A stretch of 64,000 nucleotides of DNA, taken from assembly GCA_012842045.1 (NCBI GenBank), contig DUTP01000002.1, forward strand, positions 35,601-99,600, written 5' to 3'. The DNA comes from Candidatus Dojkabacteria bacterium (GTDB lineage: Bacteria; Patescibacteriota; Dojkabacteria; SC72). Position 1 is the first letter of the stretch; the number at the start of each line of letters is the position of its first letter. Positions 1 to 64,000 of this stretch are shown here, one piece after another. The translations under genes were made by a program, and so were the position numbers. The notes under the pieces are model-generated. The model did not search any database. It was given only the letters and a program-made list of their open reading frames with translations, and had not been told where the DNA came from.

Positions 1-1089
1 TCTAAAGAAGAATGGGCTAAATTAGGTTGGGCTAGAGCTACTGACTATATAGATGAAATGATAACTTTAATATCTTTAATCGAGAAAAATGGTCATACCT
101 ATGAAACTGAACAAGCTCTGTATTTTGATGTTTCAACCTTTCCGGAATATTTTGAATTTTCAGGTCAGAAATTAGAAGAGAAACAGATTGCCGTGAGAGA
201 AGAAGTCAAAGAAGACCCTTACAAGAAAAATCCTGCAGATTTTGTTCTATGGATGAAAAGATATGGAAAGTACGAGAATCACATGATGCATTGGGATTCT
301 CCTTGGGGTGATGGTTTTCCTGGTTGGCATATCGAATGTTCGGCTATGAGTTGGACACTACTTGGAGAGAAAATTGACATTCACACAGGAGGAACAGATT
401 TAGTATCAGTTCATCATTCAAATGAGATAGCTCAGAATGTTGGAGCATTTGGACACGATGTGGTTAAGTATTGGCTTCATAATGAGTTTGTGTATTCTTC
501 AAGTGATGAGAAACTCTCTAAGAGTAAGGGTAACGCATTAAGCTTAGAAGAGATAGAGAAGCTAGGTATTGATTTGATGGGTTTGAGATGGTACTACCTG
601 ACATCTAGTTATAAATCGCCTATGAAATTTAGTATAGAATCTTTGAAGTCAGCTGAGAAAGTATATCTTCGTACAGTAAAAACACTTACAGAACTGTATG
701 AAGGCAGGGAGGGGAATATAAATGAAGAATATGTGAATAACTTTAAAGAAGCCATATCAGATAATTTTAATACACCTAAGATGCTGGCTCTTTTAAATCA
801 ACTTATTAAATCTGATTTGAAGTCAGAAGACATTGTTGCTACTGCTTTTGAGTTTGATAAGGTTTTAGGATTAGATTTGAAGAAAACAGTATTAGAAGGG
901 AGTAAAGAGAAAAGTGAGGTACATTGGTCTGAAGTGAAGATTGCAGATTTAAAAATAGTTCTTGAAGATAGGGAAAAAGCTAGAAAAGATAAGGATTGGG
1001 AGAGGTCAGATGTCTTAAGGGAAGAAATACTAAAGATGGGGTATGAGGTTTTGGATAAAGAGGATGGTCAGTATGTTATCCGTATTTGA
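1..1089 (+). CDS. cysS: cysteinyl-tRNA synthetase, C-terminal part (5' end lies outside the window)
   Basis: The reading frame is open from base 1 with no upstream stop. Motifs [12 protein letters not shown] and KLSKSKGN (the KMSKS-type loop) are typical of class I CysRS. Confidence 0.85.
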
Positions 1090-1142
1090 CAAGCTGAAAA
1101 AAATGTGTAGAATGGTATCGCTTTACCTAGATGGTTTAGAAT

Positions 1143-1235
1143 ATGAATAAAACAGAAAAGAAAAGTAATAAGTATATATTAGCTTACTCCTTGTTATTCT
1201 TAATTCCTCTATTAGTACTCTTTATCAAGGGTTAA
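1143..1235 (+). CDS. possible 30-aa hydrophobic small peptide (MNKTEKKSNKYILAYSLLFLIPLLVLFIKG)
   Basis: ATG..TAA ORF of my own reading in a 298-bp AT-rich intergenic region. It has a single predicted TM segment and no clear SD. Confidence 0.2.
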   Translation: MNKTEKKSNKYILAYSLLFLIPLLVLFIKG

Positions 1236-1387
1236 AAGATTTCCATTATTTGTTTGTATTTTTCTCTAATCTATGAGATATTGTATACATGTTAGTTTGT
1301 ATATATCTTGAGCTATTAACCGCTTTTGATGGAGATATACTAGACTACTAAAAGTTCATTCTTATATAAATTAATTGTTGTTTATTA

Positions 1388-2788
1388 ATGGAGCAAGAAA
1401 CTTATATCAGTAATTCTGAATGGGAAGAGAAAGATAACATGGTCAATTTAGTAGTGGAAAAGTATAAGGATGGGCTGTCTAGTTATAGGATTGAAATAAA
1501 TCCAGAGTTTGTACAAGAGTGTTATACGCATGATAGAGCATGGGACGAAGAGTACAAGAAGTTTGTAGCACATGATTATCCATATACTATGTCTCCACAA
1601 ACAACACGTTTAATTGCTTCAGTATCGACGGAATTAAAAGAAAAAATGATGGAAGCTGGGTTTCATTTGGAAAGCTGGATGAAGTTTTCTGAAAGTGAGC
1701 CTTATGTTATGGGTGTTTTACGACGTGTAATGGTAACGGATACGATTGAACCCATTATTGGGTATACTGATGAAATGGCGGTTCATTTAGCAGACTTAAA
1801 AGCAGAATCTCCTGATAAATTACTTCACATTAGGTCTTTCTTCAGTGGTGCATCTGTTGCTGATAAAAGTCTAATTGCTCGTTTATATCAAATGGGTGTA
1901 TCTGCAAACTTGTTAGCAACGGATCTATCTGCAGATTCTATTGCAGTAGGAGCTTTGAACTTTGAAGTGTGGAATCAAATGTTACCAGAACAAGATAGGT
2001 ATGAGATCCATATAGTTAATGGAGATGCTCCAGAGGAGCTTCTAGAGAAGGATAAAACAATAATATTGCAAATTGGTGATGCTATAACTGCATCTAAGAA
2101 AGACTCGTTTAATTCAACGAAATTTGACGCATTGATTGTAGATAATGGTTTTCAATATATAGATAAATCAGCGACAGAAGAAATTATATCTAATGTTCTA
2201 CAAAATAAAGGTGAAAGAGGTTTATATATAGGTACTCTTGGTTTGGATTCTGAAATAAGGGTTAATATTTCTCCTGTAACACATCTTAAAGAAATTTTAA
2301 AGGCTTCTGTAGGTAAGGATTTATCTGGAGAGTATTCTAAAAGATATTTTCCTCATATTCCTTATAACTATCTGCATAGATATAGATTCAGTGTAGATGA
2401 GAACAATCAAATTCTTATTGACAAAGTTTCTTCTGATGGTTCTGCAAGGATGTATACTTGGTTAGCTCACTTGCTTAAGACTGACAGGAAGATGTTTAGT
2501 GAGGTGTTAAAAGCAATAAAATCAGCAACAGATTTGTCTAAGATAAATATGGAGGTTGAAACGACTCCATTTGATTATCACCAAGCTATGTTAGATGCAG
2601 TAGACAAAAATAATATGGTTGCTGAAGTGTTAGAGTCACCTTTGAACTATGAAGACTTTGGCTTTACAAAAGTAAGTAAAGATATTTATTCTGGTCCAGA
2701 AGGGGAAGTTGATGGAGCTACAATGTTGAGAATGTGCAAGCATCAAGATCCTTTGGTTTTAAGAAGAAGTAGAGTTCTGGTTAAATAA
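1388..2788 (+). CDS. hypothetical protein (466 aa), no recognisable family
   Basis: Long ORF with normal composition and an ATG start, preceded by a roughly 300-bp AT-rich leader. I recognise no motif. Confidence 0.6.
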   Translation: MEQETYISNSEWEEKDNMVNLVVEKYKDGLSSYRIEINPEFVQECYTHDRAWDEEYKKFVAHDYPYTMSPQTTRLIASVSTELKEKMMEAGFHLESWMKFSESEPYVMGVLRRVMVTDTIEPIIGYTDEMAVHLADLKAESPDKLLHIRSFFSGASVADKSLIARLYQMGVSANLLATDLSADSIAVGALNFEVWNQMLPEQDRYEIHIVNGDAPEELLEKDKTIILQIGDAITASKKDSFNSTKFDALIVDNGFQYIDKSATEEIISNVLQNKGERGLYIGTLGLDSEIRVNISPVTHLKEILKASVGKDLSGEYSKRYFPHIPYNYLHRYRFSVDENNQILIDKVSSDGSARMYTWLAHLLKTDRKMFSEVLKAIKSATDLSKINMEVETTPFDYHQAMLDAVDKNNMVAEVLESPLNYEDFGFTKVSKDIYSGPEGEVDGATMLRMCKHQDPLVLRRSRVLVK

Positions 2789-2806
2789 AAATTAAAGATT
2801 TTTGAT

Positions 2807-5095
2807 ATGAATATAAATATCATAGGCATAATAACCTTGTTTTTTGCAGTGGTTAACATTGTTTTGGGTGTTTTTGTTCTGTTACGAAATCCGCGAAAAT
2901 CAAATAATATTGTCTATGCATTGAACGTCTTTTCTATTGCGGTATGGATTATCTTAACCTATTTTTATAATAATCCGATTGTATATTCTCCAAAGATATG
3001 GTTGAAGATGGTATACGTGTCTTCTTACGGTATGTTATTTACCCAATTACTTTTTGCTTATTATTTCCCAAGGAAAATTGAAGGAAAACTCATGTATTAC
3101 GTTATACCTATTGTTTTAACGTTAATTCCAAGTATATATGTTCTATTAGTTAAGAACTCTGTTATAGATAGTGTAGTACACTATCCAGACAGTTTTATTT
3201 CTGTAGCTAAAATGGGACCTGATTACTGGATATATACATTGCCGAATGTTTTAGGAATTCTTTTAATAGCACCATACTTCTTATTTAAAAGTAAAGCATT
3301 TACTGGATATGAAAAAGCTCAAGTAAGATTTTATATCATTGGTGCTCTGCTTATGATGGTTCCTTTAGTGATCGTAGACTATTTTATTCCTATAATGACA
3401 GGAGACACAAAGTATTTTGTTCTAGGACCACTATTTGCTATTCCTTTTACAATTGGAGCTGCATATCCTATTCTCCAAAGTAGATTTGTTAGGATTCCTG
3501 TCATTCTTGGTAACGTTGTTGTGTCTATATTAAAGTTAGTCTTTATATACTTTTCTCTGCTTTTCTTTACCGTTTTCTTAAAGTCTGGTTACTATTTAAA
3601 CTCGGACAGATTTCTTGCTATTTTTGTATTTGCACTATTACTCACTGCTTTCTATTTCTACATCTTCAAAAAAATGATGGATCTGCTACTTGATTTTATT
3701 GACAAAGCAAGAAAAAAAAGAGAGGTTGTAGAAAGGAATTTCTTGCAAGTTAGTGGTGTAGAGTTAACAATGGATAGAATTTTAGTTAATCTTCAAAGGA
3801 GTGTAAAAGCTTTATTCAATATCCCTAAATCTGGCATTTTGTTGTTTGACAAAGTTAGTTTTACAGAGAAATATTTTTCATACCCTCAATCAGGCGATTT
3901 CGCAATGAAAGATCTTTTGAATATTGTTCAATTTTGGAGCAAAGCAAGGCTTGGGAATATGATTGTGGCTGATGAGGTTAGAAAAGGGAATATTTTACAA
4001 GGAAGCGAAATACCTGAGAATATAATTCAGGTGTTAGATTTTATGGATAAACATAAGATCGCTGTACTATATCCGTTTAATACGAGGACTAGATTTAATG
4101 GTTTGCTAATTTTGGGTTATAGAGAGGATGGATATCCTTTAGCTTTGGATGAGATAGAGATACTAGAGAGAATGGTTGATAATACAAGTATTTCAATAGG
4201 AAGGGCAATATTATATGATGAAATTCAAGAATTTAGTGGCACTTTAGAACAACAAGTAAATGAACAAACACAAGAACTTCAACAAACAGTATTAGAACTA
4301 GAAGAAGCTAGAAGAAAAGAAAGAGATATGTTAGATATCATGGGTCATGAATTAAGAACACCTGCCACTGTGGTAAAACTAAATGCATCTCTGTTAGAAC
4401 AATATATACATAGTAATCCTAAAAACTTCAAAAAATACTTAGACAGGATAAAGAATAGTATTGAAAATGAAATAAGGTTGATAGACACATTACTCTCTAG
4501 TGCTAAGCTAGAAGGCGAAATGATGGACCTTAACAGAGAGAGAGTTTCTGTACCAGAACAGATAGAAACAGTTATACATGCATATGAATATCAAGCAGAA
4601 GCAAAAGAACTTAAGTTAATATCTAATATAGATGATGACACCAAAGATGTATTTGCAGATAGAGTGAGAGTAGTAGAGATAGTAGACAACCTGGTTAGTA
4701 ATGCTGTCAAATATACAGATGAAGGCTCTATCATTGTAAAAACAGAAAATGATGGTGAATATGTAAAGGTAAGTGTCACTGATACAGGAAAAGGTATCCC
4801 CGAGGAAGAAATACCTAAACTGGGTACTAAATTCCATAGGGTGGAAAAATATATTAATGAGGATAAAGAGAATCCAATAGTAAGTCCAGGAGGAACAGGT
4901 CTAGGTCTTTATGTTGTCTTTGCTTTAATAGAAATGATGGATGGTAAAATATGGGTAGAGAGTCAAGTCGGTAAGGGTACAACCTTCTTTTTCACACTAC
5001 CAGTATACAAAGGTCAAAGAGATGATATAGTGTATACCAAAGAAAAAGATATGTTTAGAAAATTTGGTCTTAAAGGAAGTAGAAAAGAAAAGTAA
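2807..5095 (+). CDS. membrane sensor histidine kinase (polytopic N-terminal domain, GAF-like middle, HisKA + HATPase_c)
   Basis: The N-terminal half has 8 or more hydrophobic segments. The H-box is MGHELRTPATVV. The G-box region is GTGLGLYVVFALIEMMDGKIWVESQVGKGTTFFFTLP. No response regulator gene lies in the window. Confidence 0.85.
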   Translation: MNINIIGIITLFFAVVNIVLGVFVLLRNPRKSNNIVYALNVFSIAVWIILTYFYNNPIVYSPKIWLKMVYVSSYGMLFTQLLFAYYFPRKIEGKLMYYVIPIVLTLIPSIYVLLVKNSVIDSVVHYPDSFISVAKMGPDYWIYTLPNVLGILLIAPYFLFKSKAFTGYEKAQVRFYIIGALLMMVPLVIVDYFIPIMTGDTKYFVLGPLFAIPFTIGAAYPILQSRFVRIPVILGNVVVSILKLVFIYFSLLFFTVFLKSGYYLNSDRFLAIFVFALLLTAFYFYIFKKMMDLLLDFIDKARKKREVVERNFLQVSGVELTMDRILVNLQRSVKALFNIPKSGILLFDKVSFTEKYFSYPQSGDFAMKDLLNIVQFWSKARLGNMIVADEVRKGNILQGSEIPENIIQVLDFMDKHKIAVLYPFNTRTRFNGLLILGYREDGYPLALDEIEILERMVDNTSISIGRAILYDEIQEFSGTLEQQVNEQTQELQQTVLELEEARRKERDMLDIMGHELRTPATVVKLNASLLEQYIHSNPKNFKKYLDRIKNSIENEIRLIDTLLSSAKLEGEMMDLNRERVSVPEQIETVIHAYEYQAEAKELKLISNIDDDTKDVFADRVRVVEIVDNLVSNAVKYTDEGSIIVKTENDGEYVKVSVTDTGKGIPEEEIPKLGTKFHRVEKYINEDKENPIVSPGGTGLGLYVVFALIEMMDGKIWVESQVGKGTTFFFTLPVYKGQRDDIVYTKEKDMFRKFGLKGSRKEK

Positions 5096-5139
5096 AACAG
5101 TGTATTCTTTAAAAGTATTTAATATAAATAAATATAAAA

Positions 5140-5346
5140 ATGGTAGTAACAATTAAAAAAGATGCATGTGTAATGTGTGGATCATGTGTAGCTCTCTGTC
5201 CAGAAGTATTTGAAATGAAAGATGATGGTACTGTTGATGTTAAAGCAGAATATCAAGGTAAGCCAATAGAGGATGAAGCAATTAAGGAAAAGGTTAAACA
5301 GGCTGCAAATGCATGCCCAACAACAGCTATAGAGATAAAAGAATAA
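5140..5346 (+). CDS. fdx: small 4Fe-4S ferredoxin
   Basis: 68 aa with CVMCGSCVALCP ... ACP cysteine spacing, typical of single-cluster Thermotoga/Pyrococcus-type ferredoxins. Confidence 0.8.
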   Translation: MVVTIKKDACVMCGSCVALCPEVFEMKDDGTVDVKAEYQGKPIEDEAIKEKVKQAANACPTTAIEIKE

Positions 5347-5762
5347 TGGATGATTGTATTTTTTGTAAAATAGTGAAAGGAGAAATTCCTTCATATAGAG
5401 TCTATGAAGATGATGATATCCTTGCTATGTTAGATATCAATCCTTTTAGTAAAGGACATCTCTTAGTACTTCCTAAAGAACATTTTGAAAATATCTATGA
5501 TATTCCTACTGAACTATTTAGTAAATTAATGACAAAGAGTAAAAAGATTGCTGAAGTTCTTAAAGAAAAACTAAATCCAGAAGGTATGATACTACAGCAA
5601 AACAGTGGAGAAAAAGCAGGACAATCAGTACATCATATTCATATACACCTAAAGCCAGTATACAAAGATACAGATATACCTGCAGAAAAACATCTTAGAC
5701 AAGAACTCACACAAGAAGAACTACAAGAAATTCACTCATTACTTCTCTTGGAAGAACTCTAA
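5347..5762 (+). CDS. HIT-family (histidine triad) nucleotide hydrolase
   Basis: Histidine triad HHIHIHL. The ATG at 5347 directly follows the ferredoxin stop. The ORF-track start at 5313 is an in-gene ATG of the ferredoxin in another frame. Confidence 0.85.
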
Positions 5763-6602
5763 CACATTATCAATATACTCTGTATCAATATCAAAATGTC
5801 CTTTACCTTCTAATGTAATAATAGGGACTTCTTTTCCTTCTTTCTTTAATCTTGCTACAAAATCTCTAGACATAGAGTAGGGTACATTCACATCCTTATC
5901 ACCATGCCAAATCTTAATATCCAAATCCATAATTCTCTCAACTCTCTTCTTGTTCCAATTAGAAGCATATGAAGTAGGAGCTAACAGAGCAATCTTCTTA
6001 ATATTCTCAGGATATTCATGAGCAAAATTCATAGTAGGTAGACCACCCATACTAAAACCTAAAAGATAGAGATCTTTAGAACCATGGAAATTTGTTTTAA
6101 TGTGTTCAACTAACTTCCTGTTATCTTCAATAGACTGAGCATTCCCCCAGTTATCACCATGAGCATTGGAAGCTGCAAAGATAAAACCATTTTTAGCGAA
6201 AGTGTCTGCATACAATCTAAGGTCACTAAGTAGGGGGTTATCCTCCTTGTCATTCACTACAAAAGTAGAACCGTGATTATAGATAACAATAGGTCTAGGA
6301 TAATCCTTCTCTTTTAGTCCCTCCTCAGTTGCAATGTATGCCATCTGTCCATCAATAACTTCGAAAGATTCTAGTCTCTTGTATTCTCTAACAACAACTT
6401 CTTCTTCCTTCTCTTTTTGTTCTTCTACAATATCAACCTTCTCTTTGTTCTCTTTCTGTTCTCTCCTTTTCTCTAACAATGAATTTCCCAATACAAAAAG
6501 AAGAAAAGCAACAATAGCTATACCGATTAATTTTACCCAGTAAGAGTTTCCTCCATCTTTTTTTCTTTCAGGTATATTTTTTGTATTCCAATTAATTCCC
6601 AT
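5739..6602 (-). CDS. membrane-anchored alpha/beta-hydrolase (esterase/peptidase-like)
   Basis: N-terminal TM anchor and a GFSMGG nucleophile elbow (G-x-S-x-G). Its 3' end overlaps the convergent HIT gene by 24 nt. Confidence 0.75.
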   Translation of the reverse strand: MGINWNTKNIPERKKDGGNSYWVKLIGIAIVAFLLFVLGNSLLEKRREQKENKEKVDIVEEQKEKEEEVVVREYKRLESFEVIDGQMAYIATEEGLKEKDYPRPIVIYNHGSTFVVNDKEDNPLLSDLRLYADTFAKNGFIFAASNAHGDNWGNAQSIEDNRKLVEHIKTNFHGSKDLYLLGFSMGGLPTMNFAHEYPENIKKIALLAPTSYASNWNKKRVERIMDLDIKIWHGDKDVNVPYSMSRDFVARLKKEGKEVPIITLEGKGHFDIDTEYIDNVLEFFQEK

Positions 6603-6656
6603 CTACTATATAATATCAGACTGTTCAAAAATATCTAATATATTATAAAACAAACT

Positions 6657-7403
6657 ATGGCAAAGCCCAAGCAAGATGAAGAGACAGTAATTAATCTGGA
6701 CTCTTTTGCAATTCCAATTGCAATTATAGTAGTAGGAGTAATCATCGCTGTCTTAGTAACTTTTACTAAAAAGGATACAAATCAAGTAGATACTACTTCT
6801 CCAAGTAAAGAAACAGTTACAAGCGATACAGGAACTTCTGAAGAATTTGAGAAAGCTTCTACTGTTCTAAGAGAGTCTCCATATGTCGGAGACAAAGGTA
6901 AAGCGAAAGTTGCAGTTGTTGAGTTTAGTGATTTCCAGTGTGGGTATTGTAAACGACATGCAGAGCAAGTATATCCTGAATTAAAAACAAAATATGTTGA
7001 TAAAGGAGAGATTATCTATGTCTTCAAATCATTTCCATTAAGAGAAAGTGGTTTAAGTTACAACGCTGCCCTTGCAGCTGAGTGTGTTGCTAAATCAGTT
7101 AAAGGAGATGAGTTTGGAGCATTCTTTGAAAAGATGTTTGATATTACAAGCGATGCAGAGATTAGAAGTGAAGCAGAAAAAGCAGGATTGAAAGCAAGTG
7201 ATTATGAAGCTTGTATTGCAAGCCAAGAGATAAAAGATAAGCTTGCAGCAAACAAAGAGGATGGTTCAAATGCAGGAGTTCAGGGAACACCAGGATTCGT
7301 TGTTGGTAAAATAGGTGAAGATGGTAAGATAGATGGTGTTCTCATTAGAGGTGCATATCCTCTTGCAGATTTCGAAAGAGCAATTGCAATGTACTTGGAA
7401 TAG
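6657..7403 (+). CDS. DsbA-family thiol:disulfide oxidoreductase, membrane-anchored
   Basis: TM anchor plus thioredoxin-fold active site FSDFQCGYCKR (CxxC). Confidence 0.8.
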   Translation: MAKPKQDEETVINLDSFAIPIAIIVVGVIIAVLVTFTKKDTNQVDTTSPSKETVTSDTGTSEEFEKASTVLRESPYVGDKGKAKVAVVEFSDFQCGYCKRHAEQVYPELKTKYVDKGEIIYVFKSFPLRESGLSYNAALAAECVAKSVKGDEFGAFFEKMFDITSDAEIRSEAEKAGLKASDYEACIASQEIKDKLAANKEDGSNAGVQGTPGFVVGKIGEDGKIDGVLIRGAYPLADFERAIAMYLE

Positions 7404-7425
7404 TTAATTAAAAACTATAACAAAG

Positions 7426-7457
7426 AAAAAGGGAGGTATTTCTACCTCCCTTTTTTC
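7426..7457. terminator. bidirectional Rho-independent terminator between convergent genes
   Basis: aaaaaGGGAGGTAtttcTACCTCCCtttttt is a perfect 8-bp GC-rich stem with a 4-nt loop. It is flanked by an A-run upstream and a T-run downstream. Confidence 0.7.
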
Positions 7458-7470
7458 TATTTCCGTAACC

Positions 7471-8637
7471 TTACTTCTTTACTACCTTTGCTTTCTTACT
7501 AATCTCTTTTTGTACTTTTAATGCATCTGCTTTCATTCTTACAAATGCTCCCATTGCAGTACATACTAAAACAGAACTATATATACCAGATACTACTGGT
7601 ATAAATGAAATTAGTGAAGATAAAACCCTACCTATGAGTAGAGACTTAAAAGGTCTGTACTCTTTAATTTTGAATAGACCTAGTATCTCAGAACCGATAG
7701 CAAGTTCTACCCAGAGTCTACCAAATATTCCTACGAACACCATGAAAGCAAGTAATAACATTGCTATTGGCATTCCTACAACAGTCACAAATAACATTAC
7801 GACTGGAATTCCAGCACATAGGAAGATTGCAATACCCAAACCAAAACTCTTTAGAAACTCTGTAGTAGAGCCAGTAATCTTCTTTACAATTGCTCCTGTC
7901 TTAACAGGTGTCAAGTATATGAGGAAAACTCCTGCTAAGAGTAATGCGGTCGAAGAGATTACAGTATTTTTGAAAGTCTTTAAGAATTTCTCTTGCTGAG
8001 TAGGCTCTTTCTCTTGTTTGCTCTTATCAAAACCTTGACTTTTTGCAATCTCATCTATTTTCTTAGCGTCATAAATCTCTCGTCCAACTTTCTTCTCATC
8101 TATTTCATACTTCTCGGAAATAACTATAGCTTCTCCAGCAATATTTGCATCAATTGCTGTTTTTCCAGCAAACACTCTCAAGTCATCTCCCACTTTGCCT
8201 GAGATTAAACTTTGAGCAGTAAAAGATGTTAGATCTTTAAAAGTAGATCCATTATGTTTTTGCATATAAGCAAAGACTGTTGCTTTCCCTGAGATTTCAC
8301 CATCCATGTTAACATTGTAACCAAAGGTGTATAGGTCACCTAGTATTCTAGACTTAGTACCAAGTTCAACAGTATTGGAGAAGGTGTAGAGGTTACCTGT
8401 AACATACCCATCCATCTTTATCTTTTCAGCAAAGATAAAAAGATCACCATTTACTCTCCCAGTAATATCGACACTATCTGAGAAGATGTAAAGATTGTCC
8501 TCAACACTCTCTTCCTGTTCTAGAACAAATTCTTTCTCGAAGGAAAACTCTGCAGCATCTGCTCTCTTAGGTGCAAACACTCCGAAGATCAAGAACATTG
8601 TCAGTATTGGGACTAACAAAGAAAATCTTTTCTTCAT
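7471..8637 (-). CDS. secreted/membrane protein with an N-terminal repeat (beta-helix-like GDLYTF/GNLYTF/GDLFIF) domain and a polytopic C-terminal domain
   Basis: Has a signal peptide. Its repeated G-(D/N)-L-(Y/F)-(T/I)-F units resemble bactofilin/DUF4097-type beta-helical repeats. The C-terminal 150 aa carry 4 or more TM helices. Confidence 0.6.
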   Translation of the reverse strand: MKKRFSLLVPILTMFLIFGVFAPKRADAAEFSFEKEFVLEQEESVEDNLYIFSDSVDITGRVNGDLFIFAEKIKMDGYVTGNLYTFSNTVELGTKSRILGDLYTFGYNVNMDGEISGKATVFAYMQKHNGSTFKDLTSFTAQSLISGKVGDDLRVFAGKTAIDANIAGEAIVISEKYEIDEKKVGREIYDAKKIDEIAKSQGFDKSKQEKEPTQQEKFLKTFKNTVISSTALLLAGVFLIYLTPVKTGAIVKKITGSTTEFLKSFGLGIAIFLCAGIPVVMLFVTVVGMPIAMLLLAFMVFVGIFGRLWVELAIGSEILGLFKIKEYRPFKSLLIGRVLSSLISFIPVVSGIYSSVLVCTAMGAFVRMKADALKVQKEISKKAKVVKK

Positions 8638-8687
8638 TAATATTTTAAATAAAAAATTAAATACATCTTAATTTTAACAAGTTTTAA

Positions 8688-8715
8688 TTGTTTTGATAAG
8701 TAATTGGGGTATAAT
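8688..8715 (+). promoter_or_regulatory. sigma70-like promoter TTGTTT-16 nt-TATAAT at the head of the glycan gene cluster
   Basis: -35 at 8688-8693 and -10 at 8710-8715. The -10 ends 6 nt before the ATG at 8722, so the transcript could be leaderless. Confidence 0.3.
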
Positions 8716-8721
8716 GGGTCA

Positions 8722-9573
8722 ATGAAAATACTAATAGTCATAGTAAACTACAATGGAAAGCACCTTCTAGAGAAGAATCTTCACTCTGTTGTTGAGAATG
8801 GATATGAGGATTCAGATATTGTAGTTGTCGATAATGCATCTGTAGATGGTAGTATTGAATATCTTAAACAAGAATTTCCTTCTGTAAAGATAGTTGAGAG
8901 TAGAGAGAACTTAGGTTTTGGTAGAGGAAATAATTTGGGTGTTAAGGAGTATCCCAACTATGATGCATACCTTTTCCTAAACAATGATATCTCTGTACCC
9001 AAAGGATTTTTAGACAATCTAGTCAAAGAATTACAAAAAGAAAATGTTGGAGCAGTTGGTCCAAAGGTTTTGTATTCTAAAGAAAAGGTAGGAAGTGAGA
9101 AGAGAATCATTAATTCTGCAGGAATAGAGGTTGATGATCACTACATGGCATATGATAGATACGATAAGGAAGAAGATAAACCTAAATACAATGTAGTAGA
9201 GGAAGTTGATGCACTCATGGGTGGAGCATTTTTAATTAAAAGGGATGTTTTTGAAAAAGTAGGAGGTTTCAATTCTAATATGTTCCTGTACTATGAGGAC
9301 ATCGATCTTTCACTTAGGATTAGGGATTTAGGGTATAAACTTTACTACGTAGGAACATCAGAGGTATATCATGACCATATGGCATCTTCTAAAAGTTTAG
9401 GTACTAGAAAGAGGAACATCATGAACATGCAAAACAGATTTAGAAGCATACAGAGTAGAAAGGGTATTTGGGTGGCAATAAGGGAGGTAATCTGGTATCT
9501 TTTTAACTGGTTAGTATGGAAAATGATATACTCTAGGAGAATTACTTTAAAAGAATTTTTAAAGGAGAAATAA
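8722..9573 (+). CDS. family-2 glycosyltransferase
   Basis: ILIVIVNYNGKHLL ... VVVDNASVDGS is an N-terminal GT2 signature. The ORF-track start at 8704 is a TTG upstream of a -10 box, so the ATG at 8722 is preferred. Confidence 0.8.
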   Translation: MKILIVIVNYNGKHLLEKNLHSVVENGYEDSDIVVVDNASVDGSIEYLKQEFPSVKIVESRENLGFGRGNNLGVKEYPNYDAYLFLNNDISVPKGFLDNLVKELQKENVGAVGPKVLYSKEKVGSEKRIINSAGIEVDDHYMAYDRYDKEEDKPKYNVVEEVDALMGGAFLIKRDVFEKVGGFNSNMFLYYEDIDLSLRIRDLGYKLYYVGTSEVYHDHMASSKSLGTRKRNIMNMQNRFRSIQSRKGIWVAIREVIWYLFNWLVWKMIYSRRITLKEFLKEK

Positions 9574-10346
9574 TGAACAAGAATGATTTAGACCTTTACA
9601 AACAATTTGTAAAAACAACTTTCAAGATGAGATACAAAGGCTCTATCTTGGGTTTCTTTTGGGTTCTTCTTAAACCTTTCTTTATGTTCCTCATTCTCTT
9701 CCTAATCTTCTCACATACAGCATCAGCAGTTGGAGGTCTTACACAGCAACAATATGCCGTCTATCTTCTCTCAGGATTGATAGTATATACATTCTTTAAT
9801 GAAGGTATGATTTGGGGTATGGGTTCAATAATGGAAAGAGCTCAGTTGATTGTTAAAATCAACTTCAAAAGAGATGTAGTAGTTGCTAGCTCTCTAAGCA
9901 TGGCACTTATTAACTTCTCAATTAACCTCTTAATTGTACTTGTAGTGGCATTAATACTGAAAATCAATATCAGTCTAATTGGCCTTGCATATGTTTTTCT
10001 CATAGGTCTTACCATGTTTCTATCTCTTTACGGTGTCTCCTTCTTTACCAGTATATGGCTTGTTCATGTAAGAGACTTGCAACATATTATGGAGCTTGTT
10101 TTACAACTTCTCTTCTATGCTAGTGCGGTATTTTTCCCAGTTGAAATGATTCCAGAGAAGTACAGATTCATTGTCTACTACAACCCAATGGCAAGATTTG
10201 TAAAAGCTGTAAGAGAAGCATTAATATTTGGAGAAGTTACAGATCTAAAGTTTGTCATTCTAGCTTTGGCTGTCTCAATAGTTTTAGTAATTCTTGGGAA
10301 GATATATTTTAACAAACATATTAAAAAAGTAGCTGAACATTTTTAA
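9573..10346 (+). CDS. ABC-2 type polysaccharide/teichoic-acid exporter permease (Wzm/TagG-like)
   Basis: Six TM segments and the N-terminal FKMRYKGSILGFFWVLLKPF motif typical of Wzm/TagG. Overlaps the upstream GT2 by 1 nt. Confidence 0.85.
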   Translation: MNKNDLDLYKQFVKTTFKMRYKGSILGFFWVLLKPFFMFLILFLIFSHTASAVGGLTQQQYAVYLLSGLIVYTFFNEGMIWGMGSIMERAQLIVKINFKRDVVVASSLSMALINFSINLLIVLVVALILKINISLIGLAYVFLIGLTMFLSLYGVSFFTSIWLVHVRDLQHIMELVLQLLFYASAVFFPVEMIPEKYRFIVYYNPMARFVKAVREALIFGEVTDLKFVILALAVSIVLVILGKIYFNKHIKKVAEHF

Positions 10347-10350
10347 AAAT

Positions 10351-11085
10351 ATGGAAGATAATGTAGCAATAAAAGTAACAAATTTAACAAAGAGATTTAG
10401 AATACCAGAACATGGTTCTCCTACTACTTTGCAAGAGAGATTTGTAAATCCTTTTGCAAAGAAGAAGATGATTGACTTTGTTGCTCTTAAAGATCTCTCT
10501 TTTGATGTTAAAAAGGGAGAGTTCTTTAGTGTAATTGGTCCTAATGGTGCAGGTAAGTCTACATTGTTAAAGTTAATATCAGGAATATATATCCCTGATG
10601 GAGGTAAAATTGATGTTAATGGTAAGCTTGTTCCTTTCTTGGAATTAGGTGTTGGTTTTAATCCGGATCTTAGTGCAAAAGAGAATGTATATCTTAATGG
10701 TACAATTCTTGGTCTTACCGAAAAAGAAATTAATGAGAGTGTAGATGATATCTTTGATTTTGCTGAGCTCAAGGAGTTTGAAGACCTTTCCATTAAAAAG
10801 TTTTCATCTGGTATGCAGGTTAGATTAGCATTTTCAATTGCAATTAGAGTTAAGTCAGATATTTTAGTACTTGATGAGGTATTAGCTGTAGGCGATGGAG
10901 AGTTCCAAAAGAAATGTTTTGCATATTTTGATGATATTGTTGGTAAGAAGACAATACTGTTTGTATCTCATGGGTTAGAGAGTGTAAGAAGATATTCCGA
11001 TAGAGTACTTTGGTTAAAGGAAGATAAGACATATGAGATAGGGGAGCCTAATGATATTGTTGATAGATATAGTGCTACCTTTTAG
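10351..11085 (+). CDS. ABC exporter ATP-binding protein (Wzt/TagH-like)
   Basis: Walker A GPNGAGKST, signature FSSGMQVRLAFSIA, Walker B ILVLDEVLAVGD. Confidence 0.9.
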   Translation: MEDNVAIKVTNLTKRFRIPEHGSPTTLQERFVNPFAKKKMIDFVALKDLSFDVKKGEFFSVIGPNGAGKSTLLKLISGIYIPDGGKIDVNGKLVPFLELGVGFNPDLSAKENVYLNGTILGLTEKEINESVDDIFDFAELKEFEDLSIKKFSSGMQVRLAFSIAIRVKSDILVLDEVLAVGDGEFQKKCFAYFDDIVGKKTILFVSHGLESVRRYSDRVLWLKEDKTYEIGEPNDIVDRYSATF

Positions 11086-11109
11086 CAACTTAAGTTACTA
11101 CTAGAATAT

Positions 11110-12987
11110 ATGAGGATAATTGAACTTTTTCAGAGGATAGTAAGTAGAATTCCAATATATTTCAAACAACTAATTACCTCTTTTAAAAAACATGGTATCT
11201 TAAATACCTTCAAGAGAATATTAAAAAAGATTTGGAGATTTGTAATAACTGGTGGAGATGGTTCTAAGCTAATGAGAATATCATATGGGGAATGGATGGA
11301 GAATGTAGAGAGTAAGTATCTCAACGAAGAATCAATGAAGAGAGATTTGAAGAAACTTAAGGTTAATCCTAAGTTTTCAATAGTATTTCCTGTGTGGAAT
11401 AAGTCTGAAGAGATGTTACAAGCAGCCTTGGATTCAATTACTTCACAGGTATATGATAATTGGGAGATATGTATATCTGATGGTTCTACTAAGAATGTTA
11501 AAGAGACGAGAGAGTTTCTTAAGAACTTTGCTAAGAAGTATGGTAAGAAGGTTAAGTTTTCTACGATTGATATTGAAGGAATTAATATAATTGAGAATAG
11601 TAATAATGCATTGAGTTTGGCAACTGGAGAGTATGTTGTCTTTATGGATTGTGATGATGAGATATCTAAGAATTGTTTGTTGGAGTTAGCTAAGGGTATT
11701 GAAAAACATCCTGAAGTAGAATTCATGTACAGTGATTTTGATAAGATTGATGAAAACGGTAAAAGGTTTGATCCTTCTTTTTGGCCTGATTGGTCTCCCC
11801 ACACACTTACAGCACAGATGTATACAACTCATGTTACTTGTTACCGTAGGGATGTAGTAGAGGAGTTAGGAGGACTTGTTAAGAGTACTGAGGGTGCGCA
11901 GGATTGGGATTTAGTAATGAGATATCTTACAAGAGGGAATTGGAAGGTTTTACATATTCCTAAGATACTCTACCATTGGAGGGTATATCCAGGTTCTACT
12001 GCTTTAGCAGGTAGTGGTGCTAAGAGTTGGGCATACGAGAATCAGAGAGCAGTACTAGAGAGATATCTTGAGAGGAGAAAATTAAAGGGAGAGGTGCTAG
12101 AAGGTCCTTTTGAAGGAGCTTGGAGAATTAAGTTTAACATTATCGGTAATCCTAAAGTTAGTATTGTGATACCAACTAAGGACAAGGTGGATTACTTAGA
12201 AAGAGCAATTGATAGTATTTGGGAACATACGAAATATAAAAATTATGAAATAGTTATAGTTGATAACAGGAGTGAAGAGGAAGAAACAAAGGAGTATTTT
12301 GAAGAGATTAAAGAGAAAGGTGTTAAGGTTTTGGAATATGATAAACCATTTCATTTTGGTAAGTTGTATAACTGGGCAGCTACTAAGGTTGATGGTGAAT
12401 ATATGTTGGTACTTAATAATGATGTTAAGGTTCTTAATGATGATTGGTTAGAGAGTATGTTAGAGTGGGCTCAATTACCAGAAGTAGGTAGTGTAGGAGC
12501 TAAGCTTTACTATCCTGATGGTAAGATTCAACATGCAGGAGTAATTGTTGGTGCTGGAGGAGCAGCTGCACACTCTCATAGGTTGTTAGATGGAGATGTA
12601 TTTGGTTATGAGGGTTGTGTTGTTAATGTCAGAAACTATTTAGCAGTTACAGGAGCTTGTATGATGGTAAGCCGAAAGCTCTTTTTAGATATGGGAGGTT
12701 TTGATGAACAGTTTGATCCTGCGTATCAAGATGTTGATTTTGGAATTAGGTTGTATGATGAGAAAGGTTTGTTCAATGTATATACCCCTTATACAGAACT
12801 CATACATTATGAATCTGTGACTAGGTTTGATAGTAAGAACAAAGAAAAATTAGAGAAGGATACAGTTAATGCAGAGAAATTAAGAAAGAAATGGCCACAA
12901 TATATTGAATATATGGGAGGTAGGGACCCTTTCTACAATGACAACCTATCCTACGCCCATGAAGATTTTAGGATAAGAAGAGAGTAG
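11110..12987 (+). CDS. two-domain family-2 glycosyltransferase
   Basis: Two successive GT2 cores (PKFSIVFPVWNKSE... and PKVSIVIPTKDKVDYLERA...), each with DxD-type motifs. This architecture is usual for Wzm/Wzt-dependent polymerising glycosyltransferases. Confidence 0.8.
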   Translation: MRIIELFQRIVSRIPIYFKQLITSFKKHGILNTFKRILKKIWRFVITGGDGSKLMRISYGEWMENVESKYLNEESMKRDLKKLKVNPKFSIVFPVWNKSEEMLQAALDSITSQVYDNWEICISDGSTKNVKETREFLKNFAKKYGKKVKFSTIDIEGINIIENSNNALSLATGEYVVFMDCDDEISKNCLLELAKGIEKHPEVEFMYSDFDKIDENGKRFDPSFWPDWSPHTLTAQMYTTHVTCYRRDVVEELGGLVKSTEGAQDWDLVMRYLTRGNWKVLHIPKILYHWRVYPGSTALAGSGAKSWAYENQRAVLERYLERRKLKGEVLEGPFEGAWRIKFNIIGNPKVSIVIPTKDKVDYLERAIDSIWEHTKYKNYEIVIVDNRSEEEETKEYFEEIKEKGVKVLEYDKPFHFGKLYNWAATKVDGEYMLVLNNDVKVLNDDWLESMLEWAQLPEVGSVGAKLYYPDGKIQHAGVIVGAGGAAAHSHRLLDGDVFGYEGCVVNVRNYLAVTGACMMVSRKLFLDMGGFDEQFDPAYQDVDFGIRLYDEKGLFNVYTPYTELIHYESVTRFDSKNKEKLEKDTVNAEKLRKKWPQYIEYMGGRDPFYNDNLSYAHEDFRIRRE

Positions 12988-12989
12988 CT

Positions 12990-14336
12990 ATGAAAAAAAA
13001 GAAAAGAAAAATAGAGTGGAAGAAAATAAACAAGATAATACTTACAGTACAGTTAGTTATATTTTTTGTTTTTGGTCTCTTTCTTGCACTAAATATTAGA
13101 ACAAATATTGGTCCTGATGAGCCTCACCACTTCTATGTAGCACATGCATATTCTGAAACTTGGGGAGTACCCGAAAACACACCAGCAACATATCAGTTTG
13201 GAGATATTACATCGGCCAATGTTCTAGCACATTGGATCAATGCAAGGTTGTTAAATATGAATTTCCTTAAGGTCGATGAACTACATCTTCTAAGAATATT
13301 CAACCTCTTAACTTCCGTTGGTGCACTACTTCTGTTCTACAAATTAACAGGATATGTAATTAAGAAGGAGAAGTATCGCACTATCCCTGTCATCCTTCTA
13401 GCAAACACCCTTATGTTCCAATTTCTTTCTGGAATGATTAACTATGATAATCTCACCAACTTTTTTGCAGTACTTTCAATAATCTACTTTGTGAAGATAT
13501 TTAAAGAGCCAAAAGAGATAAAGAACTACGCGTTATGGGCAATCTTTACTTGTTTAGGTGTTCTTACAAAATATACAATTTTTCCACTTGCTCTAGTAGA
13601 ATTCATCTTAATTATCAGTATCCTCATCAAAGAGAAAGTGAAGTTTAATATGAAGGAGAAGAAGTTTTGGTTGTATGTACTTCTTGTTTTAATCTTTCTT
13701 CTACCAGTAGTTCTCTTGTATGGAAAAAATATTGTTACATACAAACATCTTTTTCCTCGTTGTGAAGAAGTTATGACAGTTGAGCAATGTATGAACAGTG
13801 GTGTTTTTAGAAGGGACTATGGACAGTCAGCAGGGATAAAGTTGTTAAGTAAAGAGGGGATAGGAATGGTCTTCTCGAGAAGGTGGAATCCTGTTAAATA
13901 CTTCTTAAAATGGTCTTGGGAGATGAATCATAGGATCTATGGCATTATGGCTCACAAAGACATGTTTATGCCACACAATCTTCATCTTACCTTTGCAATA
14001 TATCCAATATCATTTGTGTTTCTTTTTCTCAAAGATCTAAAGAAAAAAGAGAAGTTAGATATCTACCTACTAATAGTTCTTCTCTTCTATACCTTCGTTC
14101 TAGCATTTGTACAAAACTATCCAACATATCTAAACAGAAATGGTGTGATATTTGCTCTTCAAGGAAGATATATCTTTCCTGTAATATTCATCTACTATAC
14201 TCTTCTAGTGAAATATATTGGAGAAATTAAGAATAAATATGTGAGAATATTGTTCTTTGTAATACTCATAACAATGTTTCTTCTCTCTTGTATTCCATTC
14301 TTCCTTTTGAGTGTTACACCGGATTGGTTTGTTTAA
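12990..14336 (+). CDS. polytopic membrane protein, GT-C-fold (ArnT/PMT-like) glycosyltransferase candidate
   Basis: 10 or more TM helices and a first-loop DEPHHF motif that resembles the DE motif of GT39/GT83 enzymes. Confidence 0.55.
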   Translation: MKKKKRKIEWKKINKIILTVQLVIFFVFGLFLALNIRTNIGPDEPHHFYVAHAYSETWGVPENTPATYQFGDITSANVLAHWINARLLNMNFLKVDELHLLRIFNLLTSVGALLLFYKLTGYVIKKEKYRTIPVILLANTLMFQFLSGMINYDNLTNFFAVLSIIYFVKIFKEPKEIKNYALWAIFTCLGVLTKYTIFPLALVEFILIISILIKEKVKFNMKEKKFWLYVLLVLIFLLPVVLLYGKNIVTYKHLFPRCEEVMTVEQCMNSGVFRRDYGQSAGIKLLSKEGIGMVFSRRWNPVKYFLKWSWEMNHRIYGIMAHKDMFMPHNLHLTFAIYPISFVFLFLKDLKKKEKLDIYLLIVLLFYTFVLAFVQNYPTYLNRNGVIFALQGRYIFPVIFIYYTLLVKYIGEIKNKYVRILFFVILITMFLLSCIPFFLLSVTPDWFV

Positions 14337-14384
14337 TATGTATCTTTGGAATATAATAGCTTAGTTATTTTACAAAAAACACAT

Positions 14385-15659
14385 ATGAAAAAAGTATCAA
14401 TAGTAGGACTTGGTTATGTTGGATTACCACTAGCTCTTGCAATAGAGAGGAGTAAGAAGTATGAAGTGGTAGGTTTTGATATTAGTAAAGATCAAGTTAA
14501 GAAAATACTCTCAAAGGAGTGTCCCATTACAGATGAGCTAGCAGAGAGAGACCTTAATGAATTAGATCTTCATGCAACAACAGATAGTGATGAGTTAAAG
14601 GATACGGATATCTTCATCATATGTGTACCTACACCTGTTCTTGATGACTATACTCCAGACTACACACCTGTAATTAGTGCAGGTAAAACAATATCTAAGT
14701 ACTTAAAGAAAGGTGCTACTGTTGTTTTAGAATCAACAGTTAATCCAGGTACATGTGAAGAAATTTTAGTTCCTGTTTTGGAGGAAGGTAGTAAGTTAGT
14801 TGCAGGTAAAGATTTCAATGTAGCTATGTGTCCTGAGAGAATTAATCCTGGTGACCCTAAGTGGAATGTTTACAATATTCCTAGGAATATTGGTAGTCTA
14901 ATGAAAGAGAAAACAAAAGAGATTGCTGATTTCTACAGAAGTTTCTTAGATGCAGAGATTAATGAGGTATCTACTATCAAGGTGGCTGAATCTACAAAGA
15001 TTGTTGAGAATGCATTTAGAGATATTAATATTGCATATGTTAATGAGCTTGCTAAATCTTTTGATGCAATGGATATTGATCTAATTGAAACTCTAAAGGG
15101 TGCTTCTACCAAACCTTTCTCTTTCATGGTACATTGGCCAAGTAGGGGAGTTGGGGGACATTGTATTGCAGTTGATCCATATTACTTAATCAAAAGGGCA
15201 CAGGAAGCAGGTTTTGATCACAGATTCTTGAAGATAGCTAGAGATATTAACAACAGTATGCCAGAGTATACAGTATCTAGATTGCAAGAGGGACTTAATG
15301 AGATAGAGAAGTCAGTAAAGGGTACTAAGGTTGGATTACTAGGTTTAAGTTACAAATCTAATGTAGCAGACCTTAGAGAGAGTCCTAGTTTAGAGATATT
15401 GGATATATTAAAGAAAATGGGTGCAGAGGTAATATCATATGATCCTCATACATTAGATATCTCTGATGTGAAAGAATTAGATGATTTGTTGGAGAAAGTA
15501 GATGCCGTTATACTAGGTACATATCATGATATCTTTGGTGATTTAACAGAAGAGATACTTAAGAGGAAGAATATCAAGGTGGTGGTAGATGGGGTGAATA
15601 AGTTGGATAAGGAGAGGTTAGTAAAAGGTAAGGTGATATATAGAGGAATTGGGAGATAA
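14385..15659 (+). CDS. UDP-sugar 6-dehydrogenase family (UDP-glucose/UDP-ManNAc dehydrogenase)
   Basis: N-terminal Rossmann IVGLGYVGLPLA and the catalytic-cysteine region GGHCIAVDPYY. The ATG at 14385 is preferred over the track start. Confidence 0.85.
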   Translation: MKKVSIVGLGYVGLPLALAIERSKKYEVVGFDISKDQVKKILSKECPITDELAERDLNELDLHATTDSDELKDTDIFIICVPTPVLDDYTPDYTPVISAGKTISKYLKKGATVVLESTVNPGTCEEILVPVLEEGSKLVAGKDFNVAMCPERINPGDPKWNVYNIPRNIGSLMKEKTKEIADFYRSFLDAEINEVSTIKVAESTKIVENAFRDINIAYVNELAKSFDAMDIDLIETLKGASTKPFSFMVHWPSRGVGGHCIAVDPYYLIKRAQEAGFDHRFLKIARDINNSMPEYTVSRLQEGLNEIEKSVKGTKVGLLGLSYKSNVADLRESPSLEILDILKKMGAEVISYDPHTLDISDVKELDDLLEKVDAVILGTYHDIFGDLTEEILKRKNIKVVVDGVNKLDKERLVKGKVIYRGIGR

Positions 15660-15679
15660 TTTTAAAATAACATAATACT

Positions 15680-16627
15680 ATGAAACTACTAATATACATG
15701 CCTGCCCTTAATGAAGAGAAAGGATTAGGTGGAGTAATTAAAGACCTACCTAAGAAGATAGATGGTATTGATGAGATTAAAACATTAGTTGTAGATGATG
15801 GGAGTACGGATAGGACAGTTGAAATTGCAAGAGAAAATGGTGCAGATGTAATTAGTCATGGTACAAACAAGGGAGTAGGTAGTGCATTCCATAGTGCAGT
15901 AGAGTATGCATTGGATAATAGGGTGGATATATTAGTGAGTATAGATGCTGATAGACAATTTAATAGTAAACAGATACCAGACATAATACAACCAATACTA
16001 AAAAATGAAGCTGATATGGTTACAGGTGATAGATTCCATAGTGGTATTCCAGAGAATATGTCTAAGACAAAGTACTGGGGAAACAAACAGATGTCTAGGT
16101 TAATATCCTTACTTAGTGGTAAGAAGTTTAGAGATGTGTCATGTGGTTTTAGAGCATATGGTAGAGAAGCATTACTCAAATTAAATCTCTTTGGTCAGTT
16201 TACATATACTCAAGAGACAATCATGGATATGGTATTTAAAGGTATGAGGGTGATAGAGTTTCCAATAGATATTAAGTATTTTAAGGAGAGAAAGTCTAGA
16301 GTAGCTAGTAGTATTTTGAACTATATGTTTAGAACCTTAAAGATAATCATTCGTACAGTTAGAGATTACAAACCTATGATTTTCTTTGGAGGTATGGGAG
16401 CAATTCTCTTACTTATAGGTATGGGGTTTGAAGCATTCCTCTTCTATCACTATTTTACAGCAGGTCGTTTTTCACCATACAAGGCTGTTGGATTCATAGG
16501 ATTGGGATTCTTAGTATTTGGTTTGTTGTTGGTAATAGTAGGATTATTAGCAGATATGTTTAATAGAGTAAGAATTAATCAAGAAAAAATACTTTATGAA
16601 TTAAAGAAAGGGAAGTATGAAGAGTAA
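15680..16627 (+). CDS. polyprenol-phosphate sugar synthase (DPM1/GtrB/CsbB-like GT2) with a C-terminal TM pair
   Basis: GT2 core LVVDDGSTDRT plus a C-terminal two-helix membrane anchor, as in Dpm1/GtrB. Confidence 0.8.
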   Translation: MKLLIYMPALNEEKGLGGVIKDLPKKIDGIDEIKTLVVDDGSTDRTVEIARENGADVISHGTNKGVGSAFHSAVEYALDNRVDILVSIDADRQFNSKQIPDIIQPILKNEADMVTGDRFHSGIPENMSKTKYWGNKQMSRLISLLSGKKFRDVSCGFRAYGREALLKLNLFGQFTYTQETIMDMVFKGMRVIEFPIDIKYFKERKSRVASSILNYMFRTLKIIIRTVRDYKPMIFFGGMGAILLLIGMGFEAFLFYHYFTAGRFSPYKAVGFIGLGFLVFGLLLVIVGLLADMFNRVRINQEKILYELKKGKYEE

Positions 16628-17696
16628 GGTATGCTATATTCTCTCCTACAAAGCCCCCAACTATGTTAGAACAACATCCTTAATTAATGCATTATCTCGT
16701 CTAGAGAATATAGAACTTTTTCAAGCAAGAAACAAATCAAAAGGGTTAATAAGATATTTTGAGACCTTCTTCAATTTTCTAAAAATACGATTTAAAGTAA
16801 ATCCAGATATTTACATAATTGGATTTAGAGGACATGAGATATATTGGTTGTATAGAATTTTTGGACTGAGAAAGAAGTTTGTTTTTGATGCAATGATGTC
16901 TCCATATGATTCTTTAGTAAATGAAAAGAAAACATTACAAAAGAATTCCTTGTTAGCAAAGATAATATATTTTCTTGAAAGAAGTATATTAAGAAATGCA
17001 GAGTATGTTCTTACAGATACTAATCTTCATGCTTCTTTCTTTGCTAAAACTTTTGGTATAGATAAAAAGAAAATTAAAGTTATTCCAGTTGGTACAGATG
17101 AGGGTATGTTTGATATGGAGAAGACGAAAGAGATTAATTTAGGAGAGGAGTTTACACTTTTCTTCTATGGTACATTTCTTCCTTTGCATGGTATAGATGT
17201 GATTTTGAAAGCAGCTAAACTTTTAGAGAAGTACCCAATTAAATTCATCATAGCTGGTGGTAGGGGAAATAAAAAAGCATTAAAGGAGTTTAGAGATGAG
17301 GTTGAGAATCTATCTTTAAAGAATGTAGAGTACTTTGAATGGATAGAATTTGATAAGTTACCTCAATATATTAAGTCTGCAGATCTTTGTTTGGGAGGTG
17401 CTTTTGGAGGTACACCACAGGCAAGGAGAGTTATTACTGGTAAGACATGTCAATTTCTACAGATGGGTAGACCCACTGTTATTGGTAAGATTGATGAGAA
17501 TGTAGGGTTTGTAGATAAAAAGAACTGTTTACTTGTAGAACAAGGTGATGCTCAGGATTTAGCAGATAGTATACTTTGGGCATATGAAAACAGGGAGAAG
17601 TTAGATGATATTGGTAAGCAAGGAAGAGAGCTTTTTAAGGAGAGGTTTACACATGATAGACTTAAGGATAAATTTGATTTCCTTAACAAAACATAG
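16617..17696 (+). CDS. GT-B fold (GT4-like) glycosyltransferase
   Basis: The C-terminal Glycos_transf_1-like region FTLFFYGTFLPLHGIDVILKAA...FIIAGG is present. The start overlaps the upstream gene by 11 nt. Confidence 0.6.
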   Translation: MKSKVCYILSYKAPNYVRTTSLINALSRLENIELFQARNKSKGLIRYFETFFNFLKIRFKVNPDIYIIGFRGHEIYWLYRIFGLRKKFVFDAMMSPYDSLVNEKKTLQKNSLLAKIIYFLERSILRNAEYVLTDTNLHASFFAKTFGIDKKKIKVIPVGTDEGMFDMEKTKEINLGEEFTLFFYGTFLPLHGIDVILKAAKLLEKYPIKFIIAGGRGNKKALKEFRDEVENLSLKNVEYFEWIEFDKLPQYIKSADLCLGGAFGGTPQARRVITGKTCQFLQMGRPTVIGKIDENVGFVDKKNCLLVEQGDAQDLADSILWAYENREKLDDIGKQGRELFKERFTHDRLKDKFDFLNKT

Positions 17697-17725
17697 TAGT
17701 CTACTTAATCTAATTATTCGATATT

Positions 17726-18337
17726 ATGAAAGAATTTACAGGCAAATATACTGATAGTGGGAAGATAGGAAATATGCTCCTAGATAACTATTTTCGTTCT
17801 CTGGAAATATTACTTAATAAAATACCTAAGCAAGAATTGAAGAACAGAAAGATTCTTGAAGTTGGTTGTGGTTCTGGTTACTCTACCGAGAGAATTAAAG
17901 AAATGCTTCCTAAGAATGTGGAATTTACTGCTTCAGATATAGAAGATGAGAATGTAAAGAATGCTAAAAAGAAGCTAGGTAAATCTTTCGTTGTGACTAA
18001 AGAGAGCGTTTATGATTTACAAAGAAAAGACAAATCGATAGATTTGATATTTTTGTTAGAGGTATTAGAACATTTAGAATACCCAGATAAAGCGTTAAAA
18101 GAACTTAAGAGAGTAGGTAGAAATTATGTAATAATAGGTGTTCCAAGAGAGCCCATCTGGAGAATCTTGAATATGGCTCGTCTTAAGTATTTGAAAGATT
18201 TTGGTAACACTCCTGGTCATATACAGCATTGGGGTAGGAGATCTCTTTTGAAATTCCTTAAGAGTAAGGGATTTGAAATAGTAGGAGTAGAGAATCCTCT
18301 TCCTTGGACTATAGTTCTAGTAAAGATATCAAAATAG
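17726..18337 (+). CDS. class I SAM-dependent methyltransferase
   Basis: Motif I ILEVGCGSGYST, followed by an acidic residue and the post-I/II pattern. Confidence 0.75.
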   Translation: MKEFTGKYTDSGKIGNMLLDNYFRSLEILLNKIPKQELKNRKILEVGCGSGYSTERIKEMLPKNVEFTASDIEDENVKNAKKKLGKSFVVTKESVYDLQRKDKSIDLIFLLEVLEHLEYPDKALKELKRVGRNYVIIGVPREPIWRILNMARLKYLKDFGNTPGHIQHWGRRSLLKFLKSKGFEIVGVENPLPWTIVLVKISK

Positions 18338-18338
18338 A

Positions 18339-19295
18339 ATGAAAAAATTACTTAAATATTTAAAAATTGTCATAACCATAGCTGTTTTAGGTTTCTTTGT
18401 TTACTATTTCATTAACAACAAAGAAGATCTTCTTAAAGTATTATCTGTTCCAATTCTTCCTTTGGTAGGAATAATGATTTCTTACAGTATTGTCTTTTAT
18501 CTTAATGGGGTATTTATAAAAGTAATTTTGAAAACATTTAAAAAGAAGATATCTCTCATAGAGTCTTTCTATGTATCTGTCATATCTTCGTTAGGTAATT
18601 ACTTTTTACCAATGAGGGGAGGTGCTGTTATTAGGTCTGTGTATTTAAAAAAGAATTTTGAATTTCCATATGAGTATTTTGTTTCTACTTTGTATGGATA
18701 TTATATTATTGTTTTCTTAGTTAATGCTTTTGTTGGCTTAATATCCTTAGTTGTTATTTCGATGAAGTATGGTATTACATCTATACCTTTGTATCTTTTC
18801 TTTGGGGGTCTTTTTGTAGCTATGTTAGTACTTAGTTTTGTTAAATTTCCAGTTAAGAAGATTAAGGGTAGTAAGAATAAGGTAATAGATAAGGTGTTGA
18901 GTGTTATTAAGAATATATTAGAAGGTTGGAATATGATTGTAGAGAATAAAAGGTTGTTAATTTCTTTAATAGTAATAACTTTAGTAGCATTAGTTGCAGG
19001 TATAGCTTTGTTCTATTTTGAGTTTAGAGCACTAAGTATAGATGCTAGTATTATGAATGTTATCTTATATAACTGTTTATCAGGAGTATCATTGTTAGTT
19101 AGTATTACACCTGGATCATTAGGTATTAGAGAGGGGATATTCTCTATTACTTCTGATATACTAGGTATTAGTAATGAACAGATTATGCAATTAGCATTAT
19201 TAGATAGAGGTGTTAGTGTTATTGTATTAGTTGTGTTGTTTGTGCCTCTATATACGATTGTAAGTTTTAAAAAGAGATATGAAGCTTCTAAGTAG
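18339..19295 (+). CDS. flippase-like membrane protein (UPF0104 / lysyl-PG-synthase TM-domain family)
   Basis: 8 TM helices and the family hallmark LPMRGGAVIRSVYL. Confidence 0.65.
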   Translation: MKKLLKYLKIVITIAVLGFFVYYFINNKEDLLKVLSVPILPLVGIMISYSIVFYLNGVFIKVILKTFKKKISLIESFYVSVISSLGNYFLPMRGGAVIRSVYLKKNFEFPYEYFVSTLYGYYIIVFLVNAFVGLISLVVISMKYGITSIPLYLFFGGLFVAMLVLSFVKFPVKKIKGSKNKVIDKVLSVIKNILEGWNMIVENKRLLISLIVITLVALVAGIALFYFEFRALSIDASIMNVILYNCLSGVSLLVSITPGSLGIREGIFSITSDILGISNEQIMQLALLDRGVSVIVLVVLFVPLYTIVSFKKRYEASK

Positions 19296-22095
19296 ATTAA
19301 AAAATTTTTATCAGAAGAACAAAAATGTCATAGAAATAATTAGTTTGATATTTTTAGTTATTGTTATATTTATCCTTTTTTTTCACAAATTTTTCATTAA
19401 AGGCGAATTGGTAAATGCCTCAAGTTTTCTTTATCTTTGGTATCCTTGGGCTAAAGTTCGTCCAGAAAATTTAACAGGAATACAAAATTTTATAGTAAGT
19501 GATTGGGTAGACTTTCATATCCCTTCTTTCACATATGTCAAAAATGCCAGCTTGAAATTAATTGCTAGTGGGTATAGTTTCAGATCAAGTTGGGGAACTC
19601 CATCTGGGAGTATTATGGGCATTGTTACTATTCATGAACCATTGATACTGTTTTTCATAAAAGTGTTTAAAGAGCAACTGGGAGCAACCTTGTTGTTTAT
19701 TGCCAAACCTGTGTTAGCTTTTATTGGTGCCACTCTTCTTTTTAAAGAGTTAAAATTAAACAGGTATGTATCACTACTTTGCAGTTTATCTTTTGCTTTC
19801 AGTGTGCCTGTAATATCATTTATCTATGGAACACCAATAACTGGTATTGTTGCTCTTGTTTTTATTTTCTACTTTGTTGTTAGACTGTCGAAAACCTTGA
19901 GTGTAAAAAACATAGTGTTTTATGTTTTATCAACAATATGGCTAATAACTACTGGGTTCCCATCAACAATTATGTATGGGGTGATTTTTTCTTTTCTGTT
20001 ATTTGTTTTTCTTGTTTTAACGAATAAGGATTTTGATAAAAAAAAGAAGATTCAGATAATTTCTTTTTTTACAATTGTTAATTTACTCATTTTAGGTATT
20101 TGGGCTTGGAGTATTCTTCCTAATCTAACCAATTTACGTGGTGTTGATTTAAGATACAGAGAAGGTTATGGTGCTAAAAAATTGCATGGAAGTCATTTCC
20201 TTCAGTGGTTATATCCAAACTTTTGTGGTAATGCTACAACTATACCTCGGGTTTGTGATTCAAACTGGATTGAAACATCAACATCTTCAGGTATTGTTTC
20301 GCTGATTACCCTTTTTCTTGGATTACCAGCAATTCTGTTTAAACATAAAAACAGGAGATTCTTTCTTTACTTTCTATTTATAACTTGTTTTTCTTTCTTC
20401 TTAATATTTAATGTTGGGGGCATTACAGAGATTGTTGCCAAGTTGCCTCTATTCTCTATTTCTCCTAGTACTAGATTAGTCTTTCTAATTCCATTACTAA
20501 CAACTGTTTCAGCATGTTTATCCTTTGATATTATTTTGAAAGAATGTAAAAATAAGGAGAATAGACAGAAAATCATACTCTTTTGGGTTGCGATTGGAGT
20601 TGTGATTGCCATAATTTTTAGCATTAATTTTGATAAATTGACAGGACATCTGCGGTTATTAGATAGACCTTCTTTAATAAGAGATGCTAAAGAATTCTTA
20701 GTTGTTGCAGTTTTAGGTTTAACTATTCTTCTTCTAACCTTATTTATAAAAAACAAGCTTATAAAGAAAGTTTTATTAGTAATATTGTCTCTTATTGCTG
20801 TCTTTGACTTATATTTTTATAATTCCAATTTCCTACCTTATCTGAAGGAAGAGTATGTTTTTCCTATGACAGAAGGTATAGAGTATTTACAAAAAAACAC
20901 TAAACCAGAAGATAGAATTTTCGCCATAGAGAGAGTTTTTCTTCCTAATACCAATTACTATTACGGTATCAACTCACTAACAGGGCATGATTGGAGGACA
21001 GAGGCTTTTAATGAGGCAATGCAACCTATTGAGGAAGGGGTGTTTAAGCATGCAGGTACAATGCAGTTCTTTAATCGAGTAAAAGTACGGATTTCTTCTG
21101 AAGATATCAAAAATTATTTAAGATTTAATAGGATAAAGTACATTGTGCAGGGTCCTTCATCACTAAACCCTGAAGATGATGTAGCTTTTATTCAGTCTAA
21201 TGTTAGTGACTATATTAATGTAAAAGAACCTATTAAATATATTATTGATATTAGCCAGCCTGAGGTTTTGGAAAATATTCATTTAAGAGGTTTGTGTAAT
21301 AGTGAAATGAAAGAAATTTTTGGTAAGAACGATGTTAGAGTAAATGTTATTGATGAAAAAGGAGAGTCATTATTAGTACCAATATTAGAAATCAATTCTA
21401 AATGTGTAGGCGAAGATTACTTAAAAATACGAACAGCAAAAGTAAAGCTTGAAGAAAATTCAAAATTAAGTTTGGAGATACTAAATTCTAAAAATTGGAA
21501 ACTAGCTGCTTATTCAGCTCAAGATATAAGAAAAGATACTACCTTAGAAGGGAATATTAATACATATGAATTGGTAGGCATGATATTTGCTAGGGTGTCA
21601 GAAAAAGAGATTTACCCAAAGGTTCACGATAAGGGGGACTTATTGATTCATGCAGTATCCGAAAAGACTTCCACAGCATATTTTTATTCATGTAAAGATT
21701 TGAGTGATGAAGAATGTAAAAACAATTTAAAGAACTTTAAGATTACTAATCCTAGGGATTTAAGAGAGTTTAATGAGGTTTTTCAGACATTTCAAGAGGT
21801 TCCCTTTAATTATTATAAAGAGGGAGAAATGTCTTTTGACACATCAGGAGTTAATGAACGAGGAGTTATTATTTTAAGTGATAACTATTTTAAAGGTTGG
21901 AATTCCAAAGAAGGAGAGGTGTTTAAAGGATTTCTTGGTAGTATGAATATTTTTGTTGAAAAGCCAGGGGATAGTGTCAATCTTAGTTATACGAATGAAT
22001 ATCTGTTAGCAGGGATTATAATTTCGGTGATTTCAACATCTTTACTTGCAGGTTTATTGTTGTTCTATAGAAAGAAGAAACTACTTGTGGAGTAA
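19279..22095 (+). CDS. large (938 aa) polytopic membrane protein, YfhO-like GT-C glycosyltransferase candidate
   Basis: Roughly 14 TM segments in the N-terminal 500 aa, a large extracytoplasmic C-terminal domain and a final TM helix. The size and topology match the YfhO family. Confidence 0.55.
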   Translation: MKLLSRLKNFYQKNKNVIEIISLIFLVIVIFILFFHKFFIKGELVNASSFLYLWYPWAKVRPENLTGIQNFIVSDWVDFHIPSFTYVKNASLKLIASGYSFRSSWGTPSGSIMGIVTIHEPLILFFIKVFKEQLGATLLFIAKPVLAFIGATLLFKELKLNRYVSLLCSLSFAFSVPVISFIYGTPITGIVALVFIFYFVVRLSKTLSVKNIVFYVLSTIWLITTGFPSTIMYGVIFSFLLFVFLVLTNKDFDKKKKIQIISFFTIVNLLILGIWAWSILPNLTNLRGVDLRYREGYGAKKLHGSHFLQWLYPNFCGNATTIPRVCDSNWIETSTSSGIVSLITLFLGLPAILFKHKNRRFFLYFLFITCFSFFLIFNVGGITEIVAKLPLFSISPSTRLVFLIPLLTTVSACLSFDIILKECKNKENRQKIILFWVAIGVVIAIIFSINFDKLTGHLRLLDRPSLIRDAKEFLVVAVLGLTILLLTLFIKNKLIKKVLLVILSLIAVFDLYFYNSNFLPYLKEEYVFPMTEGIEYLQKNTKPEDRIFAIERVFLPNTNYYYGINSLTGHDWRTEAFNEAMQPIEEGVFKHAGTMQFFNRVKVRISSEDIKNYLRFNRIKYIVQGPSSLNPEDDVAFIQSNVSDYINVKEPIKYIIDISQPEVLENIHLRGLCNSEMKEIFGKNDVRVNVIDEKGESLLVPILEINSKCVGEDYLKIRTAKVKLEENSKLSLEILNSKNWKLAAYSAQDIRKDTTLEGNINTYELVGMIFARVSEKEIYPKVHDKGDLLIHAVSEKTSTAYFYSCKDLSDEECKNNLKNFKITNPRDLREFNEVFQTFQEVPFNYYKEGEMSFDTSGVNERGVIILSDNYFKGWNSKEGEVFKGFLGSMNIFVEKPGDSVNLSYTNEYLLAGIIISVISTSLLAGLLLFYRKKKLLVE

Positions 22096-23028
22096 TCCTC
22101 TTACCTTCCTCACCAACTTAACAACAGTATTTTTTAAAATCCTATTGTTAATAGCTTTATCCCATATCCTATACCCAGGATTGTTTCTAATTATCTCTAT
22201 TCCTGCTCTCTGTTTCTCAAATTCATTTTCATAAAAACTTTTAATATGTTTGAGGTCTCCAATCCTAATGACTGTCTCTTTATCTTTTAGCCGATTGTCA
22301 GTTGTCTCTCTGGATTTTAACCACTTTTCATAATTATCTTCATTAAAAGTATCAGTAATATCATTTCTTCTCCTATACTCTGATATTGGTACATCTAATT
22401 GTATAAAGGAAAACTCTTCTTTTAATATTAATTGTTTAAGAAAATCCCAATCCTCTAGATATGTCATATCTTCATTAAACTTAACACCGTCTAACAAGCT
22501 TGTTTTTAGGATAAATGTATTAAAAGGAATAAAGTTTTCTAAAAGTAGGAGAGGTTTTGAAAACTCTTGATAAGGTCTCTTAGCTTTAGAAACAGTATAG
22601 AGATATTCCTCACCTGCAATGTTTGTCTCTAACCTTTCAATAACATCTATACTTCTTCCTAGTGCAAATGTTTTATCATTATCTTCTAATGCTTTTATCA
22701 AAGTTGAACCCATATTTGGATAATAGATATCATCATCATCCAAAAAAGATAAATATTCACAATCTAAGTTTTTAAGTGCGGCATTAAGAGGGTAGGATCT
22801 ATTACCTTGCTTATCTCTTAAAACAATCGGTTTGATGTTAAGCATCTTTTGGAAAGGCTTGATGAATGAAAGAGTTTTTTCTATTATCTTTTCGTTATTA
22901 CTATGTATCATCAACAAGACCAAAAGATTCTCATATGTTTGAGCTATTAGTGAGTTAAGAGCATTGTTTAATTCTAGCTCTAAACCCTTTCCTTGTGTTC
23001 TTAGTACAACTGTCCACTTACCTTTCAT
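22081..23028 (-). CDS. family-2 glycosyltransferase
   Basis: VVLRTQG ... SLIAQTYENL ... FLDDDD is an N-terminal GT2 core with a DxD motif. Its 3' end overlaps the convergent YfhO-like gene by 15 nt. Confidence 0.7.
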   Translation of the reverse strand: MKGKWTVVLRTQGKGLELELNNALNSLIAQTYENLLVLLMIHSNNEKIIEKTLSFIKPFQKMLNIKPIVLRDKQGNRSYPLNAALKNLDCEYLSFLDDDDIYYPNMGSTLIKALEDNDKTFALGRSIDVIERLETNIAGEEYLYTVSKAKRPYQEFSKPLLLLENFIPFNTFILKTSLLDGVKFNEDMTYLEDWDFLKQLILKEEFSFIQLDVPISEYRRRNDITDTFNEDNYEKWLKSRETTDNRLKDKETVIRIGDLKHIKSFYENEFEKQRAGIEIIRNNPGYRIWDKAINNRILKNTVVKLVRKVRGLLHK

Positions 23029-23901
23029 TTACATTACCCATCTAAAATTAGTATAGTCTTGGTTCTTGTCTATGAACCTTCTAAAATAGGTTCTCTTCTT
23101 TAAAGTCTTTTTCATTTCTTGGAACTTCTTTAGTATCTCTTTTCTATGTGGATCATCTTTACCAATGAGGTTTATATATCTTTCTACATCTTTATCTGTA
23201 GAGAGTTTATATCTTAAGTATAGTTCTGCAGCTTGTTTGTTTATTCTTGTAAAATCACTTTCTTCAGATACATCGGTATCCTTTGTCAAGTGAGTAAATT
23301 GAGCATTGGGTAAATGTAAGATTTTATATTTATTCATCCTCATTCTCATTGAAAGATCAACATCCTCTCCATACATGAAAATATTTTCATCAAACATTCC
23401 AATATTTTCAAATGCTTTAGAGTTTATTACTGTTCCTGCACCCGAGATCCAATTTGTTTCCAAGGTCTGAGGGTTAAAGTACTTAGGATGTTCACTTGGA
23501 AACTGTGCTAATTCTAGTAAACCCCAATTGACATCTTTAAGTTGTTCTAAGTATTTGACAATGTTGTCTATGAGATTGTGATGAATAATACTGTCTGGAT
23601 TTAATATGATAAAAGAATCTCCGTATGAATCTTTGTTCTTTCTATATACTTCATTATGTCCCTTGCCAAAACCATAGTTGGGTTGCTTATTTAGTGTGAT
23701 TTTGATGCTTTCTCCTATGTTTTTCTTTGATTGTTCAATAATATCTTTGACTTTAGTGAACTCCTTGGTGTCTTCTGATTGATCAACAAAGTGAAAATAT
23801 GTTAATAATTTTGTTTTTTCTAAGACTTCTATGCTTTTTAATAATTTTACCAAGTCATTACTTGAAAAGTATAGAAGAATTTGAATATCTAGTCGTTTCA
23901 T
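23029..23901 (-). CDS. family-2 glycosyltransferase (rhamnosyl/galactosyl-transferase-like)
   Basis: GFGKGHN ... ILNPD ... YGEDVDLSMR, typical GT2 motifs. Confidence 0.75.
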   Translation of the reverse strand: MKRLDIQILLYFSSNDLVKLLKSIEVLEKTKLLTYFHFVDQSEDTKEFTKVKDIIEQSKKNIGESIKITLNKQPNYGFGKGHNEVYRKNKDSYGDSFIILNPDSIIHHNLIDNIVKYLEQLKDVNWGLLELAQFPSEHPKYFNPQTLETNWISGAGTVINSKAFENIGMFDENIFMYGEDVDLSMRMRMNKYKILHLPNAQFTHLTKDTDVSEESDFTRINKQAAELYLRYKLSTDKDVERYINLIGKDDPHRKEILKKFQEMKKTLKKRTYFRRFIDKNQDYTNFRWVM

Positions 23902-23902
23902 T

Positions 23903-25360
23903 TTATTTTTCTTTTATCTTACTCTTAATCTTACGATATTTTTCTAATGTCTGCCAAATCCTTCCTTTCTTAAAGGATTGGAACTCTTCAATTTCTAGTT
24001 TATTCTTATCAATTTGTTCTTCTAGGGCACTATTCTTTTGTTCAATAGATTTTACATACTCATATTCTGAATATTTCTCAATATCATTTATCTCTTTCTC
24101 CTCAAGCCCATGTGTTGTTTTAAGTATCTCTCGTAATGAGATGTCTTTGGTATTATTAATTCCAACTTTATCAAAAATATAATTCTGATGTTTTTTGTAG
24201 ATATCAATAATAGGAGGGTTTGTTAATCGCCATTCTATATACTCTTGCTTTAACATTAAATCCCAAGGGACATAATATCCAAAGATCATAAAGTTAAGGT
24301 ATTCGGTATCAACAACAGATTCATCTTCGTATTGGAAGTGATTGATAGATTTAAATGAAAACGGCATATTATCACTTAATAGATACACAGTTTTACCAAG
24401 CAACATCGCATCAAATGCTATATTAGAAACATATGTTAGGATTCTTTTGCATTTTGATATCCAATAGGTGGCTCTTGGTGATTTGTCTAAGTACCAATCA
24501 GGATGTCCTATCTCTCTGTCAGGTTCTATCCTATGCCTTATCGTTACTTCATTTGGTGTGAACAGTTTATTTATAGTAGCAAGTGTTTTGTCAAGAGATT
24601 CATTCTTATGTATTTCGTACAAGTAATCATTTTTAAATGGAGGAGATATACCTAATTCATAAACAGGTGGCTTTTGTAATTCTTTTATCAGTTTTAAATC
24701 CTCAGTATAGAGGAGTAGGGCGAGTAATTCTTCTCTAGATAGTATCTTTAAGCTTTTATTTCTTTCCTTTTTAAATTCGTGAAATAGTTTTAGGCAATAG
24801 TCATTGTCAAATTTATCGGTAAAAGAGAAATATGACAATGTCATTCTATAGTTAACCTTTCTAACAGAGGATAATTCTTGAGTAATTAAGTGTAAGTTTC
24901 TTTTTTTCGAAATACTCGCAAGACTAGGATTCCAATACCAAGTGAGTATCGCATCTACTTTTTGAGAATAATCTTTCTCTATCTTGTCTAATTTGTTGTT
25001 GATAAATTCAATGTAATTTGTATTGGTATTGGATATAAAGTTGATTTGGTCTTTAAGTGTTGCTCTCTTCCCTCCGCTTATACTCAGTGTTTCTTCGTTT
25101 GTTATTGAATATTTTTTAAATTTTTTGGTCTCTGCATTTACTTTTCTCTTTTCTTCAATATCCTCATTAGGTTTCTCATATGTTTCATTTAATGCATTAA
25201 TTTCTTGGTTAAAAAAGTTTTCTTGAGCTATTAGTGGCATATTATTATTAACACTGTAGTTCGAGTACATCTCAAACACCCAACTTAAAAGAGGTTTTTC
25301 TGTATAGTAATGAAAAGCATCAAACACTATTGGGACGACAAGTTTTTTCTTTGTACTCAT
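23903..25360 (-). CDS. capsule-polysaccharide-biosynthesis-like protein (KpsC/KpsS family-like), putative glycosyltransferase
   Basis: The C-terminal segment ILTYVSNIAFDAMLLGKTVYLLSDNMPFSF resembles the conserved VvTinStvGfEAlllGkpV motif of the capsule-synthesis (PF05159-type) family. The C-terminus is coiled-coil. Weak call. Confidence 0.45.
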   Translation of the reverse strand: MSTKKKLVVPIVFDAFHYYTEKPLLSWVFEMYSNYSVNNNMPLIAQENFFNQEINALNETYEKPNEDIEEKRKVNAETKKFKKYSITNEETLSISGGKRATLKDQINFISNTNTNYIEFINNKLDKIEKDYSQKVDAILTWYWNPSLASISKKRNLHLITQELSSVRKVNYRMTLSYFSFTDKFDNDYCLKLFHEFKKERNKSLKILSREELLALLLYTEDLKLIKELQKPPVYELGISPPFKNDYLYEIHKNESLDKTLATINKLFTPNEVTIRHRIEPDREIGHPDWYLDKSPRATYWISKCKRILTYVSNIAFDAMLLGKTVYLLSDNMPFSFKSINHFQYEDESVVDTEYLNFMIFGYYVPWDLMLKQEYIEWRLTNPPIIDIYKKHQNYIFDKVGINNTKDISLREILKTTHGLEEKEINDIEKYSEYEYVKSIEQKNSALEEQIDKNKLEIEEFQSFKKGRIWQTLEKYRKIKSKIKEK

Positions 25361-25579
25361 AATGCTCTCATTATATCAAAGAATAGAGGACTTGTTCTGT
25401 TTGAGAGCCTTGAAGTTTTTAGAATACCATCACTTTACCAATGAAGACATATATCTTTTTGAACTTGTAGAATTTTTTTGGTGGATTAAATGCTAGACAG
25501 ATATTCTAATTCCTTACCACTTCATTAAAAGAAACCCTTATCTACTAGACAAAACATAGAGTTTGTATATAATGAGATT

Positions 25580-26431
25580 ATGTCTAGAATTAAAAAAGAC
25601 ACCATCCAAGCAAAAGGTTTTAACATTGAAATATATACCGAAGACTATAAGAATGATTACATTAGCCTAACTGATATAGCTAGGTATAAGAACTCTTACG
25701 AACCTAGTGATGTTATAAAAAACTGGTTAAGAAGAAAAGATACCATTGAGTTTCTAGGACTATGGGAGAGTTTGTACAACAAAAATTTCAATTCGGTCGA
25801 ATTCGACCGAATTAAATCTGAAGCAGGCAGTAATGCATTTACTCTTTCTCCTAAAAGATGGGTAGAAACATCAGGTGCGATAGGGATTGTTACTAAAGGT
25901 GGACGATATGGTAGAACTTTTGCTCATAAAGATATTGCTTTTAAATTTGCTTCTTGGATCTCAGCAGAATTTGAATTGTATATAATAAAGGATTATCAAA
26001 GACTAAAGGAAAGTGAAAATTCTAGATTGTCATTATCCTGGAATTTACACAGAGAAATTTCAAAAATCAACTATCGTATTCATACAGATGCAATTAAAGA
26101 ATACCTAGTAAAAGATTTAAGTGATGAACAATTGTCTTACAAATATGCAGATGAGGCAGATATGTTAAATGTTGCACTGTTTAACAAAAGAGCAAAAGAA
26201 TGGAGAGATGAAAACCCTAATCTAGAAGGTAATATTAGAGACTATGCAAGTTTAAATGAATTGTTAGTACTTGCGAATATGGAGAATTACAACGCTATCT
26301 TAATTGAAAAAGGTATTGAACAAAAAGAAAGAATGATTGAATTAAGAAGGCTGGCTAGAACACAATTTTTGTCTTTAGAGAGAAAAGGGAATAAGAGTAT
26401 AAGGAAGTTGTCAGGTAAAAATAGTAACTGA
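25580..26431 (+). CDS. KilA-N domain protein (phage/mobile-element associated)
   Basis: N-terminal FNIEIYTEDYKNDYISLTDIARYKN ... FASWISAEFELYIIKDY matches the KilA-N DNA-binding domain pattern. Confidence 0.75.
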   Translation: MSRIKKDTIQAKGFNIEIYTEDYKNDYISLTDIARYKNSYEPSDVIKNWLRRKDTIEFLGLWESLYNKNFNSVEFDRIKSEAGSNAFTLSPKRWVETSGAIGIVTKGGRYGRTFAHKDIAFKFASWISAEFELYIIKDYQRLKESENSRLSLSWNLHREISKINYRIHTDAIKEYLVKDLSDEQLSYKYADEADMLNVALFNKRAKEWRDENPNLEGNIRDYASLNELLVLANMENYNAILIEKGIEQKERMIELRRLARTQFLSLERKGNKSIRKLSGKNSN

Positions 26432-26540
26432 TTGTTGAAATTAGATTATATTCCAACTAAACATTCCCCCTTCACATCCTCTCATTAATTTAGTACCCTA
26501 TAATCGTTAGGATATCTAAATTTATTTACTCTTAAATAAT

Positions 26541-27557
26541 ATGAAAATCCTAGTAACAGGTGGAGCCGGCTTCATAGGCTCAAACTTCATAAAATACTGG
26601 ATGAAAAAATATCCAGAAGATAAAATAGTAAACCTAGATTTACTAACATACGCAGGTAATCTAGAAAACCTAAAGGAGGTAGAGAATAATCCAAACTATG
26701 AATTCGTAAAAGGAGACATATGTGATAAAGACCTAGTAATGGATCTAACCAAAGGTATGGATCTCATTGTACACTTCGCTGCAGAATCACATGTAGATAG
26801 AAGTATAGAAGGACCAGAAGTATTCATTAAAACAAATGTAATGGGTACACAGAACCTTCTAGAAGCAGCATTCCAAAATGGTGGTATTAGATTCCATCAT
26901 GTATCAACAGATGAAGTATTTGGTGAATTACCAATAGATAAACCAGAATTAAAATTTACAGAAGATATGCCATATGCACCTAGAAGTCCATACTCTGCAT
27001 CTAAAGCAGCATCAGACCATTTAGTCAGAGCATACTTCCATACCTTTAAATTACCAATCACAATCTCTAACACATCAAACAACTATGGACCAAATCAATA
27101 CCCAGAGAAATTAATACCATTGATTGTAACTAGAGCAATGATGGACCAAGAAATACCAGTATATGGAGATGGTAAACAGATTAGAGACTGGGTACATGTA
27201 TTAGATCATGTACGAGGTATTGAGTTGTCAATAAAGGATGGAAAGTTAGGAGAAACATATCTCTTTGGAGGTGATGGTGAAAGAGAGAACATATGGATTG
27301 TAAAAACAGTATTGGAATATCTAAACAAACCAGAATCACTCATAGTTCATGTAGGAGACAGAAAAGGTCATGATGTAAGGTATGCAATTGATAACTCCAA
27401 ATCAGAGAAAGAATTAGGTTACAAACCAGAGAAGAGTGTAGAAGAGTGGTTAAAGGATACAGTACAGTGGTATGTAGATAACAAGGATTGGTGGGAGCCA
27501 CTAAAACCAGTAGCAGACAAACAAGCAGAAAGATATTTAGAGAAAAGATTAGATTAA
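26541..27557 (+). CDS. rmlB: dTDP-glucose 4,6-dehydratase
   Basis: MKILVTGGAGFIGSNF Rossmann, catalytic YSASKAASD, extended SDR family. Confidence 0.9.
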   Translation: MKILVTGGAGFIGSNFIKYWMKKYPEDKIVNLDLLTYAGNLENLKEVENNPNYEFVKGDICDKDLVMDLTKGMDLIVHFAAESHVDRSIEGPEVFIKTNVMGTQNLLEAAFQNGGIRFHHVSTDEVFGELPIDKPELKFTEDMPYAPRSPYSASKAASDHLVRAYFHTFKLPITISNTSNNYGPNQYPEKLIPLIVTRAMMDQEIPVYGDGKQIRDWVHVLDHVRGIELSIKDGKLGETYLFGGDGERENIWIVKTVLEYLNKPESLIVHVGDRKGHDVRYAIDNSKSEKELGYKPEKSVEEWLKDTVQWYVDNKDWWEPLKPVADKQAERYLEKRLD

Positions 27558-27575
27558 TTTAGTATTCACATATAT

Positions 27576-28664
27576 ATGAAAGCACTCATATTAGCAGGAG
27601 GTAGAGGTACAAGACTAAGACCTCTTACACATACTAAAAACAAACATATGTTACCCATTGGTAACAGACCTATGATAGAGAGAATTATCAAGGATGCAGT
27701 AGATTTAGGAATTAAGGATATCATTATTAACATTAACAAGGGTGATAAAGAGATGCCTGAGCTACTTGGAGATGGTAAAAGATTTGGTAGGGGAGTAAAG
27801 CTCCACTACATAGAACAACCAGAACCAAATGGAATGATGTATCCAATTAAACTAGCTGAAAAGTTGATAGGGGATGAAGAATTTCTCTTCTCTGCTGGTG
27901 ATAATATCTTAACAGGTGGTCTTAAGAAACATTATGCTGATTTTAAAAAGAAGAAATCAGATGCTCATGTATTAGTTGTAAGAAGACCAGACTATCAAAA
28001 TTTTGGTGTTGCAGTAATGGAAGATGATAAGATTGTAAATACAGTAGAGAAACCTCAAGAGTTTGTAAGTGATTTAGTCCTCTCAGCTATTTACTTCTTT
28101 ACACCTGCTGTATTTAAAGCTTTTGATTATGCAAAACCAATAGATCCAAAGGGTACTGGGAAAGCAGAATACTATCCTCCAGTAATTAACAACTGGTTGA
28201 TTGAGAATGGATATACCTTCACAGCATCAGAAGTAACAGGATGGTGGAAGGATACAGGAGCTCCAGAGGATCTTATCTTAGCAAACAGATTAATCCTTGA
28301 AAGAGAGTGTTTAGATGAGTGTAAGGGTAAGGTAAAGGATAGTAAGATAGAGGGAAATGTTGAGATAGGGAAGGGTTCTGTTGTTAAAAACTCAATCTTA
28401 AGAGGACCAATATCTATTGCAGACAATGTTACTGTTGAGAATGCATACATTGGACCATTCACATCTATTGGAGAAGGTAGTGTAATTAAAGATGCTGAAA
28501 TAGAGAATAGTATATTGATGGGTAATTGTAATGTACATAACCTTCATGAGAGATTAGACAGTTCTTTGATTGGTTGGAATGCAGAGGTGACAACAAAGGA
28601 ATCACTTCCTAAGGCAGATACTCTACTTATTGGAGATGATTCTAAGGTGATATTAGCTAAGTAG
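27576..28664 (+). CDS. rmlA: glucose-1-phosphate thymidylyltransferase, long (archaeal-type) form with C-terminal left-handed beta-helix
   Basis: MKALILAGGRGTRLRPLT sugar-nucleotidyltransferase motif, followed by hexapeptide repeats in the C-terminal 120 aa. Confidence 0.8.
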   Translation: MKALILAGGRGTRLRPLTHTKNKHMLPIGNRPMIERIIKDAVDLGIKDIIININKGDKEMPELLGDGKRFGRGVKLHYIEQPEPNGMMYPIKLAEKLIGDEEFLFSAGDNILTGGLKKHYADFKKKKSDAHVLVVRRPDYQNFGVAVMEDDKIVNTVEKPQEFVSDLVLSAIYFFTPAVFKAFDYAKPIDPKGTGKAEYYPPVINNWLIENGYTFTASEVTGWWKDTGAPEDLILANRLILERECLDECKGKVKDSKIEGNVEIGKGSVVKNSILRGPISIADNVTVENAYIGPFTSIGEGSVIKDAEIENSILMGNCNVHNLHERLDSSLIGWNAEVTTKESLPKADTLLIGDDSKVILAK

Positions 28665-28744
28665 GATTAAAAATTAATTAAAAATGTACTTCCAGAGGGG
28701 CTTTCTGCTTGTTTGTGTTTGGGTGCTTTGGGTATAATTGAATT

Positions 28745-29269
28745 GTGCCCAAAAAGAAATATCCAACAATATATGCATTTATAGATAGTCAAAACCTCAA
28801 CTTAGGTACTTCAAAAGATATATACCATAGAGGTAAGATTATCTATCATGGTTGGAAGTTAGATATGAAAGGTTTTCATAGATATCTAACGGAAAAGCTA
28901 CGAGTTGACAAAGCTTTTTTGTTTCTAGGATATATTAGAAACAATGAAAAGATGTATCAGAAGTTTAGGGAATATGGATATGACATAATCTTTAAACCTA
29001 CTGTTAGAGGGCAAGGAGGAAAACCAAAAGGTAATATTGATGCAGAGTTAGTTCTTTACTCTTCAGCAATATTTTTTAAAGAATTTGATAAAGGAATTTT
29101 TGTTTCAGGGGATGGAGATTTTCATTGTTTGTATAAATTTATGAAAGAGAAAGGTAAACTACAATCGATCTTAATACCAAATAGATATACACAATCTAAA
29201 TTGCTTGAGGATTTTGAAGTGTATAAAAGACAATTATTTTATGATAAATCTTTGTTGGAGCAAAAATAA
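28745..29269 (+). CDS. NYN/LabA-like (PIN-fold) domain protein
   Basis: The AFIDSQNL ... NIDAELV ... FVSGDGDF acidic pattern matches the NYN/LabA domain. A GTG start is the only in-frame start after the upstream stop. Confidence 0.65.
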   Translation: MPKKKYPTIYAFIDSQNLNLGTSKDIYHRGKIIYHGWKLDMKGFHRYLTEKLRVDKAFLFLGYIRNNEKMYQKFREYGYDIIFKPTVRGQGGKPKGNIDAELVLYSSAIFFKEFDKGIFVSGDGDFHCLYKFMKEKGKLQSILIPNRYTQSKLLEDFEVYKRQLFYDKSLLEQK

Positions 29270-29465
29270 TGGGAGGCGTTACTCAGCACCTCGTAAGTGC
29301 AGGCTCGTATTCTCCCTCATGATTGTTACCATTATATCCTTTTCACTTATTTTCTACAACTTTTCTTTTTACAAATATATTAACTAATGGTTGGATAAAA
29401 TAGTTCATTATCTTGTAGCTAAGAAAGATTGCTAATACACAATTATTCTGTTATATTCTACTAAG

Positions 29466-30047
29466 ATGAGAAGGAATAAAAATAAGCTAAAAAACCTAAT
29501 AGTTTATATCCTTTCCGAATACAATAACTCAAACCTAACAGAGACCAAACTACAAAAACTACTCTACTTCTGTGATTTTGAATGCTACGAGATTAGTGGT
29601 AAATCAATAACAGGGTTTAAGTACAAGAAAAATCACTACGGTCCAACAATAATAGATTTAAGTGATTATCTCAAGGAGTTAAAAGAAGAGGGATATATTG
29701 AGATTATAGAAGGAGAAACAAGTTACGGTTCTCCTAAAAAAACATTTGCTCTTAAGAAAAGTATTGGAGATTTTAGAAAGGTGTTCACAGATTTAGAACT
29801 TAAAACAATTGATGATGTAAACAATGCATATGTAGGTCTTAAGCCTACAGAGATAAGTAAGTTATCTCATTCAGATTTTCCATATCTAGCAACCAATGAT
29901 AGGGAATATATAGACTATAATCTAGTTAAATATCGTGATACTGAGGAAGCAAATCAGGCAAAAGAAGACTATTCTGCTTTCTCATCTGGGGAGTTTTCCA
30001 ACATTGTAGGTAAATTTGCTAAAACTCTTCAGGATAGTGGAAATTAA
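29466..30047 (+). CDS. Panacea-domain (DUF4065, SocA/GepA-like) antitoxin-type protein
   Basis: N-terminal TKLQKLLYFCDFE ... HYGP matches the hallmark Panacea/DUF4065 motif (TKLqKLLYf...hGPv). Confidence 0.7.
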   Translation: MRRNKNKLKNLIVYILSEYNNSNLTETKLQKLLYFCDFECYEISGKSITGFKYKKNHYGPTIIDLSDYLKELKEEGYIEIIEGETSYGSPKKTFALKKSIGDFRKVFTDLELKTIDDVNNAYVGLKPTEISKLSHSDFPYLATNDREYIDYNLVKYRDTEEANQAKEDYSAFSSGEFSNIVGKFAKTLQDSGN

Positions 30048-30420
30048 AGACTATGGAAACAGTTTAATATCTTCTGATTTAAAGAGGCTTAAAAAACTTA
30101 GGTCTTTAGAGAAGGATTTAGAAACTTACTTCATTGCTCACAAGAATACTTTTTTAGAGAACGGTCTTCTTAGTTGTAAGATTGCAGATGGTAAAACACC
30201 AGATGGCTTAATATATTGGGTATGTAAGGAAAGAATAGTGGTTACAAATCCTAAAACAGGTGCAAGTGATGGTTGTAGACTATGGTTTTTAATCATATTT
30301 GAAAGTCCTATAAAAGCTCATTATGTAAAAACTCTCTTGTATTCTGCTAAGGAGGAAAAGAAATTTCCAAAAGATAAATGTTATCAAAATATAAAGAAGG
30401 CACTGGAGAGCATTTTGTAA
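30016..30420 (+). CDS. hypothetical 134-aa protein, candidate toxin partner of the Panacea-domain gene
   Basis: Overlaps the Panacea gene by 32 nt. A TTG start is the first start after the in-frame stop at 30007, and a GGT SD-like sequence lies 6 nt upstream. I recognise no fold. Confidence 0.4.
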   Translation: MLKLFRIVEIKDYGNSLISSDLKRLKKLRSLEKDLETYFIAHKNTFLENGLLSCKIADGKTPDGLIYWVCKERIVVTNPKTGASDGCRLWFLIIFESPIKAHYVKTLLYSAKEEKKFPKDKCYQNIKKALESIL

Positions 30421-30456
30421 CTTAAGATATTAACTGTTTTTACGTATAACTCATTT

Positions 30457-30465
30457 TGATATAAT
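30457..30465 (+). promoter_or_regulatory. extended -10 TGATATAAT upstream of rmlC
   Basis: TGnTATAAT, 29 nt upstream of the rmlC ATG, in the 73-bp gap after the Panacea-associated ORF. Confidence 0.4.
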
Positions 30466-30493
30466 GTAAAATAAATTCAAACTAATCATACAT

Positions 30494-31045
30494 ATGGAAT
30501 TTGAAAAAGTAGAACATCTACCAGACTTGGTAGTAGTAACCCTTAAAGCTTTTCATGATGACAGAGGTTTCTTTGAAGAAACATATGATGAAGACAAGTT
30601 TAGAGAAGCAGGTCTTCCTACTAATTGGGTGAAAGATAATCACTCACAATCTTGTAAGAATGTGCTAAGAGGTATGCATTGGCAGATAGGACCAAATGCA
30701 CAGGATAAATTTGTAAGAGTAATTAGAGGAAAAGCAATTGATGTAGCTGTAGATATTCGAAAAGGATCTCCTACATTTGGACAGTATCATATGGTTGAAT
30801 TAACAGAGGATAATCATACAGGATTCTTCATACCTAAAGGTTTTGCTCATGGATTCTTAGCATTAACAGATAATGTTGATTTTGAATACAAAGTGACTGG
30901 TAAATATGATAAAGAGAGTGAGAGGTCTTTTAGGTGGAATGACCCTGATGTAAACATACCTTGGGGTGTAGAGAAACCGGTTCTTTCTGATAAAGATGCT
31001 AATGCTCCATTACTTAAAGATTTAGGTGATGAAGATATATTTTAA
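30494..31045 (+). CDS. rmlC: dTDP-4-dehydrorhamnose 3,5-epimerase
   Basis: Cupin fold with VLRGMHWQ and the catalytic His/Tyr pattern. 183 aa. Confidence 0.9.
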   Translation: MEFEKVEHLPDLVVVTLKAFHDDRGFFEETYDEDKFREAGLPTNWVKDNHSQSCKNVLRGMHWQIGPNAQDKFVRVIRGKAIDVAVDIRKGSPTFGQYHMVELTEDNHTGFFIPKGFAHGFLALTDNVDFEYKVTGKYDKESERSFRWNDPDVNIPWGVEKPVLSDKDANAPLLKDLGDEDIF

Positions 31046-31061
31046 TTTAGTGAAAATCTAA

Positions 31062-31964
31062 ATGAGTAAGAAGATACTAGTATTTGGTGCAAATGGTATG
31101 TTGGGTTCATATCTGTCAAACTACTTTGGAAAGAAGGGGTATGAAGTTGTCAAGACAGATAGAGATAATGATGATGAGAAAAAAATAGTGGGAGTAGATA
31201 TTACTAATAAGAAAGGATTGCAGGATTTTGTAACTGAGCAAAACCCCGACTGTGTGATTAACTGTGCAGCATATACTAATGTAAACCAAGCAGAATCAGA
31301 ACCAGAAGTGGCAAATACTGTAAATGCAGATGCTCCTAAATATATGGCAGAGGTTTCCAAAGATTTAAATATTCCACTCATACATATCTCTACCAATGAA
31401 GTATTTGGAGATGGAGAATATGATGAAGAAAGTAAAGAGTTTAATCCTCTAAATGAATATGCAAAAAGTAAAAGGAGAGGAGAAGAAAACATTGAGAATG
31501 TAGGTGGTACATACTACATATTTAGGACTTCATGGCTATTTGGACCTAATGCAAAAAACTTTATTAAATTTGTAACTGAAACAGAAGCAACTGAAGAGAA
31601 ACCCCTAACAATTGTTACTGATGAAAAGGGTTGTCCTACATATGTTGGATATTTGACAAGAAGAATGGAGGAGGCTGTTGAGTCTAAGATCGAGCCTGGA
31701 ATATATCATGTATGTAGTTCTGATATGATTTCTAGATATGAATTTGCACTACAGATACTTGAAACTCAGGGTATAGAGAAACCAGTTATTCCAGTAGAGA
31801 AAAAAGATCTTCCACCTAGACCTGTCATTTCACCTTCTAATCAGTTAATTAATACAAAGTTTCCTGAGCATCCAACATCATATGAGATGTTAGTTAAATA
31901 TGTGGAAGAGATGAAACAAGACAGAGATAATGCTGGAAAGAAGGAGACAGTTTATGGAAATTGA
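31062..31964 (+). CDS. rmlD: dTDP-4-dehydrorhamnose reductase
   Basis: MSKKILVFGANGMLGSYL Rossmann motif, and the length and layout of RmlD. Confidence 0.85.
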   Translation: MSKKILVFGANGMLGSYLSNYFGKKGYEVVKTDRDNDDEKKIVGVDITNKKGLQDFVTEQNPDCVINCAAYTNVNQAESEPEVANTVNADAPKYMAEVSKDLNIPLIHISTNEVFGDGEYDEESKEFNPLNEYAKSKRRGEENIENVGGTYYIFRTSWLFGPNAKNFIKFVTETEATEEKPLTIVTDEKGCPTYVGYLTRRMEEAVESKIEPGIYHVCSSDMISRYEFALQILETQGIEKPVIPVEKKDLPPRPVISPSNQLINTKFPEHPTSYEMLVKYVEEMKQDRDNAGKKETVYGN

Positions 31965-32670
31965 GGATAGGGAGGTAAGTACAATCAATAACGTGAATAA
32001 TAACGACATAGAGTCATTACGTGGTTGTTTTGATGAGGCTATAGTTGTTCTACAAGGAGGAATAGTAAAAGGGCCTTATGGAGGAGCTAAAATTCCTAAG
32101 CTCCCAAGAATGAGACAATTTGCAGCCATCGCAAGTTATTATGATGCTCTTGATCAAGGAAAATCTCCTGTAATAATACTCTCAGGGGGAGCTAGTATTA
32201 ATATCGAAGACGGTGTTTGTTCAGAAACCTTTTTAATGAAAAAACATATGGTTGAGTCATATGGTATTGAACCTTGGAGAATTATCGAAGAAGACAGATC
32301 TATAGATACTGCTACGAATGCAGAGTGTAGTGCTGAGATTTTGGAGATATTAGGGTTTCTTGAGAATGGTAATGTTAAATTAATTACAAATGCATTTCAT
32401 TTAGATAGATCTAAAATGTTGTTTGATAGGTGCTACAAAGGAGATATAACTCCAGTTGCAGCAGAGAGTGTGTTAATAGCAAGGGGAGAGAAAAGTCGGC
32501 TACCAGGAGATGCTTTTGACTATGGTTATGGAGAATATGCTAAGCTGTTCCTAGACACAGAAGAGAACAAGAGGTTAGAAAGGAAAGACAGACTTCTCAA
32601 GGCAATATACTCTTCAGTTATTGGTACAAAACTTGTGAGTTCTTGGGCAATAATGACTAGGGAAAAATAG
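31954..32670 (+). CDS. DUF218 (YdcF/ElyC/SanA-like) domain protein
   Basis: VIILSGGASI ... TATNAECSAEIL matches the DUF218 core. The ATG at 31954 overlaps the rmlD stop by 11 nt. The track start is 31930. Confidence 0.6.
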   Translation: MEIEDREVSTINNVNNNDIESLRGCFDEAIVVLQGGIVKGPYGGAKIPKLPRMRQFAAIASYYDALDQGKSPVIILSGGASINIEDGVCSETFLMKKHMVESYGIEPWRIIEEDRSIDTATNAECSAEILEILGFLENGNVKLITNAFHLDRSKMLFDRCYKGDITPVAAESVLIARGEKSRLPGDAFDYGYGEYAKLFLDTEENKRLERKDRLLKAIYSSVIGTKLVSSWAIMTREK

Positions 32671-32704
32671 GTGACTATTCTCCCAAAAACAGGTAATATA
32701 TCAT

Positions 32705-33898
32705 ATGCATATAATAATTGATGCAACTACAACTCAAGACCAATTCGCATATGCTGGTGTTGGGCAGTATACGAAAAATATCATTCTCTCACTTCTTAAA
32801 AACAATCCGAGTACCACATTTAGTATATTAAAGTTTAGAGATAAGATTTCAACATTAGATAAAGATATATCCAAATTCAAGAATGTAGAATTGGTAGACA
32901 TAGGTAATTACAAGGTGAACGATTACAAGAATGACATATGGTATTACACAAAGGTGTTACCTGTTATAAAGAAGATAAGGAGAGAGGATAGTATATACTT
33001 CTGCCCATACTTCTGGAGAAACTTTCCCTCTGATATTATGCCAACAGTACTTTTTGTTCATGACATGAATCTTCCCCTCTTTAATATGTACTCTCAACAA
33101 TCACCAATACACAACTTCATTAGAAAGATACAGTATTGGATGACATTAAATAAGTCTAAGGATTGTAAATATATACTTTGCAATTCCGATACTACAAGGA
33201 AAGATTTTCTTAAATTCTATCCTGATTATCCAGTAGAACAAACAGATTTTACATACCTAGGGATTAATATAGAAGAGAAACAGATATCGTTAGATAAATT
33301 ACTACCTCATGACTATAAGGAGAAAAAATATTTCATCTATCTAGGAGGTGGTATTAACAGAAGTAAGAATTCAATAGGGGTGATAAAGGGATATAAAGTA
33401 TTTTTAGATAAGGTAAGAGATGATGGTATAAACATAGAGGATGCTCCTTATCTAGTAATTGCAGGTGGGAAATTTCAGGATACAACTAAGCCAGAGGTTA
33501 AAGAGTTATATGACTATATAGAAGAACATGGTATAGAAAAAAAAGTTGTGTTAACAGGTTTCTATGAAGATAAACAGGCATATTCTCTTCTAAATAACTC
33601 CCTTGGTTTTCTGCATCTTGCCTTGTATGAGGGTTTTGGTATTTCATCTGCTGAAGCCTTAAGAGCAAAGACTCCTACTATACTACATAAAAACCCTGTA
33701 TATGAAGAAATCTTTAAAGATGTTTCAATGCTAGTTGATGGATTAAATGAAGAAGAGGTCGGGGGTACGATATATGATATCTACAAAAACAGAGAGAAAT
33801 ACCAAACAATGATACAGAAAGGGTATGATTTGTCTTTGACATTTACATGGGATAAATGTGCAGCAGAAACCTTTAAAATTTTTGAGAAGTTAATGTGA
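32705..33898 (+). CDS. GT4-family (GT-B) glycosyltransferase
   Basis: The C-terminal EGFGISSAEALRAKTPTI is the E-x7-E-type GT4 motif. Confidence 0.75.
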   Translation: MHIIIDATTTQDQFAYAGVGQYTKNIILSLLKNNPSTTFSILKFRDKISTLDKDISKFKNVELVDIGNYKVNDYKNDIWYYTKVLPVIKKIRREDSIYFCPYFWRNFPSDIMPTVLFVHDMNLPLFNMYSQQSPIHNFIRKIQYWMTLNKSKDCKYILCNSDTTRKDFLKFYPDYPVEQTDFTYLGINIEEKQISLDKLLPHDYKEKKYFIYLGGGINRSKNSIGVIKGYKVFLDKVRDDGINIEDAPYLVIAGGKFQDTTKPEVKELYDYIEEHGIEKKVVLTGFYEDKQAYSLLNNSLGFLHLALYEGFGISSAEALRAKTPTILHKNPVYEEIFKDVSMLVDGLNEEEVGGTIYDIYKNREKYQTMIQKGYDLSLTFTWDKCAAETFKIFEKLM

Positions 33899-34383
33899 GT
33901 ATTGGAACAATCTTACTCTACATCTTAGCAGGTGTTCTAGCTGTTGCAGGTGTAATAACTACAATCTTCTCCCTACCGGGTGTCTGGTTGGTATATATAG
34001 CTACAGTGATAATAGGTGCAATAGGGGGTTTTCAAGTTATTACACCACTAACACTAGTAATTCTCCTTATCATATCCATCCTTTCAACCTTTGCAGATGA
34101 ATTAGCAGCAGTACTGGGTACTAAAAAAGCAGGAGGATCTAAATATGGAACAATAGGTTCAGTCGTTGGTTCAATAGTAGGAGGTATTGTAGGTAATATC
34201 TTGGGAGTATTCATAGGGGCATTCTTAGGAGCAGCACTCTTTGAATATATCTTTGCTAAGCAAGACTTAAAGAAGAGTATTAAATTAGGTTTTGTGTCAT
34301 TCTTAGGGTTTTTAATAGGAACAGGATTAAAGATAGCTGTAAATATTGGAATTATTGTCTTTGTACTCGTTAAGTTATTGTAA
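33895..34383 (+). CDS. DUF456-family small membrane protein
   Basis: Glycine-rich multi-TM protein of 162 aa. The GTG start overlaps the GT4 stop (ATGTGA). Confidence 0.6.
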   Translation: MSIGTILLYILAGVLAVAGVITTIFSLPGVWLVYIATVIIGAIGGFQVITPLTLVILLIISILSTFADELAAVLGTKKAGGSKYGTIGSVVGSIVGGIVGNILGVFIGAFLGAALFEYIFAKQDLKKSIKLGFVSFLGFLIGTGLKIAVNIGIIVFVLVKLL

Positions 34384-34973
34384 AGAATTAGATTCCCATT
34401 CATATCCTCAATAATGTAGAGATCCTCACTTCTCACAAACACTCTTCTTACATCAATATATCTAGGAATATCAAAAGAATATTTTCTGTAAGGAGAATCT
34501 ATCTCCTCTTTCTTTTCACTCTCAATGTTGATTTTGAAAAAATGCTCTTCTAAAAAATCCATAGCAGTAACAGCAATAATCTCTTCCTCATCCATATATA
34601 TCGGTCTAATTGTTTCAAACACCTTTATCTCCTTAATCAAATTCCCATCCTTATTCTTAATTCTAAAAATTGTTGAAAACTCCTCAGGAGAGTGGATTAT
34701 GAAATGTTCAAATTCACAAAACATTAACTCACCCTTATTATTTACACTTACAAAAGAATTAGGTTCTCTTTCACTTAACTGCTCTAAATCTTTGGAGAGA
34801 ATATTGTATTTAAAGATATCTTTCTCTTGTACAATCAAAACCTCCTCATTAGATATCCAACTTATTTGATGAGGATGCGAAATTCCCTCTATTAGCTCGA
34901 AATTACCTTGTTTGATAATAGTACAAGGGAAGAGGGTATAAAGGATGAGTGCTATTAACAATGCTTTTAGCAT
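34032..34973 (-). CDS. secreted hypothetical protein; its 3' third lies antisense to the DUF456 gene
   Basis: Clear signal peptide (MLKALLIALILYTLFPC). The first ~195 aa have normal composition. The last ~117 aa are Pro/Thr-rich, as expected for antisense reading of a Gly-rich gene. Confidence 0.4.
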   Translation of the reverse strand: MLKALLIALILYTLFPCTIIKQGNFELIEGISHPHQISWISNEEVLIVQEKDIFKYNILSKDLEQLSEREPNSFVSVNNKGELMFCEFEHFIIHSPEEFSTIFRIKNKDGNLIKEIKVFETIRPIYMDEEEIIAVTAMDFLEEHFFKINIESEKKEEIDSPYRKYSFDIPRYIDVRRVFVRSEDLYIIEDMNGNLILYNNLTSTKTIIPIFTAIFNPVPIKNPKNDTKPNLILFFKSCLAKIYSKSAAPKNAPMNTPKILPTIPPTIEPTTEPIVPYLDPPAFLVPSTAANSSAKVERMDMIRRITSVSGVIT

Positions 34974-34990
34974 ATCTTTCTTAACTAAAA

Positions 34991-36085
34991 TTATCTCCCA
35001 GGGTGTGGATTATCACCACTCAACCTTCCTGGATATTTTTTGTAATTAGCAGTTGGTATGAGATCCCAATCCTGTTCGATATATTTCACAGGATCTACAT
35101 GTGTACTCTGACTTCTTTTTTTTCTTGTCTCAAAATGGAGGTGATAGGCAAGAGGTTGGCAGTTCCAACTCCCACTATTTCCAGTCTTTGCAATTACCTC
35201 TCCTTTCTTTACCTTCTTTCCTACATCTACATATGATTGGTCAAGGTGGAAATATACTGTATGCATACCGTTATCATGTTTTACTGTTAGGAAATTACCT
35301 CCTGAATGGCACTTACCGTAATATGTATCATATCCTTTTGCTATAACTACACCATTTCCAACAGCACGGGTCTCTTGTTTCGCTACACTAAAATCAATGC
35401 CGGTGTGTGGTTTTTGGTAGTCAGTATATCCATGCCATTGTGATACACCTACTGGTTTTGAGAATGGAAATATGAATGGTTTTACACTTTTTCCTAGAAC
35501 TTTCTCTTTTTGTTTTTGAGGAGGCTTTGATTTAATTGTAGGTGTAGTTTTAACTATTGGTTTAGAATCAGGTTTCTCTTTCACAGTTGGTTGTTGAGGT
35601 GTTGGATTTTCGTTGTTTCCTTTTTGAAATCTTTTTAACCAATATTCTGGAATATCCATCCCTATACCAAGAACTAAAATATCACTAGCATAGGTGTATT
35701 CCTCCCTCTCTGGTGTGTAATATTTATCACTATCATAATAGTAGAGTTGAAGAACAATTACACTTTTTTGAGATGGAAGGATGGTATATTGCATATCTTG
35801 TGTTGTTTTAAATGACATACTCATTTGAAAATCACCAATGACATAGTAGAAGTATGGAGCATAGCAATATTTCCTCTTAGGATTTTTGTTTTTCCATGTT
35901 AGAAGTATATTCTCTCCTAATTCAAATCTTTGTCCATATTTAGGTGTAAGAATTTCAATATCTTGATTCTTTGATATGAGGTCTTCTCTAATTCCTGGGA
36001 CATTTGTCATTGGTTCTTCTTGTGCAAAAAGAGGCATTAGGATAGTTGCTAATATTGTAGTTAATGTTGTAAGTATTTTTCTCAT
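34991..36085 (-). CDS. M23-family (LytM-type) peptidoglycan metalloendopeptidase with signal peptide
   Basis: HTGIDFS ... HLHFE Zn-binding motifs (HxxxD ... HxH). Confidence 0.85.
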   Translation of the reverse strand: MRKILTTLTTILATILMPLFAQEEPMTNVPGIREDLISKNQDIEILTPKYGQRFELGENILLTWKNKNPKRKYCYAPYFYYVIGDFQMSMSFKTTQDMQYTILPSQKSVIVLQLYYYDSDKYYTPEREEYTYASDILVLGIGMDIPEYWLKRFQKGNNENPTPQQPTVKEKPDSKPIVKTTPTIKSKPPQKQKEKVLGKSVKPFIFPFSKPVGVSQWHGYTDYQKPHTGIDFSVAKQETRAVGNGVVIAKGYDTYYGKCHSGGNFLTVKHDNGMHTVYFHLDQSYVDVGKKVKKGEVIAKTGNSGSWNCQPLAYHLHFETRKKRSQSTHVDPVKYIEQDWDLIPTANYKKYPGRLSGDNPHPGR

Positions 36086-36176
36086 ACTTAAACCTTACAC
36101 TACAAAGATTAAATCTAGATTAAATGTAAAATTAAAAATTTAACTTCTTTTGTTTTCTGTAAAATATGTTCTAGGG

Positions 36177-36185
36177 TGGTATAAT
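36177..36185 (+). promoter_or_regulatory. extended -10 element TGGTATAAT upstream of secA
   Basis: Exact TGnTATAAT, about 43 nt upstream of the secA ATG. Confidence 0.4.
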
Positions 36186-36227
36186 GAAGGGTGAATTTTG
36201 ATATTAGAATTAAAGAAAGGTAAGTAT

Positions 36228-39137
36228 ATGTTTAAATTTCTAACAAAACTTTTTGACTCCAATGAGAAACAATTGGCAAAGATTCAACCAATTGTTGATG
36301 AAATCAATTCTTTGGGAGACGATATCTCTAAACTCTCAGATGAAAAGTTGAAAGAGAAGACTAGTCAATTTAGAAAGAAATTGGGTGTTGATTTAGAGAC
36401 ATGTAGGACAGATTTTACAACTCTCTCTGATGAAGAATTGAATAAAAGGTTGGATAATGAGAAGGAGAAGTTGTATGAGATTCTTCCTGAAGCATTTGCT
36501 GTTGCTAGAGAAGCGTCTAGCAGGGTTGCTAATCACAAACATTTTGATGTTCAAGTTATGGCTGGCTATGTCTTGTTTGATAACAAAGTAGCAGAGCTGT
36601 TCACAGGTGAGGGTAAAACATTAGCAGCAAACCTACCTTTGTATCTCTATGCCCTTACAGGTAGAGGAGCTCATTTAGTTACAGTAAACGACTATCTTGC
36701 ACGAAGAGATGCTGAATGGACCGGCCATATTATGAACTCTTTAGGTATTACTGTTGGTGCAATTAACTCTGGTAAACAGTACAGATTTGTTGATGATGAG
36801 GAAGCAATCAAGATTAAGGGAGATGAAGCTAAAGAATTGATTAAGGAGAGGAAACAGAAAGAGAAAGAAGTAGGTAGACTTAAGTATGACCATATGAGTG
36901 GAGTTAATCTTGTTGAGTGTACCAAAGCAGAAACATATGCTTGTGATATTGTTTACGGTACAAACAGTGAGTTTGGTTTTGACTATCTTAGAGATAATAT
37001 GGCAAGAAGTCTTGAGGAAAGAGTACAAGGTCCTAGATATTTTGTAATTGTTGACGAGGCGGACTCAATCTTGATAGATGAAGCACGAACCCCTCTCATT
37101 ATCTCCACAAGTGCTGATACTGCAAATGACCTCTACAAACAGTTTGCATCTTTAGTAAATACTCTTCAGAAAGATGTTCACTACAGTGTTGATGAAAAAG
37201 CGCATGCAGTTTCACTTAATCAAGAAGGTATGGATGCTGTAGAGAAGGCTTTGAAGGTAGATAATGTGTATGAGGATGCACAGTTGGCATATCATTTAGA
37301 TAATGCACTTAAGGCAAAAGAACTGTATCACTTAGATGATGAATATATGATTAGGAACGGTGAAGTTCTCATTGTTGATGAATTTACAGGTCGAGCTATG
37401 GAGGGAAGAAGATACAGTGAAGGTCTTCATCAAGCGATAGAGGCTAAGGAAGGTGTAGAGGTAAAGAAGGAGTCTAAAACAATGGCTACGATTACCTTAC
37501 AGAACTTCTTTAGACTATACAAATTCCTCTCTGGTATGACAGGTACAGCTATTACAGAAGCAGAGGAGTTTTCTCAAATATACAATCTTGATACCATTGT
37601 TGTTCCTACCAACCAACCAGTTGTTAGACAAGATTACAATGATGTTGTTTACAGAACTCAGGAGGGAAAGTTTAGAGCAATAATTAGGGAGATAATTGAA
37701 CATCACAAGAAAGGACAACCAATACTTGTTGGTACTACATCTGTTGAGAAATCTGAAGTTCTTTCAGATATGCTAAAGAAAGAAGGTATTAAGCACAATG
37801 TTCTTAATGCAAAACAACATGAATTAGAAGCTAAGATTGTGTCTGAAGCAGGACAACTAGGTGCAGTTACCATTGCAACTAATATGGCTGGTAGAGGTAC
37901 AGATATTGCACTTGGTGAGGGTGTAAAAGAAGTAGGTGGTTTGTATGTAATCGGTTCAGAGAGACATGAATCTAGAAGAATTGATAATCAGTTAAGAGGT
38001 AGGTCTGGTAGACAGGGAGACCCTGGTGAGTCTAAGTTCTTTGTTTCTTTTGAAGACGACCTCATGAGAATTTTTGGTGGAGACAGGATGAAATTAATTA
38101 TGGAACAGGTAGGGCTTGAGGATGATGTAGAGATCTCTGTTGGTTTAATCGGTAAAACAATTGAGAATGCACAGAAGAAGGTTGAGGCCTCAAACTATGA
38201 TATTAGGAAGAGGTTAGTAGAATATGATGATGTTCTTAATCAACAAAGAGAAATAATCTATACCATCAGAAGGAAAACTCTCGAAGCTAAAGCTCAAACT
38301 GGAGTGAAGTTGAGTGAAGAGGATATGAAGAAAGATCTTAAGATGTGTAAGGAGGTCGAGATTGAAAGAGTTCAGGATGGTTTAGATGGTTTTGCTTTAA
38401 ACAGAGAGAGTAGTTGGGAAATTGAAGAACTAAAGAAGTTTAAATTTCCATTTTCTCCTTTAGAGAAATGGATACTTAAAAAAGCATTAGAGTATGTAGA
38501 CTTCTTAACGGCATCATCTCTAGCTGATGATATGGAGATAGATAATATTGAAGAAAGGAAAATCTTCATTGAGATAAATAATCTTCTGACAGACGAGTTT
38601 GTAGAAGCTACATCAATGACACTTGGATACAAGGATAGTATTGATATGTTTAGAGATATGTATGAATTATCTGATGTACAAAGGAGTGCACAGATAAAGA
38701 GGATGGTATTAACAGCATTTGTATTACATCTTTACTCAATCGGTTATGAAGCAGCTGATAATTTGTCTAGGTATTTAGTCCTCCAGTCATATGACAAATT
38801 CTGGATGGAACATCTAGATACAATGACAGATTTGAGAGAGGGTATTTCTTTAAGAAACTTGGCTCAAAAAGATCCTTTAGTAGAGTACAAGAATGAGGGT
38901 TTTGATCTGTTTGATCAGATGTTAAAGAAGGTTGATGAGTTTGTAATTACAAGATTCTTTAAGGTTAGGTTAGTAACAAATGAAGCACAGGTACAACAGA
39001 AGACAAGTAGTGGTGAGGATAATAGGCCTGGTAAGGTAGCTAAACAGAAGACTGTACATAAAGGAAACAAAGTAGGAAGAAATGATCCTTGTCCATGTGG
39101 AAGTGGAAAGAAGTACAAGAAGTGTTGTGGAAGGTGA
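36228..39137 (+). CDS. secA: preprotein translocase ATPase SecA
   Basis: DEAD-like motor motifs (VMAGYVLFD, TGEGKTL, DEADSILIDEARTPLIIS) and the C-terminal zinc finger CPCGSGKKYKKCCG. The ATG at 36228 has a GAAAGG SD. The track start is a TTG. Confidence 0.95.
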   Translation: MFKFLTKLFDSNEKQLAKIQPIVDEINSLGDDISKLSDEKLKEKTSQFRKKLGVDLETCRTDFTTLSDEELNKRLDNEKEKLYEILPEAFAVAREASSRVANHKHFDVQVMAGYVLFDNKVAELFTGEGKTLAANLPLYLYALTGRGAHLVTVNDYLARRDAEWTGHIMNSLGITVGAINSGKQYRFVDDEEAIKIKGDEAKELIKERKQKEKEVGRLKYDHMSGVNLVECTKAETYACDIVYGTNSEFGFDYLRDNMARSLEERVQGPRYFVIVDEADSILIDEARTPLIISTSADTANDLYKQFASLVNTLQKDVHYSVDEKAHAVSLNQEGMDAVEKALKVDNVYEDAQLAYHLDNALKAKELYHLDDEYMIRNGEVLIVDEFTGRAMEGRRYSEGLHQAIEAKEGVEVKKESKTMATITLQNFFRLYKFLSGMTGTAITEAEEFSQIYNLDTIVVPTNQPVVRQDYNDVVYRTQEGKFRAIIREIIEHHKKGQPILVGTTSVEKSEVLSDMLKKEGIKHNVLNAKQHELEAKIVSEAGQLGAVTIATNMAGRGTDIALGEGVKEVGGLYVIGSERHESRRIDNQLRGRSGRQGDPGESKFFVSFEDDLMRIFGGDRMKLIMEQVGLEDDVEISVGLIGKTIENAQKKVEASNYDIRKRLVEYDDVLNQQREIIYTIRRKTLEAKAQTGVKLSEEDMKKDLKMCKEVEIERVQDGLDGFALNRESSWEIEELKKFKFPFSPLEKWILKKALEYVDFLTASSLADDMEIDNIEERKIFIEINNLLTDEFVEATSMTLGYKDSIDMFRDMYELSDVQRSAQIKRMVLTAFVLHLYSIGYEAADNLSRYLVLQSYDKFWMEHLDTMTDLREGISLRNLAQKDPLVEYKNEGFDLFDQMLKKVDEFVITRFFKVRLVTNEAQVQQKTSSGEDNRPGKVAKQKTVHKGNKVGRNDPCPCGSGKKYKKCCGR

Positions 39138-39157
39138 TAAGATAAAATAGTAGTGTT

Positions 39158-39976
39158 TTAGTCCTCTGTACTTATCGTTATCTCTCCTACACCTCCCGAG
39201 ATATCAACAGTATGTATACCATTTCCATATACTCCTGACTGTATACTATTTCTATCAAGTTTAATATCACCTAAACCTTTATCAACATTGAAAGTATAGT
39301 TTTTATAACTATCTAATAGGTTTAGACCTACTTCTCCAACTCCAGCATCAATCTTGTTTCTACCTGTTAAAGATAGTGTCGCATTAAATGTTCCAACACC
39401 TAAATCAGCATCTAGATTATTAAGTTTTCCATCATGGACAGTTAATTCTCCAACCCCACCAGACAATTTAATTTCATTAGTAACATCAATTCTACCTATT
39501 GTTACCTCACCAGCACCCAAATTGATTCTTGCATTCTTACAATACAATTCTTCAATTGAAACCTTTCCTGCACCTGTCTCAATACTAACTGCATCTAATG
39601 CTCTATCAGTAGGTAAAACAACAATCAGTTCTAAATCTCTATTTCTGTAGAAAAAACCTTCTCTATGATTATCGGTAATAATTATTGAATTTCTTTGTGT
39701 TTCAATAGTTAAATCTTTGTTATTAGTAACCACAGAGAACTTATCTCCTGTTTTTACAGTTAATCTACTTATCTTAGTATGTATATCTAAATTATCGTAA
39801 TCCTCAAAGTCAAAGTTAATATCCCTTTCAACCAAAGCTTCTGCTTTTTGATTTGTATCAAAAAAGAAACCACCAACAAACAGTAAACCACCTACTGCAA
39901 CTCTAAATATTCCAATAATTAAAACAATTGCAAATACAAGAGCACTGTACTTTATAATTTTTTGAAAGTTTTTCAT
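39158..39976 (-). CDS. DUF4097-family beta-helical (putative adhesin-like) protein with N-terminal membrane anchor
   Basis: TM anchor followed by repeated G-x-G-x-V/I-x-V beta-strand units typical of DUF4097. Confidence 0.6.
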   Translation of the reverse strand: MKNFQKIIKYSALVFAIVLIIGIFRVAVGGLLFVGGFFFDTNQKAEALVERDINFDFEDYDNLDIHTKISRLTVKTGDKFSVVTNNKDLTIETQRNSIIITDNHREGFFYRNRDLELIVVLPTDRALDAVSIETGAGKVSIEELYCKNARINLGAGEVTIGRIDVTNEIKLSGGVGELTVHDGKLNNLDADLGVGTFNATLSLTGRNKIDAGVGEVGLNLLDSYKNYTFNVDKGLGDIKLDRNSIQSGVYGNGIHTVDISGGVGEITISTED

Positions 39977-40674
39977 TTTACTTCTGTGCCTCCAAAGATA
40001 TTAGTTGAGTTTATATATATTGTCTTTTTACTCTTACTATCTTTTTTATCTTTACTTTCTTCTTTCTTCTTACCTGTCTTGTTATCTAAACCACCAAATA
40101 TTGATGTATGTACTACTTTAACTTCTACATCATCTGGGACATATATCTCTATACCACCAAATATTGCTGTTGTTTCTATTACAGCATCTTCTTTGATAAT
40201 TGCATTTCTTAAGTCACATTCAATAGCTCCAAAGATAGCACTTAATTCTAAGTTTTTTACCTCTTCATCTAATACAATCTTTTGACCACTAAATGTAGAG
40301 AAATATTCTTCACCTTTTTTATCTTTGCTAATCTCTTTAATCTTCTTAGTTGTTGGAGCATCAATTGTATTTTTAAACAATACAACGAGACCACTACCAA
40401 CTAAAATAGCAGGGAAGATTAAATGTCCAATTTTCTCGAAGGAGATAATCCCTTGTACTAGGAGTAATATTGAACATCCAATTATTATGCCTATTAAATT
40501 ACCAATTTTGTCTTCATCTTTTATTAAACCAATTAGACTAGGGATAATGATAAATAGTGTCCACCAACCTTTAAAGAATAGGTTGACATTAAGTATTCCT
40601 GAGGCTTTAAGCCCCCATATTACACCAATAGCGATTAAAGCTATTCCCCAAATAGTTTTATTGGAGTTTTTCAT
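39973..40674 (-). CDS. LiaF-like / DUF2154 cell-envelope stress membrane protein
   Basis: N-terminal 4-TM domain plus a C-terminal repeated IFGG(I/L/T)E motif typical of the LiaF/YvqF C-domain. Overlaps the DUF4097 gene by 4 nt. Confidence 0.6.
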   Translation of the reverse strand: MKNSNKTIWGIALIAIGVIWGLKASGILNVNLFFKGWWTLFIIIPSLIGLIKDEDKIGNLIGIIIGCSILLLVQGIISFEKIGHLIFPAILVGSGLVVLFKNTIDAPTTKKIKEISKDKKGEEYFSTFSGQKIVLDEEVKNLELSAIFGAIECDLRNAIIKEDAVIETTAIFGGIEIYVPDDVEVKVVHTSIFGGLDNKTGKKKEESKDKKDSKSKKTIYINSTNIFGGTEVK

Positions 40675-40790
40675 ATGCTTTTCTTTTACAAAATTATTTA
40701 CACCACTTACAATAATTGTAACATAAAAATTTTTGTTTTTGTGTCGAGTTGGACGAATCCTGTAGGAAAACTTAGTGGATTGTTGCTATG

Positions 40791-40799
40791 TGTTATAAT
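40791..40799 (+). promoter_or_regulatory. extended -10 TGTTATAAT upstream of the HD-domain gene
   Basis: TGnTATAAT, 12 nt upstream of the ATG at 40811. Confidence 0.35.
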
Positions 40800-40810
40800 C
40801 ACACAGTTCA

Positions 40811-41893
40811 ATGAGTGAAAGAAATGAAATCGAAAACATAGATAATAGTGATGTAATAATACCTGAAATTGATTACATAGACTATGTAGACAGAGAAGTA
40901 AGGGAATATTTTGATATTTTAGAACCTGAATATCCAGAATGGTTAAATGAATATATAAATACAGACATTTTACTAAAACAACAACATATTAGTACTACAT
41001 GTGGCACAATATACTCAGATCTGTTTGAAAGTGATTTTAGTCTTTCAAGTTTGGATCACTCTATCGGTGTAGCTCTTATCTGTTGGCATTTTACACATGA
41101 TAAGAAAATTACATTAGCTGGACTATTCCACGATGTAGCAACTCCAGTATTTAAACATACAATAGACTTCCTAAAAGGTGACCATATGACACAAGAAGCA
41201 ACAGAAGAATTGACATCTGATATTATATCTAGTTCGGAAGAAGTAATGTCTTTGTTGAGGAGAGATAACATAGAATTATCAGAGATTGATGATTATGCAA
41301 TATATCCAATAGCAGATAATTCAACACCAATGTTAGCAGCTGATAGACTGGAATATTCTTTGTCACATGCTTTGTTTACCTACAAGTTGTTGGGGAAGGA
41401 CAAGATAAAGGAGATATATGATGATATTGAAATACAGATTAATGAACATGGGAAACAAGAACTGGGTTTTAAAACTAAAAAGATAGCCAGAGAGTTAGTT
41501 AAGGTGACAAGTAAGCTATCTATAATATATCGTGATGATAGGACAAGGTACTCTATGCAGTTCTTAGCAGATATAGTTAAGAAATTACATGAAGAAAAAG
41601 TTATTACAGAATCTGATTTATATAATCTAACGGAAAAGGAAGTTATAGATATTATTGAAAAATCGAAGTATGCAGATGTGTTTAAGAAGTGGAAGAATGC
41701 CAAAAAGGTAAAAACATCAAAAGAGAAACCTAGCAATGTATATTATGTGCATCAGGGTTCTAAGGTAAGGTATATAGATCCTTTAGTGAACGGAGTAAGA
41801 ATGTCTAAGGCATGTAAGATAGCGAATAAGATGATTCAAAAGAATTTGTCTTATGATATGGATAACTATGTTTATTTAGATTTTGATTTTTGA
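40811..41893 (+). CDS. HD-domain phosphohydrolase
   Basis: HSIGVALICWHF ... GLFHDVATPVFKH is an H...HD metal-binding motif. Confidence 0.75.
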   Translation: MSERNEIENIDNSDVIIPEIDYIDYVDREVREYFDILEPEYPEWLNEYINTDILLKQQHISTTCGTIYSDLFESDFSLSSLDHSIGVALICWHFTHDKKITLAGLFHDVATPVFKHTIDFLKGDHMTQEATEELTSDIISSSEEVMSLLRRDNIELSEIDDYAIYPIADNSTPMLAADRLEYSLSHALFTYKLLGKDKIKEIYDDIEIQINEHGKQELGFKTKKIARELVKVTSKLSIIYRDDRTRYSMQFLADIVKKLHEEKVITESDLYNLTEKEVIDIIEKSKYADVFKKWKNAKKVKTSKEKPSNVYYVHQGSKVRYIDPLVNGVRMSKACKIANKMIQKNLSYDMDNYVYLDFDF

Positions 41894-42068
41894 TATACCC
41901 AGTTCTGAAACAAGTTACAATATAAAAAATTTCAAATAATCCCAAATTATAGTTTCTAACTATTTCCCCACAACATCTCCTGTTGCTAAAAACCCTTGTA
42001 ATAGTAAGGGGAAAGTAGAGAGTGTTTTTTCTTTAAAATAATAGTAAAAATTTTACACTATGAGTTTC

Positions 42069-42097
42069 TTGACACACTATACACCCTATACTATTCT
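42069..42097 (+). promoter_or_regulatory. sigma70-like promoter (TTGACA-17 nt-TATTCT) upstream of 42109
   Basis: Perfect -35 TTGACA with 17-nt spacing to a 4/6 -10. The spacer contains the recurring TACACCCTATA 11-mer. Confidence 0.35.
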
Positions 42098-42108
42098 AAA
42101 TATACGAT

Positions 42109-42636
42109 ATGGCAACACCTAAGAAAACAAAAAAAGATGAATTAATTCCTGTACGTAGAAGTGTTCATGTTGTATATCTATCATGTCCTCACTGTAGTCA
42201 TGAGATGGATAGTATAAAGCTTTGTCCTAAATGTAATGAACCAATGAGAGTGATTGATGTTGTTGAGAAGTTTGGTGAGGAAGCAGATAGATTTCTTGAG
42301 AGGTTAGAAAAGAGAAAGAAAAAAGGTGAGGATGGTGAGAGTGTATCCATGACAGAGGAAGATGAAGATCTTGAGATGGATAAGGAGGAGCCAAACATTA
42401 TCCTTCTTGGTGTTGATGATGATACTCTTGATGATGGTATTGATCCTTTTGATAATACAGATGATGCATCTCTGGATGTTATTTTCCCCGATGAAGGAGG
42501 AGATTCTACTCAACATGTAGAAGATGCTTCTTTGGATGATGATTTAGCTAAAGCTTTGGAACAGTTGGATGCAGAAGAAGAGAATGTCACAGCTGAAGAT
42601 TTTGGATTTGAAGATGGTGAAATACCAGAACTTTAA
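42109..42636 (+). CDS. zinc-ribbon protein with a long acidic C-terminal tail
   Basis: CPHCSHEMDSIKLCPKCNE (C4 ribbon) followed by a D/E-rich low-complexity tail. Confidence 0.55.
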   Translation: MATPKKTKKDELIPVRRSVHVVYLSCPHCSHEMDSIKLCPKCNEPMRVIDVVEKFGEEADRFLERLEKRKKKGEDGESVSMTEEDEDLEMDKEEPNIILLGVDDDTLDDGIDPFDNTDDASLDVIFPDEGGDSTQHVEDASLDDDLAKALEQLDAEEENVTAEDFGFEDGEIPEL

Positions 42637-42645
42637 TTTATTCCA

Positions 42646-42815
42646 GGTTCCCTTATCAATTTCCCTTTATATACCAAGGACTATATCTGTTTTATGACGA
42701 TTAGTTAATATGCTATAAGTTGTAGAAGGAAAGCTACATATCTTCTAGTAAGTTAAATATTATCTCAAAAACTCATATAGTCCTTTCCTAGACAGTTAAA
42801 ATTGATAAGGGAACC
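42646..42815. repeat. 170-bp nested inverted-repeat element (possible structured RNA or MITE-like element)
   Basis: Outer perfect 15-bp IR GGTTCCCTTATCAAT (42646-42660) with ATTGATAAGGGAACC (42801-42815). Inner perfect 11-bp IR AAGGACTATAT (42676-42686) with ATATAGTCCTT (42775-42785). Confidence 0.5.
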
Positions 42816-42855
42816 GTGTTATAATAATTAATATCTAAACTAATTTCTAATAAGT

Positions 42856-43407
42856 ATGAAAAACATAATAGTAGCAGTAGTTGGTCTTTGTGGTGCAGGT
42901 AAATCAGAAGTTACGAATATGTTTGTTGAAAACAAATTTGAAAAGGTATACTTCGGAGATGTTACTTTTGATGAAATGAAGAAGAGGAATATGGAAATTA
43001 CTGAAGAGAATGAGAGAGTAATAAGAGAAGAACTTAGAGCAACAAATGATATGGCAATATATGCTAAGAAGAGTGAACCTAAGATAAAGAAAGCATATGA
43101 GGAAGGTAAAAATGTTGTAGTAGAAAGCCTCTACTCGTGGAGTGAGTATAAATATCTAAAGGAGATATACAAAGATAGTTTTAAGCTACTAGCAGTTGTA
43201 ACAGATAGAGACTTGAGAGCTGAGAGATTAAAAAACAGACCACATAGACCACTTACAGATGAGGAAGTTACACAGAGAGACTATGCAGAGATTGAAAATA
43301 TTGAAAAATCTGGTCCTATCGCCATTGCAGACCATTTTGTTTTAAACAATGGAACTTTTGAAGAGTTAAAGAAACAAGTTCAGGAATATATAGATTCCAT
43401 TATCTAA
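42856..43407 (+). CDS. P-loop nucleotide kinase (archaeal-type dephospho-CoA kinase / adenylate-kinase-like)
   Basis: Walker A VVGLCGAGKSEV, a lid-like RLKNRPHRPL region, 183 aa. Confidence 0.55.
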   Translation: MKNIIVAVVGLCGAGKSEVTNMFVENKFEKVYFGDVTFDEMKKRNMEITEENERVIREELRATNDMAIYAKKSEPKIKKAYEEGKNVVVESLYSWSEYKYLKEIYKDSFKLLAVVTDRDLRAERLKNRPHRPLTDEEVTQRDYAEIENIEKSGPIAIADHFVLNNGTFEELKKQVQEYIDSII

Positions 43408-43411
43408 GTTT

Positions 43412-43726
43412 CTAAACAATAGGCTTTTTAAGAAGTTCTAGTATTACTTCAAAATTGTCATCAGGTGAACTCCTTACTCTGTGTTTGTAGCCACAACTTT
43501 CGCATCTGTAATATATTCTAAAGATGTCTTTCTTAACTTCGGCAGTAATAGGTTTCATCAATCCTTCACATTTACACTCTCTATCACCAGGATTAATATC
43601 AACATGTTTAGAGTAAAGACATTTTGGACAATGATCGGTATACCCATCTCCTTTAACGGGAGTATTGCAATTAGCACATATGAAGTCTTCTTTTGTAGAT
43701 TTAAATTTCTTACTCATAACACACAA
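43412..43726 (-). CDS. RNHCP-domain zinc-ribbon protein
   Basis: FICANCNTPVKGDGYTDHCPKCLYSKHVD ... CESCGYKH matches the RNHCP domain pattern. Confidence 0.6.
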   Translation of the reverse strand: MCVMSKKFKSTKEDFICANCNTPVKGDGYTDHCPKCLYSKHVDINPGDRECKCEGLMKPITAEVKKDIFRIYYRCESCGYKHRVRSSPDDNFEVILELLKKPIV

Positions 43727-43771
43727 TTATACAACAGATGCCTTTACCATTCTTCTAAGGTATAATATCGC

Positions 43772-44953
43772 ATGTATAATCTACACAACAAATTTCCCAA
43801 GGTCGCAGTTGTAGCAGACCAGATGACATCTTTTGGTGGTGCAGATAGGGAGATGTATTCAATGTTGAAAGTATTCCCAGATGCAGATATATATACAGTT
43901 CTTTTCTACAAAGAGAAATATCCAACTCTGAAAAACAAAGTATATACATCATTTGTACAAAAGTGGGTTAAGGTGTTTGGGAAGAAATTCCATAGACATC
44001 TTAAAGTATTAAATCCTTTTGCATATGAAGGATTCGATTTAAGGGGATATGATTTAGTAATTAGTATATCAGCAGGTCCAGCCAAGTCAGTGATTACAGG
44101 AGTAGACCAACCACACCTAGCTATGGTTATGACACCACCTAGAAGTCTTTGGGATAATGAGTTGAATGTAAGGGGTTCTAAACTTAAATGGATTTACAAA
44201 CCTCTTTCCCATATTCTTAACACATACCTAAGAGTTTGGGATGTTAGTATTGCTAAAAGGGTTGACTACTGGAGTGCAAATTCAAAATTTATTGCACAGA
44301 AGATAAAGAAGACATATGGAGTAGATGCACGAGTAATATATCCAGGTGTAGAAGAGAAATATTTTAAACAATTAAAAGAAACGAAGGAAGGTGAAAGATT
44401 AATTAAAGATACAAAGGAGAAATTTTTCATTCCCGATGATTTTGTTCTAGTTGTTTCAAGGCTATATGACTACAAGAGAGTAGATTGGGCAATACGATCA
44501 TGTATTGAAAGCGGAGATAATTTAGTAATTGTAGGTGAAGGTCCAGATAGAAGATATTTAGATAAAGTTGCAAGAGGGTATAAAAACATACAGTTTTTGG
44601 GATTCATTAAGGATGAAGAAGTTCAAGCATTGTACAGTATGGCTAAGGTTTTGCTCTTTTGTGGAATTGAAGATTTTGGTTTAGTACCAGTTGAAGCTAT
44701 GGCAAGTGGAACACCAATATTTGCATACGGTTATGGTGGTGTATTGGAAACTGTTAAGAAGGGTGTAACTGGAGAGTTTTTCATAAACGAAGAAGAATTG
44801 GTACAGTTACTTAAGAATTATAATAAAAGGGGGTATAATGAGAAAGAGATTATAGAGCATGCGCAGACCTTTAATGAAAAGAGTTTCTTAATTAATTTTA
44901 CTAACTACCTTAAAGAAATCTATGAAAAAGAAAGGACAAGGAGACAGGGTTAA
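43772..44953 (+). CDS. GT4-family glycosyltransferase
   Basis: EDFGLVPVEAMASGTPIFAY is the canonical GT4 E-x7-E motif. Confidence 0.8.
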   Translation: MYNLHNKFPKVAVVADQMTSFGGADREMYSMLKVFPDADIYTVLFYKEKYPTLKNKVYTSFVQKWVKVFGKKFHRHLKVLNPFAYEGFDLRGYDLVISISAGPAKSVITGVDQPHLAMVMTPPRSLWDNELNVRGSKLKWIYKPLSHILNTYLRVWDVSIAKRVDYWSANSKFIAQKIKKTYGVDARVIYPGVEEKYFKQLKETKEGERLIKDTKEKFFIPDDFVLVVSRLYDYKRVDWAIRSCIESGDNLVIVGEGPDRRYLDKVARGYKNIQFLGFIKDEEVQALYSMAKVLLFCGIEDFGLVPVEAMASGTPIFAYGYGGVLETVKKGVTGEFFINEEELVQLLKNYNKRGYNEKEIIEHAQTFNEKSFLINFTNYLKEIYEKERTRRQG

Positions 44954-46106
44954 AGATATTAAAGTAGCAGTAGTTTGTGAACCTCTCTACAAATGGGGAG
45001 GAGCAGAACTACACTTGAAGTACATTCTTGAAGCTTTTCCTAATTCAGAACTCTTTACTGCATATTATGATGCAGAACTTGTTAAAAAAGAATTCAAAGG
45101 TATCAAAGTACACCATTCATTTATGCAATACCTTCCTTGGAAGGATAAATTGAGGTATCTCTACCTTCTTCTTAATCCTTTGGCATATAAAAGTTTTAAC
45201 TTTAAAGATTTTGATGTAATTGTTTCTCTCTCATCTCACTTTGCTAAATTTGCACATACAGATGGAGTTCCACATATAGATGATTGTTTAACTCCTCCAA
45301 AATTCTTTTGGCAGAAAGATGATAGGACTCTTAAGAGTAAAGAGCAGATGAGTGGGATAAATAAGGTGCTCTTCTCGATATATTCGTTTTTCATGGATAC
45401 ATTTCTTGAAAGGCTATGGCAAAAGTGGGATAGAAATGCAGCAAGGAAATGTACCAGGATAATTGCTAATTCTAAGGTAGTTAAGAAGAGAATAAAGAAA
45501 TTCTATGGATGTGACTCAGATGTAATATATCCACCTGTTGAAGTTGATAAAATTTTGAAACATCCAAAAGTTAACAGAAAGGAGAATTGGTATCTCTATC
45601 TTGGTCGGGTTGAGAGATACAAAGGAGTACATCTTGCAATTAAAGCTTGTGATAGGTTAGATCTACCACTTAAAATTGCTGGAGCAGGACAGGACTTAGA
45701 AGCTATGAAAGAACTTGTTGATAAATTAGGTGCGAAAGGTATTGTAAAGTTCCTAGGTTTTGTTTCAGAGGAGGAGAAATATGACCTTATGAGTAAAGCC
45801 AGAGCATTGATTCTTCCAATTAGGGGAGAGGATTTTGGTTTGGTACCTGTTGAAGCGAATGCTTTTGGTACACCCGTCATTGCATACAAAGATGGAGGTG
45901 TAATGGAAACAATATCAGAAGAAAATCCTGCAACAGGAGTATTCTTTGAAGAGTACACAGTTGATTCTCTTGTTAAAGTTCTAAAAAACTTCAAGCCAGA
46001 AAAATATACGCAAGATAATTGTAGAAAACAGGCACAAAATTTTGCATCTGAAATATTTGTATACAAGCTACAAAACTATGTCAGGGACACCATACAAAGT
46101 AGTTAA
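44922..46106 (+). CDS. GT4-family glycosyltransferase
   Basis: EDFGLVPVEANAFGTPVIAY. A paralogue of the preceding gene. Confidence 0.8.
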   Translation: MKKKGQGDRVKDIKVAVVCEPLYKWGGAELHLKYILEAFPNSELFTAYYDAELVKKEFKGIKVHHSFMQYLPWKDKLRYLYLLLNPLAYKSFNFKDFDVIVSLSSHFAKFAHTDGVPHIDDCLTPPKFFWQKDDRTLKSKEQMSGINKVLFSIYSFFMDTFLERLWQKWDRNAARKCTRIIANSKVVKKRIKKFYGCDSDVIYPPVEVDKILKHPKVNRKENWYLYLGRVERYKGVHLAIKACDRLDLPLKIAGAGQDLEAMKELVDKLGAKGIVKFLGFVSEEEKYDLMSKARALILPIRGEDFGLVPVEANAFGTPVIAYKDGGVMETISEENPATGVFFEEYTVDSLVKVLKNFKPEKYTQDNCRKQAQNFASEIFVYKLQNYVRDTIQSS

Positions 46107-46734
46107 GAGAGTGTTGGATGTAATTCTGTCCTTTTCTCTTCTAATTCTTTTTTCACCTTTGCTTCTTCTTGTTTCAATATTAATTTTTTTAACTGATGGT
46201 AAGAATATTTTTGTAAAAGAACCTCTTAGACACGGATATGGTGGTAAAGAATTTAGAATGTTTAAGTTTAGAACAATGATTCCTAATGCTCATAGAGAGT
46301 TGTTAGAAAATCCAAAGTACAAGAGATTAAAGGAGAAGTGGAAAAAGAATGGTAACAAACTAAAAGTTGATGAAGATTCTAGAATTACATGGATAGGGAA
46401 GATTCTTAGGAAAACGGATATGGATGAATTACCTCAACTATTGAATGTTTTAATCGGTCAGATGTCTCTTGTTGGTCCTAGACCTACATACAAAACGGAG
46501 ATAGAGGTGCATTTGAAAAAATACCCAAAGGATAAACAACATCTTAAATATGTTTTTAGAGTAAGTCCTGGTATAACTGGTATATGGCAAGTTTCTGGTA
46601 GAAATGATATTTCACTACATAAGAGATTAGCTATGGAAGCAACATATGCAAGAAACTTAAACTTTCTTACAGACTTAAAAATTCTTCTTAAAACGCCTAA
46701 AATTGTGCTAAGTAGGGAGGGGGCATATGAGTAG
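46081..46734 (+). CDS. polyprenyl-phosphate sugar phosphotransferase (bacterial sugar transferase, WbaP/WcaJ C-terminal-domain type)
   Basis: KRVLDVILS...LLLLVSILIF TM helix, then KEFRMFKFRTM ... ELPQLLNVLIGQMSLVGPRP (PF02397 signature). The ATG at 46081 is chosen. The track start 46042 would overlap the upstream gene by 65 nt. Confidence 0.85.
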   Translation, partial: SGTPYKVVKRVLDVILSFSLLILFSPLLLLVSILIFLTDGKNIFVKEPLRHGYGGKEFRMFKFRTMIPNAHRELLENPKYKRLKEKWKKNGNKLKVDEDSRITWIGKILRKTDMDELPQLLNVLIGQMSLVGPRPTYKTEIEVHLKKYPKDKQHLKYVFRVSPGITGIWQVSGRNDISLHKRLAMEATYARNLNFLTDLKILLKTPKIVLSREGAYE

Positions 46735-47335
46735 AGATGTTGTAACTGTAATAAAATCGGTGAATTACTCGGAAGCGGATAAGGTGCTTACTGTTTTTGG
46801 TAGAGAGAGGGGTAAGTTTACTTTGTTTGCCAAAGGAATAAGGAAGATTAACAGTAAGAATAGGGGGAATGTTCAGACTTTGAGTACAAGTAAGATATCT
46901 TTTTATGAAGGTAAAGGAATGCCATTGTTAACAGAATCGGAATTAGTACAAATTCTTGATTTTGATAATATCCATGTTGAAAATATTCGTAGGGTTTTGT
47001 TTCTTCTTAATCACTTCTTACAAGAATATGATGCATATCCCAAATTGTTTGATGCTCTACAAAGTGCTATCAAAAAAGGTCTTGATTTAGAATCTGTTAA
47101 TAGATTGAGATTAATCTTCTTAAGAGAGATGGGATTTTTAGTTGATTTTAATCATTGTAAATATTGTAATTCTAGTGAGAATATAGGGTATTTGGATGGA
47201 AAAGACTTTGCACTTGTTTGTGAAAATTGCTACAGTATATACAAGGCAAAGTACCTAGGAGAGAGTCCTTACAACTCTAAGATTTTTACAGATGCCTTAG
47301 ATAGGTATATTAAGAAAATAGTTGAAGAAATATAA
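46727..47335 (+). CDS. recO: DNA repair protein RecO
   Basis: N-terminal OB-fold pattern (VIKSVNYSEADKVLTVF..GKFTLFAKG) and a C-terminal C4 zinc motif CKYCNS ... CENC. Confidence 0.8.
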   Translation: MSRDVVTVIKSVNYSEADKVLTVFGRERGKFTLFAKGIRKINSKNRGNVQTLSTSKISFYEGKGMPLLTESELVQILDFDNIHVENIRRVLFLLNHFLQEYDAYPKLFDALQSAIKKGLDLESVNRLRLIFLREMGFLVDFNHCKYCNSSENIGYLDGKDFALVCENCYSIYKAKYLGESPYNSKIFTDALDRYIKKIVEEI

Positions 47336-49776
47336 TGAAATTTAAGACTGCTCTGACGACAATTTGTTTTTTTCTTCTCTCTTTTTTACTTTTAAATACT
47401 TTTTCCTTTGCTTACAGTACTATTAGTATTCCAACAGAAGTTATAGTTGGTGTAGATGCATATTCACAACTTAGTCTAAGTCCTCAAAATGTTGAGATTT
47501 CTCAACCATCAGCTGTTTTGATACGGTCTTATGACTCTAACATGCAACCTAGACCAAACAGGGAGATAGAGATATTTATAGATGGCTCATCTGTAAATGT
47601 GACCATTGTGCAACCACCTAATACAGATGCTAATGGAGCTACTGAAGGTGCTGTAAGTGCTACTGTTGCGGGTACGTATAGAGTTTGTGCAAGAGATATT
47701 ACTGGAGGTGTTAGTGTTCAAATTCAAAAATGTGAGATACTCTATGTTACTCCTGTTGCAGTACCTGTTATGGCTGCAGAGCCTCAATATACTGCAGGTA
47801 CTGAGAATACAGTATCTTGGGGAATTACAGGAACAAATGCATATCAATATTATGTAGAGGTAAGTACTGAACCCAACTTTTCCACCATACACAATAGTAG
47901 TGGTTGGATAAGTGGTATCTCTACAACCTTTAGTGGTCTTTCTAGTGGTCAGATATACTACTATCGAGTAAAAGCTAGGAATCAATGGTTAGGAGAGAGT
48001 GTATGGTCAAATAGTGTGTATTCTGTACAGGAGGCCAGTGCACCACAGATAACATTAATAAACACATCGAAACCTCCAGGAGCAACCACGACAACGTTTA
48101 ACCCTGATTCCTTTGTTTCTTTGACATACAGAATTGTAGATAACATAGCTGTTGTTTCTAGAAGTATCGAAGTCATTCTGCCAAATGCTCAGAAGGTTTC
48201 TGTTCCATATTCGGATGTTTTAAATGGTGATGTATGGAATGTTAAAATAAGGCTTGGTGATTTACCAAAAGAAGAAGGCAATTTGTTTTCAGCTTACAGC
48301 TTCTATGTTGAAGCAGAAGATAATGTTGGCAACAAGAGTTGGGATAATTCCGCTAGTGTAAGCTTCCCAACACCAGAACCTGAAACTCCACCAACAAAGC
48401 CTGGAGAACCAGTAGTGATATCTGAAGGGTATACAGACACACCAACTTGGACATGGGTCCCTTCGTATGATAAGGATGGAAATGTTGTCACAGAATATAT
48501 TGTGGAATGGTGTCAAAATGAAGATTTCTCTAACTGTGAAGAAAATTCTGTCAGAATAGATCAGAATTCCTTTACACCATCATCTCCTCTTGCCATAGGT
48601 AATTGGTATATTCGAGTTAAGGGTGTAGATAAAAATGGTATGGAGAGTGAATGGGTGTTAGGTATGACAGAAATTAAAGAGAAGGAAGAAGAGCTAGAAC
48701 CAGAGATTCCAATTGATGATGAGGAACCGGAGAAACCTCAAATAAAGAAAATTATAGAATGGACCAGCAAGAATATTACTCAACCAATTGCTGATACAGT
48801 AGAGAAAATTGTCGAAAATACCATTGGTCAGTTAGAGCAAGAAGAGGTGGAAACAGTTGCAGTAGGAGCAACCTTAGCTAATGTAACACTGGGTATGACT
48901 ATGGTTCTCAATCTTTTAGGTACAGTACCATATATGATTATCCAAAGTTCTTTGGCTATCTTAAGCTTCTTTGGGTTTAGGGCTGTTGGAACAATCTCTG
49001 GTTATGTTTACGATTCCATTACAAAAGACCCACTTAAACAAGTTATTATTAGAGTCTATACAAAAGATGGTAAGTTAATTTGGACAGATGTTACAGATGC
49101 TCATGGTAGATACAAGACTCCAGAGATTGAAAATGGACAATATTATATTAGTGTTAGTGCCAATGGATTTTCTTTTCCTTCTTCTGTGATTACTGGTACA
49201 TCTGATTATCCATTAGAGAATGTATATAGAGGAGATACATTCTCAGTTTCAAATAAGGCTATTCCTAAGTTCTCAATTCCTCTGGATTCTCAGAAGGCAA
49301 CAAAGAGGGAGAGGATTAGTCAGATGTTCCTTTCTAGAACTAAATGGATTTGGAGAGTATTACATTTAATTCTTTTCTTAATAGGATTGATATTTAGTGT
49401 CTATGCGGTAAAGATAAACCCTGTTTGGTGGACCTATCTTATCCTTTTCCTCTATATTCCTTCTTTAGTTTTGATAATTCTATCTTTTAGAAGTAAGAAG
49501 GAGGAGTATGGTGTGATTAAAAATGAGGAAGGCAAATTAATTTCAGGTTTGGTTGTCTCCCTCTTAGATAGTGAGTTTGAGAATGTTGTGGCTACTAGAG
49601 TTACAGACAAGTCTGGGAGATACAGATTCTTGGTAGATAAAGGAAGTTACTCTATCATTATATCCAATCCTAATTATATTTTAGTTAATGAGGAGGAATA
49701 CAACAATATTTCTGTAACTTCAGATAAGACTTCTGTACTTGCTCCTAATTTGGTAGTGAAGAGAAAGAGTGATTAG
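47335..49776 (+). CDS. large surface protein: signal peptide, FN3-like repeats, TM segments and two carboxypeptidase-regulatory-like beta-sandwich domains
   Basis: YYRVKARNQW FN3 motif. ISGYVYDS...DAHGRYKTPEIENGQYYISV and ISGLVVSLLDS...DKSGRYRFLVDKGSYSI are CarbopepD_reg-like domains. Confidence 0.6.
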   Translation: MKFKTALTTICFFLLSFLLLNTFSFAYSTISIPTEVIVGVDAYSQLSLSPQNVEISQPSAVLIRSYDSNMQPRPNREIEIFIDGSSVNVTIVQPPNTDANGATEGAVSATVAGTYRVCARDITGGVSVQIQKCEILYVTPVAVPVMAAEPQYTAGTENTVSWGITGTNAYQYYVEVSTEPNFSTIHNSSGWISGISTTFSGLSSGQIYYYRVKARNQWLGESVWSNSVYSVQEASAPQITLINTSKPPGATTTTFNPDSFVSLTYRIVDNIAVVSRSIEVILPNAQKVSVPYSDVLNGDVWNVKIRLGDLPKEEGNLFSAYSFYVEAEDNVGNKSWDNSASVSFPTPEPETPPTKPGEPVVISEGYTDTPTWTWVPSYDKDGNVVTEYIVEWCQNEDFSNCEENSVRIDQNSFTPSSPLAIGNWYIRVKGVDKNGMESEWVLGMTEIKEKEEELEPEIPIDDEEPEKPQIKKIIEWTSKNITQPIADTVEKIVENTIGQLEQEEVETVAVGATLANVTLGMTMVLNLLGTVPYMIIQSSLAILSFFGFRAVGTISGYVYDSITKDPLKQVIIRVYTKDGKLIWTDVTDAHGRYKTPEIENGQYYISVSANGFSFPSSVITGTSDYPLENVYRGDTFSVSNKAIPKFSIPLDSQKATKRERISQMFLSRTKWIWRVLHLILFLIGLIFSVYAVKINPVWWTYLILFLYIPSLVLIILSFRSKKEEYGVIKNEEGKLISGLVVSLLDSEFENVVATRVTDKSGRYRFLVDKGSYSIIISNPNYILVNEEEYNNISVTSDKTSVLAPNLVVKRKSD

Positions 49777-49824
49777 AAATGTATTGAAAAAAACTCTGTT
49801 TATTATTATAATCTCTCTGTTTAT

Positions 49825-49897
49825 GGGTGCATAGCTCAATCGGTAGAGCAAACGACTCTTAATCGTTTGGTTCAGGGTTCGAGTCCCTGTGCACCCA
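49825..49897 (+). tRNA. tRNA-Lys (anticodon CTT)
   Basis: 73-nt cloverleaf. Acceptor GGGTGCA/TGCACCC, D-arm GCTC/GAGC, anticodon stem AACGA/TCGTT with loop CTCTTAA, T-arm CAGGG-TTCGAGT-CCCTG, discriminator A. CCA is not encoded. Confidence 0.9.
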
Positions 49898-49969
49898 TTT
49901 CTTGTAATAGTAATATTCAAAAGTCTTTCATTCTCTGGTCTTTGCAGTTATCCCTTACTATAATTAAGA

Positions 49970-50470
49970 ATGATGTCAGATGCATTAGAAGGAAACAAAC
50001 CTTTATTTATAAAAGAGCTATATTCAGCTCATAAGATGATATCAACAAGAAAAACTGTTACAGATAAACACACCAGCTATATTTCAGAATGGTTTAAACT
50101 ACTAAAACCTATTTCTTGGAAGATATTTCATATGCGTAATATAGATCAAATAGAGTGGAGAAGAATAGTAGATGAGGTTAATAAAAACATGGTTAAGACA
50201 GATAAAAACGAGAAAGAATTCATAAGGATAGAGAAGATAATGAAAGATAATACTAAAATATTAAAGCAGATTGTTTCTAAACAAGGTTGTATTACCATAT
50301 CAGAATTTGGATTAATTGCTAGTCATTGTGCTTGGTTAATAGTTCAACATTCAGATCATGATTTAGATTTTCAAAAAGAATATCTAAGGATTATGAAAGA
50401 GAATAGGGGAGATGTTTTAGAAAGAGATATTAATGCATTGGAGGGGAGGGTTGTGAATATTAATAATTAG
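49970..50470 (+). CDS. hypothetical protein (166 aa)
   Basis: ORF with normal composition immediately downstream of tRNA-Lys. No recognisable motif. Confidence 0.45.
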   Translation: MMSDALEGNKPLFIKELYSAHKMISTRKTVTDKHTSYISEWFKLLKPISWKIFHMRNIDQIEWRRIVDEVNKNMVKTDKNEKEFIRIEKIMKDNTKILKQIVSKQGCITISEFGLIASHCAWLIVQHSDHDLDFQKEYLRIMKENRGDVLERDINALEGRVVNINN

Positions 50471-50527
50471 ATTTAAAACTTTCTCATATACACATCTGTA
50501 CACCCTATAGTGTTTTGTTGGTAAAAA

Positions 50528-50536
50528 TGGTATAAT
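50528..50536 (+). promoter_or_regulatory. extended -10 TGGTATAAT upstream of the small membrane-protein gene
   Basis: Exact TGnTATAAT, 39 nt upstream of the ATG, followed by a strong SD AGGAGAG. Confidence 0.4.
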
Positions 50537-50574
50537 ATACTCTAGCACTTAAAAAAATAGAAAGGAGAGAGCAT

Positions 50575-50787
50575 ATGCATCCCGCATTTTATGCTTTTTT
50601 AGGAATAGGACTCTTCTTCCTATTCATCGGTATTATCTCGCCTGCTGGTAAGCAGGATATAAAGGGGAAACACTTCTACAGAGTACAGGACAGAGCTTTT
50701 GCAGAAGAGCCAAAAGCAACTTCCTACTTCGTCGCAGCCTGTCTCATTGCGATTGCAATTCTTATTGCATTCGGTGTGTTGTTTTAA
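50575..50787 (+). CDS. 70-aa two-TM small membrane protein
   Basis: Strong SD (aaaGGAGAGagcatATG), an extended -10 promoter, two hydrophobic helices and a downstream hairpin plus T-run. Confidence 0.55.
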   Translation: MHPAFYAFLGIGLFFLFIGIISPAGKQDIKGKHFYRVQDRAFAEEPKATSYFVAACLIAIAILIAFGVLF

Positions 50788-50868
50788 GTGTGAGCCTAAA
50801 GTTGGGGTTTATATATGAGTTAATTCTCTATCAAATCCTGTAAATCTTTAGGCACTTTTTTTATTAAT

Positions 50869-52506
50869 CTAAATCTTTTTACTCATATACAACTCACCTC
50901 TCTTGTATCCTAACTTCTTGTAATACTCTCTAGTGCCAATAGCAGAGATAACAGAAATTTTCTCAAAACCTTTCTTTTTAGAAATATCTTCCGCTATCTT
51001 TATCAACTCCTTACCTAATCCTAAATGCTGAGATTCTCCTTGTTTACTCTCTCTATCTATCCCTACAACCTTACCATAAACATGTACCTCTCTAATGATC
51101 GAAGTGTTTTGTAACTCCTCTAATCTGTGTTTTCTACTTAATACCTTTTTAGGTAAAAATAATCTTAAAAATCCACATATCTTATCACTCTTCTTTGTTT
51201 TGTATGAAATGAAAATATCTGTACCTACAGTACTCTTGTATGTAATCTTCTCTAACTTAATATCATCTTTAGAAATCTCCTCTCCCTTAATTTCTCTACT
51301 TCTAATATCTTGTGATTCAATTCCTTTCTTTTTTAAATACTCTTCAACAACCTCTCTTAGGTTAGTTTTCTTGTTTCCTGCTGCAATCTCTGTAGATGGA
51401 ATATCCCTAATTACTCTGGATAATCTACAATATCTAGGAGTGGACGCAATACACTCACCAACAACCCTTATCAATGTTCTCTCACTATATGGTTTATACT
51501 TTCCTTCTTTGTAAAGGTCATACAACTCGGTACCTTCAATGACTGAAGTAGGATAGATCTTCATCTCATCTGGATGATACGGTTCAGTAAATAACTCTTT
51601 GTATCCAGAAATATCTAACTTAGGTGTAGAGAGATAGAGATTGGGCATCCAATGACCATGTATCTTAAAGCCAAACATTCTTAACAATTCAAAAGCTCTT
51701 TTTGTATCTTCATTGTCTCTTCCAGTTTGATTCTCTCTCAATACCTTATCCGACAGCGATTGAATACCAATCTGTATCTTTGTAGCACCAAGTCTTCTGA
51801 GGTACATTAACTCTCCAACTGTGATAAAGTCAGGTCTTGTTTCAAGAACTAAACCTACATTTCTACAATATGCAGTTTCATTCTTAATCTGCTCCTTTTC
51901 TAAATCTTCCCAATCAGTCTGTTCCATTGCAAACTCTCTTGGTTGGATATATTCCTTTGTACTCTTCTTAACTCTGTTTAATGCTCTAAAACACTCCTTT
52001 ACAAACCATACCTTGTAATTACCATCATATGCAGAGAATGTACCACCTAGGATAATTAACTCAACCTTCTCAATATTATGACCAACATTCTTTAGTGCAA
52101 CCAACCTGTTATACACCTGTGCATACGGATCAAACTTCAACTTTAATGCTCTCTGTGCACCGGGTTCTGAAGCTATGTAACTTTTTGGTACACTTCTGTC
52201 ATTAGGACAGAATATACAGTTACCAGGACAGTAATAGGGCATAGTCATGACTGTAACAACAGCCACACCTGAATTAGTTCTAGTTGGTTTTAACCTGATT
52301 CTTTTTTCAATTAGAGATACATCTGTTTTTGAAAACACTTTTTTTACTAAATCAAACTTCTTTACTAGTTCATCGTTGCGATATATGGAGCCGTTCTTTT
52401 TTTTGTAGTTTCTTAGAATCTTGTTTAAAGATTTGTTTTCATCCCATTCTTTCTGAGAAGCAATGTCTGAAAAAATCTCTTTGATTCTATCTGTATTTTT
52501 ACTCAT
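50869..52506 (-). CDS. ELP3-like radical-SAM / GNAT protein (tRNA wobble-uridine modification family)
   Basis: Radical SAM cluster motif CPGNCIFC (CxxxCxxC) in the N-terminal half. C-terminal GNAT motifs (HLGLGKELIKIAEDISKKKGFEKISVISAIGTREYYKKLGY). 545 aa, as for archaeal/bacterial Elp3. Confidence 0.8.
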   Translation of the reverse strand: MSKNTDRIKEIFSDIASQKEWDENKSLNKILRNYKKKNGSIYRNDELVKKFDLVKKVFSKTDVSLIEKRIRLKPTRTNSGVAVVTVMTMPYYCPGNCIFCPNDRSVPKSYIASEPGAQRALKLKFDPYAQVYNRLVALKNVGHNIEKVELIILGGTFSAYDGNYKVWFVKECFRALNRVKKSTKEYIQPREFAMEQTDWEDLEKEQIKNETAYCRNVGLVLETRPDFITVGELMYLRRLGATKIQIGIQSLSDKVLRENQTGRDNEDTKRAFELLRMFGFKIHGHWMPNLYLSTPKLDISGYKELFTEPYHPDEMKIYPTSVIEGTELYDLYKEGKYKPYSERTLIRVVGECIASTPRYCRLSRVIRDIPSTEIAAGNKKTNLREVVEEYLKKKGIESQDIRSREIKGEEISKDDIKLEKITYKSTVGTDIFISYKTKKSDKICGFLRLFLPKKVLSRKHRLEELQNTSIIREVHVYGKVVGIDRESKQGESQHLGLGKELIKIAEDISKKKGFEKISVISAIGTREYYKKLGYKRGELYMSKKI

Positions 52507-52552
52507 ATTTCTGTTATCCTATATTATCTAATATTTTAAACATTCTTTCCAG

Positions 52553-53167
52553 ATGAAAAAACCAAAAATGGCACAAGAGAGAACATTGGTGTTACTTAAA
52601 CCAGATGTTTTACAAAGGCAGTTAGTAGGTGAGATACTTACTAGATTTGAGAGGAAAGGTATTAAGATGACTGCAATTAAGATGCTTAATGCAACTAAGG
52701 AGCAGGTAGGTGAGCACTATATTGATGAAGAAGGGTATTTAATTGAGACAGGTGAGAAGGCTAAGAAGGGTGCTATTGCAAGAGGTGAAGATATTAGTAA
52801 CTGGAATTCATTAGAACAAGGTAAGAAGATTAGACAGAGGAATATTAACTATCTTACATGTGGTCCAATTGTAGCTATTGTATTTGAAGGTTTTGGAGTT
52901 ATTACTCAGGTTAGGAAGATTTTAGGTAGTGCTAGTCCAGCAGATGGTGATATTGGTACTATTAGAGATGACTACTCACTGGATACATATGCTCTTGCAG
53001 ACTTTTTAGATAGGTCTACTATGACTATGTTACATGCTTCGGATTCTGTAGAGAATGCAGAAAGGGAACTAAAGATATGGTTTAAGGAGAGTGAGATATG
53101 TAATGATTATGAGACTGGTGTAGAGAAGATCTTCTATGATGCTGAGTGGACTAAGGGAAGTAGGTAG
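52553..53167 (+). CDS. ndk: nucleoside diphosphate kinase, long variant with internal insertions
   Basis: ERTLVLLKPDVLQRQLVGEILTRFERKGIKM ... GTIRDDY ... MLHASDSVENAERELKIWF match NDK motifs. At 204 aa it is about 40-50 aa longer than typical NDK. Confidence 0.8.
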   Translation: MKKPKMAQERTLVLLKPDVLQRQLVGEILTRFERKGIKMTAIKMLNATKEQVGEHYIDEEGYLIETGEKAKKGAIARGEDISNWNSLEQGKKIRQRNINYLTCGPIVAIVFEGFGVITQVRKILGSASPADGDIGTIRDDYSLDTYALADFLDRSTMTMLHASDSVENAERELKIWFKESEICNDYETGVEKIFYDAEWTKGSR

Positions 53168-53214
53168 ACTTTTAATTGTCAAGTTATTTGTCAACATAAT
53201 TGACAAGGTCTTCC

Positions 53215-53838
53215 TTACAACTTCAATATCTCATCTATAACTTCTTGCTTTTCTAATATATTTATTTTCTTCTTAGGAAGAGTAGATAAAAATTTCTTTA
53301 AAGCTTTAAAATCCTTCTTCATATCTTCTTTAAGATTAGGATTGTAAAGTGCAGCTGCAGGATGATACATAGCAAATATCGGAATACCTGTTGGATGTTC
53401 AAATGCTTGTCCATGAGAAGCTGTAATACTTGCACCTGGTACAAACCTACCTAATGCATGCCTTCCTAATGTTACAATTACCTTAGGTTTTACAAACACT
53501 AGTTCTGCATTCAGCCATACTCTACATGCATTCTTTTCATCATCTTGTGGATCTCTGTTAGAAGGAGGTCTGTATTTAACAATATTACTAACATATACCT
53601 CTTCTCTTGTATATCCAATACTTTGTAATAGTTCATCTAAGAATTTACCAGCAGAACCTACAAATGGTCTACCTTGTAGATCTTCATGTTTACCAGGAGC
53701 TTCACCTATGAAGAGTATTCCAGATGATGGGGGAGTTATTTCATATACTGGTTGGGTGGCTGTTTCTTTTAATCCACAATCATTATTTACAGCATAGTAC
53801 TCGTGTAGATCTTTGAGAGTTTTGAAATCAGTTTTCAT
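53215..53838 (-). CDS. family-4 uracil-DNA glycosylase
   Basis: GEAPGKHEDLQGRPFVGSAGKFLDELL (the GEAPG motif of UDG family 4/5) and a C-terminal HPAA region. Confidence 0.85.
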   Translation of the reverse strand: MKTDFKTLKDLHEYYAVNNDCGLKETATQPVYEITPPSSGILFIGEAPGKHEDLQGRPFVGSAGKFLDELLQSIGYTREEVYVSNIVKYRPPSNRDPQDDEKNACRVWLNAELVFVKPKVIVTLGRHALGRFVPGASITASHGQAFEHPTGIPIFAMYHPAAALYNPNLKEDMKKDFKALKKFLSTLPKKKINILEKQEVIDEILKL

Positions 53839-53892
53839 TAATTGATTATATCATTTTATATAGGAAGAATTATTGAAGAGACCTGTAGTATT

Positions 53893-53901
53893 TGTTATAA
53901 T
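53893..53901 (+). promoter_or_regulatory. extended -10 TGTTATAAT upstream of an unannotated small ORF
   Basis: TGnTATAAT, 45 nt upstream of the ATG at 53947. Confidence 0.35.
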
Positions 53902-53946
53902 GTTGGTGTGTATTAACAAAATTCAAAATCTCGAAAGGAGGATGAT

Positions 53947-54054
53947 ATGACAACTATGACAACCCAAATCATTGGTGTGGCAATATTGTTTTTATTATGG
54001 ATTACCACAATAGTGGTAGTTCTTAAGTTACAAAATAAAAAAGAATAAAGTCCT
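53947..54054 (+). CDS. unannotated 35-aa single-TM peptide (MTTMTTQIIGVAILFLLWITTIVVVLKLQNKKE)
   Basis: Near-perfect SD AAAGGAGG 6 nt upstream of the ATG, an extended -10 upstream, a hydrophobic core and a KK-rich C-terminus. Not in the ORF track because it is short. Confidence 0.45.
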
Positions 54055-54217
54055 TATTGTTAATACACCCCGAAAAGCTAAATCTTTGTACATATTTTTG
54101 TATAAGTCTTTTTAGTCTGAGTAGGGTTTCTTTCTTTTAATATTGTTCATATCCCTTAAAATTGATATATTTAAATAGTAGTGAAGGTTATGTATATAAC
54201 TTTTTACATAAATAACT

Positions 54218-55210
54218 ATGAAAGAAGAAAGTAATAATACAAAGAAACTTTCTTTAGATAAAAAGCAGATAATTCTGCTTGTTTTCTTAATATTTCTCAT
54301 CCTTATCTTCTCTGTCTTTCTCTATGTAAGAAAGAATAGAAATAGTGATACAAAACAGGATCAAGGAGAAGAGAAGATTGTTTCAGAATTAGAAGATGAA
54401 GAAGATTTAGGTGAGTCATTAGAGGAAGAGAATGTAGAAGAGGATATAGAAGAATCAACACCAGAATCAAGTAAATCAACAACACCATCTAAACCATCAG
54501 AATCTAAAGAACCTAAAAAGCCAGTTGAAGAAAAAACTCCAGAGAAACCAGATCCACCCAAGCCTCTCACTCCACGAGAGCAAGTTGAAAGTTTATGGAC
54601 TCCTGATGCTACGAGTGTAATTATAGATTCAAAAGAGACCATTACAATTAATGGTACAAAATATTTAACAGTAACAGTAAGAAGGGGAACACTTAAAGTT
54701 GGAGATACTCTTAAACAAACAGGTATTTGTGGGATAGTACCTGATGTCTCAACCAAAGTAAGGAGAATGATTAAGGCAGGAAAGTTGGTAAATTCTGCAA
54801 CTGTGTCAGAGTCAGTTGGTATTGCTATGGATAATGATTATTTCTACAAACGAGCAACCTTTGGTACAGATATGCAATTAGCTACTAAAGTAAAACTTAA
54901 AGTATATGTATTTACTAAGGAAGAAGGAAACTCGAAAGAACAATCTGTTGTAAATAATCAAGGTTATCTTCTTTCTTTCGTACCTGAAGACCCTTCGGGT
55001 AGAACCTTCATAACAGGAAACGGTACTCCTGTAATATCACAACCTATTAAACCTGGAGAAGTTGCAGAGATAGAGGTAAAGAAATTTATAATGCTTGGAG
55101 GTCCTGCTTTGTATGAACCAGGAACAAGAATAAAAGTTAAAGATCAGAATACTAATGAGCAGATAGGTATTGCAGTTATTACTGGATATCCACCATGTCC
55201 ACATAAATAG
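54218..55210 (+). CDS. membrane-anchored extracytoplasmic protein with an acidic/proline-rich linker
   Basis: N-terminal TM helix, an E/D/S/P-rich low-complexity linker, then a 200-aa globular domain. No family recognised. Confidence 0.55.
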   Translation: MKEESNNTKKLSLDKKQIILLVFLIFLILIFSVFLYVRKNRNSDTKQDQGEEKIVSELEDEEDLGESLEEENVEEDIEESTPESSKSTTPSKPSESKEPKKPVEEKTPEKPDPPKPLTPREQVESLWTPDATSVIIDSKETITINGTKYLTVTVRRGTLKVGDTLKQTGICGIVPDVSTKVRRMIKAGKLVNSATVSESVGIAMDNDYFYKRATFGTDMQLATKVKLKVYVFTKEEGNSKEQSVVNNQGYLLSFVPEDPSGRTFITGNGTPVISQPIKPGEVAEIEVKKFIMLGGPALYEPGTRIKVKDQNTNEQIGIAVITGYPPCPHK

Positions 55211-55250
55211 GGGTTAAAGAGTTAGTGTTGTAGAAGTATATACAGGGTTT

Positions 55251-55691
55251 TTACTTAGCAACCCAAAAAGTTACCTGTCCTATCTTTGTATTAGGATATA
55301 TCTTAACTGGTTGTACTACATGAATTGTTAGAGTAGGTCTCTGTATAGAACCAAGATCTATTAAATCAGCAGTAATATTTACAAAGATACCCAGTCTACC
55401 TGTGGATGACCTACCTTTGATAATGGGAACAAAGTGGTTACTACCAATTTTCTCTTTAGTCTTACCAATATATATTTTCTTGGGACTAAGTATTAAACCA
55501 CTAGGAGGTATCTTTATCTCCTCAAGAGGGTTTTCTTCAGTAGGATCTAATATATTCTTCTTGTATGTGTAGAGAGTATTATCAATATGAAAATCATATG
55601 AATTAGTCTCAACATCCTCAATGTTAAAAGGATCTATGATAATCCTTCCTTTTTTAACCTCTTTTTGTATCTCTTTACCTGTTAATATCAT
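55251..55691 (-). CDS. dCTP deaminase / dUTPase family protein (archaeal DCD-DUT type), copy 2
   Basis: MILTGKEIQKEVKKGRIIIDPF ... NSYDFHI ... GRSSTGRLGIFV ... KIGQVTFW parallels M. jannaschii DCD-DUT motifs (MILSDKDI...KRIIIKPF...SYDV...GRSSLGR...RIGQLIF). Confidence 0.8.
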   Translation of the reverse strand: MILTGKEIQKEVKKGRIIIDPFNIEDVETNSYDFHIDNTLYTYKKNILDPTEENPLEEIKIPPSGLILSPKKIYIGKTKEKIGSNHFVPIIKGRSSTGRLGIFVNITADLIDLGSIQRPTLTIHVVQPVKIYPNTKIGQVTFWVAK

Positions 55692-56203
55692 TTTTCGTTA
55701 TATAGTTGACTAGGATATGGTTCATTCTGCTCAGCATAGAACTCTGTTTTTTGTATATCAATATCTCCTTTTGGTATCCAGAATGTAACCTGTCCTACCT
55801 TCATATTAGGATATATTCTTAATCTTTGCACTACCTTTATTTCTAATGTCCATTTATGAGCTTTACCTAATTGTCCTAGATCTGCTGTAATTTGAAGAAA
55901 CATACCTAATTTAGCAATACTGTTTCTTCCTATGAGAGATGTTACAAACTTCTTACTTCCAATCTTTTCAACAGTTGTACCAAGATAGAGTTTGTTTGGT
56001 TCTAAAACAAATCCTCTTTTTGGTATAGTGAACTCCTTTATCTTAGGTTTTTTTCTTTTATCACCAACATCTTTTATCTCAATTAGTGTTGGACTTAGGG
56101 AGTATATATAGCTGTTAGGTTTGATGTTTTTTCTACTAAAAGGAGTTATTGTAATATTTCCTTTTTTTACTTCTTTTTCTATCTCTTTGGCAGTTAGTAT
56201 CAT
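55688..56203 (-). CDS. dCTP deaminase / dUTPase family protein, copy 1 (tandem paralogue)
   Basis: MILTAKEIEKEVKKGNITITPF ... NSYIYSL ... GRNSIAKLGMFL ... KVGQVTFW. Overlaps copy 2 by 4 nt (ATGA). Confidence 0.8.
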   Translation of the reverse strand: MILTAKEIEKEVKKGNITITPFSRKNIKPNSYIYSLSPTLIEIKDVGDKRKKPKIKEFTIPKRGFVLEPNKLYLGTTVEKIGSKKFVTSLIGRNSIAKLGMFLQITADLGQLGKAHKWTLEIKVVQRLRIYPNMKVGQVTFWIPKGDIDIQKTEFYAEQNEPYPSQLYNEK

Positions 56204-56263
56204 GCATCCATTATATATGTAAAATATATTGTATGAAAGAGATGATGTTTATAGGTGTAGACT

Positions 56264-56755
56264 TTACTCTAACGGAATTCCTTTTTCTAAATCAATCAAC
56301 TTCTTCTTTATCTCAACTCCTCCTTTGTAACCAATCATTGCACCTGTTGTTGCTATTACTCTATGACATGGTATGAGAATAGGGAGAGGATTACGATTAC
56401 ATACCATACCTACAGCTCTGTATGCTTTTGGATTATTTACTTTCCTAGCGATATCTTTGTATGTAATTGTTTTGCCATATGGAATCTTTTTTAATATTTT
56501 CATTATCCTTGAGAAGAATGAAGATGCAGAGGTGTAGTATATATCAATATCAAAGGTTTTTCTTTTTCCATCTAGATATTCATTAATCTGTTTGATAGTT
56601 TTCTTTTTGAGAGGGGTATCTTTCTCTGTCCATGATGGATCATATCTTTCACCATCAAAAACTACTGCTATTACTTTCTCATTCTTTTCACCTATACCTA
56701 TCTTTCCAACCTTAGTATCATAGAAATATATTGTTACCATACTATATTGTAGCAT
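56264..56755 (-). CDS. ogt: methylated-DNA--protein-cysteine methyltransferase (Ogt/MGMT)
   Basis: Active-site motif PCHRVI and a helix-turn-helix region (ITYKDIARKVNNPKAYRAVG). Confidence 0.85.
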   Translation of the reverse strand: MLQYSMVTIYFYDTKVGKIGIGEKNEKVIAVVFDGERYDPSWTEKDTPLKKKTIKQINEYLDGKRKTFDIDIYYTSASSFFSRIMKILKKIPYGKTITYKDIARKVNNPKAYRAVGMVCNRNPLPILIPCHRVIATTGAMIGYKGGVEIKKKLIDLEKGIPLE

Positions 56756-56810
56756 ATGGGTGATTTAAATGCATATGGACAGTTTATAGCAACCTATAGT
56801 ATAATATAGT

Positions 56811-57284
56811 ATGTATTTAGAACAAGACCAAAATATGGAAGATAAATTATTTGAATCAATTGGTACTGAAAATTTGCCCAAGGAATATACTCCTACTCCT
56901 TTAGTTTTAGAAAATGTTGTTGGTTGGGATAAATCAGAGGAAATTCCTGAAACTGGTGGAATACAGTTAAATACTGACGGATTGTTTTGTCATCCAAATG
57001 GTCATACTTTCTTAGAAGCTCCAATGTCAAGATTCTTTTTAGATCCTCGCAAATGCTGTGCTGATGTTATCATAGCAAACAAAGGAAATGAAGAATGGGC
57101 AATAATCTATGCTATTTACACAAATCCACAATTTGCAAGAAAAGGTGAAGCTACAAAATTAACAAATGCTTTAAAAAAAGTTTTTGAACCACAGTTTTTA
57201 CTTGGTATGTCTACTCCATTAACATCGGAAGGTGTAAGGTTTGCTAGTAAACTTGGTTTGAAGATAGTTCCTATATTACTGTAA
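56811..57284 (+). CDS. hypothetical protein, possible GNAT-like acetyltransferase
   Basis: The C-terminal QFARKGEATKLTNALKKVF weakly resembles GNAT motif A. Low confidence. Confidence 0.4.
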   Translation: MYLEQDQNMEDKLFESIGTENLPKEYTPTPLVLENVVGWDKSEEIPETGGIQLNTDGLFCHPNGHTFLEAPMSRFFLDPRKCCADVIIANKGNEEWAIIYAIYTNPQFARKGEATKLTNALKKVFEPQFLLGMSTPLTSEGVRFASKLGLKIVPILL

Positions 57285-57402
57285 TTGTTGGCGTTAATTT
57301 TCTGGTTATATTGAAATAATATATGGAGAGCGGAGGTTGAGACCCTACTTTTTATAGGAACTGTAGTGTTGTTCAGGAGTAGATTGCTATATATATACAA
57401 AA

Positions 57403-57411
57403 TGGTATAAT
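57403..57411 (+). promoter_or_regulatory. extended -10 TGGTATAAT upstream of proS
   Basis: Exact TGnTATAAT, 32 nt upstream of the ATG at 57443. Confidence 0.4.
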
Positions 57412-57442
57412 ATCAGGAATATTAGATAACAAAAATTTCTTT

Positions 57443-58747
57443 ATGGAATATGAAAGTATAAAGTTTAAGGATGAATACGAGGGTAATAGTATTGAAACAT
57501 TCAAAGATGTCAGCTCAGAACATGAAGCCTTAAATGCTAGACTCCTTATACAAGCGGGTTTTATTAATCAAGAATTAGCAGGAGTTTATTCATATACTAG
57601 GTTGGGTTATGAAGTATTGAACAATATTGAGGAAATAACAAGGAGTCATATGAGAAAGGTTGGTAATGAAGTGCTTCTTCCAGCCTTACAACCTGTTGAT
57701 AATTGGAAAATAACTGACAGACTTGATACTGTCAGCTCTCTTTTTGAAGCTCGTGGTGCAAATAGTCTTTCAAGAGAAAACAACCCTAGTAGGTATATTT
57801 TAGGTCCAACACACGAAGAGATAATTACACCTCTTGCTAAGAAATATATTAAGAGTTATAGAGATTTCCCTGTTAGTTTCTTTCAATTCCAAACCAAATT
57901 TAGAAATGAAGCAAGACCAAAGTCAGGATTATTAAGAGGTCGAGAATTTCTTATGAAAGATATGTATTCCTTTCATCCAGATAAAGAAGATATGGAAGAG
58001 TTCTATGACAGGGTTAAGAACGAATATACTGAATTATTTAAGGATTTAGGAATAGGTGATGATACATTCTTTACTTATGCATCGGGTGGAGATTTTACAG
58101 ATGGTTTCTCTCATGAGTTTCAAACGTTACTACCAAATGGTGAAGATATGATTTATATAGATAGAGAGAAAAATGTTGCTTATAATGAAGAAATAGCAAC
58201 CCCAGAAAACGAAAAAAGATTAGGTGTAAGCTTTCAAAATTTAGAGAAAGTTCCTGCTTGCGAGGTAGCTAATATTTTCCCACTTAACCTCAAATACTCA
58301 AAACCTTTTAATTTGACTTATACAGATAAGGATGGAACTGTAAAACCAGTCTATATGGGGTGTTATGGTATAGGAATATCAAGGTTAATGGGTGTAATTG
58401 CTGAGAAGTTTGCTGATGAGAAAGGTTTAGTTTGGCCGGAAAATGTTGCCCCTGCAAAATTTCATATTGTTACTTTAGCAAACAAAGAGGATGAGGAATC
58501 CTATCTTCTTTCACAGAAGCTCTTTGATTTAATAGGTAGTGATGCCTTGTGGGATAGAAGGAATAGAGTTAGTGCAGGAGAAAAATTAAGAGATGCTGAT
58601 TTAATAGGTTGTCCGTATAAAGTAATTATCTCAAATAGAAGTATAAGTAATAAGGGGGTAGAAGTTCAGAAAAGATCTACAGGTGAAAAGTTTTATATGT
58701 CTATAGGTGAGTTAATAGATAATTTTGGAGGTCCTAGACGATTTTAG
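57443..58747 (+). CDS. proS: prolyl-tRNA synthetase, short form lacking the INS editing domain
   Basis: Class II motif 2 FRNEARPKSGLLRGREFLMKDMYSFH and motif 3 GCYGIGISRLMGV. 434 aa. Confidence 0.85.
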   Translation: MEYESIKFKDEYEGNSIETFKDVSSEHEALNARLLIQAGFINQELAGVYSYTRLGYEVLNNIEEITRSHMRKVGNEVLLPALQPVDNWKITDRLDTVSSLFEARGANSLSRENNPSRYILGPTHEEIITPLAKKYIKSYRDFPVSFFQFQTKFRNEARPKSGLLRGREFLMKDMYSFHPDKEDMEEFYDRVKNEYTELFKDLGIGDDTFFTYASGGDFTDGFSHEFQTLLPNGEDMIYIDREKNVAYNEEIATPENEKRLGVSFQNLEKVPACEVANIFPLNLKYSKPFNLTYTDKDGTVKPVYMGCYGIGISRLMGVIAEKFADEKGLVWPENVAPAKFHIVTLANKEDEESYLLSQKLFDLIGSDALWDRRNRVSAGEKLRDADLIGCPYKVIISNRSISNKGVEVQKRSTGEKFYMSIGELIDNFGGPRRF

Positions 58748-58766
58748 TTTATAAGGATTTAACTAT

Positions 58767-59981
58767 TTGAAGTTGCTAAAGTTTGAACTTACAGAAAAGG
58801 ATAGAGAACGTTATGAATCTCGTGTGCGAAGAATAAAAAAAGCAGGATATTTCTTTCAGATAGAAGACTTAGAAACGTTAACTGAGGTAGATACAGAGCA
58901 TCTTACTATATGGGGTCGAGTTTTGCGATTAAGGAAATTAAAGACCAAGTTATTGGTAGATTTTTTATCAAATGGCTTAATTAGAGTACTTATTGTAACT
59001 GGTTCGAGGAGGAAAATCTTTGAAAAATTAATCAGAATATATGATTATTTGTGTATAATAGGGGTGGAAAAGGACAATGAAGACATAATAGTCAAAAGCT
59101 TCACAGTAGTGTCTCCTTGTGCAATTTCTGTTAATACAAATGAGATTAAATACCTACATCAAAGACTTATATCTAATTGTTCAGATATGAGGATTCTTAA
59201 GCAATATTCGGATTGGTTTTATAAAATCTCAAAATTGATGAGAAAGAATGGGTTTATGGAAGTTCGTACACCTACATTACTGAAAACTTTCTATGCTGGT
59301 AATGCTAGACCTTTTGTAACTTATTCTAATAACTTCCACAAAAATCTATATTTAAAATTCTCATCGGAACCTTTATTAAAAGAGATTTTAGCAGGAGGTG
59401 CAGATAAGGTATATGAGTTTAGTTCTGTTTTTAGAAATGAAGCAGACAGCAAAAATAAAAATTATGAATTTAAAGTTTTAGAGTTTTGTACTTCTAATGA
59501 AAGTCTTGCTCAAACGAGAACTTATTTAGAAGAAATAGTATATTTGTTCCTCGGAATTAAAAATATTCCAGAGATAGATTTTAGAGCTTTATGTGATGGA
59601 AAAAGAATTAGGAATAAGTTTAAATATTTCAAAAAGACTATTGTTCCTAGTCTTCAAGAACCAGTCTTTGTAACACATATTCCTTCTGGGCAATCTCCAT
59701 TTATAGCAGAATGTAAAGAGGACCAACTGTATTCTGAGAGACAGTTTCTGGTTATTAATGGTATGACAATATCAGAGATTTATCAAAACGAAAGAGATCC
59801 TTTTAAACAATTAGATTTTTTGAAAAAACAGTTCCTTAAAGAACGTGATTATAAAATAGATTATTCCTCGTATATTCATTCTCAGCTTGTAGGTAGTCCT
59901 ATTATTAATATGTGTTTTATCTCTATTAATAGATTGATTATGGTTGCTACAGGGCAAGAAGATTGTCGCAGTATGATATAA
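58767..59981 (+). CDS. divergent class IIb lysyl-tRNA-synthetase-like protein (short, 404 aa)
   Basis: N-terminal LysRS-like OB region (DRERYESRVRRIKKAGYFF ... LTIWGRVLRLRKLKTKLLVDF). Motif 1 FMEVRTPTL and motif 2 FRNEADSKNKNYEFKVLEF are present. Motif 3 is degenerate: CFISINRLIMV where GlGiGiDRLvM is expected. TTG start. Confidence 0.6.
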   Translation: MKLLKFELTEKDRERYESRVRRIKKAGYFFQIEDLETLTEVDTEHLTIWGRVLRLRKLKTKLLVDFLSNGLIRVLIVTGSRRKIFEKLIRIYDYLCIIGVEKDNEDIIVKSFTVVSPCAISVNTNEIKYLHQRLISNCSDMRILKQYSDWFYKISKLMRKNGFMEVRTPTLLKTFYAGNARPFVTYSNNFHKNLYLKFSSEPLLKEILAGGADKVYEFSSVFRNEADSKNKNYEFKVLEFCTSNESLAQTRTYLEEIVYLFLGIKNIPEIDFRALCDGKRIRNKFKYFKKTIVPSLQEPVFVTHIPSGQSPFIAECKEDQLYSERQFLVINGMTISEIYQNERDPFKQLDFLKKQFLKERDYKIDYSSYIHSQLVGSPIINMCFISINRLIMVATGQEDCRSMI

Positions 59982-60012
59982 TTTTATTTAATTTTATTTA
60001 ATTTTTAAATCT

Positions 60013-60576
60013 ATGAAGAAGTTAGATTTTATCCTCATAGGGGTAATTGCAGGTTTAACTGCAGTATTAGATTATATTGGAGTCATAGGGCTTCCAACTG
60101 GAGTGTTTAGTATATCTACACTGTATATAGGTGGGGCATTTTATACTCTTTTTGGTTTGTGGTTTAGAAAAGATGCTTATATAGGAATGTATCTTGGTTT
60201 GTTGCTAGGAGCTGTTATAAGTGGGACATTTACTCCATATGCTTTTCTTTTAGCTTGGGGAAATGTTTTGGGTGTATTAGTTGTAGTTGCAGGTTTTAAG
60301 TACATAAAAGCACTTGACTATCGATTGGTAAAATATTATGACTATATTGCATTTGTTCTTCTAGTGTTTCTTGGGCAAATAGTATCGTCTAACTATACTA
60401 TTAGAGGTTTAAACTTCTTTGGACTAATTCCAGATGTCGCTGTTGTGCCTTCTATAACTAGTTGGATTATTGGAGGTATGATTGTTAACATTGTAATTGC
60501 AATACCTCTATTAAAAATCTTAACACCTATTGTTGAGAGTAAAATCCTAAAGAAATATGATGTTGACAAAAAGTGA
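60013..60576 (+). CDS. 6-TM small membrane protein, candidate ECF-transporter substrate-specific (S) component
   Basis: 187 aa with about 6 hydrophobic helices. Sits upstream of T-component-like and A-A' ATPase genes. Family not identified. Confidence 0.45.
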   Translation: MKKLDFILIGVIAGLTAVLDYIGVIGLPTGVFSISTLYIGGAFYTLFGLWFRKDAYIGMYLGLLLGAVISGTFTPYAFLLAWGNVLGVLVVVAGFKYIKALDYRLVKYYDYIAFVLLVFLGQIVSSNYTIRGLNFFGLIPDVAVVPSITSWIIGGMIVNIVIAIPLLKILTPIVESKILKKYDVDKK

Positions 60577-61378
60577 TTATTTAAATGAAGGTCTTGTTCA
60601 TCTAGTTTATAAAAAAGGGAATTCTGTTTTTAAAGTTCCGAAAGACAACTTTGTAACGTTTAATAGTAAAGAACATTTTGAAATAGAAAAGACATCTTTG
60701 GATATCTTACGAAATCATGGATTTCCTGCAGTACGAGTTAGAAAAATATATGAAAAAGGAGAATTGGTTCCTTCTAAGTATGTTTTAGAAGAAGATTATC
60801 TGAGTGGAATTGTAAAGGATAATAAGGATATAAGTCTAACAGAGAGAAGAAGTATTGTTGACATAATGCTAGGAATCAATCAAATAAAAATTCCTAGATT
60901 TGGCTCTATAACAAAAGAAGGGGTTGGTATAAATGCTTCTTGGAGGGAATTTTTAGAGAATATTATATGCGATAATACTGAAATATTGGTCAGTTATCTT
61001 AGCGATAAAAAAATGAGGGATATACTTAATACTCTTCATGATTTTTTAAATGATGTTCCTCAGCTAATTCAGGGATATTTTTTGCTTTTAGACACAAACT
61101 CTAATAATTTTATATTTAATGAACAAGGTGATATTATAGGACTAATAGATGTGGATCACCCAGCAAGTGGTGATCGGCTTTATGATTATGCAGCTTTAGA
61201 ATGGTTTCACCCAATTTCCTTCTCTGTACTAGAAGAATTAATTAAATTTAAGGACTATGAAAGAGAATTAATGTATTATTATTCTTTATTATTTGGGATA
61301 TCTACACTAAAGTTTGAAATAGTTAATAATCTAAATACTAAAGAGACAATGATGAAATTGTATGCAAAATCTATATAA
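60557..61378 (+). CDS. APH/choline-kinase-family small-molecule kinase
   Basis: Catalytic-loop-like LLLDTNSNNFIFN and the IDVDHPASGDRLYDYAAL (DxD...D) activation segment, typical of the phosphotransferase enzyme family. Confidence 0.65.
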   Translation: MMLTKSDYLNEGLVHLVYKKGNSVFKVPKDNFVTFNSKEHFEIEKTSLDILRNHGFPAVRVRKIYEKGELVPSKYVLEEDYLSGIVKDNKDISLTERRSIVDIMLGINQIKIPRFGSITKEGVGINASWREFLENIICDNTEILVSYLSDKKMRDILNTLHDFLNDVPQLIQGYFLLLDTNSNNFIFNEQGDIIGLIDVDHPASGDRLYDYAALEWFHPISFSVLEELIKFKDYERELMYYYSLLFGISTLKFEIVNNLNTKETMMKLYAKSI

Positions 61379-62042
61379 GTACAAAACATTCTTATATTAT
61401 TTCCCAGCAGATAGCTTTGTTTGGAAGATTAATCCTTTGTTTAAACTCTTTGTGTACTTGTTTATAAATATAATAGTGCTTATAAGTCATTTTTACTTAT
61501 TAAATCTTTTCCTATCAATATTAATATTGATATTACTTGTGCTTATAGGTTTCTTTAATTATAGGAAGATACTTTTCAGGACTTTGACAATTTCTTTAAT
61601 TTTATTTTTCCTCTTGTCGCTCTTTTTCCAATTATTAACCTATCGAAACAATGGTATTACAACAGAAGAGTTGTTAACCTCTATAGCTTTTATATTTCCT
61701 TTTCTTAGTAAGTGGTTTTTAATAAATATGTCGGGTTTGTTTCTATTAACCACATTTTCGCAAAGAGAACTAATATGTGTTTTGACTAAATTAAAACTAA
61801 ACTTCAAGTGGCTAATCTCAATAATGGTGGCTTTTAATATGATAGGGAAATTGCTAGAAAGTTTGGATGATATTAATCTAGCATTGCAATCTAGGGGGTT
61901 TAAAGATAAAAAAATAAAGAATGTGTTTCTAAAATTTCGATATATTTTTTCTTCTATGTTGATTGATAATATTGAGTATATTTCATCGTTGAGAGCAACT
62001 TTTATGTTTAATTATGAGGATATAAAAGAGAAATATGAATGA
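61362..62042 (+). CDS. polytopic membrane protein, candidate ECF-transporter T component (EcfT/CbiQ-like)
   Basis: 226 aa with 5-6 TM helices, between the kinase and the double-ATPase gene. Weak family assignment. Confidence 0.45.
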   Translation: MQNLYKYKTFLYYFPADSFVWKINPLFKLFVYLFINIIVLISHFYLLNLFLSILILILLVLIGFFNYRKILFRTLTISLILFFLLSLFFQLLTYRNNGITTEELLTSIAFIFPFLSKWFLINMSGLFLLTTFSQRELICVLTKLKLNFKWLISIMVAFNMIGKLLESLDDINLALQSRGFKDKKIKNVFLKFRYIFSSMLIDNIEYISSLRATFMFNYEDIKEKYE

Positions 62043-63309
62043 TATTTTGAAGGTAAGTATAAGGGAATTTTCGTATCCTGAAAGTAGCAAGACTATTTTA
62101 TCGAATATTGAGTTAGAGTTTAAAAAGGGTGAGATTATTCTTCTTCAAGGGTCTGTAGGATCTGGAAAGACTACATTTCTAAAATTAATTTCTGGGATTA
62201 TTCCTAATTTTGAATTTGGAGAATTAGAAGGTTCTATAGTTTTGGGTAATAAGGAGGTTGGAGAGGCCACTTTCTCTTCTTCTGCATATTGTTTTCAGAA
62301 TTCTGACAATCAGGTGATATTTGACAATGTTCAAGAACAATTTTTGCAAAATTCTAAAGCAAAGTTTTTTCAAAAATATGGAATTGATAAGTTATTGGAT
62401 AAATCTCTAGCTGATTTATCTAAAGGACAGAGAAAATTTATAACATTGCTTAGTACTATTTCTAAGAAGAAGGATTTATATGTTTTTGATGAACCAATGG
62501 ATTTATTGGATGAAGCAAAGCAGATTATAATATTGGAAGAACTAAAGAAGTTATCTTCTGATTCCATAATTGTTATTTCTTCACATAATACATCAGTTGC
62601 GAAAATAGCAACAAGAATTTTAACTTTAAGGGAGGGAAATTTATACGATACAACTTCTAAATCTATTAAACAAGTCTTTAATAAGTATCGCAGGATCTCA
62701 AGAAAGTTTAGTAATAAAGAGATTTTTCATTGTGAAGATATATCTTTTCTGTATCAGGACGCATTTATTGCAATGAAGTTTCCTTCTTTGAAAATAAGGA
62801 ATAATGATATCATAGGCTTAATAGGTATTAATGGTGGTGGGAAAACAACATACCTTAAATTAATATCTGGGGTAATAGAACCAACTTTTGGTCGAATACA
62901 AAACAGGGCGTTTGAACGATTTGGTTTCTTAACCCAAGATCCTGATAAACAGCTTTTTGGAAATACAGTATATGAAGAATTGTTTATCGGTATAGACAAG
63001 ATATCAGTGGAGCATATAAAGAAAGCTCAATATTACCTAAAATGTACAAAATTAAGTGCTTGTAAAAAGCAGCATCCGATATTCCTAAGTGGGGGACAAA
63101 AGCAAATACTTGTGTTTATATCGTTGTTAATGCATGAACCAGAAATCTTATTTCTTGATGAATTTACAAGAAATTTAGATATTAATAGTGTGAATATTAT
63201 TCTTTCGCTTATAGAAGAATACAGGAAAAATCGCGATTTAGCTGTTGTATTTACAGATCAGGTTGATGAGTATCTTACATTATTATGTGATAAGGTTATT
63301 AAAATATAA
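62035..63309 (+). CDS. fused tandem ABC ATPase (EcfA-EcfA'-like duplicated nucleotide-binding domains)
   Basis: Two sets of motifs: GSVGSGKTT / LSKGQRKFITLL / LYVFDEPMDLLD, and GINGGGKTT / LSGGQKQILVFISLL / ILFLDEFTRNLD. Confidence 0.8.
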   Translation: MNDILKVSIREFSYPESSKTILSNIELEFKKGEIILLQGSVGSGKTTFLKLISGIIPNFEFGELEGSIVLGNKEVGEATFSSSAYCFQNSDNQVIFDNVQEQFLQNSKAKFFQKYGIDKLLDKSLADLSKGQRKFITLLSTISKKKDLYVFDEPMDLLDEAKQIIILEELKKLSSDSIIVISSHNTSVAKIATRILTLREGNLYDTTSKSIKQVFNKYRRISRKFSNKEIFHCEDISFLYQDAFIAMKFPSLKIRNNDIIGLIGINGGGKTTYLKLISGVIEPTFGRIQNRAFERFGFLTQDPDKQLFGNTVYEELFIGIDKISVEHIKKAQYYLKCTKLSACKKQHPIFLSGGQKQILVFISLLMHEPEILFLDEFTRNLDINSVNIILSLIEEYRKNRDLAVVFTDQVDEYLTLLCDKVIKI

Positions 63310-63448
63310 TAGTTGTTGTTTTTTGAGGTTGAGAAGTTTCTTTTGTCTATAACCTTTTCTATTGTAGTAAGGTTTTGTTTCGTTGTATTATAATAGATAA
63401 TCAAATCGCATTTATAGGGCATATTTATTAAATTGTTAAATTATAACG

Positions 63449-63979
63449 ATGAGAATAATATTACTATCAGGACAAAATATCTCTAACAAAGAATGGATAG
63501 AGATTGTAGAGAAGAAATTCCAAGAGAAATTTTTTAATACGAAAATATCTTACTATACCCATTGGGAAAAAGAAGAGAAAGAAGCAGATATTGAATTAGA
63601 AACTAAGAAGTTTTTAGATATTGTAAACAGTTCTGATGAAGAATATATTCTTTTTGCTAAATCAATAGGTAGTATTATATTTCTCAACTCACTAAAGGAT
63701 TTAGAAAAGAAACCAAAAGGTGTATTAATTGTAGGTATGGCTTACAACTTGGGTAAGAAACTTAATTATGATTTTACTGATTTAGAGAAATATACTTCAT
63801 ACCCTGTTAATGTATATCAGAAAGAATTTGATCCAGCTGGTTTTTATGATGAAGTGAGAAATGTTAATGGTGGTAATGTTACTGTAAACAAGTATGAATG
63901 TGTAGGGGAGGAGGACAATAATCATAGGTATGAAAACTATGATTATCTTCTTGAGCTTCTAAATGGTTTAGTGAAGTAA
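63449..63979 (+). CDS. small alpha/beta-hydrolase-like protein (RBBP9/YdeN-type serine hydrolase candidate)
   Basis: MRIILLSGQN start and an AKSIGS nucleophile-elbow-like motif. 176 aa. Weak. Confidence 0.4.
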   Translation: MRIILLSGQNISNKEWIEIVEKKFQEKFFNTKISYYTHWEKEEKEADIELETKKFLDIVNSSDEEYILFAKSIGSIIFLNSLKDLEKKPKGVLIVGMAYNLGKKLNYDFTDLEKYTSYPVNVYQKEFDPAGFYDEVRNVNGGNVTVNKYECVGEEDNNHRYENYDYLLELLNGLVK

Positions 63980-64000
63980 ACTACTTCTTTATCTTCTCCT

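Follow-up and report, generated by a model that had tools for sequence, protein, structure and literature searches.

Why should a gene that reads like that of a lysyl-tRNA synthetase (LysRS) stand between a prolyl-tRNA synthetase gene and the genes of an ECF-type importer, and does its product still charge tRNA-Lys? The gene lies in the 64,000-nucleotide stretch of Candidatus Dojkabacteria DNA that was analysed as a whole and is here called the window. It is an intact, TTG-initiated frame specifying 404 amino acids (58767-59981, + strand), with AGGA, a Shine-Dalgarno-like motif, 9 nt upstream of the start. The original prediction, read off the letters, had given the same frame, and its coordinates and start codon were both found again. 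It had allowed the product three fates: a divergent but genuine LysRS, a paralogue repurposed in the manner of EpmA, or a decaying pseudo-synthetase. The answer favored here is that the protein is probably (the word is used with restraint) a neofunctionalised paralogue of class II LysRS and not a housekeeping enzyme, and that it shares a module with a small-molecule kinase and an ECF importer of its own.

The gene and its block

The gene belongs to a block of six whose order is proS, LysRS-like, S component, APH-like kinase, EcfT, EcfAA':

57384-57411, + strand: promoter-like TTGCTA-16-TATAAT with TG extension (a consensus match only)
57443-58747, + strand: proS, short bacterial type ProRS, 434 aa (TIGR00409, 359.8 bits, cut-off 306.7)
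58767-59981, + strand: LysRS-like gene (Pfam, NCBIfam, AF2 and alignments)
60013-60576, + strand: ECF S-component-like membrane protein, 187 aa (AF2 pLDDT 86)
60557-61378, + strand: APH-family (aminoglycoside/choline-kinase-like) small-molecule kinase, 273 aa (Pfam APH, E=1.4e-4, 22.2 bits, cut-off 23.2)
61362-62042, + strand: EcfT-like transmembrane component, 226 aa (Pfam CbiQ, 23.4 bits, cut-off 25)
62035-63309, + strand: fused EcfA-EcfA' double ATPase, 424 aa (two ABC_tran domains; best NCBIfam model ECF_ATPase_1, 171 bits)

That these genes are co-directional and nearly contiguous, as had been noticed at the outset, is borne out by the spacing: proS ends 19 nt upstream of the LysRS-like gene, a 31-nt gap follows it, and the membrane, kinase and ABC genes then overlap. 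No terminator-like site was found in the intergenic gaps between 57443 and 63309. The promoter-like site upstream of proS is a possible start, judged by its sequence, of a seven-gene transcription unit; promoter-like sites are no more numerous than expected from shuffled sequence. The sole Rfam match in the window is a tRNA-Lys(CTT), which leaves the region upstream of the block with no T-box or riboswitch match.

ProRS shares 52-55% identity with its counterparts in Saccharibacteria and Paceibacteria. For the S component, the kinase and EcfT no curated family scores above its cut-off, and the first of these has no Pfam or NCBIfam match. The sole PDB matches with TM>0.5 to the AF2 model of the putative S component (0.5-0.6, at weak E-values of 0.08-4) are the S components YkoE (5edl), BioY (4dve), ThiT (4tkr) and RibU. 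The S-component gene occurs in identical form on a 752,854-bp contig of a Dojkabacteria assembly (NCBI locus-tag prefix GX533). Three other loci supply further comparisons. S-component homologues adjoin EcfT/AA' in L019, L021 and L022; the kinase of L021, which has a precomputed PF01636 match, and that of the window share 29% identity (E=2e-39); the window EcfT is homologous to the T parts of L021 and L022, which match CbiQ; and EcfAA' shares 28-33% identity along both domains with the AA' parts of all three.

The six-gene block is identical in order in every locus of the family seen (window/L001, L003-5, L016, L017/18), always with proS adjoining the LysRS-like gene on its upstream side, while the flanking genes differ. 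The original prediction of an operon with an ECF-type transporter is thereby sustained, and no other feature of the locus proved as informative as this linkage. The literature search turned up no account of a LysRS-like gene in linkage with ECF transporter genes.

A LysRS fold with a rebuilt active site

The LysRS ancestry of the protein is plain. It matches Pfam tRNA-synt_2 (E=4.7e-31); its AF2 model (pLDDT 77), confident across most of the fold, runs from an N-terminal helix through an OB domain to a class II core, which is the complete LysRS layout; and Foldseek aligns the model with full-length LysRS structures in the PDB (E ~1e-26), the best 50 listed all being LysRS. Membership of any known LysRS-derived family is another matter. 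Against the two LysRS models the protein scores 130.3 bits (NF001756, cut-off 468) and 106.2 bits (TIGR00499, cut-off 427.6), less than one third of what is called for, while the ProRS next door clears its own threshold. Two EpmA models give 71.5 bits (cut-off 264) and 59.2 bits (cut-off 286.9), and the model for LysX, the LysRS-MprF fusion, gives 92.9 bits (cut-off 742); unlike LysX, the protein has no MprF membrane domain. The best identity to any canonical LysRS is at most 28%. The protein is indeed short, as first remarked, and by ~90 aa, but the deficit is not confined to its end: it is scattered over the N-terminus, the linker from OB domain to core, the segment inserted between motifs 2 and 3 (~50 aa of which is missing) and the ILFP tail at the C-terminus.

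Residues were compared in an alignment of nine family members with 29 canonical LysRS, and in a second alignment with ~116 canonical sequences. (A technical note: LysU residue numbers follow the LysU structures.) The regions that matter are these:

58902-59114, + strand: OB-fold domain, aa 46-116 (AF2 secondary structure)
59253-59279, + strand: motif 1, FMEVRTPTL (Pro kept here, K/S/R in 8/9 family members)
59430-59489, + strand: motif 2 region, FRNEADSKNKNYEFKVLEFC (canonical-LysRS alignment)
59745-59792, + strand: the pair of strands bearing, in LysRS, the ligands for Mg2+ and lysine (residues replaced)
59907-59939, + strand: degenerate motif 3, NMCFISINRLI (alignment with 29 canonical LysRS)

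Motifs 1 and 2 had originally been called good. Their sequences are present and FRNE is kept in motif 2, with R223 and E225 equivalent to LysU R262 and E264, but the loop that follows is altered: the invariant H-N-P-E-F of canonical enzymes is K-N-Y-E-F here and R-G-E-E-I in most relatives. Within it, LysU H270 has become K231 (K/R across the family), and F274 corresponds to F235 (Ile in seven of the nine members). In motif 1 the canonical Glu preceding Thr-Pro is R or K. E201 and E239 (LysU E278), the two glutamates through which LysRS binds the alpha-amino group, are kept in the family.

What surrounds this remnant has been rebuilt. Of the Mg2+ carboxylates, LysU E414 (E in 28/29 canonical sequences) is F327 here and L or I in the relatives, and E421 (E in 29/29) is T334, with T in 9/9 members. 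LysU N424 and F426 have become E337 and Y339, both invariant in the family; Y280 (canonical Y 29/29) is an invariant C241 and E428 (canonical E 29/29) an invariant N341. The pocket for the lysine side chain, Y280/N424/E428, is thus C241/E337/N341 throughout the family.

Motif 3 had been described as having lost its glycines and exchanged Asp for Asn while keeping its Arg, and so it stands against the 29 canonical sequences: G-G-x-G-x-G-I-D-R reads N-M-C-F-I-S-I-N-R, with N381, M382, F384 and S386 at the glycine positions, N388 at that of the Asp, and Arg389 retained. The suspicion raised at the time, that a better alignment might bring motif 3 back, has not come true, the glycines being lost in all nine members: the family reads N-[VIM]-[CS]-F-x-S-x-[DN]-R in 9/9, at positions where canonical Gly occurs in 28-29/29, and the bulkier residues put in their place are conserved. 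Asp->Asn is restricted to the window protein; the other eight members have Asp. Both "arginine tweezer" residues, R223 of motif 2 and R389 of motif 3, whose role has been described (PMC11878792), are invariant in the family.

The N-terminal OB region recognised at the outset is likewise real as a fold, retained in the AF2 model and the Foldseek alignments; its anticodon-reading residues are not. The class IIb triad that reads U35 is R136/F144/Q155 in the human enzyme (PMC11878792). Its Arg is kept (R56, at 58932); the stacking Phe (canonical F 29/29) is Leu63 here (58953) and I/L/V in the family; the Gln (canonical Q 29/29) is Arg73 here (58983) and D/E/R/Y in the family. The readers of anticodon base 37 are also lost in the family, and the W-G-D segment of the linker is deleted.

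Relatives and related modules

The family is small and sharply bounded. Relatives fall into at least nine sequence clusters of proteins 399-401 aa long and 43-51% identical to the window protein, with ~100 invariant columns; among 1.84 billion representative sequences there is one 50%-identity cluster and one fragment, after which scores drop from 712 to 180 bits. Family-specific peptide patterns found no member among 185,579 GTDB species genomes, and the one sequence they returned, on a 2.6-kb contig, encodes a canonical LysRS of 429 aa. A scan of JGI metagenomes has at least one family locus (L016) among the matches listed; neither scan brought up further sequence from the genome to which the window belongs. 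ProRS relatives at 64% identity or more, by comparison, form ~36 clusters, and in the two of these that were examined (74% identical, on a 134-kb contig; 67%, on an 80-kb contig) neither the LysRS-like gene nor the transporter lies downstream of proS, an absence that refers to this locus and not to the whole genome.

The LysRS-like protein evolves faster than the neighboring ProRS and at a pace like that of EcfT and EcfAA'. Between the window and L003, identity is 68% for ProRS, 48% for the LysRS-like protein, 53% for EcfT and 47% for EcfAA'; the S component, at 80%, is better conserved than anything else in the block. The DNA copies of the window's own variant (P0001, in the window and L001) are identical in the gene, as are those of P0004 (L003-5), and other pairs are too diverged for dN/dS.

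In a neighbor-joining tree (500 bootstrap replicates) the family nests in a clade made up solely of "odd" LysRS-like proteins: it joins two groups, A and B, in 462/500 replicates, and the sister group, also consisting of odd proteins only, has 500/500. Examples are P0249/HBA64357.1 (from a Lachnospiraceae MAG), P0284, P0247 and P0242-P0245. Such a grouping of diverged sequences could be long-branch attraction, and the gap in BLAST scores is modest (150 bits from the family to odd proteins, 127 to canonical ones). Like the family, the odd proteins have a hydrophobic residue at E414, T/K/Q/F at E421, E at N424, S/G/N at E428 and fewer glycines in motif 3; unlike it, they keep Y280 and usually H270, and they are 420-498 aa long and ~27% identical to it. 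On sequence grounds, the clade that holds the family is apparently a wider, previously undescribed one.

Gene neighborhoods extend the likeness. Group A proteins have FRNG where the family has FRNE. Their genes adjoin those for an S-component homologue (34% identity, E=1e-27), for a T-A-A' fusion (28% identity over the two ATPase domains) and for a nucleotidyltransferase, which takes the place of the family's kinase; one group A cluster contains a Lachnospiraceae MAG protein annotated "hypothetical". Group B (P0242) has radical-SAM and sulfatase genes around it, with no transporter in view. In L021 and L022 the S/T/AA' module recurs, with a kinase or nucleotidyltransferase, beside other class II synthetase-like genes. 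Homology of the window kinase with the group A nucleotidyltransferase was considered and rejected on comparison; the two are consequently analogous occupants of the same slot.

What the protein may do

Known systems offer partial parallels. With LysS/LysU (TIGR00499, NF001756) the protein shares domain order, fold, the arginines of motifs 2 and 3, FRNE and the two alpha-amino glutamates; gone, by comparison, are both Mg2+ carboxylates, the ligands of the lysine side chain, the glycines of motif 3, the U35-reading Phe and Gln, ~50 aa of the segment inserted between motifs 2 and 3, and the tail at the C-terminus. EpmA (PoxA/GenX), the EF-P beta-lysine ligase, is the best-known precedent for a LysRS paralogue put to use outside translation (PMC9437257). 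The earlier suggestion of a repurposed paralogue is the one that the evidence best supports, but EpmA itself is the wrong model: EpmA, at ~325 aa, has no OB domain, whereas the window protein has one, falls far short of the cut-offs of the EpmA models, has lost active-site residues of canonical LysRS and adjoins neither epmB nor efp, both of which are absent from the block. HisZ and SLIMP are synthetase folds that have lost aminoacylation and taken on regulatory or binding roles (PMC9437257). They are not derived from LysRS, and the window protein still has the class II arginine pair. We know of no transporter linkage for either. BirA (with BioY) and LplA-type enzymes are ligases of class II synthetase fold that attach an ECF-imported compound to a macromolecule; they are not class IIb, have no OB domain, act on known substrates and targets, and have only the core fold in common with the protein considered here.

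If the protein has a LysRS fold, why should it not simply be the LysRS of its lineage? It would be the sole one, and as such bound to charge tRNA-Lys, extremely diverged and shortened in a reduced, fast-evolving CPR genome, and it would lie beside proS as housekeeping synthetase genes cluster. The architecture is complete, down to the OB domain and the N-terminal helix; R223, R389, E225, E201 and E239 are kept; proS next door is a true synthetase gene; the scanned ORFs of the window include no other LysRS; and canonical CPR LysRS are themselves short (429-456 aa). These short CPR enzymes nevertheless retain all the canonical residues, GxGxGxDR included, and the family does not: the Mg2+ carboxylates, the ligands of the lysine epsilon-amino group and two of the three U35 readers are gone. 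The gene, moreover, is inherited together with a transporter and evolves like transporter genes instead of like ProRS, it is missing beside proS in close relatives (ProRS 67-74%), and the tree places its product closest to non-canonical proteins, one of them coming from Lachnospiraceae, which normally possess a standard lysS. A genuine LysRS is accordingly unlikely. As for decay, degeneration of motif 3, the TTG start, the short product and the lack of an NCBI protein record for any family member (neighboring genes have one) might suggest a pseudogene or a spurious ORF; an intact frame behind a Shine-Dalgarno-like motif, a mostly confident AF2 model, conserved gene order and homologues in at least nine clusters, all of 399-401 aa and with the substituted residues among ~100 invariant columns, make this hardly credible. 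The replaced active-site residues are themselves conserved, which is not how decay proceeds, and the pseudo-synthetase of the original prediction is refuted by this pattern of conservation.

A different use for a synthetase without Mg2+ ligands would be as a non-catalytic decoy or immunity protein against antibiotics that mimic aminoacyl-adenylates: the protein would sequester the mimic without Mg2+, and inactivation would fall to the kinase or nucleotidyltransferase. Loss of the Mg2+ ligands with retention of the arginines fits binding without catalysis; the accessory enzyme alternates between APH-type kinase and ANT-like nucleotidyltransferase, families that include antibiotic modifiers; and related modules contain S66 peptidases and a HIT hydrolase, the S66 family including the microcin C immunity enzyme MccF. 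But an ECF system that works with an S component imports and does not export; S66 and HIT genes are missing from the window block; neither antibiotic biosynthesis genes nor matches to resistance models turned up, and PADLOC returned no defence system beyond generic ABC ATPase similarity; and a changed lysine pocket is not what one would expect of a decoy for LysRS inhibitors. This explanation is decidedly improbable.

What remains favored is the repurposed paralogue: a LysRS fold that is intact, catalytic and lysine-binding residues that are replaced, and the constant company of importer and kinase together make this most likely, and a lysine-charging enzyme not. Such a protein would have given up the standard Mg-ATP-dependent formation of lysyl-adenylate and the charging of tRNA-Lys, and its site may still hold a ligand resembling an alpha-amino acid and/or bearing a phosphate, though not lysine. 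It would bind, sense or ligate the cargo of the S component once the kinase had phosphorylated it, with the nucleotidyltransferase presumably taking the place of the kinase in other lineages. Taken singly, the more specific versions are each rather doubtful: that the protein is a ligase, and, to the same degree, that it is a non-catalytic binder. A wider proposal is put forward tentatively, as quite possible: that this LysRS-derived clade and other class II synthetase-like proteins belong to one conserved module, whose other parts are a dedicated ECF importer and either a kinase or a nucleotidyltransferase, and that the synthetase-like protein has abandoned Mg-ATP activation of lysine to serve as ligase or sensor for an imported, phosphorylated or nucleotidylated compound. 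The module would range over CPR bacteria and a lineage that may be Firmicutes.

Synthetase paralogues with unexpected chemistry are familiar: EpmA acting on EF-P, HisZ, AsnA and the amino-acid:carrier-protein ligases. Among paralogues of LysRS, a 2022 review lists LysU, PoxA and LysX only (PMC9437257). If confirmed, the present family would be a fourth kind, with a full-length fold and a conserved, rebuilt pocket, and with a genetic tie to a specific ECF importer that holds across very distant lineages. It also counsels caution in annotation: the JGI label of the window protein, "lysyl-tRNA synthetase class II", could mask a true gap, or a second enzyme, in inventories of the synthetases of reduced genomes. 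The metabolism of CPR bacteria relies on scavenging, and a confirmed function would provide a handle on a pathway of uptake and processing in these organisms; if the wider proposal is true, it would be a new pathway of salvage, modification or immunity built on the synthetase fold.

A LysRS-like protein and its altered residues

The original prediction placed the gene correctly, and the motifs that it quoted are found at the positions it gave:

58767-59981, + strand: LysRS-like ORF, TTG start, 404 aa; AGGA motif 9 nt upstream

The product matches Pfam tRNA-synt_2 (E=4.7e-31), and structure prediction, which had been called for, yields a LysRS-type fold: the AlphaFold2 model (mean pLDDT 77; 38-sequence alignment as input) opens with an N-terminal helix, followed by a five-stranded OB domain (aa 46-116) and then the class II core, and its top PDB matches are full-length LysRS structures (E ~1e-26). 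The NCBIfam models rank LysRS (130 and 106 bits) ahead of EpmA (71 and 59), AspRS (at most 44) and AsnRS (at most 32), all far under cut-off (468 and 428 bits for LysRS, 264 and 287 for EpmA); the neighbouring ProRS clears its own, with 359.8 against 306.7. The membership criteria of LysRS, EpmA and LysX all leave the protein outside.

For the alignments, the protein was taken together with the eight proteins closest to it (the nine being "the family") and compared first with 29 canonical LysRS, later with ~116 more; aligned positions carry E. coli LysU numbering. All members retain R262 (R223), E264 (E225), E240 (E201), E278 (E239) and R480 (R389). In every one, H270 is replaced by K/R, Y280 by C, E414 by L/I/F, E421 by T, N424 by E and E428 by N; the substituted residues are invariant or near-invariant inside the family. 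The F274 position is Ile in seven of the nine, and the motif 1 proline is absent from all but the window protein. The degenerate motif 3 first noted by eye survives alignment: its glycines are truly replaced (by N, V/I/M, F and S) in all members and its Arg is retained, while the Asp-to-Asn change preceding that Arg, real in the window protein, is private to it.

The stacking Phe and arginine tweezers are confirmed by PMC11878792, as are the class IIb readers of anticodon base U35, three OB residues (human R136, F144 and Q155). At these positions the family retains the Arg, has I/L/V for the Phe and is variable at the Gln; the linker segment contacting base 37 is deleted in the LysRS-like protein (region pLDDT <50). 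Because active-site and OB anticodon residues are both replaced, lysine-activation chemistry and tRNA-Lys reading would, on the alignments, both be remodelled.

The six-gene block and its surroundings

The same six genes, differently flanked, are found at every family locus (the window and L001, the JGI contig with the same gene; L003-5; L016; L017/18):

Gene 1: proS, 428-434 aa across family loci
Gene 2: LysRS-like, 401-404 aa across family loci
Gene 3: membrane protein (putative S component), 184-187 aa
Gene 4: kinase (APH-like), 273-274 aa
Gene 5: EcfT-like, 226 aa
Gene 6: fused double ATPase (EcfAA'), 424-438 aa

Gaps of 19 and 31 nt separate the LysRS-like gene from proS upstream and the transporter genes downstream, the near-contiguity originally described; genes 3 to 6 overlap each other, and the intergenic gaps of the block hold no terminator-like site. 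Between the window and L003, identity is 68% for ProRS, 48% for the LysRS-like protein, 80% for the S component, 40% for the kinase, 53% for EcfT and 47% for EcfAA'. On these values, the LysRS-like protein keeps the transporter's evolutionary pace and not that of a housekeeping synthetase.

No curated family matches the 187-aa membrane protein, whose model (pLDDT 86) superposes at TM 0.5-0.6, with weak E-values, exclusively on ECF S components (YkoE, BioY, ThiT, RibU). The assignment of EcfT and the ATPase is supported by resemblance to CbiQ and to ECF ATPases, and by homologues at other loci.

Other features of the window are:

~8700-34000 and 43770-46110: large island of genes for glycosylation of the cell envelope (among them several GT2 and GT4 glycosyltransferases, UDP-glucose dehydrogenase, an NDP-sugar dehydratase/epimerase-family gene, nucleotidyl transferase, PMT-like proteins)
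36198-39137: SecA, TTG start
49824-49898, + strand: tRNA-Lys(CTT), the sole RNA gene detected in 64 kb; outside the block, with 9 kb between it and the LysRS-like gene downstream
54218-55210, + strand: 330-aa protein, N-terminal transmembrane segment, long acidic Pro/Glu/Lys-rich low-complexity linker
55251-56203, - strand: two tandem overlapping dCTP deaminase-like (DCD) genes, 146 and 171 aa; the arrangement upstream of them differs in L001
56264-56755, - strand: MGMT-like gene, after the DCD pair
63449-63979, + strand: 176-aa ORF directly after the ATPase gene, very weak riboflavin kinase/FAD synthetase likeness (17 bits)

L001 has a similar-sized ORF in this last position and L003 an HD-domain gene, so that the 176-aa ORF probably lies outside the conserved block.

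Relatives, host and a recurring module

A word-indexed search returned an identical JGI protein, labelled 'lysyl-tRNA synthetase class II', and eight further family clusters (363-401 aa, 43-51% identity to the window protein); beyond these, scores drop from 340 to 105 bits, reaching canonical LysRS at 25-28% identity. When 1.84 billion representatives were searched exhaustively with a profile, a single cluster at the 50% identity level (712 bits) came up together with a fragment, and nothing else exceeded 180 bits; 185,579 GTDB species genomes, scanned by pattern, yielded no family member. NCBI protein records include no LysRS-like family member; the adjoining S component has several, from Dojkabacteria MAGs. 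GenBank records may treat the LysRS-like gene as a pseudogene or not call it at all. The window S component is 100% identical to an NCBI protein of 'Candidatus Dojkabacteria bacterium', the window's gene content is bacterial (SecA, CysRS, ProRS, many glycosyltransferases), and its ProRS shares 52-55% identity with the enzymes of Saccharibacteria and Paceibacteria.

The best 150 profile matches include 28 proteins outside the family that are likewise without the canonical residues of motif 3 and of positions 414, 421 and 428; none of these "odd" proteins reaches an NCBIfam cut-off. A neighbour-joining tree (65 sequences, 395 columns) makes group A (P0247, P0249, P0258, P0266, P0271, P0280, P0284, P0357) the sister of the family, with group B (P0242-P0245, P0250, P0251) the next to join; bootstrap values are 462/500 for family, A and B together and 500/500 for an odd-only sister group. 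Long-branch attraction is a possible source of this grouping. One group A cluster holds a Lachnospiraceae MAG protein annotated 'hypothetical'.

Two group A loci have transporter genes nearby: L019 (S component, NIF3, 59-aa ORF, fused EcfT-A-A', nucleotidyltransferase, LysRS-like, ThrRS) and L015 (ABC ATPase, nucleotidyltransferase, LysRS-like). The S components of L019 and the window share 34% identity (E=1e-27), and the fused ATPase of L019 aligns with the window's over both domains (28%). Further S-component homologues (52% identity) lie in two more modules:

L021, 7443-13657: S, fused T-A-A', APH kinase (29% identical to the window kinase); adjoining S66 peptidase, NDK-like protein, AspRS-like catalytic core (311 aa)
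L022, 8001-15550: S, T, AA', nucleotidyltransferase; adjoining ThrRS-like gene (485 aa, scoring below its own cut-off), S66 peptidase, degenerate ProRS-like gene (405 aa)

Near these two are also an NDK-like domain (free-standing or ATPase-fused), a HIT hydrolase and a SpoT-like HD domain. The association of this transporter type with a class II synthetase-like protein and with an enzyme of phosphate or nucleotidyl transfer is thus a recurring one, in rearranged contexts and distant lineages. The group B protein P0242 (484-aa LysRS-like, same carboxylates lost) sits in an apparent biosynthetic cluster (L012, 711-16856), with two sulfatases, several radical-SAM and B12-radical-SAM enzymes, SDRs, a methyltransferase and NIF3, and ThrRS upstream.

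What the family might do

LysRS duplicates and paralogues in a 2022 review are LysU, PoxA/EpmA and LysX (PMC9437257); an earlier survey found class II LysRS paralogues frequent, such a group not being characterised there (PMC5388404). Our literature search turned up no account of a LysRS-like family linked to an ECF transporter; we file the present one among the synthetase paralogues.

Could it nonetheless be the genuine, sole LysRS of its organism? We think this unlikely. Clusters number ~10 for the LysRS-like protein, ~15 for the S component (at least 73% identity) and ~36 for ProRS (at least 64%), and two ProRS relatives (74% and 67% identity; contigs of 134 and 80 kb) have unrelated genes downstream of proS; these immediate proS neighbourhoods and the counts suggest an accessory block, not the setting of an essential enzyme. 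An immunity decoy against aminoacyl-adenylate mimics would suit the alternation of kinase and nucleotidyltransferase among modules and the S66 and HIT neighbours of the related ones, but it is weakened by the transporter's being built as an importer and by the alterations in the lysine pocket, and we consider it distinctly improbable. A pseudogene is scarcely credible: the family's replacement residues are constrained, which argues against decay.

The best-supported reading, and on balance a probable one, is a repurposed LysRS paralogue working with the ECF importer and the kinase. Its site retains residues that would bind an alpha-amino group as well as a phosphate or nucleotide, those for Mg-ATP chemistry and for lysine being gone; because of this pattern of loss and retention, the ligand would be something other than lysine, which the protein might ligate by an altered chemistry or purely bind and sense.
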